This document shows, one piece after another, positions 1-64,000 of a DNA stretch of 64,000 bases (positions are counted from its first letter, which is position 1; every line of letters starts with the position of its first letter). Location of the stretch: contig NC_086097.1 of assembly GCF_963921235.1 (NCBI RefSeq), forward strand, positions 172,734,001 to 172,798,000, in the 5' to 3' direction. Origin of the DNA: Mobula hypostoma (lineage: Eukaryota). The notes beneath the pieces were generated by a model that saw nothing but the letters and a program-made list of their open reading frames with translations, did not search any database and was not told the DNA's origin. A program made the translations under genes and the position numbers.

Positions 1-214
1 CAGAGAGAATCTTTTGGATTCCCTACCCAGCAGTTGTGGGAAGCTTCATTGCTGAATCAATTCGGGAGAAATCTATTAAGAGAAACAGGAGATATGGAGT
101 TAGTGCAAGAAAGCCGCACTGAGGTAAAAAGATTATCTTAATGAATGGTAGAATAACTGGGTCAGAGTACCTCCTTTTCTGAACAATGATACCATATTAG
201 CTATCTTCTATATT

Positions 215-646
215 AGAATCAACAAACTCATTCGTAAGGCCAGTGATGTTGTGGGGATGGAACTGGACTCTCTCATAGTGGTGTCTGAAAAGAGGATGCT
301 GTCTAAGTTGCATGCCATCTTGGACAATGTCTCCCATCCACTACATAATGTACTGGGAGGGCACAGGAGTACCTTCAGCCAGAGACTCATTCCACCGAGA
401 TGTAACACAGAGCGTCATAGGAAGTCATTCCTGCCTGTGGCCATCAAACTTTACAACTCCTCCCTTGGAGGATCAGACACCCTGAGGCTATAAACTGGTC
501 CTGGACTTATCTCATAATTTACTGGCATAATTTACATATTACTATTTAACTATTTATGGTTTTATTATTATTTATTATTTATGGTGCAACTGTAATGAAA
601 ACCAATTTCCCCCGGGATCAATAAAGTATGACTATGACTATGACTA
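215..646 (+). mobile_element. Rex1/Babar-type LINE, 5'-truncated 3' end
   Basis: ORF 251-493 (ILDNVSHPLH...RCNTERHRKSFLPVAIKLYN) is a typical Rex1/Babar RT C-terminus. AATAAA is followed by a (TATGAC)n tail. A near-identical copy lies at 24984-25599 on the minus strand. Confidence 0.9.
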
Positions 647-1547
647 GTCCTTTGGCTCCATCACTGTAGCCAAAGCCTGTGCTCCTTCCCTTTCCTGAGT
701 CTTTGTCATTATGTTCTCAGGGATTATGTCTGAGAGCCTATGGGTTGCCCACCTGATTCTATGCGCCTGAAATGCTGGTGCAAGTAAGTTTTCCACTGCA
801 CCTGTGCATACTCGCATTTGCACATACAACAACTCCATCTCAACTTTAACTTTGAATTACAAAGAATGGGGAGGCAATTCTTCTTTCAAAGGATGATAAT
901 TTTTCTATGGAAGAGTTCAAGTGGCAGAACCACCAAATGTTTTCAAGGTAGGAGACTGACGGACATTTCAACTGCAAGGGGGTCAATGAGTGTGGAAAGT
1001 GGCAACTAAGTCAAGACTGAATCAACTATGATCGTATTGAAAGGAGGAATGGGAGCAGTCTTAACCCAACTTCCCTGCTGCTATTGCTTATGTACTTCTC
1101 TGCAACTTTTCCCTCTCCATTCATTATTTCCATCCTTACACATTTTATCTTTCAATAACAATGTCTGCATCATCCCCATTCCCACCAAGCAAGAAACAAT
1201 GTAATCTTTTGGAAAAGTACACATGTTCTGCCTCTTTTCCAAGCCACTCTTCTCTTTTCAACCCTGATTCATTTTACATCTTCTTAAAATATGCCTCAGG
1301 ACTTTCATTGATTTTTTTCAGACAATCAATGTGTTTGCCTTACTGGCCAAGAGGGAGATAAGCCATGGTGATGGGTTATGATACACATTGTCATTAGCAT
1401 AGATCTGTAAGCCAACCAGGGCTAGTTCCATGCCTAGAAATTAGTATTAATTATCATCCTGCTCTTCTGCCCTAGTGGTCCTGAGATTCTGAAGGTTTCC
1501 CAAAGCCTCTGGCAGGATAACTTAATTGAGAAACAATGACAAAAGCA

Positions 1548-2172
1548 TGACCATAACATGAAGGAGCAGAATTAGGCCATTAATTCCAACGAGTCTGCTC
1601 TGCCATTCAACTACTGCTGATATTATTTCAACTCCATCCTCCCATCTTCAGCCTGTTACCCCTTAACCCTCTTATCAATCAAGAAACTATCAACCTCTGC
1701 TTTAACCCCATCTAGCGACTTGACCTGCACAGCCCTCTGAGGCAATGAATTCCACAGAATCATCCACCGTGGACATTCTCTCTTCTCCCCCCTCCCACTG
1801 GGTGGAAGATACAAAATTCTGAAAGCAAGTACCACCAGACACAAGAACAGCTTCAATCCTGTTATAAGAGCACTGGGTGGTTCCCTAGTACAATAGGAAT
1901 GGACTCTTAATCTCACAGTCTACCTCATTATGACATGTACTTATTGTCTACCTACATTCTGTTACTGTTCTAACTTGTGTTACCACAATGTGTGGATATG
2001 ATGAAACAATCTGTGTGAATAGTACGCAAACAAGTTTTTCACTGTACCTCAGTACTTATGACAATAATAAACAATTTACCAATTTACCAATGCACCTTTG
2101 TTCTGTTCTGTGCCCTTAGAACCTAGACTCCTACTATTGGAAACATTCTCTCAACATCCACTCTATCCAAGC
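1548..2172 (-). mobile_element. CR1-type LINE 3' fragment interrupted by a plus-strand Rex1-type 3' fragment (~1760-2092)
   Basis: Minus-strand LWNSLPQRAVQVKSLDGVKAEVDSFL is the CR1 ORF2 end. The inner plus-strand segment has an LPLGGRYK-like Rex C-terminus and an AATAAA/(TTTACCAA) tail. Confidence 0.7.
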
Positions 2173-2189
2173 CCAGAACTAAATTGGCG

Positions 2190-2806
2190 GGAGGAGAAGA
2201 TGGCAACACACCGCGCGTGCGCAGCTCTCTGATGAAAATGATATCGTATCCGTTAAATAGGGGCCGTGGACAATTCTGATTTGATGGAGAATGGTCATGG
2301 AAGCACAGAGGAACATCTGGAGAAATTTCTGAAATGCTCGTCCGCTGCTGTCGTTACTGTGTGGTCAGGAATCTTTCAGAGGGTAGGCCTCAAAATCCCT
2401 GGCCTTGCCTGCTTTTGGCCACTGAGAAGGAGGTCGAATCGTTCGGACAGAGATGGCTCTCAGTACTTGGTGTCGGAGAGCTGATCAGAGCTCGAAGTTT
2501 TTGGCTGACTCAGAGTCGGATTGTGGTCGGCATGGCAGGGAGAGTATTTCTTCCTTCTCCCATCTGCGTGAGATGTGGGACATTTGAGAAACTTTGAACT
2601 TTACTGTGCTCACGGACTTCTTCATCAAGTTATGGTATTGTTACACTGTTTATAACTATATGTTATAATTATGTGATTTTGTTAGTTTTTTCAGTCTTGG
2701 TTTGTCCTGTGTTTTGTGATATCACACCGGAGGAAATAATTTATCATTTCTTAATGCATGCATTACAAAATGACAATAAAAGAGGACTACGTGTCCTCAT
2801 AATCAT
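2190..2806 (+). mobile_element. Non-autonomous LINE-derived (bipartite, SINE-like) element
   Basis: Starts with AAGATGGC in a CpG-rich head, has no coding capacity, and ends in a LINE-like 3' UTR (GACAATAAA). Similar architecture on the minus strand at ~7858-8610 and ~50970-51660. Confidence 0.5.
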
Positions 2807-3621
2807 GTCCATAATTAGCCATAGTTCTCCATCTGTGGCTAAACTAGTCCCCTCCTTATCAGGCTTCCCGCCGGAACGACACTTGTTTTTAATATCTCTC
2901 TTTCAGTAGGACCACCACCACCTCTTGTACTATTCAACCTCTCCTGCCTCCATCCTAAATCAGAATCAGGTTAATTATCACTGACTTACACATCATGAAA
3001 TGTTTTGTTTTGCAGTAGCAATATGGAGCAGTGCATTAAATTTACTATGTTGAAATAAATGGATTCAGAATCTGATTCTGATTTATTTGTCACATTTACA
3101 TTGAAACTGACAGTGAAATGTATCATTTGAGTTAACAACCAACACAGGCTAAGGACGTGTTGGGGGTAGACTTCAAGGTTTGCCACACATATCAATGCCA
3201 ATGTAGCACGCTCACAATGTTTGGCAGCACAACACAGGACATAATACAACAGAATACAACAAGCAACACAACAACAAAAGCAAAATAAGCCCCTTTCCTC
3301 TCTCTGACACTTTCTCCCACATACCCACACACATAAGAAGTCCACCAACTCCAGGAAAGTCCTCCAGCATCCAGTCTCCAGGCTTTGGCCATCAGATTTT
3401 GACTTCTGGGCTTTGGATCGACCTTTAAGCTCCGAATTTTGGTATCGATCCCCTGACGACAGGATCCTAAACTCCAGGTTTGAACTCCTGGTGCACTGAC
3501 TGACCAGCCCTCGTGCCTTGTGCTCACCTGGTTTTCAAGTGTGGAATGGAGGTATGCATTGTTGATGTCTTTCATCACCCATCTAAATTGCTGGCCCTTG
3601 AACCTGGAGCAGAGGCCTGGA

Positions 3622-4328
3622 ATGAATTGAATTGAATTGAATAGACCTTATTTCTTACATCCTTCACATACATGAGGAGTTAAAATCTTTACATTATGTC
3701 TCTGTCTAAATGTGCAATGTGCAATCATAGTAATTTATGATAATTTATAATAAATGGAATAGTCAATGTAACATAGAAATACACTCAAATTCGCCTGACT
3801 TAATCAGTCTGACGGTCTGATGGAAGAAGCTGTCCCGAAGCCTGTTGGTCCTGGTTTTAATGCTGCGGTACTTTTTCCCAGATAGTAGCAGCTGGAATAG
3901 ATTGTGATTGGCGTGACCCAATGTTACACACTCTTTTTACACACCTGTCTTTTGTAAATGTCCTGAACCATGGGAAGTTCACAACTACAGATGTGCTGGG
4001 TTGTCTGCACCACTCTCTGCAGAATCCTGAGATTAAGGGAGGTACAGTTCCCATACCAGGCAGTGATGCAGCCAGTCAGGATGCTCTCAATTGTGCCCCT
4101 GTAGAAAGTTCTTAGGATGTGGGGGCCCGTACCAAACTTCCTCAACCATCCGAGGTGGAAGAGGCACTGTTGTGCCTTTTTCACCACATAGCTGGTGTGT
4201 ACAGACCAGGTGAGGTCCTCGGTGGTGTTGATGCCGAGGAACTCAAAGCTGTTTACCCTCTCAACCCCAGATGCATCGATGTCTATAGGGGTTAGCCCGT
4301 CTCCATTCCTCCTGTAATCCACAACCGG
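3622..4328 (-). mobile_element. Rex1/Babar LINE 3' fragment
   Basis: ORF 3924-4322 (VERVNSFEFLGINTTEDLTWS...RTFYRGTIESILTGCITAWYG) and an (AATTG)n tail at 3622-3642. Confidence 0.88.
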
Positions 4329-4639
4329 CTGTCACCTGTACACATCACAGGCCTTCGAATGCAAAACGCAACGTGGAGGCCTGACCTCTAATTTCTCCAC
4401 ATACCTGTTCCTACACCCTAATCTGCCTCTTAACTTCCTTTCATCACTGACCCTAGATCATAACCTGACATGTAACTCCCTTCTCTGTCCCCAAAAGCTT
4501 CCCTATGAACTTAAAGTACAAATGACAGAGATCACAGCTTGGCACCATATTGAAAAACAAATAAACATGCACTGTTCAGAAATCTAATAGCAAAGACTGC
4601 TCCTAAGACTCAGAGTGTGAGCCTTCAGGCTCCAGTCCC

Positions 4640-5410
4640 TCCACCTTGATGCAGTAATGAGAAGCTGGCATAAGCTGGATGTTGAGGGTCCTTAATGATG
4701 GATGCTGCCTTCCTGGGGCACCAGCTTTTGAAGAAAGCTTGTGTCCGTAATGGATCCTCTTTTGTACCTGCTCATTAGAACCTTCATACAACACAGTGAT
4801 GCAACTAGTCAGCATCTCCATGGTATATCTGTAGAAGTTTGGTGAAGTACCAAACCTTCCCAAACTTGTAATGAAGTATAGCCACTGCCATGTTGTTTTC
4901 ATGATTGCATCAATGTGTTGCATCCAGGATAGATCCCCGGAGATGTTGACACCTAGGAGCTTAAGGCTGCTCACCGGTTCCACCACTGACCCCTTAATGA
5001 GGACTGGTGTGTGTTCTCTTGACTTCCCCTTCCTGAAGTCCACAATCAATTCCTTGATCTTGCTGCTATTGAGTGCAAGGTCATTGTTGCAACACCACTC
5101 AACCCGCCAATCTATTGCACTCCTGTACGTCTGCATGGCACCACCTGATTATTCTGCTATCAACACTGATGTCATCGGCAGATTCATAACAGTATTTGAG
5201 TTGTGCCCAACTACACAGTCATGAATTAGAGTGAGTAGAGCAGAGGTTTAAGCACACATCCTCGAAGTGCACATATGTTGATTGCAAGCGAGGAGGAGAT
5301 GTTAGTACCAATCTGCACTGATTGTGGTCTTCTAATGAGGAATGAGGCAGAGGGAGATACAAAATCCCAGGTTTTGAAGCCTGTTGAAGCTTTTTGATTA
5401 GTATTGTCCA
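4640..5410 (-). mobile_element. Rex1/Babar LINE RT fragment (decayed)
   Basis: RGCVLKPLLYSL, EWCCNNDLALNSSKIKELIVDFRK and KLLGVNISGDLSW motifs in ORFs 5226-5432 and 4603-5136. Confidence 0.85.
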
Positions 5411-5570
5411 CTTGTTCTCTATGCCCCTCCATAATTTTACAAGTTTACAATTCTAAACTTGTTTAACTTCTCAAACACGAGGAATTCTGCAGATGCTGGA
5501 AATTCAAGCAACACCCATCAAAGTTGCTGGTGAATGCAGCAGGCCAGGCAGCATCCCGAGGAAGAGGTAC

Positions 5571-5606
5571 AGTCGACGTTTCGGGCCGAGACCCTTCGTC
5601 AGGACT
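5571..5606 (-). ncRNA. Minimal type I hammerhead ribozyme motif in PLE pseudo-LTR (core intact)
   Basis: Minus strand reads AGUC CUGACGA A GGGU CUCG GCCC GAAA CGUC GACU: stem I AGUC/GACU, stem II, core CUGANGA and GAAA, GUC triplet, and palindromic ACGU in place of stem III. Confidence 0.85.
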
Positions 5607-6615
5607 AACTGAAGGAAGATCTAGTAAGAGATTTGAAGGTGGGAGGGGGGAGGGGGAGATCCAAAATGATAGGAGAAGACAGGAGGGGGAGGGATGGAGC
5701 CAAGAGCTGGACAGTTGATTGGCAGAAGGGATATGAGAGGATCATGGGATAGAAGGCCCAGGGAGAAAGAAAAGGGGGAGGGGGGGAAAACCCAGAGGAT
5801 GGACAAGGGGTATAGTCAGAGGAACAGAGGGAGAAAAAGGAGAGAGAGAGAAAGAATGTGTGTCTATAAATAAATCCCCCCCATCCCTCCCCACCGATCT
5901 CCCTCCTGGCACTTACCCTTCTAAGTGGAACAAGTGCTGCACATGCCCTTACACTTCCTCCCTTACCACCATTCAGGGCCCCAGACAGTCCTTCCAGGTG
6001 AGGCGACACTTCACCTGTGAGTCAGCAGGGGTGACATACTGCGTCCGGTGCTCCCGATGTGGACTTCTATATATTGGCGAGACCCTACGTAGACTGGGAG
6101 ATCGTTTCTATGCTCTGTCCGCCAGAGAAAGCGGGATCTCCCAGTGGCCACACATTTTAATTCCATGTCCCATTCCCATTCTGATATGTCTATTTCTCAG
6201 CCTCCTCTACTGTAAAGATGAAGCCACACGCAGGTTGGAGGAGCAACACCTTATATTCCGTCTAGGTAGCCTTCAACCTGATGGCATGAACATTGACTTC
6301 TCAAACTTCCACTAATGTCCCACCTCCCCCTCGTACCCCATCCGTTATTTATTTATATACACACATTCTTTCTCTCTCTCTTCTTTTTCTCCCTCTGTCC
6401 CTCTCACTATACCCCTTGCCCATCCTCTGGGTTTTCCCCACCTCCCCCTTTTCTTTCTCCCTGGGCCTCCTGTCCCATGATCCTCTCGTATCCCCTTTTG
6501 CCTATCACCTGTCCAGCTCTTGGCTCCATCCCTCCCCCTCCTGTCTTCTCCTATCATTTTGGATCTCCCCCTCCCCCTCCCACTTTCATATCTCTTACTA
6601 GCTCTTCTTTCAGTT

Positions 6616-6651
6616 AGTCCTGATGAAGGGTCTCGGCCCAAAACGTCGACT
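6616..6651 (+). ncRNA. Minimal hammerhead motif in PLE pseudo-LTR, catalytic G12 mutated
   Basis: AGTC CTGATGA AGGGTCTCGGCCC AAAA CGTC GACT; GAAA is changed to AAAA at 6640. Confidence 0.7.
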
Positions 6652-7329
6652 GTACCTCTTCCTCGGGATGCTGCCTGGCCTGCTGCGTTCACCAGCACTT
6701 TGATGTGTGTTGCTTAACTTCTAATTTTTTTCATTTCTGATGAAAGGTCATGAACCTAAAATTCTAACTGTTTCTCTCTCCAGAGATGCTATCTGACCTG
6801 TACAGCATACTCAGATCTCCAACATCAGCAGTGTTTTGGTTTTGGTTTTATTAAGGTTACCCAGCTGCATAGCTTTGGTTTTCCATGACTTCAGATAATA
6901 AAACCAAATTCCTAATTGGCTTGACTTTAGCAGAGCAAATTTTACTCAACCATGTGCCCCTGAGGTTCCTCCTTCATGCAGCACCTCAATATTTTATTCA
7001 TTGTTCTATGCACTGTTCTTCCAAAACTAGATACTTCCGCAAAGTTTTTCCTTTTCATCAGTCTGTTCATGTCCCTAAATCTGTTGCTCTCCTCCTCATT
7101 GTTTGCAATATCATAAATGGACAATGCAATGTTTGCACTCTACATGCCTTTGTTTGCACTATCAAATGCTTAAATTTATCCTTTCTCTACAACTGACAAA
7201 ACGTTATTTAGAAAAATACTGATGTTCAAACATCATTGACATTTGGAAACATGGACTGAATGCAAACTACAGTTTGACAAGAATATGTGAAATGGGAGCA
7301 GAGCAGGCCGTTTGGTCTCTAGAGCCTGC

Positions 7330-7745
7330 TTTATCATATAACATGCTGGAGCGTAGGAGAATGAGAGAAGATTTGACAGGGAACTACAAAATTATGAGTG
7401 ATAAAAATAGAGTAAATGCAGGCAGGCATTTTTCACTACAAATGGGTGGAGACTAGAACTCAAGGTCGTAGTTTAAGGGTGAAAGGTAAATATTTAAGGG
7501 GAACATGAGGGGGAACTTCTTCACTCAGAAGGTTGTGAGAATGTGGAATGAGCTACAAGCACAAGTGGTGGATATAGGTTTGGTTTCAGCATTTAAGTGA
7601 GGTTTGATAAAGTACGTGGATTGGAGGGTTATGGAGAGCTATGATCCAGGTGCAGGTTGATGGGACTAGGCAGAATAATAATTCGAAACGGACTATATGG
7701 GCCAATGGGCCTGTTTCTGCGCTGTAGTGTTCGATGACTCCATGG
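7330..7745 (+). mobile_element. CR1-type LINE 3' fragment
   Basis: LERRRMREDL...GNFFTQKVVRMWNEL and a CR1 3' UTR (GGGCCAATGGGCCTGTTTCTGCGCTGTA). Confidence 0.8.
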
Positions 7746-7857
7746 CCCTATGGCTGATCCTTTCCCTAAACTACATTTTCCCTTTTATTGTTTAGTTTCA
7801 TCAGATTCCAAAGACCCAAGCTTAACATCAAGCATCTGTAGCCTTCTTAGGTAAACG

Positions 7858-8610
7858 TTCAAAGATTTATTTATTATCAAAGCCGAAATTTGTATTCTCT
7901 ACGTAGCCACGAAACAAAGGAGGACCATGAAAGTCATTCAATGAGAAACATCAAACCCACTCTCCCCCCTTACAATAAAGGACAGCATCCCAATCATCAA
8001 TCTCCTAACCGCCCACTCCCTTTACAGAACAAAGTGGTAAAGGAACAGGCGATGGAAAAACACCCAATATAAAAGCCATAAGACTGAAAAGGTTTACGGT
8101 CCACAAACACAATAGTCCAATCTATCAACACAGAACCATGATACCATCCTCAATATCACCGATATTCATCGAAAGAGAGGGATGCCACGTGAGCCAGAGG
8201 CCTACCTGTCTGCCACAGCAAACCACACAGTGAAAGGCCACTCACAGACTCCTTCTCCTGCGGCAGTCAAAAGACAGGCAGCCGGCGCTGATACTCTCAC
8301 TCACCTTCTGCATTCGCCTCAATGTCTCAGTCTTCCTTGATGCTTTAATTGGCAAAATGGAGTCGCTCATTGGGGTGTGTGTCCCATCTCGAAGTTTCTT
8401 CGCATTGCGGCCATCCAAGTATGTGCTCGCTTCACGGAATCTTCTTGAAACCAGTAAAGTGCTGGATCACTCAAATGATTTCCAAACTGTAAATTACAGA
8501 AATATGTTTAAGCTGAAAAACATAAAAGAAAAAAAAGGATATTTTTGTGAGCTATCTGAAAGATATCGACCAAGGAAGCATTGTACGCTGATGCCATCTT
8601 GACCGGAAAG
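7858..8610 (-). mobile_element. Non-autonomous LINE-derived element
   Basis: Minus-strand head CTTTCCGGTCAAGATGGC (GCCATCTT at 8593-8600) and an AATAAATAAATCTTTGAA-type tail at the left end; non-coding. Confidence 0.45.
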
Positions 8611-9360
8611 AAATTAGCAATTGGAAATTGGTTTATTATTGTCACGCGTACAAAGAAACAGTGAAAACCTTCATCTCGCATGCCATCCAGATAGACCATT
8701 CCAACCATAATTATATTGAGGTAGCACAAAAGCGATAACTGAATATGGAACATAGAGCTGCAGTTGCCGTTACAGAGAAAGTGAAAATAAGGTGAAAGGG
8801 CCACAATGAGATGGACTGAGAGATCTAACCACAGAAGAAGTCCATTCAAGTATCCTAGAACAACGAGATAGAAGCTGCCCTTGAGTCTGATGGTGGATGT
8901 GCTAAGGCCTTTATATCATCTGCCCAATGGGAGGGGGGAGAAGAGAGTATGTTTAGGGTTGCAGGAGTCTTTAATTATGTTGATAGCTTTCCCATGACAG
9001 TAATAGATGTAAAAGACAGACATGGTAAATGGTAGGGCATTGACGAATGCAGTAGAACAGAGGGATCTAGGAATAATGATGCATAGTTCCCTGAAGGTGG
9101 AATCTCATGTGGATAGGGTGGTGAAGAAAGCTTTTGGTATGCTGGTCTTTATAAATCAGAGCATTGAGTATAGGAGTTGGGATGTAATGTTGAAATTGTA
9201 CAAGGCATTGGAGAGGCCAAATTTGGAGTATTGTATGCAGTTTTGGTCACCGAATTACAGGAAAGCTGTCAACAAAATAGAGAGAGTACAGAGAAGATTT
9301 ACTAGAATGTTACCTGGGTTTCCCCACCTAAGTTACAGGGAAAGGTTGAACAATTTAGGT

Positions 9361-9957
9361 AAACACGAGGAATTCTGCAAATGCTGGAAATTCAAGCAAC
9401 ATACATCAAAGTTGCTGCTGAACACAGCAGGCCAGGCAGCATCTCTAGGAAGAGGTACAGTTGACGTTTCGGGCCGAGACCCTTCGTCAGGACTAACTGA
9501 AGGAAGAGCTAGTAAGAGATTTGAAAGTGAGAGGGGGAGGGGGAGATCCAAAATGATAGGAGAAGACAGGAGGGGGAGGGATGGAGCCAAGAGCTGGACA
9601 GGTGATTGGCAAAAAGGATATGAGAGGATCATGGGACAGGAGGCCTAGGGAGAAAGAAAAGGAGGAGAGGGGAAAGCCCAGAGGATGGGCAAGGGGTATA
9701 GCGAGAGGGACTTAGGGAGAAAAAGGAGAGAGAGAAAAAGAATGTATGTATATAAATAAATAACGGATGGGATATGAGGGGGAGGTGGGGCATTAGCGGA
9801 AGTTAGAGCAGTCAATGTTCATGCCATCAGGTTGGAGGCTACCCAGACGGAATATAAAGTGTTGTTTCTCCAACCTGAGTGTGGCTTCATCTTTACAGTA
9901 GAGGAGGCTGTGGATAGACATATCAGAATGGGAATGGGATGTGGAATTAAAATGTGT
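9361..9957 (-). mobile_element. PLE 3' end and pseudo-LTR (same family as 5473-6713)
   Basis: Reverse complement of 6148-6713 plus the terminal AAACACGAGGAATTCTGC. Contains a hammerhead motif at 9459-9494. Confidence 0.9.
9459..9494 (-). ncRNA. Minimal hammerhead motif in PLE pseudo-LTR (core intact, stem I mismatch)
   Basis: AGUC CUGACGA AGGGUCUCGGCCC GAAACGUC AACU. Confidence 0.75.
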
Positions 9958-10839
9958 GTCTTTGTTCTTTGTTCAAAATTTGGGTCTTTGTTCTTTGTTC
10001 AAGATTTGGGTCTTTGTTCTTTGGAACATAGAAGGTTGAGGGGGGGCTTGATAGAGGTATTTAAAATTATGAGGGGGATAGACAGAGTTGACGTGGATAG
10101 GCTTTTTCCATTGAGAGTGGGGGAGATTCAAACAAAAGGACATGAGTTGAGAGTTAAAGGGCAAAAGTTTAAGGGTAACATGAGGGGGAACTTCTTTACA
10201 CAGAGAGCGGTAGCTGTGTGGAACGAGCTTCCAGCAGAAGTGGTTGAGGCAGGTTCAATGTTGTCATTTAAAGTTAAATTGGACAGCTATATGGACAGGA
10301 AAGGAATGGAGGGTTATGGGCTGAGTGCAGGTCGGTGGGACTAGGTGAGAGTAAGAGTTCGGTACGGACTACAAGGGCTGAGATGGTGCTGTAATTGTTA
10401 AATGGTTAAATAGTTATAAAAGAATTATTAGAGGTGAGGCTGGTTTGTATGATACCTCTTCCCAAATGTAGCTACTATAAATCATTGACTCATAGAGCCA
10501 CACAACATGGAAACATGCCCATGGCCCAGCATGTCCATGCTGACCAAGATTACCTCTTTTCTTTTTAAAATGTGTTTTTTATGGCTGTGAGACTGTACTG
10601 GACTCCAAGAACAACGCATACAGCGGGTCTACCCCATCAGCGAGCTGCGCGTTATTTGGAGCAGCCGGCCGGGGCGTCGAAGGAGCCAACAGACAAGTCA
10701 GAGAAAGAGAAGCTGGACTCATTTGCCAGCATTTGGTCCATAACCTTCTCAACCATTCCAGTCTTTGTATCTGTCCAACTGTCCTTTAAAATTAGCTATT
10801 ATATCTGCCTCAACCACTTCCTCTGGCAAGGATTTGAAG

Positions 10840-11365
10840 AAAATGAATGGGGATGTCTACATTACAGAAAAGGAAGTATTGGTGGTATTAAAGCACATTA
10901 AAGTGGATAAGTGGCTTAGCATGTTGTGGAACTATATGGAAGAAATTGCAGGGGCCCTGGCAGATGTATTTGCATCTTTTTAACCATGAGTGATGTACCA
11001 TAAACTGCAGGGTGTTAAATGTTGTGCCTTTATTGAAAAAGGTCTTCAATGACAAGATGGAAGTATACACTGGACAGCTTAAAATCAGTAGCGTAAAGTT
11101 GCTGGAGGGGATATTGAGAGACAGGATCAACCAGCATTTGTAAAGTCAAGGATAAATTGGGATTAGTCAGCAAAGTTTTGTGCATGGGAAACCAGCTTTG
11201 ACCTGGTTGTTTGAGGAGGATATGAAGAGGACTGACGAAGGCAGGGCAGTGGGTTCTCCTATGTGGATTTTGGCAAGGCCAAAGCTCAGGTATACAACTT
11301 GGTCAGCATGGACAAATTGTGTGGAATGTCCTGTTTCCATGCTGTATAACTCCATGAATCAATGA
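10840..11365 (+). mobile_element. Degenerate CR1-type LINE RT fragment
   Basis: ITEKEVLVVLKHIKVDK...EEIAGALADVF, then NVVPLLKK- and SQQSFVHGK-like motifs. Confidence 0.7.
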
Positions 11366-12139
11366 CTCCTCATCCCTGGAATCATTTTGCAAATCTCTTC
11401 TGCATCCTTTCTAGGACCTTCATATAACTTCCTGAAGTGTAGTGACCAGAACAAAATACAAAAAAGTAATAATCAGAATAATAACAAAACAAATAATCTC
11501 ATGTCCTCAATTTTCCAGCCAGCAACCCGTCAGCACTCATTTTTGTTAAACTCTTCCAATACCCTCCATAATTCAAGGAGATTAAATTATACAGTAAATG
11601 GTCAGTCGACCAGGCAATGAATGTTAAATCCAGCTTCTTTGCATACAGATTTTATACGCCAGGTTTCATCTTAATTAGGCTGATTGGATATTTGTCTTCA
11701 TAAAGATTTTAAGAAGTCTAAAGGGGTTAATTAAAAAAAAGCAATTTAAGTAGCACATTGTTTCTCTGTTTTATTTAGGATGTGAATTATCAGCACTCTC
11801 AGGTACGCACGAGGGCAGGCAGATGAAGCACAAAACCCAGCATGTCCCAGAAGATGCTGGTTGATATAAAGCAGCGTGTAACTTTTTGCTCATTGTTTTT
11901 GTAATTGTATTTTCTGCAGCAGAGAAAGTTGGAGCCTGCATTCAATCACACAGCTGGCTCTTCAATTGAAGATGACACAAAACCCCCTGTGGAAGATCAC
12001 AAGCCACTTAGCAAAGCTTGCAGTGAAACCTAAAGCAAGCCTAACTAGGTGAGAAAAATTAGAATTTGATGAGTTGAAAATAATGTTGGGAAATGCCGTG
12101 TGTAACCTAGGTAACAGGTGATCTTTCGCCTTGCCTGGA

Positions 12140-13030
12140 AGGACTGTTCCCCCTGTCCGCACCTACCACCCCATGAGCCTCCACATCCAACATAATTCTC
12201 CATAGCTTACACCACCTTCAATAGGATCCTAACACCATACACATCTTTACCACCTCCCCCCATTCTCTGCCTTACACAGGGCTCACTCTCTCCATGATTC
12301 CCTTGTATAATCGTTCCTCCCCACTAATCTCCGTCCTCCCACTTGCCCAGTTACCTCCTCCCTTACCATCATTCAGGCCCCAAACAGTCCATCCACTTCA
12401 CCTGTGAATCTGTTGTATCTGGTACTCTCATTGCGGCCTTTTCTATATTGGTGAGAACCGACATGAATAGAGGGACCACTTTGTCGAGCACCCCTGCTCC
12501 ATTCACCAAAAGTAGAATTTCCCGGTGGAATGCTGTTTTAATTCTTACCCCTATTCCCACTCCAACAAGTCAGTCCACAGCTTCCTTATTCTCTCTCAGG
12601 TTGGAGGAGCAATACCTTATATTCTGTCTAGGTAGCCTCCAACTTGATGGCATAAATATCAATTTTTCCTTCCAGTAAAAAATATTCTCTCCACTTTCCC
12701 TTTTCTTCTGTTCCCCATTATGGCCTTTTACCTCTTCTCCTCACAGGCCTAACACCTCCCCCTGGTTCCCCTCCTTCAATCCTTTCTCCCATAGTCCACT
12801 CTACATTCCTATCAGATTCCTTCTTCTCCAGCCCTTTACCTTCCCCCCACCTCATCCTGGCTCCACCTATCACCTTCTAGCTAGTCCTCCTTTCCATCCT
12901 CCCGCCTTTTTATTCTGGCACCTTCTCCCTTCCTTTCCAGAGTCTCAGCATGAAATGTCAACTGTTTATTCATTTCCATAGATATTGCCTGAACCGCTGA
13001 GTTCCTCCATTATTTTGAGTGTGTTGCCAT
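12140..13030 (+). mobile_element. Decayed Penelope-like element 3' part
   Basis: HFTCES...LEEQYLIFCLGSLQLDGININFS (ORF 12343-12678) followed by a CT-rich pseudo-LTR ending GCTGAGTTCCTCC. Confidence 0.82.
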
Positions 13031-13789
13031 TCATCACTTTGAATGGAGGTGACAAATAGCCTCCTAAGCCAAATTTGTGAATAGAACGTACAGTATATTG
13101 GCGCACACACACACCCACTCTCCCACCCACCCCTGCAGTTTGGATCATACAAAATGAATTTGAGCCATTTATTACCACGTGCACAAGTATAGTGAGGTCC
13201 AGCTACGATGAAAAATATGCTTACAGCAAAATCACAGGTACATAGGTTTCACACGCAAAACCTAAATTATACAAGTTGGTGAAGACAAAACTGACTCTGC
13301 CAAGCAAGACATTAGTGCAAAACAACCCTCATTGTGAGTCAAGTCCATAGTATTCCATTGCTGAGGTAGGGTTAGGTTGATGCAGCTCAGTTCAAGAACC
13401 TGATGGCTGTAGGAAAATAGCTGTGTGGGTCTTCAGGCTTCTGTATCTCTTGCCTGATAGCAGTATGAAGAGGTCATAACCCAGTTGGTGAGTATCCTTG
13501 ACGATAGGTGCTGCATTGTTGCCTCTTGTAGATGCTATTGATTGCAGAGTGGGCTGTGCCTATAATGGACTGATAGATATGACAATTATAAATCATTACC
13601 ATTACCAATAGCAATAATGTGCAGGGTAGTCAAACCCAGAATGAAACATGGTTTGACCAATTTCTTGCTGGACACCATGCATCTGAAGAAATTTTGGTAA
13701 ATTGGTTTGATATTACCATATGTACTGAGGTACAAATGAAAACTCGTCTTCCAAATCTTTCATGGAGATCATTTCGTTACAGCAGTATG

Positions 13790-14455
13790 AGACCATAACA
13801 CTTAAGAAACAGAAATAGATATAAGCCATTCAGACCATTGCTCCTGCTCTGCCATTCAACCATGGCTGATTTATTATCCCTCTCAACCCCATTCACCTGC
13901 TTCTCCCTGTCACCTTTGACGTCCTTACTAATCAAGAACCACCCTATCAACCTTCACTTTAAATATACCTCCTCAGCTATCTGTGTCAATGAATTCAATA
14001 GATTCGCCACGCTCTGGCTAGTAAAATTCCTCTTCATCTCTGTTCTAAAGGATGTCCTTCTATTCTGAGACTGTGCCATCTGGCTGCTTCACTATTGGAA
14101 ACATCTTCTCAACGCCCACTACCTTTCATTATTAACAAAGCACACAAAATGCTGGAGGAACTCAGCAGGCCAGGTAGCATCTATGGAAAAGATTATTATT
14201 AGATAGTTTTCAATGATATCCCTCTTCACTCTTCTAAACCCCAATCAGTACAGCCCAGAACCATCAAATGCTCCTCATGCTTCAACTCCTTTCATTCCCA
14301 GAATCATTCTTGTTAACCTTGTCTAGACCCTCGTCAACAGCAGCACATCCTTCCTTAGATAAGGGTCCCAAGACTGCTCACAATACTCCATATATGGTCT
14401 AACCAATGGCTTTTAAAGCCTCAACATTACACCCTTGTCTTTATATTCTAGTCCT
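13790..14455 (-). mobile_element. CR1-type LINE 3' fragment
   Basis: Same antisense 3' UTR and ORF2-end signature as 18618-19300. A short PLE-end insert lies at ~14135-14192. Confidence 0.7.
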
Positions 14456-17354
14456 CATCTCCTTACAGACAGCAAATCCCATGCGATAACCACTACACTA
14501 CCATGGATTCCTACTGAGGCTATACAAGATAAAACAAAAACAGAATGCAGAATAAAATGTTATGGTTAATGAGAAGATATTAAGGTTAATTTTGGAGTAA
14601 AGTTTGGAGCAGACATTGTGAGAGTGGGCTAATGAAGGAATAGGATTTTGATGTTTTAGTTTGAGAGGCTTCAACAAGGAAGCACAAGTGAGCAGCAGGT
14701 AAGAATAGGTAGGAGTTCTTTTTAGACACAAAAGGCACTGCAGATGATGGAAATCTAGAGCAATACCCTCAATGTGCTGGAGAAACTCAGCAGGTCAGGC
14801 AGCTTCTATGGATGGGAATACACAGTCAATATTTTGGGCTGAGACCCTTCGTCAGGATCCGGAGTTGTTTTTTTTATATAAAACACCGAATTCCAACTTG
14901 CTGGTCATACAAGATAAAACAGTAACAGAGTACAATTACAGAGAAGATGAGGTGCAGGTAGCCAATATGATGCAAGGTCATAACAAGGTAGAGTGTGAGA
15001 TCAAGAGTCCATCTTATTGTACTAGAGAACGATACACTAGTATTATAATAGTGGAATAGAAACTGTCATAGAGTTTGGTGTATGCTCTTTCAGACTTTTG
15101 TATCTTCTGCCCGATTGGAGTTGGGGGAGGGGAGAAATGAGAATGTTCATTGTGGGTGGGGCCCTTGATTATGCTGGCTTCTTTACTAAAGCAATGAGAA
15201 GTGTAGACAGAGTCCATGGAGGATAGTGGCCAATTATCTGATCAACCAGTGCATCTTTGGGATGTGGCAGGAAACTGGAACACCAGGGAATATCCCAAGT
15301 AGTTGTAGGGAGAACATACAAACTCGACACAGGCAGAACCAGAGATCAGGATCAAACCCGCTTCACTGGAACTGTCAGAACGTGATGTAGCTGATTCATG
15401 CATGACTTATGTTTCAGCAAAATTCATTGCATTGCAACAGCAAATTACTTCCCAGTTTGCAGACAGATCTTGATCCACGCTCTAGTCTTGAAGACATTCA
15501 TTTCTTATCAATCATTCAGAATTAATGTTGTAGAGTATAAATGAAACATTTGAAAATGTCTGTGCGTCCCTCTCAAGCAGCATTAAGTATTTAAACTGTT
15601 ATCCAGAAGCCCAGGCTTATAATGCAAAGGATTTCTACAAGTAAGATCCAGAGCACAGCTCACAGTACAATGAAAGGCATATGGCTTTAGGAAGATCTCG
15701 CACAGAGCTAACTTAAAAACAAATAGGACTTCTAAGTGGATCAGGATTGTTTGCCTGCTGAAATCCCTCAGTTTATCATAAAGCCTTATAGTTGTGGGGT
15801 TCTACCGCACAGAAAAAGGCTCTTTCACCTGCTTCATTGTTCATCTCCATCAATCACATTTTCTGCGTTTCTGCTGGCCACTTTGGCAGCATGTTCCAGA
15901 TATAAACTACTTTCTGTGTGAAAGTGGTTGATATCTGGAACCTGTACTTCTTTGGAATATGTGGGGAAACTGAAGCACCCACAAGGAAACCCACATAGTC
16001 ATGGGGAGAACATATAAACTCCTTAACAGACAGCGGGGGAAACTGAAATTCCCAAGTTGATTGCTGGCACTGTGAAGTGGTACGCTAACAGCTAGGCTAC
16101 CATACCGCAAGAATTAGAATTTTGTGGATACCCAACTAGCTAGATAGCAGAAAGGAGATGGTGATGGTGGGATGTTGGAAAGTCAGACCCTGGCAGGAAC
16201 TCTACAAATGGCAGGACTCTGGAGATTGTTTTAAAACAGAGGGGCTTGGGAGTTCAAGCACATGGTTCACTGGAGCACAGGTAGATAGAACTGTGAAGCA
16301 GTCTGGTCTTCATCAGTCAAGGCACTGAATATAAAAGTTGGGCGGTCATTGTACAGTTCACAGTTGAGGCCACACGAAGTACTGTGCTCAGTTCTGATCA
16401 TCCTGCTATTGGAAAAATGCCATTAAACTGGAATGAATGTGTGACAAGGTTAAAATCTGTTCAATTTAGTTATAAACGATTGTTCAAATAATTTTGTAAA
16501 GAGTTTAAATAATTTATTTAATGTGAATATCATTTCATGTTGATGAAAAAAGGGACATTACTTTTAATACCTGCAAATATGAAAATTCTGAGAATCTATG
16601 CACAAGGTATTCTTTTATGGGTTTGAGCGCTGAATCTCCCATTGATATGTTAAGTCTTGCATTCCATCTTCAGCACGCGATTGATTGCTCATGCCTGCTA
16701 GAATGGCTGGGCTGGGCTGGGGTGGGGGATGGAGGTGCACACTGCATTCCTCATTAACCATAAAGTTTCTGAGGAGTAAACAGTATAGCTAACTTGTCTC
16801 ATTCGTCATCTCCCTTTTCCAGGTAGGAAAAGAAATACAGAAAATAATTGGAATTTTAAGCGAATTGGCACATTCAGTTTCTCAGAAAAACATTAAGTAT
16901 TTTTTTCTGAAGGTTTGTATAATTCTTTGAGTTATATATTTGTTTGAAACGGGGAAAAAAGGCTGTTTTCACCCATGTGGCTTGTATAATTGAAGCATTA
17001 AAGCTGCATGGAGACAGTGCCATAAGCACACGGTGTAACCGTTTGGATGCATGTAATTGCTGATAAAAGAAGATAGTTTATTGGAGTATTTTTATATTTT
17101 GTGTTATATTTTTGTTCATCTAGAATTAAAGTGATGTGTTCCCATGCAATAACAGAAATTATAGTTAAAACATAAAAGACCCCAATGTTAAATGAATAAA
17201 AGCATAAACGGGAAGGGTTGAACTTGGTTGAAAATGCACATCTCATTACCTATTGTTATACAGTTAACTGGATGTACTGTTATTTATTTTGATTCACTAT
17301 TAAGTTACTGAGGAGTAAATAGTGCAGTGTGTATGTTACGTTCATCATCCGCCT

Positions 17355-17912
17355 TTCTCACGGGCGCTGCACATGCAGAAAAGATTTACGAGGGTGCTGC
17401 CCGGATTTGAGGGACTGAGTCATAGGGAAAGGGTGGAAAGGCGAGGACTTTATTCCTAAAACACGAGACCGAGAGATAATCATGAAGGAAATGCAGAGGG
17501 TGAATGTACGCAGTCATTTTCCTCAGGGTTGGGGAAATGAAGAACTAGAGGCCATAGGTTTAAGGTGAGTAGGGAAAAATCTAAGAGGACCTTGAAGGGA
17601 AACATTTTTACATGTAGTGTGGAATCTATGTGGAATAAGCTACCAGAAGAAATTGATGAGACAGGTAAAATAATAACTGTTAAAAGGCAGTTGGACAGGT
17701 ACATGGATTGGAAGATTTCAAAACAGATTCCCAACCTGAAGTACACAGACCCCTTTGCTAATTGTATTGGTCCATGCATAAAAAGGTAGGGAACCCTTAT
17801 GTTAGAAGGTTAGGAGCCAAATTCTGGCAAACAGGGCTAGCAAAGATATGGTATGTTGGTCAGCATAGACCAGATGGGCTAATTGACCTGTTTCTGTGTT
17901 TTATGACTCCAA
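17355..17912 (+). mobile_element. CR1-type LINE 3' fragment
   Basis: KGNIFTCSVESMWNKLPEE (ORF 17565-17789) and a CR1 3' UTR. Confidence 0.75.
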
Positions 17913-18617
17913 GGTTTCTATTCTTGAAATATTATTGAGGGGAATATGTCTCCCTTTGATGTTCCGCTGATTTTCCCTGCATTGTTTTCCTGTATGTTAA
18001 TTGTCACGTATCTTTACACTGAGGTTCCTCCTCAAGAGCTGGTTCTACTTCTACTTCTGGAATAAATTCATTATCATATTCTGAACAATATTTTGCGGTA
18101 CATCTCAGTGACTTTTTCTCCAATTCATAACTTTGCCCACTGTCTTAATGAGGGTCAATATACACTAGAAGAACAGCATGTTATCTATCATCTGGGTATT
18201 TGCGATCTTCTACAGCAAGCACTGAATATTCTACCTGTAAGTTAGCTGTGCTCTCATCATAATGTACTTTTCTCACCTTGTTTCTATGAAATGCCTTCCT
18301 AACAGTTATTATTTTATTTTTATTTTTATTTAGAAATACAGCACAGTAACAGGCCCTTCTGCCCAATGAGTCTCCACTGCCCAATAACACCCATATAACC
18401 AATTAACCTACTAAGTCGTACACCTTTGCAACTTTGGAGGAAATTGGAATACCCAGAGGAAACGCACGCAGGCATGGGGCAAACGTACAAATTCCGTACA
18501 GACTGTAGTGCAATTGAATCGCAATCACTTACTCCTGTAATAACATTACACTAACTGTTATGCTATCATGCCGTCCCAAGTGTGAGGCCCAAAGTAAACT
18601 GAAAGAACAGCATCTTA

Positions 18618-20252
18618 GACTATAAGACCATGAGACAGAAGCAGAATTAGGCCATTCGGTCCCTCAAGTCTGCTCTGCATTCCATCATGGCTGATTTATT
18701 ATCCCTCTCAATACTATTCTCCTGTCTTTTCCCCATAACCTTTGACATACTGTCTAATCAAGGACCAGTCAGCTTCCGCTTTAAATAATATCCAATGACG
18801 GCTATCTGTGGGAATGAATTTTATAGATTTACCTCTGGCTATGAAATTCCTCTTCCTGTTTGTTCTAAAGGGACATCCCTCTATTCTGAGGCTGTGCCCT
18901 CTGGTCCTGTATTCCCCCAATATAGGAAACATCCCCTCCATATCCACTCTATCTAGACCTTTCAATATTTGATAAGTTTCAGTAAGATTCCCCCCCCAAC
19001 CCCCATTCTTTTAAACTCCAACAAGTTCAGGTCCAGAGCCATCAAATGCTTCTCATATGGTAACCCTTTCATTCTGGAATTATTGCCATGAACCTCCTGT
19101 GGACCCTCTCCAATGCCAGCACATCTTTTCTTAGATAAGGGGCTCAAACAGCTCACAGTATTCCCAAGTATGATCTCACCAGAGCCTTATAAAGCCTCAG
19201 CATTACATCTTTGCTTTTCTAGAACTCTCAAAACATAAGCAAAAGTTTAATTTGCCTTCCTTCCCACTGACTCAAGCAGCAAGTTAACCTTTAGGGATTC
19301 CTGCATGAGGGCTCCGAAGTCCTTTGCACCTCTGGTTTCTGAATTTTCTCCCTATTTAGAAAGTAGTCTTTGTCTTTATTCCTTCTACCAAGTTGCATGA
19401 CCATACACTTCTCAACACTACATTCCATCTGCAAAAATCTGCCACTCTTTTGCCCATTCTGATCTATCCAAGTCATTCTGCAGACTCCCTGCTTCCTCAA
19501 CGCTACCTTCCCCTCCATCTATCTTCGTATTATCTGCAAACTTGGCTACAAAATCATCCATTCCGTCATCCAAATCATTGACATATATGTGAAAAGAAGC
19601 AGTCCCAACACTGACCTCTCTGAAACACTATGAATCACTGGCAGCCAGCTGGAAGAGAGCCCTTTTTATTCCCTCTCTTTGCCTCCTGCCAGTCAGCCAA
19701 TCTTCTTTCAGTGCTAGTATCTTTTCTGCAATGCCATGGGCTCTTATCTTGTTTAACATCTTAATGTGCAGTATCTTGTCAAAGGCCTGCTGAAATCCAA
19801 TTAAGCAACATCCACTGACTACTTTTTTGTCTTTCCTGCCTGTTAATTTGTCAGTAAATTTTAATAGATTTGTCAGACAAGATTTCCCCTTAAGAAAACC
19901 ATGCTGACTTTGGCCTATTTTATCATGTGCCTCCACGTAGTGTATACCAAAATGTCATTCTTAATAAAGCCTTCCCAACCACTGAAGTCAGGCTGACTGG
20001 CCTATAATTTTTGTTCTTTTTCCTCCCTCTCTTCTTAAAGATTGGAGTGACATTTTCAATTTTCCAATCCTCCAGGAGCATTCTGGAATCTAATGATTCT
20101 TGAAAGGTCACTAATAATGCCTCCACAATATCTTCAGCTACCTCTTTCAGAACTCCGGGATGTAGTCTATTTGGTCCAGGTGACTTACCTACCGTCAGAC
20201 CTTCCAGCTTCCCAAGCACCTTCTCCTTAGTAATAGCAACTGCACTTCTGCC
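18618..20252 (-). mobile_element. CR1-type LINE ORF2 (RT) remnant
   Basis: KSPGPNRLHPGVLKE, NYRPVSLTSVVGK, SQHGFLKGKSCLTNLL and KGLDRVD...RTRGHSLRI in minus ORFs; frameshifted. Confidence 0.92.
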
Positions 20253-20706
20253 TATTTGATCCAGAACCAAGAACCTTTTGGTATAATATAACAGGCCAGA
20301 GCATCTTGGGGAGGCAGTAAGAGCGGAGGGCTTAGGATTTTCAAAACAGATCTAGAGGAAGGAGTTGGGTTTTTTTGGCATGGGCTGAAAGTCCTATTTG
20401 GTACTGTGTGACCCCATGACACAATTAGTCTATATTTTTGTCTGTTGGTAAAGTACAAAAAAAAGTATTCCATGCTTCTGTCATTCTCTGTATGTAACAG
20501 TTCCTGAAACTTCTGGCTTTGTTCTGGGACACCAAGTCCCAGAGTCCACACATAATGGAAGAGAGTTTCTCTCCATTTTACCTGTCAACAATCTATTCAG
20601 CCCAAAGGCAAATACAGACAGCAGTGGAAGCAACTTTGCCAATATTGCTGTCAGTCTATGAATGATGCAGAAAATGAGCAAAACTCTGATCAAATAGGAA
20701 GCAGAT

Positions 20707-20970
20707 TTTTTTTTTTGCATGTCGCTCCAGACAGTCAGCCATTCTTGTCTGGTGCGTGGTGTCAGGATTGGTCTCCTTTCGGATTAACCGGGTCACCATA
20801 TGAATGTTCCTGTCTCGACCCTTTTTTTTTAATATGAGGCCGAGTGGCTAGCTCGACGCTCAACCCGGCATGGATGGAAAGCGTGCTTGGGGAGTGGCCT
20901 GATTTGGATTCAAACTCAGGAGCCTTCGCTCTGGAGTCCGGCGCTGATGCCATTGCGCCACCAGCCGGCC
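20707..20970 (-). mobile_element. tRNA(Trp)-like-headed SINE with A tail
   Basis: Minus-strand head GGCCGGCTGGTGGCGCAATGG...GGACTCCAGAGCGAAGG...GAGTTTGAATCC (A box, CCA anticodon, B box), an A-rich end, and an 11-bp TSD AGGAAGCAGAT at 20696-20706 and 20971-20981. Confidence 0.8.
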
Positions 20971-21244
20971 AGGAAGCAGATGGAAGGCAGGGAGGGAACT
21001 GTAGGGCTTAATACATCTGTGTCAGGGGACACGGACACTGAGAGTGAAGTAACAAATCAATGTGCTCGAGGTCAAAATGTTGACAGTACCTTTCTGACCT
21101 CTCACTCCCCATTACAGCCTACCTTGCAACTGCTTCTGCGTTTCTGCTGCTTCCTTCATTAGTATTTTTGATTTAATGAAAAGCATCTGCCTCCTCTGTG
21201 CTCACCAGCTCACCTCAGGGAAAGAATCTGGGGGTACTGGTGTT

Positions 21245-22082
21245 GGTAAATGCCATCTATAAATTTGCTGATGATGCTACCATTGTTGGCAGAATCTCAG
21301 ATGGAGATGAGAGGGCGTACAGGAGTGAGATATACCAGCTAGTTGAGTGGTGTTGCGGTCAACGTCAGTAAGACCAAAGAGCTGAAAGGGTAAGATGAGG
21401 GAACAAGGACCAATCCCCATAGAGGGATCTGAAGTGGAGAGAGTGAATAATTTCAAATTCCTGGGTGTCAATATCTCTGAGGGTCTAACCTGGCCCCAAC
21501 ATATATATGCAGCTACAGCATAAAGACAGAGGCTGTATTTCATTAGAACTGTCAGAAGGTTTGGTTTTTCACCTAAAACATTCAAAAACCTCTACAAATA
21601 TACCATGGAGAGCATTCTGGCTGGTTGCATCACCTGGTATTGAGGGGTGGGCAACCTCACAGGATTGAAAGAAGCTACAGAGAGTTGTAAAACTAGTCAA
21701 CTCCATCATGGGTACTAGCTGCTGTAGCATCTAAGACATCTTAAAGGAGCCGTGCCTCAGAAAGGTGCCAATAAACTATTAAGGACCCCCATCACCCAGA
21801 ACATGCCCTCTTCTCATTATTACTGTCAGGAAGGAGGTACAGAAGCCTGAAGGCACACTCAGTGATTTAGGAACAGCTTCTTCCCCTCTACCATCCGATT
21901 CCTAAATGAACATTGTACCCTTGGACACTACCTCACTTCTTTAAATTTCTGTTTTTGCACTGTTATTTTCAATTTAACTATTTATTATACATATATACTT
22001 CCAGTAATTCATTTTTTTTTCCGGTATTACTCATGTATTGCATTATACTGTTGCCACTGTTATATTAAACCTGATTCTGATT
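21245..22082 (+). mobile_element. Rex1/Babar LINE RT-to-3' end fragment
   Basis: IYKFADD (TATAAATTTGCTGATGAT), FKFLGVNISEGLTW and LLSGRRYRSL motifs, with a (CTGATT) tail. Confidence 0.88.
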
Positions 22083-22091
22083 ATTAGTTTA

Positions 22092-22798
22092 CAGTTTTCC
22101 CCGCTATCCAAAAGTAGAGCGTTCCTATGAAACCGTTCGTAAGCCGAAATGGCGTAAAGCGAAGAAGCAATTACCGTTAATTTATATGGGAAACATTTTT
22201 GAGCGTTCCCAGACCCAAAAAATAACCTACCAAATCATACCAAATAACACATAAAACCTAAAATAACACTAACAGTAAAAGCAGGAATGCTATGATAAAT
22301 ACACAGCCTATATAAAGTAGAAATAACGTATGTACAGTGTAATTTCGCTTACCAGGAAGACAGTGAGACACTGGAAGGTTCACGCATTTTTCTATTATAC
22401 AGTTCTTTGTAAGGCACTCAAAACATCCTGCAAACCTGCCTTAAACCTACGTGCCCTTTCAGAATTAAAGTCATACTTTTCTGCAGTCATTGCAGCAGTC
22501 AATCGTAGCGAAAATCTCACGCAGTTCAAGGCTAAGGTGGCTTGATGCTGAGATGCCGAGTGTACTTCCCAGGGAAGGAGCTTGGTGGCGCCACTCTCGC
22601 TGCTCGGGGTGTGCGCTGCCTCTATAACGGTTCGCTGCAAAACAAACGCTGAAAGCTATTTTTGCTTTTCGCTTTTTTTTTCATAAAAGCAAAACTCCTC
22701 TTCCGATTTCTTTCGGTTATCAAAAACAGGTACTAATGTAGGTCTTTCATAAAAGTGAAGTGGCGTAAAGTGAACTTCCGTAAAGCGGGGGACAACTG
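22092..22798 (-). mobile_element. Non-autonomous pogo/Tigger-like DNA transposon
   Basis: TA|CAGTTTTCCCCGCT ... AGCGGGGGACAACTG|TA terminal inverted repeats with a TA duplication. Minus-strand transposase C-terminal remnant (AEKYDFNSERARRFKAGLQD). Confidence 0.88.
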
Positions 22799-23256
22799 TA
22801 TTGTTATAGCTTGTACCAAGATCCAGCGAAAAAACTTGTCTGGCACACTATACATGCAGATCACTTCATTATGCAGTGCATTGAGGTAGAACAAGGTAAA
22901 ACTAACAAGGAGTTGTGTATTTAATATTTCAGTAGTATTTACTACATTTCACTGCATCAATGGAAATCGCAGCCAGAGGTGCAATGCAATTTCAGTCAGG
23001 AATGAAAGTGAATGTGAACAAAATTGCAATATTTAAACAGAAACTGGTCTTGCCAAACAAATTGTGTTACCGTTGTGGCAGGGGCTCACGTATGCCAGAC
23101 CAATGCAGGTTTAAAGGTGAAACTTGTAGAAAATGAAACAAAGTAGGACACATACTGTACAAAGAACATGTTGGTCGGACAGAAAATAAATGGACTACAC
23201 AGGGAAGATAAAAAGGCAAGTTGCAGTTTCAAAAAGAGCACTAATCTGCATGCTGT

Positions 23257-23732
23257 TTTTAAAATTTTTTTTATGCATTTCTACAATACAGCGACAGAAA
23301 AAAAAAACATCACCAAAATGGAGATTTATACAGTAGAAAACAAACGTGTCCAATATATAATTCACAATAAGGAAAAAGCACCCAAAATAAAACCATATAA
23401 AATTAGTATCCTCCCCACCCTCCCACTATAAAACCCCAGGCCAACCATTTCTATGTATAAAAGAAAAATTAATTGGAGCATTCAACCCCACAGAGCTGTA
23501 AATATATATATAAAAAGAAAATATAATGCCGACTACCAAAACTACAATGTAATTCACAACAAAAAACTGTAAAACTTACAGGAAAAAAGCTGAAAGTAAG
23601 GGATTATAGTACAAAAAAAGGATAAACTTAATCTAAAGCGGAGTTACGAAAGTATTCAAGAAAAAGTCCCCACACCCTATGAAACTTTATGTCCGAATTA
23701 AGAAGTGAATAATGAATCTTTTCAAGGTCTAA
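23257..23732 (-). mobile_element. L1/Tx1-type LINE 3' end inserted in Gypsy A gag
   Basis: Minus ORF ACLDLEKIHYSLLNSDIKFHRVWGLFLEY* is an L1 ORF2 end. T-rich tail at left. Flanked by GCAYGCTGT (23248-23256 and 23733-23741). Confidence 0.75.
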
Positions 23733-23987
23733 GCACGCTGTCGATAAATAATTTGATATAATGAAAGTGATATAAGACTGGATAGCCTTGAGATTCACAA
23801 TGTGTAATCTAACAATAGTCAAGCAATGGGACTTGCATCAGAAGTGAATGGAAAATTAATTAAAATGAAATTGGACACTGGCTCAACTGTTTCAGTCATT
23901 CCACAAAATAAGTTTGAATGGCATTGCACGGATACTCAACTGAAACTTGCATATATCCAACTAAGAACTCGTACTTGAGAAAAGGTA

Positions 23988-26131
23988 CAGGTTTCCCCCG
24001 CCATCCGAAGGTAGAGCGTTCCTATGAAACGGTTCGTAAGCCGAAATGTCGTAAAGCGAAGAAGCAATTACTATTTATTTATATGGGAAAAATTTGTGAG
24101 CGTTCGCAGACACAAAAATAACCTACCAAATCATGCCAAATGACACATAAAACCTAAAATAACAGTAACATATAGTAAAAGCAGGAAGGATATGATAAAT
24201 ACGCAGCCTATATAAAGTAGAAGTACTTCCACAATCATTACTGAACTGTTCTCCGTAGCGAAAATTTCGCGCAAGCGCTGTTGGCAAAAACACGGCGCAA
24301 GCGTTCTCCAGTAACCTTTAAGCTATGAAGCTGCTAAATCATACCAAATAACACGTAAAAATACACAGCCTATATAAAGTAGAAATAATGTATATACAGT
24401 GTAGTATCACTCACCGGAATTGGTTCAGCGCCGAGCACACTGATGATGGTGTGTTAGACTGAGTCGTCGCAGGTTGGGTGGTGCAGTGGCCCGCACCCTC
24501 CAGGCCGCCGACAGATACCGAACCGCAAAACACGCAGGGGTCCAGCGGTAGCCGGGAGGCACACAGTACATCTTTAAGAAAAAAGCCGAAATAAACAAGC
24601 TAATTAATTATGTGTCGGGCGGCACCTAATTAATTAGCATGTTTATTTCGGCTTTTTTCTTAAAGATATGCTGTGTGCCTCCCGGCTACCTTTGCATTCT
24701 CTGCGAATCGGTATCTGTCCGTGGCCCGGGGGTTGGGGTGGTGGGACACTGGGGTGTCATCTCGTCATCTATTTCCATTAGAGCAGGCAGCTCATCTTCT
24801 CCTATGACTGCCCACCTCGATGTCGAAGGTCGAGGTTCGTCGTCTGCTGTGGCTGATGCGGAAGGCTTGCTTGACTGCTAAGCCTCGCGCATTTTTCTAT
24901 CATACAGTTCTTTATAAGGACTCAAACCATCCTGCAAATATCCCATAAACCTACGTACCATTTCAAAATTAAAGTCGTACTTTAGTCATAGTCATACTTT
25001 ATTGATCCCAGGGGGAAATTGGTTTTTGTTACAGTTGCACCATAATTAATAAATAGTAATAGAACGAAAATAGTTAAATAGTAATATGTAAATTATGCCA
25101 GTAAATTATGAAATAAGTCCAGGACCAGCCTATCGGCACAGGGTGTCTGACCCTCCAAGGGAGGAGTTGTAAAGTTTGATGGCCACAGGCAGGAATGACT
25201 TCCTATGACGCTCTGTGTTGCATCTTGGTGGAATGAGTGTCTGGCTGAATGTGCTCCTGTGCCCACCCAGTACATTATGTAGTGGATGGGAAACATTGAC
25301 CAAGATGGCATGCAACTTAGACAGCATCCTCTTTTCAGACACCACTGTGAGAGAGTCCAGTTCCATCCCCACAACATCACTGGCCTTACGAATGAGTTTG
25401 TTGATTCTGTTGGTGTCTGCTACCCTCAGCCTGCTGCCCCAGCACACAACAGCAAATATGATAGCACTGGCCACCACAAACTCGTAGAACATCCTCCGCA
25501 TCGTCCGGCAGATGTTAAAGGACCTCAGTCTCCTCAGGAAATAGAGATGGCTCTTGTAGACAGCCTCGGTGTTCTTTGACCAGTCCAGTTTATTGTCAAT
25601 CATTGCAGCGAAAATCTCACGCAGTCACTTTCTGTCCGTTCGCTATGGCATTTGGTTTCGATTGTTATCCTTTCCTCTTCCAATTGCATCAGCTCTTCAT
25701 CTATCAGTTCTTGGTCATGGGATGCCAAAACCTCTTCAACATCATGTTCGTCAGCTTCCACAAGCCAAACTCACTTAGTCCTTACTTTGTTCACCACGAT
25801 CAAAACGCTTAATTATGTCTAGTTTTACGCTAAGTGTAACACCCTTATGAGCTCTTTTAGGCTTTTCCGATACCTTAGAACTCATCTTGCAAATGGCTGC
25901 TCACAGGCACGTGTTTAAGCAATGCTGGCGAGAATGCAGTTCCAAATCCGGGGAGAGTGGCTGCTCGGGACATGCGGCGCGCTGCCTTTTATCGTGTGCT
26001 GATTTTTTCACGCGCTGCTTTTTTTCGTAACAGTGAAAACACCTTCTGAAAGCGAAAACAGGGTACTAATGTAGGTCTTTCATAACAGTGAGGTTTCGTA
26101 AAGCAAACATTCGAAAAGCGGGGGACACCTG
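23988..26131 (-). mobile_element. pogo/Tigger-like DNA transposon (internally deleted) inserted in Gypsy A protease
   Basis: TA|CAGGTTTCCCCCGC ... GCGGGGGACACCTG|TA. Removing it restores the Gypsy frame EK-VT-PVGMTFVTVK. Related to 22092-22798. Confidence 0.9.
24984..25599 (-). mobile_element. Rex1/Babar LINE 3' fragment inside the Tigger element
   Basis: ORF 25130-25603; near-identical to 215-646; (GTCATA)n tail. Confidence 0.92.
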
Positions 26132-26535
26132 TAACTCCTGTGGGAATGACTTTTGTAACAGTGAAATGAAACACTTCGGGTTTGTATGTGATAAAACAGA
26201 GATCCATCCACCATCTCCTGCAAGAGAGTTAACTGGAAGTGAATTAAATAAGGTACTGGATGATGCCAGAGCAGTGTTCTAGGATGACATTGGAAAATGT
26301 AAACATATCAAGGGTAAAATAGTGTTAAATGAAAATACCTCAGCCAAGTTGTACAAAGCCCATCCTTATGCCATCTGTATAAAGTAGGCAGTGAGCTAGA
26401 TCGCATGGAGTTTGAAGGACTTGTTCCAAGGTACAGTGAAGCCAATGGCCAATGCCAGTGGTCCTGGTAGCTAAGGAGAATGGGTCTGTCAGCATCTGTG
26501 GTGATTTTAAAATCACCATCACCACAGTACTGAAG

Positions 26536-28965
26536 GTTTTTCTGACGCCACCATTTGTTTGCTTGTAATAAAGTGTACGTTAGAAGTAATTACACTGGTG
26601 TCGATTTTTGTCGATACTCCTACATTGGTGACCCTGATGCTCCTCCAGATGATTCTGGAGTGATTTTGCTTGTTTACAATCATGACTACAACCGCCATTG
26701 CTCTCAAGCTCCCTGAATTCTGGCCGGAACATGCCGCCATTTACTTCGCTCAGGCAGAGGTCCAGTTCGCAGTGTGAGGAATCTCGCAAGATGGCACGAA
26801 ATATTACTACGTTGTGGCAGCATTGGACAGCTCTACGGCAACCACGGTGATGAGCATCCTACAGCACCCCCTGAAAGTCGGCAGTTACGAGACTCTTAAG
26901 TAACTCCTTCTAGAGACTTCAGAACTTTGCGAGTCTGAGTGCCTGGCTTAGGCGACTCCAAGCCGTCAGAGTTGATGGACCACACGATTTTCCTCTTTGG
27001 CGGACATCAGCCGTGTTTCACCTTCAGAAAGCTTTTCCTGCAACAAGTACCAGGTGAGATGCGGTCGGCTCTGGCTGGCTCTCCCCCCAAAGACCTCCAG
27101 GCTCTAGTCAGAGGTTGACAAGGTGCTTTCCATCACCAAGAGGGCCTGTGTGACCACATGGCTGGATGACTGAACTTAAGACAATTGCTGTGGCTCAATG
27201 ACAGTTTCCTACCCTGTGTTTCTGCCACATGAGGTTGGGGCCGAGAGCTAAAAAGTGGCAGCCACCCTGCAGATTTGAGCAGTTGGAAAAAGGCAACAGC
27301 TGGTGCCTATTAGCTGCCATGGGCGTCGGCAGGTCAGGCTGCCGATGCTGCAGACTCTGTTTCCAGGTGCCCTTTCCTCTGTGACATGGGCACTCAGGTG
27401 AGCGTCCTGCCCGCGTCTAAATTGTACATACAAACTGGGGAATATGGACCATCTCCTGAGGCTGTGAATGGCAGAGCCATCCAGACTTTTGCTAAGTGTA
27501 AGATGGCATTGTGCTTTGGCGGGCAGAAGTTCCACTGGAATTTTGTGTTGGTGGCCATGTCTATGACCCTGCTGGGGGCCGACTTCCTCTGCACCAGCAG
27601 TCTTCTCTTTGATGTCCAGAACCAGTGCCTCATCAACGCAGAGACTTTCTACTCCCTCTCTGGCACACTCAGCACCACCAGCACTTCAAAGTTGTCCAGC
27701 GTCCTTTCCACCTCAGACAACATCCTCTGCCTCCTCGCTGAGTTCCCAGACCTGACCGAACTCACCTTCTCCTCCTCCACTGCTAAACACGGGGTGGAGC
27801 ACCATATCCTCACTACCACCCCACCCATTTACACCAGGTGCCTCGACCTGGAGAAGCTAGCTGTTGCTAAGGCTGAGTTTGATGCCATGGAGCACCTGGG
27901 TATCGTCAGGCGGACCAGCAGTCCATGAGCTTCCCCTCTCCACATCATGCGAAAACCGGGAGGCGGGTGGTATCCATGTGGCAATTACCACTGCCTCAGA
28001 TGGCACGACCCCTGACCAATACCTGATCCCGGGCATCCAGGATTTCTCTGCCCACCTGGCAGGGAAAATTAATTTCTCGAAGTTGGACCTCATTTGTGGT
28101 TATCACCAGGTCCCTGTCCACCCGAGTGACATTCCTAAAACTGCTGTATTACACCGTTTGGTTTGTTTGAGTTCCTCTGAATGCCATTTGGGCTGAAAAA
28201 GCAGCCCAGACCTTTCAGCGCCTCATGGACAGTGTTCTCAGGGATTTTCCATTCCTGTTTATTTGCCTAGATGACATTTTGGTAGCCAGCTCTTCTAGAG
28301 GTGAACATCTCTTACACTTGAAAACTCTTTTCAAATGCCTTAGGCAGCACGGTCTTATCATCAACCCAGCAAAATGACAGTCTGGACTGCCGATGGTTGA
28401 TTTCCTCAGACACCGTGTCAATCCAGCAATGGCAGTTCCCCTGCCGGCTAAGGTTGAAGCTGTTAAGCACTTCCCTTGGCCAGTCACCGTTAAGGCCCTG
28501 CAGGAGTTTATGGGCATGATGAACTTTTATCACCGTTTTGTCCCAAAGCGGCTCAGCTTATGCGCCCCCTCTACGAGGCCCTTAAGGGTAAAGCAGCCAA
28601 GCACGTTGTGGACTGGACAGAGGAAAGGTCCAAGGCGTTCGCGGACACTATGCAGGCATTGTCTAGTGCAACGACACTGGCGCACTCCCTCCCAGATGTT
28701 CCGATCACTCACCATGGATGCATCGGATTGCGCGGTTAGTTGTGCATGAGCAGTTGGCCGATGGCATTTGGCTGCGTCTTGCCTTTTTTAGCCATCAGCT
28801 TCACCTTTGCAACATTTTCATTTTCTCCTAGGGAGCAGTCGACTTTTGTGGATCATGAGCCCCTAAAGTTCACCACGGCTAAGGTCTCTGAACCTTGGTC
28901 TGCTCGACAGCAGCGACATCTTTGTTTTATTTCAGAGTTCACCATGGACATCCAGCATGTCACAT
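26536..28965 (+). mobile_element. Gypsy LTR retrotransposon family B (LTR end, PBS, gag, PR, RT, RNase H)
   Basis: ...ACTCCTACA followed by PBS TTGGTGACCC (~26625). Gag LKLPEFWPEHAAIYFAQAEVQF; protease DMGTQVSVLP; RT FSKLDLICGYHQVPV and ICLDDILVAS; RNase H TMDASD and FISEF. Contains stops and frameshifts. Confidence 0.9.
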
Positions 28966-30469
28966 AGAAATGTTGATAGATTATCCCGTTTTCCTTTGGA
29001 AAAGGAAATACTTGAAAAATTTACAAAAGTGGACTCTTCTCTTGATGTATTCTCCCTAACACAAATCAAAAGTTTCCTTGTTACGGTAGAGATAATCAAA
29101 AGGGAAACCAGAAAAGACCCCCAAACTGTCTCAGGTCTACATGGCCACCCAAAATGCCTGGAATGTGCAGCAGAATCGCCATTTTCCCCATTTTTACCAG
29201 CACCGGGATTAATTTGCCCATGACGGGGTTGCCTTATGGGGTGGTTGGGAGTTGTTGTACCATCCCAGCTGAGAACTAAAGTGTTGGAGGAGCTACATGC
29301 TGGTCATCTAGACATGGTCAAAATGAAAACGTTGCCTTGAAGCTGGTGGCCTGCTGTAGATTATTAGGTCAAGCAGCTCGCATGAACTGTTCAAGATGCC
29401 AACACATCGAGAAGAAAGATGTCCAGAGCTGTCAGAACCACTTCCTGCAGTCCCAGAGTCAACTCCTACAACCACCATGGAGGAGGCCCCAGATCCTCAG
29501 ATCCTGAGATATATACATTTATTTAAGCATTCTTTGTTGTTTACGTAATTCATTATGGGTTATATGTAAAAGTCCATGAATGGCATATGTCACTGCATCA
29601 CCACATCATATGTGCGTGTCTCACTAAAGTAACACTGAAGCATACATGATATCCCCGACTCTACAGTGTTTTACATTCAATTATTTTTGAAGTGACAAAA
29701 CATAACACAATGCAGAATAAAGTGTAATAGCTACAGAGAAAGTGCAGCGTGGGCAAACAATAAGGTGTAAGATCATAATGAGGTAGATTGTGAGACCAAG
29801 CTTCCATTTTATTGTGCAGAGAATCTGTTTGAGAGTCCAGGAGAGGGATGAAGAGTGAATCTGCCTTGCCATGGCTTTACACCTTATTTTCTGCCTGCAC
29901 TGCACTACCAGGTAGGTTGTGAATTCAAAAGTCCATCTTATCGCACAAGGGAACCATTCAGTAGTTTTATTACAGTGGGGTAAAAGCTGTCCTTGAGCCT
30001 GGTGTTAGATGTTTTCAGGCTTTTTTTTTCTTCAGCCCACTGGGAGGAGGGAGAAGAGAGAATGTCTAAGGTTGTTGCCACTGGTTAGCAAGCAGTAAGT
30101 TCCACCAGATTGATAAATGGCAGTAGATACTACATTGAAGAGATCCTTGCAGATGACCAAGTAGATAAATACACCCTCAACAAATGTGGGGAAAGTAATG
30201 TTGACAATTTTTTAAACATATAATCCTGCCCAGCACACAGGGCAGAGGGGTGGCAATGAGGAGTCTCAGGTGCTCAGATAAATTATCTGCTTTCTTCACA
30301 CGACGCAGCTCAGACAGTACTGTCCAAATAGCCAATTAGTGACCTTAATACTGCAGTCAGATGAAATTGACCAATAATTACCTCATTAAAATAAAGACCT
30401 CTGTACACATGCAGCCAAGGTTTGCACCCGCAAACCCAAATTCAAATTAATTAATGCTATATGGGAGAT

Positions 30470-31090
30470 CCGGTAAAGAGTCTTATAACTGTCCTCGAGT
30501 CTGGTGGTATGTATTTTCAAGATTGTACATCTTCTGCTCCATGAAGGGATGGGAGGCAGATGGTAGCAAAGAGAATGACTGTGGTGGTGGGGGGGGGGGG
30601 CTCTTAATTATACTTGGCTGCTTTTCTGAGGCAGTAGAATGTGTAGACAGAGTAAGTGGAGGGGAGGCTGCTTTGATTGATGGACTGGGCTGTGTTCACA
30701 ACTCTCCATAATGTCTTGTTGTGTTGGGCATAGTTGTTCCCATACCAAGCAGTGATGCATCTGAGTAGGATGGTTTCTATGATGCATCTTTAAAAATTGG
30801 TATGAGTCATTGGGGACATGCCAAATTTCCTTAATTCTCTGAGGACGTAGTGGCTTTGATGTGCTTCCTTTGCTGGTCCAGGACAAATTGTTGGTGATAA
30901 TTACCCCTAGGGACTTGAAGTTCTCAACTATCTCCACCTTTGAACCATTGATACAGACAAGAACTTGTACTCCTCTCTACTTCCTGATGTCAGTGATCAG
31001 CTCCTTCATTTTGCTTTCAGTGAACGGCTGTTGTCTTTACACCACTAAGCTCTCTATCCTGTACTCTACCTCATTATTGTGTGATGCTGC
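30470..31090 (-). mobile_element. Rex1/Babar LINE 3' fragment (decayed)
   Basis: EIVENFKSLGVIITNNLSW in ORF 30608-30937. Confidence 0.75.
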
Positions 31091-32404
31091 AGGAAGACAG
31101 AGGCCAGATTGCCTCTGTTTTGACAGAAGACAGATTTTCTAAAGGAATTTTAAAATAATTTTGTAGGTTGTTTTGATTTTTTTTGCTCAAACTAGTATGT
31201 TTTCATGTGAAAATTTAACTCATTGACTGTATTTAAATTAGACTGAAATGGGGAGAATTTTTATTCACTTAAAAGGTGGTGTACTTTTGAAAATGTCCAC
31301 CCAGTGGGCAATTGATTATCTATCAATGGCTGCCTTCAAAGTAGAGATCCACAAATTTATAAACCCTTAAAAGTTCAGCCTGCTTTGCTGCTCGGAAAAT
31401 GGTCCCAGACCATCTATGTAGGACAGGAGAATGGAACTGAGCTAGAAGCTCAGTGATGTTCTTGAAGAAAGGTAGAGAAAGTCAAGAAGCCAAATGGCCT
31501 TTCACTGCTCATACTTGTGTTCCAACTGCAGTGGTGGGATTCAACTCACGTACAAGAGTCCAGGTCCCTGCAGAGCATGAGCAGCAACAAACTCACCATT
31601 TTACCATAGCCCTGAAACCAAGAGGTCCAGTGTACCAATACACTAGCTCCCTGACTTAAGCAAAATCTCCAATATTTGACTACATCAATTCCCAAAAATA
31701 AATAACAAGAAATGCTGGAAATGCATAGTAGGTCAAGCAGCATCTGTGGAGACAGAAACAAAATCAGGTTGAAGATGTTCCCTCCGTAATGATCAAATCC
31801 AAAATTTTCTGAGAGGTCTCAGTAGTGATGGGCTCAGGTGGCATTCCGTTAAAGCTTTGCCTCCAGAATGGCCTTTGAGAGGAAATACTTAAAAATTATT
31901 AGAAGTTATCTTAATTATTAAATAGCATCATTTGTTAATTTTTATCTATTTTGTTTTTAATGTTTATTTGTTTTAATATGCTACAATCATTCGTTATTGA
32001 ATTGTTAATGTTCAAAATGTCAGATTATGGTTTTGCCTCAATAGAGACCATTCAGCCCATCAAGCTCATGGTGCTCACCACATCCCACAGATGATTCTCC
32101 TACATGGGCCTATAAAATTCCCGGTTGAAATCTTCTGTGTACCATCCACTTTTTTCTGAATAAAGCAACCATTTACCACTTCCCTCTGCTTTCTGATGTT
32201 AGGCTAATTTCTTCTCCATTGTTTTGTGATCCTTAAACTCCGTATGTCAATGTTTTGCTAACCAGACTTTCTCAGATGCATTTATTCAAGAATATTACAA
32301 ATGATGCAAATCTAGAATCATCGTATATGAGGAGAGGTGTGTGGGCTGTCGTTATTTATGAATTATTATGAAGCCATGAGTGGCTATAGAAAATAACTAA
32401 AAAG

Positions 32405-33100
32405 TCAGGATACCCTTAAGGTTAACCTCCAGATTGAGTCAGTGGTGAAGAAGGCGAATGCAATGTTGGCATTCATTTCTAGAGGAATAGGGTGCAGGAG
32501 CAGGGATGTGATGTTGAGGCTCTATAAGGCACTGATAAGACCTCACTTGAGTACTATAGGTAGTTTTGGGCTCCTTATTTAAGAAAGGATGTGCTGACAT
32601 TGGAGAGGGTTCAGAGAGGATTCACTAGAATGATTCCGGGAATGAGAGGGTTAACATATGAGGAACGTTTGGCCGCTCCTGGACTGTACTCCTTGGAGTT
32701 TAGTAGAATGAAGGGGGACCTCATAGAAACATTTCGAATGTTGAAAGGCATGGACAGAGTGGATGTGGCAAAATTGTTTCCCATGATGGGGGAGTCTAGT
32801 ACGAGAGGGCATGACTTAAGGATTGAAGGGCGCCCATTCAGAACAGAGATGCGAAGAAACTTTTTTAGCCAGAGGGTTGTGAATCTATGGAATTTGTTGC
32901 CGTGGGCGGCAGTGGAGGCCAAGTCATTGGGTGTATTTCAGGCAGAGATTGATGGGTATCTGAGTAGCCAGGGCATCAAAGGTTATGGTGAGAAGGTGGG
33001 TTGTGGGACTAAATGGGAGAATGGATCAGCTCATGATAAAATGGCGGAACAGGCTTGATGGACCGAATGGCCTACTTCTGCTCCTTTGTCTTATGGTCTA
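32405..33100 (+). mobile_element. CR1-type LINE 3' fragment
   Basis: ORF 32591-33058 (LERVQRGFTRMIPG...NFFSQRVVNLWNLLP) and a CTTATGGTCT tail. Confidence 0.92.
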
Positions 33101-33282
33101 CTCAACTGGTCCTCTAAGTTATTGTATATAGCAGATCAGAATACAAAAGGTTAGTCCTCAGTGATAACAGAACTCTGCTTAGACCATACCTGATGTATCA
33201 TAACTCCTCAGAGAGATGCACTGTCCTCAGAAGGAGTTCATGTGGATTTATCAGAATCATGTATAGATATCAATGAGAAGCA

Positions 33283-36170
33283 GAATCAGAAGCAAGTTTA
33301 ATATCACTGTCATACGTCATGAAGTTGCTGTTTTACAGCAGTATGTTGCAATACATAATTTAAAAACTATAAATTACAATAAGTATATAAAATAAAGCAG
33401 TGCAAAAAGAGAGGAAAAAGTAGTGAGGTAGTGTCATGGGTTCATTATCCATTGAGAATCTGATGGTGGAAGGAAAGAATCTGAACTTGAAACGTTGAGT
33501 GTGTATCTTTAGGCTTCTGTGCCTCCTCCTTGATGGTAGCAATGAGAAGAGGGCATGTCCTGGGTGATGAAGGTCCTTAATGATGGATGCTGCCTTTTTT
33601 TGAAGCATTGCTTTTTGAAGTTGGTTGAGTTTGCAACTTTCTGCAGCACTTTTCCAATCCTGTACTGTGGCTCCTCCTACCAGATAGTGATGGAACCAGT
33701 CAGAATGCTCTCCACAGTACATCTATAGAAATTTGTGAGAGTCCTTGGTGACATACAAAGTCTCCGCAAACTCCAAATGAAATATAGTTGCTGCCGTGCC
33801 TTCTTTGTAAATGCCTCACTATGTTGAGCCCTGGTTAAATCTTCAGAGGTGCTGACAGTCAGGAACTTGAAACTGCTCACCCTTTCCACTTTTGATCCCT
33901 TGATGAGGACTGGTGTGTGTTCCCTCATAATGTCCTTCCTGAAGTCCACAATCAATTCCTTGGTCTTACCAATGTTGAGTGCAAAGTTGTTGTTGCTGTG
34001 ACGCCACTCAACCAGCAGATCTGTCTCATTCCTGTACTCCTCTACATCACCATCTGAAATTATGCCAGTTTTGGTTGTGTTATCAGCAAATTTATGAATG
34101 GCATTTGAACTGTGCCTAGCCACCCAGTCATGGGTGCAGAGAGAGTAGAGCAGTGGGCTAAGCATGCATCGCTGAAGTGAGCCAGTGTTGATTGTTAGCT
34201 AGGAGGAGGTGTTATTTGCAATCGACACTGACTGTGGCCTTCTGGTAAGGATGTCAAGGATCCAGTTGCAGAGGAAGGTAAAGATACCCAGGTCTTGGAA
34301 CTTGTTGAGTAGTACTGAGAGTATGAATGTATTGAACACTGAGCTGTAATCAATAAACAGCAGCCTGACATAGGTATTCCTTTTGTCCAAGTGATCTGAA
34401 CTTGAATGGAGAGCCACTGAAATTGCATCCACTGTAGACTTAAATTGCAACCAGGTCCTGGTCCTTGCATAGGCAGGAGTTGATTCTGACCATGACCAAT
34501 CTCTCAAAGTGCTTCATCGTAAAAGAAATGAGTGCAACTGGACAACAGTCATTGAGGCAGCTCACCCTGCTCTTCTTGGGCACTGGTATGATTATTGCTG
34601 TTTTGAAGCAGATGGGAAACTACAGTTGCAGCAGTGAGAGATTGAAGATGAGGTCCATCAGTGTTCTGATGCTTTACAAGGGTTTACCCTCTTGAAAGAT
34701 GTTCTGACATTGACCTCTGAGCCCAAGACCATTGGTTCACCAGATGTTGCAGGGATTTGCACAGATGTAGTTTTATTCTCCCTTTCAAAGCATCCGTAAA
34801 AGGTGTTGAGCATATCTGAGAGAGAAGCGTCACTGCCATTCTTGATGTTAGACTTTACCTTTTAGGATGTAATGGCTCGCAAACCCTGCCAGAACTGACA
34901 TACATCCGATTTTGTCTCTAACTTCAATCAGAATTATTTTTTCACTCTTGAAGTAGCTTTCCATAGTTCATACCTGGACTTTTGATATCGCTCTGGACCA
35001 CCATTCTTGAATGTCATAGATCTAGCCTTCAAAAGACTACGAATCTCCTTGTCCATCCATTGCTTTTGGTTTAGGTATGTCCCGCTTGTTCTTGAAAGCA
35101 GACACTTATCCACACAGGTCTTGATGAAATTTGTGATAACTCTGGTATACTCAGCAAGATTTTCAAATGAATCCCTGAATATTGTCCAGGCCACCAACTC
35201 AAAGGAGATCTGCAAGGGTTCGTCCACCTCCCTTGACCGTATTTTCGTGGTCCTCACCACTGGTGCTGTACTCTTTAGTCTCTGCCTGTACTCTGGGAAT
35301 GAAAGTACAGACAGGTGATCAGACTTTCATAGTGCAGGCGTGGGTTGGCACGGTAAGTGTTCTTGATGGCAGTATAGCAATGGTCAAGTGTGTTAGCTCC
35401 TCTAGTTCCACAGATCACATGTTGGTGGTAGTTGTTCGAAAACTTCTTCAAGCTGGCCTGATTGAAATCCTCCACAATGGCATTGAATGTGTCAGGGTGC
35501 ACTGTTTTCTGACTGTTAGTCATGGTGCCCAGCTCCTCCAGTACCTGACTGATGTTGACCAGAGGTGGAATGTACATCTCAGGAGATAAAATGGTTGACA
35601 TTTGACCACTGGGTATTCCAGGTTGGGTGAGCAAGATTGAGATAGAACGGCCACATCTGTACACCACAATGAATTAATCATGAAGCATACTCCACCTTCT
35701 CTACTTTTTAAAGTCCCAGCTGTCCTGCCCTGTGATAGATGGTGAAGCCCTCTGGCTGCATCGCTACATCCTTAATGGTGGGAGGGAGAGCCACTTTTCC
35801 ATGAAGCAAAGTCCCTCTGGTACTGCAAACTTGCTCTGAAGTCTTCAATTTATTTTCCAGAGGCTGTACATTCCCTAGCTGGATATAAGGGAGTGGCGGG
35901 GGGGGGGTCTAAGAAATCTGCATTTCAATTGTACCTGTAGACCAGCAAATTTTCTTTACTGCCTTTTTCTTAAATGGAAACTGCACTCGTGACCGGAATC
36001 TGCCAATTGTGAGGAGCAACAGTTTTTTAACGTCGTAAAATAATGTTGCTTACTGAAGTACTGATGGCTGTGACCGTGAATTTCAGCTGTAGTTGTCCAA
36101 AGTGAGAATATTTGATGATTCCCATCAGAGTTGAATGCAGAGTCACCACTTAGCAGCACCATTTTGAAGG
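33283..36170 (-). mobile_element. Long decayed Rex1/Babar LINE (5' UTR, APE endonuclease, RT, 3' UTR)
   Basis: EN motifs IVEDFNQASLK and TRGANTLDHCY; RT motifs [23 protein letters not shown] and HKFADN; LLPSRRRHRSL. (AGAATC) tail at the left end and a CAAAATGGTGC head at ~36156-36166. Confidence 0.9.
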
Positions 36171-36619
36171 GTACCTTGTGTCTTGAAGAAGACAACAGAC
36201 TGGAGATGCAGAACTGGAGCAGTAATTAATCTGCTGAAGGAACGCAGCAAGTTGAACAGCATCTGTTGGGGAAGGAATTGGAAGATGGTAGATTGGTAAG
36301 TTGCTTTACCATTCATTCATGTACCAAGTCCACTGCCTTGTGGATAGCATCAGGAGAAGACAAAGGATATGGGAGTAAACCCAGGCAGCAAACCCAGAGT
36401 GGAGACCCAGCTCCTGCAGCCAAGCTAGAGCCAAACGTATTGCTTCATGAAGTTTCCTTTAGACCACACTGGTGAGGCCAAGAGGGGGATCTTGATGTCT
36501 GGGCATCTCAGGATCTCCATACCTTCCACCCAGGCCCAGATTTGTGATGACCATCATCACTCATTGCCCTTTGAGACAGACGGATGCCAACCACCACCAA
36601 GGTACAGCAATAAAATATG

Positions 36620-37600
36620 TCCTGTAGATTAATACAGATTATCATATATCATCCATATAGATTAATTACAACAGTGCATTGGGTTAGTCTTGTATCAGAT
36701 TATAATTATAGAGAAAGTGCAGACAATAAGTATAAGGTCATTATGAGGTAGATTGTGAAGTCAGGAGTCCATCTTATCATCCGTGGTGATCATCCAGTAG
36801 TGTTGTAACAGTGGGTTAGAAGATGTTCTTGAGCCTGGTGATAGGTTTTTGTATCTTCTGCCTGATGAGAGAAGAAAGAAGGTTTAGGATGTCTAGACTT
36901 TGATTATGCTAATTACTGTACATAGTCAGAATTATAGACAGAGTCTATGGAGGGGAAGCTGGTTTCCATGACGTGCTGAGCTATGTTCACAACTCTGTGC
37001 AGTTTCTTGCAGTCACGGACAGAGCAGTTGCCATATTAAATCACGATGCATCCAGATAGAATGTGCATTGATAAACGTGCAAAATTTCTTTAGCTTCCTG
37101 AGGGAGCAGAGACTGGTGAGTATTCTTGGATGTGGTTGGACCAGACAGGCTATTGGTGATGTTCATGTCCAGGAACTTGAAGCTCACAACCCTCTTGACC
37201 TCAGCACAGTTGATGATTCAGGTGCACCACACCCTTCCTGAAGTCAATGACCAGCTCTTTTTTGCTGACTTGAAGGAAAGGGTGTTTCAATGACACCATG
37301 TCATTTGGTTCTCTATCTCCTTCCCGTGTTCTGACTCATCATTATTTAATATGTGTCCTACTGCATTAGTATCATCTGGAAACTTGTAGATGGAGATAGA
37401 GCAGAATCAGTTGTGAGTGTTCAAGGAGTTGTGTAGGGGATTGTCAATGCAGCCTTTGTTGACAGTAATCTTTGTGGAGTGCTGGTGTTTGTCCTTACTG
37501 ATTATAGTCTTTTGGTCAGGCAGTCGAGGATCCAGATGCAAAGCAGATGTTGAGTTCTAGATCTAGAACTTTGGAAATGGGTTTACTTGATGTAGTGCTG
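36620..37600 (-). mobile_element. Highly decayed Rex1-type LINE fragment
   Basis: Antisense to YKFPDD, KELVIDFRK and FKFLD motifs (37150-37390), with the common Rex 3' UTR. Confidence 0.6.
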
Positions 37601-37633
37601 AAAGCATCGAAGTTTTGGGTGGATGCAGGGTCT

Positions 37634-37955
37634 TGTTGAATTAGATTATATAATTTTTTTTTCTGTGCAGTTTAACATTCAACTGCCTGCTTATATTTTA
37701 TAAAATTAGCTATGTACGTGTTTTCCGAGTGGTCATAGCGTATATATGCAATTATTCAGTGGTTGTAGTTCTTTGTGTTATTCTGGAAAGTTCTGGAAGC
37801 TTCTCTGGTGTTCCATTAATTCATTGGGGACCATCTGATTGGTTTCCAATTCCTTTGTTCTATTAGCACTTAATAAAACAATCGTGAAGCAGTAAGTTTT
37901 ATGCCTCTTTTTGATTTCCAAAAGAATCTTGGATTAAAAATATCAAAATCCAGCA
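37634..37955 (+). repeat. ERV 5' LTR
   Basis: Aligns to 43544-43963 (shared TTTTCTGTGCAG, CAGTGGTTG.AGTTCTTTGT, CTTCTCTGGT, CTGATTGG, AATAAAACAATC), with TG...CA ends. Confidence 0.8.
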
Positions 37956-37957
37956 AC

Positions 37958-37977
37958 TCAGCATAGACAGCGAGGAT
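37958..37977 (+). promoter_or_regulatory. Decayed primer-binding site resembling the tRNA-Ser complement
   Basis: CAGCATAGACAGCGAGGAT versus TGGCGTAGTCGGCAGGAT, immediately after the LTR CA; several mismatches. Confidence 0.5.
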
Positions 37978-39555
37978 AGCTGTGAAGATTTAAGAACTTG
38001 GAATAATCACAGATGAAGTGAAAATTTTTAGCATACAAACAAAAGTGGCACGAGCTTCTATTCCAAGTTGTCTGAGAATCAACTAGTTCTGGCTTTAATA
38101 CATCTTTGGATGGAAGTAGGAATCAAAACTGCTATGTTACTATTTTGAAAAATGCATCTGTAAAAATTAAATACGTTCAAGCTGATGGAGTAAGAAAATA
38201 ATTAAATACGGTGGGGTACAATATGTATAAGCTGGTGGAGTGAGAAGAAAAATTTCCATTTGTAATTTAGTGCTTAAAAAACATCTAGATTGTGATTGAG
38301 TGAAGTGAGAGAAGTTTCCAAGCAGAAAGAAAAAAAGTAAGATTTCTGCTGCAGTCCTGAAGTAATTTAGACACTATCCTTCAATGCTTCAGTTGTGATC
38401 TAATAATATTTCGAGGTTGCGGTCAAAGTAATAAACAATATGCACAAATTAAATGATACACAAGATTGAATTAAAACAATGGTCAAAGTCATGAAACTGA
38501 GCTCTTACCTGAATATAACATCTAAGTTTAATGAGATTAATGAAAAAATCCAGCTGAAAAGTACTAATAATGTTAAGTTTATTAAGGAAGCATGTGACAA
38601 GATCCAGACAATGCCTGAGGGAAAGGAAAATTCTGGAAAGTATGAGTTGATGCTAAGACACACAGTTGGTTTAATGGAACTTGTGAGTTAACTGAGCAAA
38701 TGAAAAGTTAACAGAGCAAGTAAAGGCATTTACTAATCGATTGGGAAAGAAACGTGAAACATGATAAACTTGAAGTGCATTATTTGGAGCTTCAAAGCTA
38801 TCTGAAACATTATCAAAAAGCAAAGCAGGGATTTCACGGGGGTGGTCCTGCCAGTGACATTTCCAGTGATGATGCTCGTGACACTTCCAGTGAAACGCCT
38901 CCTTGGGAAACACTCCCTCTGTTGAACATTCCCCGAGACAGCGCCACTATCCAAATTCTGTGGAATTACAGCCTACATCGGACAGTCTACCTAAACAGCG
39001 CCACCATCTAAACTCCAAGGAATTACAGCCTGGACATGACACGGCTTCTACAGTGGCCCCTCCAAAATTATCCAGAGGTTAATATTGGCAGCTATGTCAC
39101 AGCATGCTCCAATAAAGACCAAGGGAGTGAAAAGAAGCAGCCCTGAAGATGAACCATTGCAAATCAATGTATTAACAAGCTAACCCCTCTAATGGTACAT
39201 CAATCAACTATTGGCCAACCACACAACAATCTGCTGAAAGGTAGTGCTGAGACAACCCTGTGACTCTTAATGAAGAACAGCTGGAAGTGTTTCAGACTTT
39301 AAAGATGACAGTGTTTATTGCATCTGCTTTAAGAATCTCCGATACAGGTTAACCATTTACCCTGTATGTCAATGAGAAACACATGATGAACATGGTGACT
39401 GACTGTGTCCTGTTGGTTATCACTCTGCCAAAGATCTGAAGGATTCTCAAAGATTTAGGGAAACTTGAATGGCTTGATGGGCCATTGTTTCTGAAACTGA
39501 AGTGCTGGCTTCAAGAAGACTGGCTCCTGGCACTTCTGCGCAACAGACAAAACTA

Positions 39556-42500
39556 AGACCATAAGATATAGGAGCATAATTAGGCCTTTCAGCCCATGGA
39601 ATCTATTCTGCCATTACATCATGGCTGATTCCGGATCCCATTCAACCTCGTACTCCTGTTGTCTCACCATATCCCTTGATGCCCTGACCAACTTCTGCTT
39701 TGAATACACCCACGGATTTGGCCTCCACTGCAGTCTGTGGCAGAGCATTCCACAGAATCAGCACTCTTTGCTTAAAAAAAAAATTCCTCCTTACTAATGT
39801 TTTTTGAGGGTGTGCCCTCATAGATGAACCAGGAGGTACATCATCTGCTGAAGGCATTTAAGTCTGGTGACCCAGGTCTGCACCAGAAAACCAGGTATGA
39901 TATACAAAAGGCTATTTCAAAGGTGAAGCAACAATTGGAGGCGATAGCAGATGTACGCCCACTCTGGCAAGGTTTGCAAGACATTACTTTCTACAAAGCG
40001 AAACCCAATAGCATGAATGGCAGCGATGCTTCACTACCAGATGAAATCAATGCCTTCTATGCCCGCTTTGAAAGGGAGAATACAACTACAGCTGTGAAGA
40101 TCCCTGCTGCGCTCAGTGACCCTGTGATCTCCGTCAGAGGCCAAATGTTAGACTGTCTTTAAAGACAACAAACCCTCGCAAGACGGAAGGTCCCAATGGA
40201 GTACCTGGTAAGGCTCTGTAAACTTGTGCCAACCAACTGCCGGGAGTATCCAAGGACATTTTCAACCTTTCACTGCTACGGACAGAAGTTCCCACTTGCT
40301 TCAAAAAGGCAACAATTATGTGAGCTGCCTTATGTGAGAAGAATAATGTGAGCTGCCTTAATGACTATCGCCCGGTAGCACTCACATCTACAGTGATGAA
40401 ATGCTTTGAGAGGTTGGTCATGACTAGACTGAACTCCTACCTCAGCAAGGACCTGGACCTATTGCAATTTGCCTATCGCCACAGTAGGTCAATGGCAGAT
40501 GCAATCTCAATGGCTCTTCACCTGGACAATACAAATACCTATGTCAGGATGCTGTTCATCGACTATAGCTCAGCATTTAACACCATCGTTCCCACAATCC
40601 TGATTGAGAAGTTACAGAACCTGGGCCTCTGTACCTCCCTCTGCAATTGGATCCTTGACATCCTAACCAGAAGACTACAATCTGTGTGGATTGGTGATAA
40701 TATCTCCTCTGACAATCAACATTGGTGCACCTCGAGGGTGTGTGCTTAGCCCACTGCTCTACTCTCTCTATATCCATGACTTGTGGCTAGGCATAGCTCA
40801 AATACCATCTATAAATTTGCTGATGAAAATTTTTGGTAGAATCTCAGACGAAGACGAGAGGGCGTACAAAAGCGAGATATGCCAACTAGTGGAGTGGTGT
40901 TGCAGCAACAACCTTGCATTCAACATCAGTAAGATGAAAGAGCTAATTGTGGACTTCAGGAAGGGTGGAATGAAGGAACACATACCAATCCTCATAGAGG
41001 GATCAGATGTGGAGAGTGTGCGCAGTTTCAAGTTCCTGGATGTCAAGATCTCTGAGGACCTAACCTGGTCCTAAAATATCGATGCAGTTATAAAGAAGGC
41101 AAGACAGCGACTATACTTCATTAGGAGTTTGAAGAGATTTTGTATGTCAACAAATATACTCAAAAAAACTTCTATAGCTGTACCATGGAGAGCATTCTGA
41201 CAGGCTACATCACTGTCTGGTATGGGGTGGCTACTGCACAGGACCGAAAGAAGCTGCAGAGGGTTGTAAATTTAGTCGGCTCCATCTTAGGTACTAGCCT
41301 ACAAAGTACCCAGGACATCTTCAAGGAGCGGTGTCTCAGAAAGACAGCGTCCATTATTAAGGACCTCCAGTACCCAGGGCATGCCCTTTTCTCACTGTTA
41401 CCATCAGGTAGGAGGTACAGAAGCCTGAAGGCACACACTTAATGATTCAGGAACAGCTTCTTCCCCTCTGCCATCCGATTCCTAAGTGGACACTGAACCC
41501 ATGAATACTACCTCACTTTTTAATATACAATTATTTCTGTTTTTTTGCACAATTTTAATCTATTCAGTATATTATACTATAAATTGATTTACTTATTTTT
41601 TTTATATCGTGTATTGCATTGAACTGCTGCTGCTAAATTAACAAATTTCACGACACATGCCGGTGATAATAAATCTGATTCTGATTAGTTCTGGATACCC
41701 CCACCAGAGGAAACATCCTCTCCACATCCACCCTATATAGTCCTTTCAATATTCAGTAGGTTTCAATGAGATCCCCATGCATTCTTCTAAATTCCAGCAT
41801 GTACAGGCCCAAAACTGCCTAATGCCCCTCATATGTTGACCCCTTCATTCGTGGAATAATCCTCATGAACCTTTTCTGGACCCTCCAATGTCAATACACC
41901 CTTTCTGAGATAAGGGGCCAAAAACTGTTGACGATACTCCCAAGTATGGCCTGGTTAGTGTTTTATGACACTTTAGCATTATCTCCTTGTTTATATATTC
42001 TATTCCACTTGAAATAAATGCCAACACTGCATTTGCCTTCATTACCACAGACTCAACCTGTGAATTAACCTTCCGGGAGTCCTGCCTGTCAGCCATTCCT
42101 GTATCCATGCTAGTATATTTCCTGTAACACCATGGAATTTTATTTTGTCAAGTAGCCTCATGTGAGGCACCTCATCAAATGCATTCTAAAAATCTAAGAA
42201 AATGACATCCACTGCCTCACTTTTGTCCACCTTGCTTGTTACTTCCTCAAAGAATTCTAACACATTTGACAGGCAAGATTCCCCTTTACAGAAATCATGC
42301 TGACTTTGACTTATTTTATCCTTAGTCTCCAAGTACCCCGAAACCTCGTCCTTAAAATTGAACTCCAATACTTTCCCCACCACTGACGTTCGGCTAACTG
42401 GCCTATAATTTCTTCTTCCTTTCTTAAAGAGTGGAGTGACATTTGCAATTTTCAGTCCTCTGGGACTATGCCAGAATCAAGCGATGATTGAAAGATCGTA

Positions 42501-43020
42501 TCATTTAACTCTTCAGCAACCTCTTTCAGGTCTCTGGGATGTACCCCATCTGGTCCAGGTGACTTATCCACCTTAAGACCTTTCAATTTGCCTAGCACTT
42601 TTTCCTTTGTAATAGCAAAGGAACTAACTCCTGCTCCCTGACACTCACGGACCTCTGGCATGCAGCCAGTGTCTTCCCCAGTAAAGACTAAAGCAAAGTA
42701 CTTATTAAGTTCATCTGTCATTTCTTTGTCCCCCATTACTACCTCAACAGCATCTTTTTCCGGTGGTCCAATATCAACTCTCACCTCCCTTTTATTCTTT
42801 ATATAAGCAAAAAAACCTTTAGTATCCCGTTTATAATATCGGTTAGTTTGCCCTCATATTTCATCTTTTCCCTTATAGTTTTTTTAGATGCCTTTTGTTG
42901 GATGTTCTGATCATCCAACCTCCCACTTACTTTTGCTACCTATATGCCCTTTCCTTGGCTTTTATGCAGTCCTCAACTTCCTTTGTCAGCTGCGGTTGCC
43001 TACCCCTGCCATTTGAGAAT
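39556..43020 (-). mobile_element. CR1-type LINE ORF2 remnant inserted in the ERV and split by a Rex1 LINE
   Basis: LNKYFALVFT, KSPGPDGVHPRDLKE and SQHDFCKGESCLSN (41690-43020), with the 3' end RNFF..RVLILWNALPQ (39556-39820). Confidence 0.88.
39821..41687 (+). mobile_element. Rex1/Babar LINE RT-to-3' end
   Basis: [55 protein letters not shown] and LLPSGRRYRSL motifs; AATAAATCTGATTCTGATT tail. Confidence 0.93.
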
Positions 43021-43091
43021 CAAGAATGACCAACTGCTACAAGAACTCAAAAATGACATACAACTGCTGTCAGAAGTTGCTGTATTAGAAT

Positions 43092-43478
43092 GTAGAAGTT
43101 GGCGTCTTGGACCTCCGGAAAGTGAGCCACAGCAGGAGTGATTGATAGGTTTTTGACCTAAGGTAGAAGGAGATGAGTTATACAGCTCTCGTTACATGCA
43201 CGTGCAGTTCAACTCTTTGAGTGATTATGCAGAAAATTTGAAGTTAATAACTCATCTCCTTCTACCTTAGGCCACGAACTTATCAACCACCCCTGCTGTG
43301 GACCACTTACTGGAGGTCCAAGACGCCGACTTCTACAAAGAAGGGATCCGTATGCTCCACGACCGCTGGACTAAGTGTGTAAATGTAGGAGGGGACTATG
43401 TTGAAAATTAAATGTGCTAGGTTTTCTAAAATTGACTCCTTCTACCTTAGGCCACAAACTTATTAATCACCCCGCATA
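43092..43478 (+). mobile_element. Mariner-derived non-autonomous fold-back element
   Basis: Transposase C-terminus DADFYKEGIRMLHDRWTKCVNVGGDYVE (43320-43406). The TIR motif CCTTCTACCTTAGGCCAC occurs twice on + and once, diverged, on -. Confidence 0.82.
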
Positions 43479-43543
43479 TTTCTGCCTCTGAATTTTCAGA
43501 TGTAATGATTCTAAATATATGATTTAGGATCAAAGGGGTGGAT

Positions 43544-43963
43544 TGTGGGATTAGGCTGCAAAATTATTATTTTCTGTGCAGCTTAAAATTAATTACCTGT
43601 TTGCATTTTATATAACTACCTGTGTACATGAAACTAGTGGTCACAGTATATATATGCTGTTGCTCCATGTGTCCTCCAGTGGTTGCAGTTCTTTGTATCA
43701 TTCCAGAAAGTTCAGGAAACTTCTCTGGTATTGCATTATTTGAATAGGGGCTGTCTGATTGGATTGCTTCTTCTCTGTGGTATGGTCTAAAAAGAGCTAA
43801 AAAAAAAATGCCCTGCCATCTTTTTTAGTCCTTTCTGTTCATTGTTCTTAGCTGCTAGACCTTGGCCAACTCTCTGTTACCAATTCCTATGTTCTAATAA
43901 AACAATCATGAACCACCAAATGTTATGCCTCTTTCTTTGGATTATAAACATCAGAATCCAACA
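43544..43963 (+). repeat. ERV 3' LTR
   Basis: Preceded by a purine tract; direct repeat of 37634-37955; contains CCAAT (ATTGG) and AATAAA. Confidence 0.8.
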
Positions 43964-45822
43964 GTTTCAATCTGAAACAACAACAGTTCCTTTCTCCCCC
44001 ACAGGTGCTGTTCAACATGCTCAGTTCTTCCAGTAGATTGTTTGTTGCGTAGATACTAATGAAGCAGAATCTGGTTTATTATCACTAACATATGTCGTGA
44101 GATAGCTGCTGGCATGCCTTCTTTGTGGTTGCGTCAATATGGTGAGCCCAAGATAGATGCTTTATGTTGTTGATACCTAGGAACTTGAAGTTGCTCATGC
44201 TTTCCATTCTGGCGTCTCAATGAGGATTGGTGTATGTTCTTCCAACTTACTGAAGTTCACAATCAAGTGTGAGGTTGTTGTGACACCACTCTACCAGTCA
44301 GCCAATCTATCTCTCTCATGTATGCCTCTTTGTTTTGGAGAAGAAATTATATTGATTTAATATTAAAAGCTCATAAAGATCTATTCCCAATTATTGAGCA
44401 ATCTATAACTCGGGGGCAGAATGTAAAAATACAGGGTGAAGTTGGCACAAGGGCTAACTTTAGGGAATCTTGAATACCTATAACATTGAAATTTAGGGAA
44501 AGCCTGGTTATTGCCCTAAAACGGGCTCACTAGCAAACAGAGGAAGTGCAATACAATCTCAACAACACCAACAGCCAACTTCAGGGAGAACAGCCTAACT
44601 GTTCAGTGCTGTAGTTGGCAGCAAACCAGGCCAGACAGACAGGCTTGCTGTGTTTAATTTCTCATGTATTATTTATTTTCTTCAAAGAAAAATGTTTCAA
44701 TATAACAGCAGCTGTGCATTTGAAAAACCCTGAGCTGTTTCTTCTCCTTTTCAAAATAATTTTGGAAACAAGTTTATTTTACCTTGTAATATCTTTGACC
44801 TTTGTTCCTGCATATTTCTACAGAAGAACACAAGACAATAGGAGCAGGAGTGGGCCACCAGGACCCTCGGGCCTGCCCTGGCAATATGATCATGACTCAT
44901 CTAGGCCGGTCTCAGTTCCCCTTCCTGCCAGTTCCACATCCCCCTCAATCCTGGATTTTTGTGATGTTTACCTATCCTCATGTTGAATATATCCAATGAT
45001 CTGGCCTCCACCTTTATTGTGTGCAAAGGGTTCCAGGCCAGGAAAGCTCATCAGCCTCTACTTCCTTAGGAGGCTACAGAAAACTTAGCATGTCCCCTTT
45101 GACCCTTGCCGATTTTATCAATATATCAGAAAAAGCATCCTATCTGTATGCATCATGGATTGATATGGCAACTGCTCTGCACGTGACTGCAAGAATCTGT
45201 ATAGTTGTGGAAGCAGCTCAGCACATCACATAAACCTGCCTTCCCTCCATGCAGAGATTCAGTACCTCAGTTTTAGATGACTGCTCCTTTATTTCTTAAG
45301 CATTGCCCTATTGTTCATGGCTCTCCCACTGTTGGAAATATCTCAACATCTCCCTTGTCAAGCTCCCTTGAGATCCTATGTATATGACTAAGTTTCCCCT
45401 TCATTCCTCTAAACTCCATGGAATATAGAGCCCAATGTTTGAGCCTCTCTTGATAGGACAACCTTTCCATCCCGTAAATTAGCTGGTGATGAATGGTGTG
45501 TATATGGTGGGGTTGATATATGGAACAAGCTACTAGATGCCAAATACAACTCTTGAAAAACATTTAGGCGGATATGTAGATTGCAAATGTTTACCACACA
45601 GAAAAATGGGATTCTCGGTTAGGCACCATGATCAGCATACGCGAGCTGGGCCTAGGGGCCTGGTTCCATGCTACCTAACTAACTCCCTGACTCTCTTCTT
45701 CGACTGCACAGAGCACAGGACTCCACACATTTCTGATCAGAAGCAGAATCTTTTGCAGAAATAATTAAAACAGAATCAGCAGTCTTCTGATGTTGGAAGT
45801 CAGTATTAAAAACTCAGCAGAT

Positions 45823-45835
45823 CAGGAAATGTGGT
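45823..45835 (+). promoter_or_regulatory. ETS-RUNX-like composite motif in non-repetitive DNA
   Basis: CAGGAAATGTGGT, ~490 bp upstream of the candidate leader ATG; motif match only. Confidence 0.3.
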
Positions 45836-46315
45836 AATGAGGGAGAAAGTTTGTTTCATCAGAGCTGGAAGCTGTTTGACAGAAAGAAATTTAGAAGGAT
45901 ACATACACAAGCACAAACACAAATACACACAGTCAGGAAAAGATATGTGCGCGCATACACTCACTCAGTCACTCTCTGTCTCTCTCTGTTAGATCTAACA
46001 GAGGCAAAGCCTCCACAGATACATGATTCCCCAGCATTCTTAACCAAGGAATGGACAATGTTACATTCTTGTGCCCTCCTTAAAACTTAACAGTGACCTT
46101 ACAGACAGACCAGCTCCCTCTTCAAGAGCAATGAGCTCATTGTCTAAATTTAAGCTGGATTTGCAGCTGTTGTTTCAAGCAGCCAAACAAAAGAACAGAT
46201 CATTGACGTTTTGATCCATTGTTAGTCTTTCAGTGCAAGTTCAATGTAGAGTAAGCTGATCATGAAACTTTTAGGAAACAATGTCTTTTGTGCGTTTTCT
46301 TGTTGTTGAATCATC

Positions 46316-46376
46316 ATGGAAATGATCTCTGCTTGTTTGCTTTTGCTGGTCTATATCACTTCTCAACTATACTCTG
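46316..46376 (+). CDS. Candidate signal-peptide (leader) exon of an unidentified secreted or membrane protein
   Basis: ATC-ATG-G Kozak context; MEMISACLLLLVYITSQLYS(G) hydrophobic leader; 61 nt ending in phase 1 at G|GTCAGC; lies in unique sequence. No downstream exon identified. Confidence 0.45.
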
Positions 46377-46465
46377 GTCAGCTCTATGCTTATGTGTTCA
46401 TTTTATATTTGAATCACATCCTCATTGTGTTGGTTGATCCCATGTCAGAAGAGAGCTCTCCCTAT

Positions 46466-46862
46466 GGGTGCCCCAGTGGTGCAGCTGGTAGAGCCGCTGC
46501 CTTACAGTGCCAGAGACCCGGTTTGATCCTGACCTCCAGTACTGTCTGTGTGGAGTCTGTATGTTCTCCCTGTGACACCCGAGTTCCCATCAGGGGCTCT
46601 GGTTTCCACCTTCAAAGACTAGTGGTTTGGTGGGTTAATTGGCTGCTGTGAATTACCTCCAGTATGTTAAAAAGCTGTGATATGTGAGGTGGGTGTGGGG
46701 AAAATTGACAAAATGGGTCTGTGTTGGATTAATGTAAATTGGTGGTTAATGGTTGGCACAGACTCGATGTCTGCACATTAAAACAGACAATTTTAATGGA
46801 CATTGGTTAATGATTGGCACAAACTCCGTGGGCCAAAGGCCGGTTTCTATGCTGTATCTCTG
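46466..46862 (+). mobile_element. tRNA-derived V-SINE/HE1-like SINE
   Basis: A box TGGTGCAGCTGG, B box GGTTTGATCC, core TGTGTGGAGT.TGTATGTTCTCCC, and a CR1-like tail GGGCCAAAGGCCGGTTTCTATGCTGTA. Related copies at ~15230-15390(-), 15940-16110(-), 18330-18575(-), 47295-48845(+, split by hAT) and 55467-55760(+). Confidence 0.8.
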
Positions 46863-47570
46863 ATGATTCTCTGGCTAGTTTCTGGAGGCGGGGGGTTCAG
46901 CTATTCTCCATTCTGTTGACTCATCCTAACCATCTAGATTGACGCTTGCTTAATATGATACTTGCTATTTGGGTATACAAATAATTTATTAAGGACAGGA
47001 AAATTGATGAGTAGAAAGAAGAGAGGGAAAGATTTGAATGAAAAGCAAAGCAAGAGTAATTAAATGACACAGGTGATAACTTAAAAGGACACAGCTCTCT
47101 TCCCCTCTGCCATCGTATTCCTGAACAGTCCATGAACAATATCTTATTTGTTTTTTTGCCCTTGTCTATTAATTTTTGTAATTTATAGTAATTTCTGTGA
47201 CTTTGCACTGCATTGCAAAGCAATAAATTTCACAGTGTATGTCAGGAATAATAAACGTGGTCCTGGTTTGGACTCTCCTTGTCAATGTCCTGAGCAGTGA
47301 GCAGTACAGTGGTATTGCTAGCACAACCACTGCCTCACCTCTCCAGTAACACAGGCATCGAGTATTCTCCCAGATGAAGCTTACACATTCTGGAAAACGT
47401 GGATTTCCCCAAGATTTCTCCCATATCTCTAAGACCAATGAGTAGAGAAAGTGAGTTAATTAGCCATTGTTGCATACTCAGTATGTGGGTGGTGGTAAAA
47501 CCTGGGGTCTGTTGATGGGAATATAGGGAGAACAAAATAGAATTAGTGTAAATGCCTGCTTAACTTAAAG

Positions 47571-48783
47571 CAGCGATCCCCAACCACCGGGCCGCGGACC
47601 AGTACCGGGCCGCAGAGCATGCGCTACTGGGCCGCGAGGAAACGATATGATTTGGCGATAGGAGTCAGCTGCACCTTTCCTCATTCCCTGTCATGCCCAC
47701 TGTTGAGCCATTACGCATGCGAGGTCATTACCTGCGCGTTATCCATTTCAGCACAGGAAGAAGATCAACTCCTCGAGCTTGCAAATGACGGCGGGCTGAA
47801 GCACACAACGTCTGACACAACGTCTCTGCCGGCATTCCGGGTCAAAGTCAAGGCTGAATATCCTGAGATAGCCACGGAAGCAGTGAAAACGTTGCTTCCA
47901 TTTCCAACGTATCTCTGCAATGAATGCAATGAGAACTGAATTGCGGAATAGATTGGACATAAGGAACCCCCTTCGAGTATCGCTGTCTCTCGTCGCCCTT
48001 CGATAGCACCGTCTTGTTGCAGGAAAACAATCCCAGGGCTCCCACTGATTCAGCGATATTGGTGTGTTGCAATGATTTTATATGTTCATACGGGGAAAAT
48101 ATGTGCTGCATGTTTAATATCCAAACGATACTTAAAATGTTATGATGCTATTGACTTATATAACTATATAACAATTACAGCACGGAAACAGGCCATCTCT
48201 GCCCTTCTAGTCCGTGCTGAACACTACTCTCACCTAGTCCCGCTGACCTGCACTCAACACATAACCCTCCATTCCTTTCCTGTCCATACACCTATCCAAT
48301 TTTTCTTTAAATGATAATATCGAACCTGCCTCTACCACTTCTACTGGAAGTTCGTTCAACACTTACTTCAAGCTCCCCTGTCCTCCCCTGATAACTGACT
48401 TATCACTATATTCATGCGAGGAAAATATGCGCTGTGTGTTTAATATTAAATTCGTTAGATAAACCCTTTTAGAAACGAAATTGAGTGTATTAGCTAATTA
48501 TCACCTGTATTCCGGTCGTGATTAACACCCCCCACCCCCCCGGAAAAGAATTGCCAAAAACGATTTGTGGAAAAAAAAATCGTACACGCTTGCGCAAGTT
48601 ACGCATGCACACTGGTGCCCGCACAAGGCTTCATGGTCATTGTGGTCTTTCTCGGGGTAAACCCAGTGTATCTGACTGCTACTCTTGTCAGTTGGCAACA
48701 CCCCCCCCCCCCAGGTCGGCCGGTCCGCAAGAATATTATCAATATGAAACCGGTCCGCAGTGCGAAAAAGGTTGGGGACCCCG
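47571..48783 (+). mobile_element. Non-autonomous hAT/Charlie-type DNA transposon
   Basis: TIRs CAGCGATCCCCAACC and GGTTGGGGACCCCG; perfect 8-bp TSD ACTTAAAG (47563-47570, 48784-48791); hATC remnant EEDQLLELAND...EYPEIATEAVKTLLPFPTYLC. Confidence 0.93.
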
Positions 48784-48854
48784 ACTTAAAGCACTGACTC
48801 ACTGGGCCAAAGGGCTTGTTTCCATGCCTATGCTTTGTGACCCAGTGTTACACA

Positions 48855-49240
48855 GTTAAGAGTTAAAAATACACTTGGACTAAGATGTTAACTGTCCTGT
48901 GCTATCACCAGTGGGATCATCAGTTGATCTGCCACCTGTCTTCAGGAGTTTCGGCCCACTTATGATCAAGACTCCCTCGAGGTGGTGGGCCAGCAGTGCT
49001 AAAGCAGCACCTCCTACTGGTGAGCTTAAAAACTTGGCATCTGCCTCTATCAGTTACTTCCATCCAACAGATAGTCTACTCTTCAGGTGTCTATGCAACT
49101 ACTGAAGGGTTTGCAAGATATGTATACACTGTCTGACTATCTGCCCCTCTGGACATACTTGGTCCACACCCATGCTGATCCTTTCTCTGCTGCCTCAGCT
49201 ACAGCCCTGCTGGTTGACTTGATCTCTCTTCTAGTAAATT
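48855..49240 (-). mobile_element. Hero-clade (R2 superfamily, restriction-like endonuclease) LINE 3' fragment
   Basis: Minus strand encodes FTRREIKSTSRAVAEAAEKGSAWVWTKYVQRGR*, matching the AE.AE..S.W.W C-terminus recalled for Hero ORFs. A ~280-nt structured 3' UTR follows. Confidence 0.75.
48910..48976 (-). ncRNA. Candidate non-circularly permuted (pseudoknotted) hammerhead ribozyme
   Basis: GGGAGU C UUGAUC AUA AGUGGG CC GAA ACUCCU GAAGACAGGUGGCA GAUCAA CUGAUGA U CCCACU: three ~6-bp helices plus CUGAUGA, GAAA and a GUC triplet. Confidence 0.7.
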
Positions 49241-49699
49241 AATTCAAACATGGATTACCTTTAATAAATGTGCTGAATTTCATATGCACACTTAAGTGCT
49301 GATTAATTTGATTTCAGATTATTGTCTCAAAACATTTTCCCACCAGAACTGTGTATGTCATAAAGAGCTATAGTAGATACAAACTGAACATCCCGATTGA
49401 AGCCAGGGCATGGATGGTTAACTGAGGTACTAAAGGGATTATTTCTCAGATTGGTGGGTAGGGAGCAATGGTGCCACCAAGAGGAAAGTGCTGGGATGAC
49501 AGATCTTTCTGATATAAGAAGAAGTGTTGTGGATATAATTTTAATATGTGCAGATAAGACAAGACTCTGAAATATGCTAAATAGTGAAGAAGATCACAGT
49601 GGAGTTTCCAGAGAACATAGACAGAAATAAGACACTCTAATAAGATAATGAAAGAAGACAAAATAATGCCTTCATTCAAAACAGCACCATAGTTGGGAT

Positions 49700-50810
49700 G
49701 GTAAAAAAAGGACATTTGGTACGCTGGCCTTCAATATACACTCAGTGGCCACTTTATTAGGAGCATCCTGTACCTAATAAATTGCCCATTGAGTGTATGT
49801 TTGTGGTCTGCTGCTGCTTTAAGGTTTTTAAGGTTTGGGGTGTTGCCCATTCAGAGATGCTCTTCTGCACATTACTGTTGTAATGTGTGGTTATTTGAGT
49901 TATTGTTGCATTTCTCTCAGCTTGAAACATTCTGGCAATTCTCCTCTGACCTCTCTCACCAAAAAAACTTCTCTCAGAATTGCTTCTCACTGGGTTTTTT
50001 GTTGTTGTTTCTTGCACCATGCTCTGTGAGCTCTAGACGTGCTTAAGAATTCCAGGAGGTCAGCAGTTTCTGAGACACTGAAGTTACTCCGCTGGTACTA
50101 ACAATCATTCCACGATCAAAGTCAGTTAGATCACATTTCTTCCCTATTCTGATGTTTGGTCTGAACAACAACTGAACCTCTTGACCATGTCTCCATGCTA
50201 TTATGCATTGATTTGCTGCCACGTGATTGGCTGTTTAGATAATAATGAGCAGGTGTACCAAATAAAGTGGCCACTGAATGGAGGAGTTGAATGTCATGTT
50301 GCAGTTATACAAATGATTGGTGAAGCCACACTTAGGAGTATTCAGTATTTGGTTTTGGCCACCCTGTTATAGGAAAGGCATGGCTAAACTAGAAAGAGTG
50401 CAAAGAAGATTTACAATGATGCTGCCAGGACCAGAGGACCTGAGTTAAAGAGAGAGGTTGGCCAGGCTAGGCCGTTATTCCCTGGAATGTAGGAAAATGA
50501 AGGGCAATCTTATAGAAATATTTAAAATTATGAGGAGCACGGGTAGGGTGGACAGTAAGTCTTTTCCCCAGGGTAGAGGAGTTCAAAATTAGTGGGTATA
50601 GATTGAGGGTGAGAGGAGAAAGATTTAAAAAGGATCTGAGGGGCAATATTTTCATTCAGAGAGTGACAAGTATATGGAACAAGCTGCCAGAGGAAGTGGT
50701 CGAGGCAGATATAATAGTATCATTTAAGAAGCATCCAGATAGATACACAGAGGGGCAGAACTTAGAGGTTGAAAGGCCAAATGCAGGAAATTGGGATGAG
50801 CTTGTTAAGG
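49700..50810 (+). mobile_element. CR1-type LINE 3' fragment split by the Tc1 element
   Basis: KK..FGTLAF lies to the left of the Tc1. VMLQLYK...KDLRGNIFIQRVTSIWNKLPEE lies to the right. Confidence 0.82.
49739..50280 (-). mobile_element. Non-autonomous Tc1-like DNA transposon
   Basis: TA|CACTCAGTGGCCACTTTATTAGG ... CCAAATAAAGTGGCCACTGAATG. Minus-strand HTH remnant ERGQRRIARMFQAERNATITQITTHYN. Confidence 0.88.
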
Positions 50811-52155
50811 ACAGCCAGCTCCCCACTGACTGCAAGAATACAGTCAAACAAACTCCACAGGAAGCCACCTAGCAGGATATTCAGGGTAGGGTTGCTGCTA
50901 GGCAAAGTACAAACCCTGGCTTTAACAGGGTTTCAAGGTGGTTTAATATCATTGCAGGTTCAGGCTTAATTATCATATAACCATACATGAATTGCCATGA
51001 ATACAGCTAAAGGAAACAGTGTTACCTCGGGCCCAAGAAGCAAAGCACATGACCAACAGTCAAACACAGCACAAGGCACGTATAGCAGTAAAATAGTTAC
51101 ACAAAAAATATATTGGCTAAGTCCTGAGTCCATAAATGTACAGCTTGTCTTCTGTGTAGTGAACACTGGGGGACAGCACTGACTCCAGCTTGGATGCCAT
51201 GCCATACCACCTAGAGTGGATCGCGTGGGCTCCGATGCTTCTCTCCTGGGTAGCTGTAAACAGGCAACACCGTGGCTTGAGGCCTAGTCCTTGGTACAAT
51301 CTAGGCCACGCATGTCTCCTGCCATCTGCCAATAAGCTAGTGATTCAGACTTAGAGTACACCACATAAATAATGTCCAACAGCGTCTTATGATCACAAGA
51401 AAAGTGACTAAGATGATCATTCGCTGTTAGACTGCACAATGCCTTCGCGCAGCAACTCCTCCGCCACCTCTCAAACACAGGTCTAGCTCCTTCAGTTTCT
51501 CCGCTAACAAGCAACTCATTGATGGGATAGACCTACAGTGCTTTAAGCTCTTAATGTCCATCAGGGTCTTCCGATCATAAAAAGTGCAATTTAAAAAGAC
51601 AATAACACCTTTGGTTGGCCCTGTAAGAGCTGCTGCATCCAAGTGCACTGCCATCTTACCAGAATTACACAAGTGTAAAGGAGAACGAAATAATTGTTAC
51701 TCCAGATCCAATGCAGTACAAATAAAACAAAATAAGATAAGGAATGCAATAATGAGAAAACATAATAAATGTAATACATAAGATACCTTTTTTTTGAGAA
51801 AGAGAAATTGATTATATGTATATAAGGTGATGCTAGGTAGATGAGTGTCTGCACATATGATAGGAAGTGATATAGTGTTTGTGGCAACTGCAACTGGTCT
51901 AACTCTGCCCACAGAAGAACACAATAGGTCCTCACACCTGGTATCCCACCAGAGAAGGGTTTGAGAACACTGGGACTGTGAGCTTTAGAATTTAGAAGAA
52001 TAATTGGAAATTTTATGGAGAGTTCAAAATTCTTATTTCGCTTGACAGGTCGAATTCAGGAAGGATGTTTGCCCTTTTGAGGAGTCTGACACTGGGGGCA
52101 TAGATTCAGAACAAGGGGCAGGTGATTTACAACCAAGATTAGGAGAAATTTTCAC

Positions 52156-53305
52156 TCAGGTTATGCTGAAATTGATGTTTATGCCATCAGGTTGGAGGCT
52201 ACTGAGACGGAATATGATGTGTTGCTCCTCCAGCCTGAGTGTGGACTCATTTTGGCAATAGAGGAGGTCATGGATCAACATGTTGGAATGAGAATGTGAA
52301 GCTGAATTAAAATAGGTGGCCATTGGGAAACCTTGTATTTTGTGGTGGACAGAGTGAAGATGCTCAACAAAGTGGCCCCCCAATTTACGTGAGATCTCAC
52401 CAATGTAGAACAGGCCACATCAGGAGCACTGGATGCAATAAATAACCCCAACACACTCACTGGCAAAGTGTTGCCTCACTTGGAAAGACTGTTTTGGACC
52501 CTGAATGGTGGTGAGGGAGGAGGTGTAGGAGCAGGTATAGCACTCGTCCCGCTTGCAGGGTTAAATGCCAGAGGGAAGATCAGTGGGGAAGGTTGAGGGA
52601 ATCACGTAGAATCTGATCCCTACAGAAAGCAGAGAATGAGAGGAAAAGGAAAGATGTGTGATAGGATACCATTATAGATGATGGAAGTTAAAGGAAATGA
52701 TCTGCTGGATTCAGAGATTCATGGAGCATTAGGTAAGGATAACGGGAACCCTAACCCTGTCATGGCAGCGGGAGGATGGAGTGAGGCCAGATGTGTGGAA
52801 AATGGCACCCGCATCTTCTCCTATTCCCAGTTCAGCATGTTGGCCCATGGACTCCTCTACTGCTATAATGAGACCACACTGATATTCTATCTGGGTAGCC
52901 TCCAACCTAATGGCACAAACTTCTGATTGTTTCTTCACCCCCCCCCCCCCATTTTACGTTCCCCATTCTAGCTTCCCTCCTACATCTTTTCCTTCTCCTT
53001 ACCTGCCCATCACCCGCCTCTGATTTCCCTTCTCTTTCCCTTTCTCCCATGGTCCACTGTCCTCTCATATCAGATTCCTGCTTCAGCCCTTTACCTACTT
53101 CACCTATCACCTCCTGGCCTCTTATTTTATCCCCCCCTCCCCACCCAACCCACCCACATACTCTCTCACCCTCCTCCAACCTTGTTATTCTGGCTTCTGC
53201 CCACTTGCCTTCCAGCCCAGAAAAAGTGTCTCGTCCCAAAACATCGATTGTTTGTTCCTCTCTATCGATGTAGCCTGACTTGCTAAGTTTTTTCAACACT
53301 TTGTG
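52156..53305. mobile_element. Penelope-like element in inverted arrangement (minus-strand GIY-YIG part, then plus-strand 3' end with pseudo-LTR)
   Basis: Minus-strand LRLEEQHIIFRLSSLQPDGININFS (52156-52383); plus-strand LIFYLGSLQPNG (52810-52926); CT-rich pLTR with a decayed hammerhead at ~53215-53250. Confidence 0.8.
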
Positions 53306-53479
53306 GAAGTCTAAAAGAGAGGCGCATAACAGCTTCCATTGCAGGAGCAGAGGTGAATAAAGGGAAGAAGAGAAAATGAGGAGGAGTGGGAGAACTTGTT
53401 CACTTTAGAATCTTTTGAAACCTACTGAATATTGAAAGGCCTAGACGAAGTAGACAGAGCAGATGAAAAACGATCTAGT

Positions 53480-53940
53480 GCTTTCCTGGCATATATGATG
53501 AATAAACTCTTCTTGGGCTTCTAATCAGGTACAGGTATCGATTTTAACCAATGTTTCAATGACAAACTCTTCCATCTTCATCAGGGATGATGCCTGGGCA
53601 TGTCTAGTCTGGTGGTATTTATACCCTATCGTCTGTCCCTCCTGATTGGTTAGTCCTCATCCAATCAGGTTTCCGTTGTCCCACCTTGTTTACAATTGAA
53701 TTTCAGTTCGTTGAAGAAGACCTTCATCTTTGTCAAAATTCTTTTCCTCTAATCTTACTTCAATGGCTTCCTTCACTAGGTAGTCCCAAAAGCCATTGGC
53801 GTGGCACAGTCGTTTTGTGCCATTGAAGTCAATCCTATGGCTTTGGTGAATGCAATGATCTGCTCCCGCCAATTTCTCCAGGTAACCTATATGGATACAC
53901 TTCCTGTTTTCCTTGAGGCTATCTGAGGTGCACACCATTG
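53480..53940 (-). mobile_element. Second Penelope-like family, 3' end
   Basis: ADHCIHQSHRIDF...LVKEAIEVRLEEKNFDKDEG (GIY-YIG C-terminus). The 3' UTR has CTGATGA...GAAAC at 53548-53586. Confidence 0.82.
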
Positions 53941-54081
53941 GGGAGATTTAATAGGTAGTGGAAGCTTGTCAACATTACTATCCCCAGCTGGAATATGACA
54001 TGAAATTTGCAGTGCAATAAGTTTTATACAGTTGTGCAATAAATTTAAAAAATTACAATAAGCTATGTGTAATAAGAAATG

Positions 54082-54660
54082 CAGTGGATCCTGGTTAACT
54101 GGGATACATCGGGACCAGACCATTTTGGCCCAATTAAGCAGTTGCCCAAAATAAGAAAACAAATAAACAAATTACTGGCTGCATGGTGCCACAACAATCT
54201 TTTACTCAATGTCAGTAAGACCAAGGAGCTGATTATTGACTTCAGGTGGAGGATAAAACCAGAGATCCCTTAGCCAGTCCTTATCAGAGGATCAGAGAAG
54301 GAGAGGGTCAGCAACTTTAAATTCCTCGGTGTTATCATTAGAGAGACCCTGTCCTTAAAAGTTCATGAAGATTCAGCATGACGTCTAAAATTTAACAAAC
54401 TTCCATGAAACAAAAATACACTTTTTGAACACAAAAATACGCACCTGATGCTATTTTAAAAATTGTTTGCTTTAAGCGCAGTGTAGTGTCTAATGATCAC
54501 ACAAGTGCATGCGACTGGCACTAGTTAGAAACTGTTCAGCAACAGTCTCCTGTCCTAATTAATGGCATAGTGTCCCAATTAAGCAAAGGGAATCCTGGTT
54601 ATTTTCTTGTTTAGTTTTTGTTCTTTAAGAGTTGTCCCAAATAATTGGCCATCCCAATTA
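54082..54660. mobile_element. Tigger-like MITE interrupted by a Rex1 fragment (~54172-54410)
   Basis: CAGTGGATCCTGGTTAACTGGGA head with repeated CCCAATTAA/GTCCCAA subterminal motifs. The inner segment encodes NVSKTKELIIDFR. Confidence 0.5.
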
Positions 54661-54664
54661 AACA

Positions 54665-55115
54665 GATTCCAGCATGTTGGTCCATGGCCGCCTCTTGTGC
54701 CAAGATGAGGCCACCCTCTGGATTAAAGAGCAACACTTTATATTCCGTCTAGGGAGCCTCCAACCTGATGGAATGAATATCAATTTCTCCTTCCAGTAAA
54801 CAAAATTTCGACCCCTTTCCTCTATTCTCCACTCTGACCTTTTACCTCTTCTCACCTGCCTACTGCTTTCCCCTGGGTTCCCTCCTCCTCCTCTTTCTCT
54901 TACAGTCCACTCTCCAACACTTGACCTTTCCCTCCCACCTGGCTTTGCCCACCACCTTCCAGCTAACCTCCTTTCTCTCCCCCCACCTTTTCATTCTGGT
55001 ACCTTCTCCCCTTCCTTCTCAGTCCTGAAGAAGGGTCTCGGCTCAAAGTGTTGCCTATTCATTTCTGTGGATGCTGCCTGACCTGCTGGCTTCCTTCAGC
55101 ATTTTGTGTGTGTTA
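54665..55115 (+). mobile_element. PLE 3' end and pseudo-LTR
   Basis: EQHFIFRLGSLQPDGMNINF; decayed hammerhead at 55021-55056. Confidence 0.82.
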
Positions 55116-57059
55116 CAAAATAGTGAGATAGTGTTCATGGACTGCTCAGAAAGCTGATGGCAGAGGGAGGAAGCTGTTCCTAAAACACTGAGTGTGTGGT
55201 TTCAAGCTCTTGTAATACCTCCTCCCTGGATAGAGGCCACGTCCTGGATGGTGAGAGTCCTTAACGAAGGATGTCCCTCAGAACAGAGTTGAGGAGGCAT
55301 TTCTTTAACTAGTGTGTGCTGAATCTGTAGAAGTCATTGCTACAGACAGATGTGGAGAGTAAGTCCTTGGGTATATTTAAAGTGGGGGTTGATAGGTGCT
55401 TCATTAGCGAGAGTCTGAAAGGTTTCAGGGAGAAGGCAGGAGAATGGGGTTGATAGGGGAAGTCAGTGGGACATCACAGTAGCATAGTGATTGGTGGGAT
55501 GCTATTACAGCTCAAGGTGTTGGAGTTCAGAGTTCAATTCCTACAACGCCTGTAAAAAGTTTGTTCATTCTCATCACAGGGTTTCCTCTGGATGCTTTGG
55601 TTTCCTCCCACAGTACAAGGATGTACCAGTTAGTAGGTTAATTGGTCATTGTAAATTGTCCTGTGATTAGGCTGGGGTTAAATAGGTGGATTGCTGGGCA
55701 GCACAGCTCATTAGGCGGAAGGGCCTATTCCACATTGTATCTCCAAATAAACTAAAAAAATAAATCAGCCAAGGTAGAATTGTATACAGGAGTTGATGGG
55801 CTGAAGGGCTAATTCTTCTTCTATGTTGTGTGCCTTATGGGCTACAGTCTGTCTGTTTTTATTCCTGTTCCATTCACGGAGTCGGTCAAGAAGTTGAATG
55901 TTTATGTTAAAATGCCATTGGTTCGGTCCAATTTGCTTCATTTGGCTCTCCTGGTGCCTCTAGCCCCATCTGGTGGATAACTACTAATCCTGCTCCACAA
56001 CCAAAACCTTACTCTGAAAGGAATAGCACCTCATATTCCATCTCAATAGTCTACAACCTGGCAGCGTGAAGAATGAATTCTCCAATTTCAGGTAACCTTC
56101 TCTCTTGCTGACCATTTTTACTCTTCTTCTGATGAGCTCAGCTCCTCTCACACCTTTCCTTACAACTACTGTTTTTGTACCTGTCCTTCACCCACTTCAT
56201 CTGCTGATCACCCATACACTCCCCCCACTGGGTCCCCCCCCCAACCTGTTCTCTCCAACTCCCACGTGAGGTTCTGTGCTCCACTTCCCCTCCAGCTGCC
56301 TCAGTAAAACAGCCAGCATAATCAAAGATCCCACCCACCCTGGACATCAGCTCTTCTTCCCTCTGCCATCAAGCAGAAGGTACAAAACCCTGAAAGTACA
56401 GACCACCAGGCTCAAGACAGCTTCTACCCCACTATTATCAGACTCTTGAAGACACCTCTGGTACAATAGGATGAACGCTTGGCCTCACGTTCTATCTCAT
56501 TATGACCTTTCACCTTATTCTTTACCTTCACTACACTCTCTGTATAGCTTGTACACTTTATTCTGTATTGTTACTGCCTTACCTTGTTCTACCTCAGTGC
56601 ACTGTGTAATGATCTGATTTGTATGAACAGTATGCAGGACAAGCTTGTCACTGTATCTGGGTACATGTGACAATAATAAACCAATACCAATAATGTTTCA
56701 GGGTAGTTAAACTGCATGAAACATTGGCAATTTTCTTGCTGAACACTGCACAATAGGAGAAATTTTGCTAAATTGGTTTAATATTGTCATGTGTACCAAT
56801 ATACAGAGAAAATATTGTTTTCTAGATTGTTCATACTGATCAATTCATTACCATAAGATATAGGAGCAGAATTAGGGCTGATCCGGGATCCCACTCAACT
56901 CCATACACCTGCCTTCTCTGTAATATATGACATCAATGTATTGAGGTGAAACAATAACAGGATGCGGAATAAAATGTTACAGTTAATTTTGGAGTGGCCA
57001 TTGTGAAGTGGGCCAGGGTAGAAGTAGGAATTAGAAATTAAATCAAACAGGTGTACAGG

Positions 57060-57720
57060 ATCAGCAGGTGGACCCCACTGTGCTTCCTGGTGATTACATC
57101 TGTGGTAAGTGCTGGTTGCTTGAGGAACTCAGGTTCAGTGTTGATGACTTAGAATCAGAACTTCAAACACTGCGATGCAACAGGGAGGGGGAAGTTACCA
57201 GGGCACTTTGTTTCAGAAGGCAACACACTCAAAATGCTGGAGGAACTCAGCAGGCCAGGCAGCATCTAGGGAAAGGAATATAACAGTTGACTTTTTGGGC
57301 TGAGACTTCTCATCTGTGGCCAAAACGTCAACTATTAACTCTTTTCCATAGATGATGAACTCCTCCAGCAATTTGTGTGTGTTGCTTGTATTTTCATCAT
57401 CATCAGATTTTCTCCTGTTTCAGAAGGCAGTTGCACCCATTAAATTAACCACTTCAAATTTGGTCTGTGGTCAGGGACAAGAGGGTATGATTGTAAATGA
57501 GGCAGGTGGTGGGATCCAAGAGGTAGTGCTAAAGGAGCCTAAGCCCTTGAGCTTGTACAGCAGGTCTGAGATTCATGCTCCCTGTACAGATAAGAGTGGA
57601 GCTGCAGGAAGGATATCAACCAAACCTTGGCACTGCGGCTCAGGGAGCAATTCAAGATGCAGGAAAGAAGAAAAATGTAGTTATAATTAGGGATAGTTTA
57701 GTCATGGGAATAGAGTCAAT
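57060..57720 (+). mobile_element. CR1-type LINE ORF1 remnant
   Basis: YICGKCWLLEELRFSVDDLESELQTLR (zinc finger and leucine zipper) and VIIRDSLVMGI (GDS esterase-like start). Confidence 0.72.
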
Positions 57721-58449
57721 AGAAGGAGGCATTATTTCCTGAGGAACACACAAAAACTGCGAGAGGAACTCAGCAAATCAGTCAGCATCTATGGCGGGAA
57801 ATAGACAGTTGACATTTATTCTCCATAGATACTGCCTGACTTTCTGAGTTCCTCCAGAAATTTGTGTGTTGTTCAATATTTCCTGCATCTCTAGAATCTC
57901 TTATTTCCTGAGAGCAGAGTCCGGCACAGGCCGGAATAATTCAGTGGTTTAAGCAGCATCTGTGGAATCAGAAACACCTAATGTCTCACGTCTCAGAATC
58001 AGTGTGGATCAGAATCGGAATTATTATTAGTGACTTAGATGACGTGAAATTTGTTGGCTTGCAGCAGCAGAAGTAAACTGCCATTAAACCTTGTTACTTC
58101 ATTACTTTCAGTTTAAGTCACTTGATCGATGCTGCTATCAATCAGTTGTCTGTCATTTTAATTAGTCAAACTCCTTTCTGACCTCACTAACTGTGACCTG
58201 CTACACTGTTATAACAAGGCACAAAGTAAGCCTGAGGAACAGCATCTCATCTTCCTGCCGGATTCAACAATTTTGGGTAACCAGCTTCCTCTTTTTCTGT
58301 CAGAACTTTTCAGTTCTGCTGTAGAACATCCATTATAATACTGACTCAGTTCTTCATTCTCTACCAGTAGGCCATGATCTGCTGGTTGAGTTCCAGTTAG
58401 GATATATTGGTGAAGCCTCACCTGGAATATTGTCTACATAAAATTGTGA

Positions 58450-58980
58450 GAAATAGGGGCAGAATTAGGCCATCAGCCCATCAAGTCCGCTCCACCGTTC
58501 AAGCATGGCTGATTGTTTGTTTCAACCCCATTCTTACAGCTGCCCATAACCCTTAACCCCCACCCCCCCTTATCAATCAAGAAAGGATCAATCTCTGCCC
58601 AATATACCACCAAAATATTTGGCCTTCACTGGCCATCAACAAACTTTACAGATCTACCAACTTCTGGCTGAAGAAATTCATCCTCATATCAGCTTTATAG
58701 GAATGCCCTTTTATTCTGAGGCTGTTCCCTTGGATCTCAGACCCTCCTACTAATGGAAAAATCCTCTGCACATCCATTCCATAGAGGCCTTTCAGTATCT
58801 GGTAAGTTTCAATGAGGTTTCTCTTCATCCTTCTAAACTCCATCAAATATAAACCCAGAGCATCAAATTCTCCTCATACTGTGCATTAAGCCTTTCATTG
58901 CTGGGATCATTTTAATTAACCTCCTCTGGACACTCTCAAGGGACAAGACAATCTTCCTTAGGTATAGAAACTAAGATTGT
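58450..58980 (-). mobile_element. CR1-type LINE 3' fragment
   Basis: EFRRMKRNLIETYQILKG...NFFSQKLVDL (ORF 58646-58846). Confidence 0.82.
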
Positions 58981-59221
58981 CTCAATTTTCCAAATGTTCA
59001 GTTTTTGTAACCCTGTTGTAGGAAGGAAGTTATTAACCAGGAAGAATACAAAGAAGATATCGTCAGCATGCATGAGTTGAGCCAAAGGGTCTGTTTTACT
59101 ATGTAACTCTAATTTCATCAGCAAGAAAACAATATAACAAATATGATGGCAAACTCAGCAGGCATTGAAGGAAAGCAAGAATCATGGCAATGCGGTTCAA
59201 TGGAGCTTGAGAACTGCGATC

Positions 59222-59860
59222 ATAGTGTGTTAGAGGGAGTGTGGGAACTGCGGTCTCTGTATATTAGACGGAGTGTGGAACTGGAGTCTTGGTGTGTTAG
59301 AGGGAGAGTGGGAACTGGGGTCCCAGTGTGTTAGAGGGATTGTGGGAACTGGGGTCCTGGTGTGTTAGAGGGATTGTGAGAACTGGGGTCCTGGTGTATT
59401 GCAGGGAATGTGGAACTGGGATCCCAGTGTGTTAGAGGGAGCGTGGGAACTGGTATCCCGGTGTGTTAGAGGGAGAGTGGGAACTGGGGTCCCATTGTGT
59501 TAGAGGGAGAGTAGGAACTGGGATCCTGGTGTGTTCGTGCGAGTGTAGGAACTGAGATCCCATTGTATTAAAGGGAGTTTGGGAACTGGGGTCCCAGTGT
59601 ATTAGAGGGAGAGTAGGAACTGGGGTCCTAGTATGTTAGAGGGAATGTGGGAACTGGTATCCCAGTGTTTTAGAGGGAGTGTAGGAACTGAGATCCTGGT
59701 GTGTTCATGGGAGAGTAGGAACTGAGATCCCAGTGTGTTAAAGGGAGTTTGGGAACTGGGGTCCTAGTGTTTTAGAGGGAGTGAGGGAACCGGGGTCCCA
59801 GTGGTTTAAAGGGTTTGTGGGAATTGGGGTCCTGGGGAGTTAGAGGGAGGGAACAGGAGT
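59222..59860 (+). repeat. G-rich minisatellite, ~34-bp unit, about 19 copies
   Basis: Consensus GTGTGTTAGAGGGAGTGTGGGAACTGGGGTCCCA, repeated head-to-tail. Confidence 0.95.
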
Positions 59861-59960
59861 CACTGTGATCAATACAGGACTGAAGGTGTTACACTTGAAT
59901 GTACGTAGTATATGGAACAAGGTAGATGAACTTGTAGCACAGTCACAGATTGGGGCATGT

Positions 59961-60121
59961 AACACACATCAAAGTTGCTGGTGAACACAGCAGGCCAGGC
60001 AGCATCTCTAGGAAGAGGTACAATCGACGTTTCAGGCCGAGCCCCTTCTTCAGGACTAACTGAAGGAAGAGTTAGTAAGAGATTTGAAAGTGGGAGGGGG
60101 AGGGGGAGATCCAAAATGATA
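59961..60121 (-). mobile_element. PLE pseudo-LTR fragment with hammerhead motif (60022-60057)
   Basis: Matches 5508-5672; TSD GGCATGT (59954-59960, 60122-60128); AGUC CUGAAGA AGGGGCUCGGCCU GAAACGUC GAUU. Confidence 0.85.
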
Positions 60122-62695
60122 GGCATGTATGATGTTTTAGGCATCACTGAATCATGCTGAAGGAAGATTATAGCTGGGAGCTTAATGTCTAAGGATACAT
60201 ATTCTATCAAAAGGACAGGGGGGTGGGTGGTGGCGTGGCTCTGTTGGTAAAACAAAATCAAAACATTAGGAAGAGGTGACAAAGGCTTGGAAGGTATTGA
60301 ATCATTATGTATAGAGCTAAGAAACTGCAAGGGTAAAATGACCCTGATGGAAGTTTCATACAGACCTCTGAACAGTAGCAAAGGTGTGGTCTGCAAATTA
60401 CGTTAGGAGATAGAAAATGCATGTCAAAGGGGCAATGTTACGATATTCAAGGGGGACTTCAATATGCAGGTAGATTGGGAAAATCTGCTTGGTGCTGGAT
60501 CCCAAGAGGGAGAATTTGTAGAATACCTACCTATGAGATGGCTTTTTATAGCAGCTTGTGTTTGAGCCCACTATTCTGGATTGGGTGTTGTGCAATGAAC
60601 TGGAGTTGATGAGAGCTTAAGGTATAGAAACCCTTAGAGGACAATGATCATAATTTGATAGATTTCACCTTGCAATTTGAGAAGGAGAATCTAAAGTCAG
60701 ATGTATCAGTATTATCGCACTCAGCCCAATGGATTGAGATATGTCTATTTTAATGCAGGGAGTATTATAGACAAAGTGGATGAGCTTAGAGCGTGGATCA
60801 GTACTTGGAGCTATAATGTTGTGGCCATTACAGAGACTTGGATGGCTCGGGGCAGAAATGGTTACTTCGAGTTCCAGGCTTTAAATTTTCAGGAAGGACA
60901 GGGAGGGAGGCAAAATCGGTGGAGACTGTTGATCAGAGATAGTGTCATGGCAGCAGAAAAGGTGGACAACATGGAGGGATTGTCTACGGAGTGATTGTGG
61001 GTTGAAGTTAGGAACAGGAAGGGGGCAGTAAATTTACTGGGTGTTTTTTATAGACCACCCAATAGTAAGGGACATCGAGGAGCAGATTCTGGAAAGGTGT
61101 AATAATAGCAGGGTTGTCGTGGTGAGAGATTTTAATTTCCCAAATATCGATTGGCATGTCCCTAGAGTGAGGGGTTTAGATGGGGTGGAGTTTGTTAGGT
61201 GTGTTCAGGAAGGATTCGTGACACAATAAGTAGATAAGCCTACAAGAAGAGAGGCTGTACTTGATCTGGTATTGGGAAACGAACCTGGTCAGGTGTCAGC
61301 TCTCTCAGTGGGAGAGCATTGTGGAGATAGTGATCACAATTCTATCTGCTTTACCATAGCATTGGAGAGGGATAGGAACAGACAAGTTAGGAAAGCGTTT
61401 AATTGGAGTAAGGGGAAATATAAGGCTATCAGGCAGGAGCATAAATTGGGAACAGATGTTCTCAGGGAAATGTACGGAAGAAATGTGGCAAATGTTCAGG
61501 GGATATTTGCATGGAGTTCTGCATAGGTACGTTGCAATGACACAGGGAAAGGATGGTAGGGTACAGGAACCGTGGTGTACAAAGGCTATTGTAAATCAAG
61601 TCAAAAAAAAAGAGCTTACGAAAGGTTCAAAAAGCTAGTTAATGATAGAGATCTTGGAAGATTATAAGGCTAGCAGGAAGGAGCATAAGAAAGAAATTAG
61701 GAGAGCCAGAAGGGGCCATGAGAAGGCCTTGGCAGACAGGATTAAGTAAAACCCCAAGGCATTCTACAAGGATGTTAAGGGCAAGAGGATAAGACGTGAG
61801 AGAATAGGATCAATCAAGTGTGACAGTGGAAAAGTGTGTATGGAACCGGAGGAGATAGCAGAGGTACTTAATGAGTGATTTGCTTCAGTATTCACTACGT
61901 AAAATGATCTTGGCCATTGTGGGGATGACTTACAGCAGACTGAAAAGCTTGAGCATATAGATATTAAGAAAGAGAATGTGCAAGAGCTTTTGATTACGTG
62001 CAAAACTGGGCTGAGAAGTGGCAGATGGAGTTCAACCCAGATAAGTGCAAGGTGGTTCATTTTGGTAGGTCAAATATGATGACAGAATATAGTATTAATG
62101 GTAAGACTCTTGGCAGTGTGGAGGATAGAGGGACATAGGACACTCAAAGCTGCTTGCAGGTTGACTCTGTGGTTAAGAAGACATATGGTGCATTGGCCTT
62201 CATTAATCATGGGATTAAGTTTAGGAGCCAAAAGGTAATGTTGCAGCTATATAGGACCCTGGTCAGACTCCACTTGGAGTACTGTGCTTTGTACTGTGGT
62301 CGTCTCACAATAGGAAGGATGTGGAAACCATAGAAAGGGTGCAGAGGAGATTTACAAGGATGTTTTCTGGATAGGGGAGCATGCCTTATGAGAATAGGTT
62401 GAGTAAACTCAGCCTTTTTTCCTTGGAGCGACGGAAGATGAAAGGTGATCTGATAGAGGTGTATAAGATGATGAGAGGCATTGATCATGTGGATAGTCAG
62501 AGGCTTTTTCCCAGGGCTGAAATGACTAGCACGAGAGGGCACAGTTTTAAGATGCTTGGAAGTAGGTATAGAGGAGATGTCAGGGGTAAGTTTTTTATGC
62601 AGAGAGTGGTGAATGCGTGGAATGGGCTGCTGGCGACGGTGGTGGAGGCGGATACGATAGGGTCTTTTAAGAAACTCCGGGACAGGTATATGGAG

Positions 62696-63588
62696 GTCTT
62701 ACTAAATTGAATAAACAAATGATAAATCCAATAATTAAATATGCAATACGAATATGGTTTCAATTTTGTAAATTTTTTAGATTGAACAAATTTATCCCAT
62801 CAAGTTCTATTATATCTAATTTTTTCTTTCAACCATCTAGAATTGATCAAGCTTTTCTTCTATGGAAAACAAAGGGAATAACATGTTTTCATGATTTATT
62901 CATGGATGATTGTTTTATGTCTTTTGAACAGTTGTCTAATAAATATAATTTGCCAAGATCACACTTTTTCAGATACTTACAGATTCTGAATGCTACTTTA
63001 TCTACCTTTCTGATATCGCATCAAATTGAAGTTACGGAAAAAATTTTAGGTTTAAATCCCTATCAGAAGAGTTTAATAGCAATTATTTATGATCTGATTA
63101 CAAAAATATGTCTAGGTACATCTGATAAAATTAAGAATGAGTGGGAAAGAGAACTTCAAATATCTTTATCTACAGAGAAATGGGAGAAAATTCTTCAATT
63201 AGTTAATACTTCCTCAATGTGCGCCAGACACGCTTTGATACAATTTAAAGTGGTTCTCATAGGGCTCATATGTCCGAGGATAAGTTAGCTCGTTTTCACT
63301 GCTTTGTGATAGATGCAATTCTAAGGTAGCTTCCTTGACACGTATGTTCTGGTCTTGTCGTCTTCTAGAAAAATATTGGAAAGATATTTTTGATATTATT
63401 TCAGTAGTTCTGCGTATTGATTTACAACCTCATCATATTACTGCAATTTTGGGACTACCAGTGATAGACTCCAGTCGTTTATCCTTGTCAGCGTGTCGTC
63501 TAATTGCATTTGTTACATTAATAGCCAGAAGATCATTACTATTATGTTTATTAATTTTGAAACAATAAAAAGATTGAAAAAGAAAGAA
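62696..63588 (+). mobile_element. L1-type LINE ORF2 3' fragment
   Basis: WKTKGI...FEQLSNKYNLPRSHFFRYLQI, WERELQISL, ALIQFKV and the C..C...MFWSC zinc-finger region; AATAAAAAGATTGAAAAAGAAAGAAAG tail. Confidence 0.9.
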
Positions 63589-64000
63589 AGGAGATATCCA
63601 GGGGTAAGTTTTTTACACAGAGTGTGGTGAATGCATGGAATGGGCTGCTGGCGACGGTGGTGGAGGTGGATACGATGGGGTCTTTTAAGAGACTCCTGGA
63701 TAGGTATATGGAGCTCAGAAAAATAGAGGGCTATGGGTAACCCTAGGTTATTTCTCAGGAAAGGACATGTTCGGCACAGCTTTGTGGGCTGCAGGGCCTG
63801 TATTGTGCTGTAGGTTCTATGTTTCTATGGTGGAGTAAAGGGAATTACAGAGGTATGAGAGAGAAGCTGGCTAAAATTGATTGGAAGGGGATACTAGGAG
63901 GAGTGACGGCCGAGCAGCAATGGTTGGATCTGTCGATTCTTGAAAGACCATTACTAATGCCTCCACAATCTCTTTAGCTACCTCTTTCAGAGCTGTAGGG

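Follow-up and report, generated by a model that had tools for sequence, protein, structure and literature searches.

A split-core hammerhead motif in the 3′ UTR of an RLE-type retrotransposon of Mobula hypostoma

Does the minus strand at positions 48910–48976 of the window (the whole stretch of 64,000 nt of Mobula hypostoma DNA analysed here) encode a hammerhead-type core whose strands follow each other in a non-circular order, as a sequence-only reading had proposed, and what would such an RNA do in the 3′ UTR of a retrotransposon? The letters and coordinates of that reading match the DNA: stem III, stem I, CUGAUGA (48917–48923), GAAA (48949–48952) and a GUC site are present and, on the minus strand, the core blocks occur in the order S-G-C. 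A scan for the core together with stems I and III returned one match in the whole window, namely this site, and one in 4.6 Mb of local shuffles; a scan of the same type gave no match in 230,521 minus-strand bases of 64 related loci (see below). Standard models had been predicted to miss the motif and did so, with Rfam reporting no hammerhead at E up to 10 in window positions 47500–50500 and none at the gathering score in six related loci. The motif is genuine, if bigger and odder than first described, and the RNA predicted from the sequence comprises 48905–49023, with the following parts in and around it:

48860–49238, minus strand: 5′-truncated retrotransposon copy of 379 nt; the 3′ end differs between copies by a few bases
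49137–49238, minus strand: end of the element's ORF, with its final 33 codons and the stop; this C-terminus is also found in long copies
49012–49023, minus strand: stem IV (clamp), 5′ strand; one mismatch here, 9-mer intact in 28/30 copies
48992–49011, minus strand: hairpin V, between stem IV and G10.1 and abutting both; one mismatch here
48987–48991, minus strand: stem II strand a, with G10.1 at 48991; true partner of the arm before GAAA
48980–48985, minus strand: PK a, 5′ strand of the helix joining stem I and stem II (pairing comparison)
48970–48976, minus strand: stem III 5′ strand and the UC of the GUC site; cut site by analogy
48964–48969, minus strand: stem I 5′ strand (sequence, covariation)
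48949–48957, minus strand: stem II strand b up to C11.1, followed by GAAA (G12–A15.1) (covariation)
48944–48948, minus strand: stem III 3′ strand (sequence, covariation)
48932–48937, minus strand: PK b, 3′ strand of the helix joining stem I and stem II (pairing comparison)
48917–48929, minus strand: stem I 3′ strand (48924–48929) and CUGAUGA core (48917–48923) (sequence)
48905–48916, minus strand: stem IV 3′ strand, directly after A9; previously taken for a stem II strand (pairing comparison)

By analogy, the predicted cut lies between 48970 and 48969.

The retrotransposon piece begins with the last 33 ORF codons and carries the motif in its 3′ UTR. Searching the window's own 3.48-Gb genome yielded 1,678 candidate copies, 40 of which were scored (96–98% identity); copies share a common 3′ end and vary in their 5′ truncation points. 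Long copies of ~3.85 kb contain one broken ORF with a reverse transcriptase domain (RVT_1, E = 7.7e-20), a C-terminal zinc knuckle (zf-RVT, below cut-off) and a PD-(D/E)xK-like nuclease motif identified by eye, and no GIY-YIG family was found in the three ORF pieces scanned. The best solved (PDB) relatives of a 60%-identical homologue are R2 proteins. Reverse transcriptase, nuclease motif and R2-like structures together identify it as an RLE-type non-LTR retrotransposon, in agreement with the location proposed from the sequence alone, and the unrelated flanks of its copies indicate non-specific insertion. The latter fits the Hero clade of non-site-specific RLE elements (PMC4640811); as "Hero" was the label of the sequence-only reading, we refer to the element as Hero-like. 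Target-site duplications at insertions were short and inconsistent, and the 3′ ends of insertions scattered by several bases (mode 17 among 46 ends, chance flank matches included).

The 5′ UTR, as seen in L048:1501–1620, contains three to four spaced ~20-nt repeats ending in GGAAAGAC or a close variant. Similar repeats in L098, L115, L118, L120, L123, L131, L137, L139, L142, L151 and L159 reveal conservation across distant families, and they could represent promoter or protein-binding sites. Manual inspection further revealed tRNA-like stretches just past the ORF stop (L109:3290–3338, L110:2450–2515, L135:1205–1260), that of L110 lying upstream of the motif; they could provide the 3′ UTR with a Pol III promoter. 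ARAGORN called no tRNA in 43 loci, these stretches included.

An alignment of 38 homologous proteins led to 604 relatives in metagenome contigs, the best 80 of which correspond to the 64 related loci (33–62% protein identity). When all six block orders were scanned in these loci, only S-G-C was found, and on the sense strand only. The resulting 39 motifs were reduced to 28 by dropping 11 near-duplicates. Among them, stems I and III covary, both having also served as selection criteria, and H17 is A, C or U in 28/28, which the scan required and which is hence not independent. Covariation among homologues, the check suggested for the original fold, extended to stems I and III and to a stem II with an upstream partner (described below), and failed for stem II as first drawn (48955–48960 with 48910–48915): over the 28 distinct motifs, the arm before GAAA and the bases after CUGANGA formed 2.54 bp, compared to 2.32±0.20 bp with swapped partners (p=0.16). 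Likewise, a stem II of the type described by Eckert et al., with C11.1 pairing straight after A9, reached 2 bp in only 3/28. In 30 copies from the window's genome, the base giving 6 bp in the first-drawn helix was C in 16, T in 7, G in 1 and unmatched in 6, so that the U completing it is a minority state, probably due to CpG decay. Two other candidate partners were also discarded. The conserved GG before stem I did not pair with the arm before GAAA beyond swapped controls (p=0.80) and belongs to the PK helix, and a weak tail-to-loop pairing (p=0.007) proved a post hoc artefact, the tail pairing upstream. A plain type-SGC fold, with stem II right after CUGAUGA and a U opposite CC, can be drawn for the window copy, and a few relatives allow 4–7 bp in this register. 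Given that this helix does not exceed swapped partners, depends on a minority base and uses strands with better, covarying partners upstream, we consider such a fold highly improbable.

A complement of the arm before GAAA, located further upstream, was first spotted by eye in the three families of the window's genome and in a few loci. It was tested on 35 distinct motifs, from which 12 near-duplicates and 2 motifs with short upstream sequence had been excluded and among which the distant L162, which fails, was kept. Stem II with this upstream partner comprised at least 5 bp in 33/35 motifs (own partners 5.09 vs. 3.14±0.18 swapped, p=5e-5) and held in 26 of those 27 metagenome motifs for which the upstream part had not been inspected before. 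It also disposes of the one deviation noted earlier, the U opposite CC, since a normal G10.1–C11.1 pair forms with G10.1 at 48991, beyond the range considered at the time. Two further helices emerged from the same comparison. The PK helix, formed by the bases after stem II strand a and the segment before the stem I 3′ strand, scored 6.26 vs. 3.51 (p=5e-5) and reached at least 5 bp in 30/35 motifs; stem IV, pairing the bases after A9 with sequence further upstream, scored 8.60 vs. 5.05 swapped (p=5e-5), with just 2–5 bp in 13/35 motifs when counted from A9+1. Swapped controls had the same register freedom, the p values ignore kinship among motifs, and stem II, PK and stem IV played no part in motif selection. 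Stem II, PK and the clamp (stem IV) covary. G10.1 pairs with C or U in 35/35, its position being set by best pairing. Hairpin V, assessed on 31 inserts, had a mean of −9.5 kcal/mol vs. −3.2±0.3 kcal/mol for shuffled sequences, and mostly zero bases are unpaired at the A9/IV, IV/V and V/G10.1 borders.

In an unfitted MAFFT alignment of 33 motifs, 92.7% of cells pair, as opposed to 36–41% when the alignment is slid, and 12/14 pairs vary on both sides. Unconstrained folding of a majority-type copy gave IV, V and II (z −3.06). The full descriptor matched 40 of the 44 assessable loci, the other 20 of the 64 containing too little 3′ UTR; inspection by eye of the four non-matching loci (L101, L110, L117, L145) found the motif damaged or cut off. 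The same descriptor found nothing on the 64 minus strands or in 2.3 Mb of shuffles. A chance resemblance devoid of function might be entertained because each helix is short; it is contradicted by the scan rarity, the covariation and these full-fold counts, and we regard it as vanishingly improbable. In the window copy itself, IV and V each contain one mismatch, and core, I, II, III and PK are intact. Two further families in the window's genome (L172–L177 and L178–L180) carry the split-core motif with different, compensated helices; the related protein encoded by L172 is internally deleted, and a head-to-tail junction of the kind discussed below is seen in L177. In L112, L113 and L115, U3–A8 replaces C3–G8 (UUGACAA core); decay of the core was rejected for these loci in favour of a U3–A8 variant, a covariation reported in natural hammerheads (PMC4209133). 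As separate observations, the 3′ strand of stem IV has small deletions lying between short direct repeats in 15 copies of the window's genome, recurring in a few forms, and L162:1146–1254, on a MAG contig at 28% identity, displays an S-G-C motif in which A9 is followed at once by G and stem II measures 2 bp and lacks a partner upstream; it may be either a plain type-SGC or something in between.

From 5′ to 3′, the RNA as read from these comparisons consists of IV, V, G10.1 with II a, PK a, III, the UH site, I and II b, followed by GAAA, III, PK b, I, CUGANGA and IV. Its predicted topology is that of a type-SGC hammerhead re-opened between A9 and G10.1 and clamped there by two abutting helices. 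Helices IV and V probably stack, which would place A9 beside G10.1, and known hammerheads are described as tolerating one extra base between these two positions.

Is this fold catalytic? CUGANGA, GAAA and the UH site adjoin helices in the manner of a hammerhead core, stems I, II and III occur with covariation, and the G10.1–C11.1 and A15.1–U16.1 pairs form. U16.1, G12–A15.1, CUGA and GA are invariant in 33 motifs, bearing out the core conservation that the sequence-only reading had asked for. Judging by these features, a hammerhead of unusual connectivity very probably self-cleaves here. Another reading accepts the fold as real, deriving from or resembling a hammerhead, and holds that it is not catalytic alone in vivo, serving mainly as a protein-binding 3′ UTR structure for target-primed reverse transcription. 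The motif sits where R2-type proteins bind their RNA. In addition, the 110 nt past the cut site are always kept in copies, and the RNA that was copied must therefore have been intact at that bond. Protein binding alone would, however, hardly explain the invariant core positions or the swap of C3–G8 for U3–A8, features of the kind that catalysis needs, which leaves a purely protein-binding role unlikely.

The copies themselves hold further information on how the RNA is used. A query consisting of the 5′ UTR only returned 234 candidates in the window's genome, of which 40 were scored and 30 fetched. All 30 copies with a 5′ UTR run upstream into the element's own 3′ end; this upstream piece was detected by BLAST in 28 cases (reaching >1,488 nt in 20) and by eye, at ~15–19 nt, in two. 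The head-to-tail junction has a constant length in 30/30, and none of the 30 copies stops at it. Among them, upstream pieces of 97–139 nt were lacking, so that none accumulate around the cut site, which lies 110 nt upstream. 3′ ends were sought for 27 copies, of which 7 had none in the stretch and 1 a partial one; together with five pairs from longer loci, 24 pairs could be compared. Upstream piece and own 3′ end showed 54 informative differences, compared to 101±7 for shuffled pairs (p=2e-5). This likeness persisted when L066 was left out and when either side of the cut site was taken separately; in the last 110 nt, own partners showed 23 differences vs. 43.8±3.7 for shuffled ones. Constant junction and repeat likeness together indicate that one RNA segment is usually copied twice per insertion.

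Certain pairs deviate from this pattern. Discordant repeat pairs at diagnostic sites (at least six) include L046, L045, L068, L055 and, in its last 25 nt, L066, and a 9-nt insertion renders the pairs of L039 and L041 discordant; a single circular template would therefore be insufficient unless conversion occurred later or templates were switched. Loss of 17 nt over the cut site was found twice only, at both ends of L066, vs. 923 intact-length matches, and L066 additionally has a G12-to-A change in both repeats. A circle would account for such shared changes, and a ribozyme-dead source or gene conversion would do so equally well. The cut site showed no excess of deletions (3 events, against raw counts of 0, 2 and 15 matches in the three windows used as controls), and thus no ligation-scar signal was seen. 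Related contigs are often terminally redundant, or their motif runs into 5′-UTR-like repeats, part of which may stem from collapsed assemblies. L123:85–7266 contains two units, 68% identical and arranged head to tail, each with its own motif, possibly a mixed (two-family) tandem or an assembly chimera. In run X4, one contig bridges the head-to-tail junction. The summed contig depth of the same run over L048:1387–1496 rises from ~94 to 2,700–4,100 from the cut site to the 3′ end, i.e. 30–40x over upstream; contig depth cannot rank sequence parts, and short truncated copies would produce such a rise too.

Taken as a whole, our main reading, a self-cleaving split-core hammerhead that feeds a circular RNA template, has in our estimate a probability of about 0.5. 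A transcript begun upstream of a partial-tandem copy would be trimmed to unit length by cleavage at each of its two ribozymes; the 5′ and 3′ halves of the motif share ~28 bp (IV, II, PK, III), through which the unit's ends would pair again and be joined into a circle by the ribozyme or by an RNA ligase of the host. The element's protein would then prime reverse transcription ~110 nt downstream of the cut site and pass more than once round the circle, such that long insertions become partial tandems carrying two ribozymes again. Tentatively, at odds just short of even, this may apply to a whole clade of autonomous RLE-type LINEs whose RNA would be cut, rejoined into a circle, primed inside and rolled past unit length. 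The circle is attractive because it explains the constant junction, the absent 5′ end and the conserved ribozyme together, and a circular RNA template has already been proposed for Penelope-like elements (PMC4209133). Strong pairing between the cleavage products could, on the other hand, block the strand exchange that circularisation needs.

The main rival to the circle retains an active ribozyme and gives it a simpler task: it would only free the element RNA from upstream read-through or tune RNA level or translation, while the reverse transcriptase, at the 5′ end of one RNA, jumps to a 3′ end, either of that RNA or of a second one. According to PMC6765202, which also cites a title on continuous synthesis by the R2 reverse transcriptase on non-continuous templates, retrotransposon ribozymes are usually assigned the task of release from co-transcripts. 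Discordant repeat pairs would be natural under jumping, as would the possible two-family tandem in L123. Less easily accommodated are the 0/30 copies that stop at the junction, the lack of any upstream piece of 97–139 nt among them and the junction's constant length despite variable 3′ ends, for which jumps would have to be near-complete and exact. Moreover, the likeness measured above for the last 110 nt would not survive homologous transfer within the 110-nt terminal repeat. We therefore rate template jumping as possible rather than likely. Circle and template jump as origins of the partial tandems can now be tested directly. If true, the circle would explain insertion as partial head-to-tail repeats and mean that LTR-like terminal repeats can be made without the LTR mechanism; should the R2-related protein indeed prime on circular RNA, it would be of interest for gene-insertion tools.

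The viral contigs searched contained no relative, and prokaryote genomes yielded 12 loci, mostly short and probably contaminants. L160, L161 and L169, short contigs in bacterial assemblies with pieces 41–52% identical to the retrotransposon protein, are probably eukaryotic contamination. A different, abundant palindromic repeat (L181, G000:C1:82697300–82697650, and many further matches) holds a minimal type I-like core of conventional order in both arms, with CUGACGA, a short hairpin and GAAAC, and resembles Penelope-associated motifs. Within the window, a palindrome at 49734–49800, for which Rfam gives a mir-9256 match below threshold on either strand, likely represents the joined ends of a small DNA transposon, and a broken reading frame at 47547–47939 (plus strand) seems to resemble the C-terminus of a hAT-type transposase.

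How does the motif relate to hammerheads and retrotransposons described before? In types I, II and III the blocks follow a circular order, which the window motif does not. The rearranged hammerheads mentioned in the sequence-only reading turned out to be type-SGC, the S-G-C order of HRIMA-1 and its variants (Eckert et al. 2023, PMC10085705), a term found in this one paper only in the literature searched. Type-SGC RNAs are reported there to cleave in vitro and, as far as the paper's accessible text goes, none came from the genomes of known organisms save one bacterial type-GCS candidate. The scheme presented in the same text treats CUGAnGA and its adjacent paired bases as contiguous, with block C uninterrupted, and its descriptors demand CUGAUGA(U)G, i.e. 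CUGAUGAG or CUGAUGAUG, where the window reads CUGAUGAUC. Block order is common to both; in type-SGC, according to these passages, the stem II strand follows CUGANGA or one U, whereas here that strand lies together with PK a on the 5′ side, and helices IV and V, lacking in type-SGC, are added. Type-SGC motifs were found in metatranscriptomes and attributed to viroid-like RNAs, while those described here reside in chromosomal retrotransposons. As judged from sequence comparison, the connectivity lies outside the published six-permutation scheme and would be a seventh hammerhead connectivity. A CUGANGA block separable from stem II contradicts the stated assumption of an unbroken block, and a split core clamped by programmable helices is of interest to ribozyme engineers. 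Non-circular hammerheads would move from anonymous metatranscriptome contigs into chromosomes, with ~1,700 candidate copies in one genome, and into dozens of related families; Rfam models miss the motif and published descriptors cannot match it.

A pseudoknot (PK) hammerhead with pistol-like connectivity was reportedly described by Weinberg in 2015, and Zebulon is said, after Bouneau et al. in 2003, to have a partial tandem structure. The literature searched did not report the split-core connectivity (PMC13725137, PMC3088659, PMC13580325, PMC7650587, PMC2684134 and bioRxiv 10.64898/2026.07.22.740005, in the portions available, were included); these two earlier works, supplements and subscription journals may describe it, as may the supplement of PMC10162972, which PMC13725137 cites for hammerheads with additional helices. 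Likewise, listings and the beginnings of abstracts in this literature mentioned no ribozyme in Hero elements, and the replication mode considered above is possibly new for LINEs. As in our motif, the PK hammerhead structure (PMC11300833) combines a hammerhead core with an extra helix IV and a pseudoknot. There, however, A9 and G10.1 lie in one short stem-loop and a loop–loop pseudoknot takes the place of helix II, whereas the split-core motif has a full 5-bp stem II and extra helices between A9 and G10.1; the wiring given in the available text of PMC11300833 and PMC12192606 differs accordingly.

Among retrotransposons, Penelope-like elements and retrozymes share a hammerhead in a repeated end and partial head-to-tail copies with the present element (PMC4209133). 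Their hammerheads are described as type I, often minimal and dimeric, and are accompanied by a GIY-YIG endonuclease or no protein; ours is a monomeric fold, complete and non-circular, and belongs to an autonomous RLE element. R2, the source of the closest solved proteins, likewise combines self-cleaving RNA with an RLE-type element, yet its ribozyme is HDV-like, sits in the 5′ UTR and frees R2 from the rRNA transcript (PMC6765202), while the predicted hammerhead places a ribozyme in the 3′ UTR of R2-related elements; moreover, R2 is site-specific and the window element inserts non-specifically. In this last respect the element is like Hero and Zebulon of fishes, a non-site-specific RLE clade (PMC4640811).
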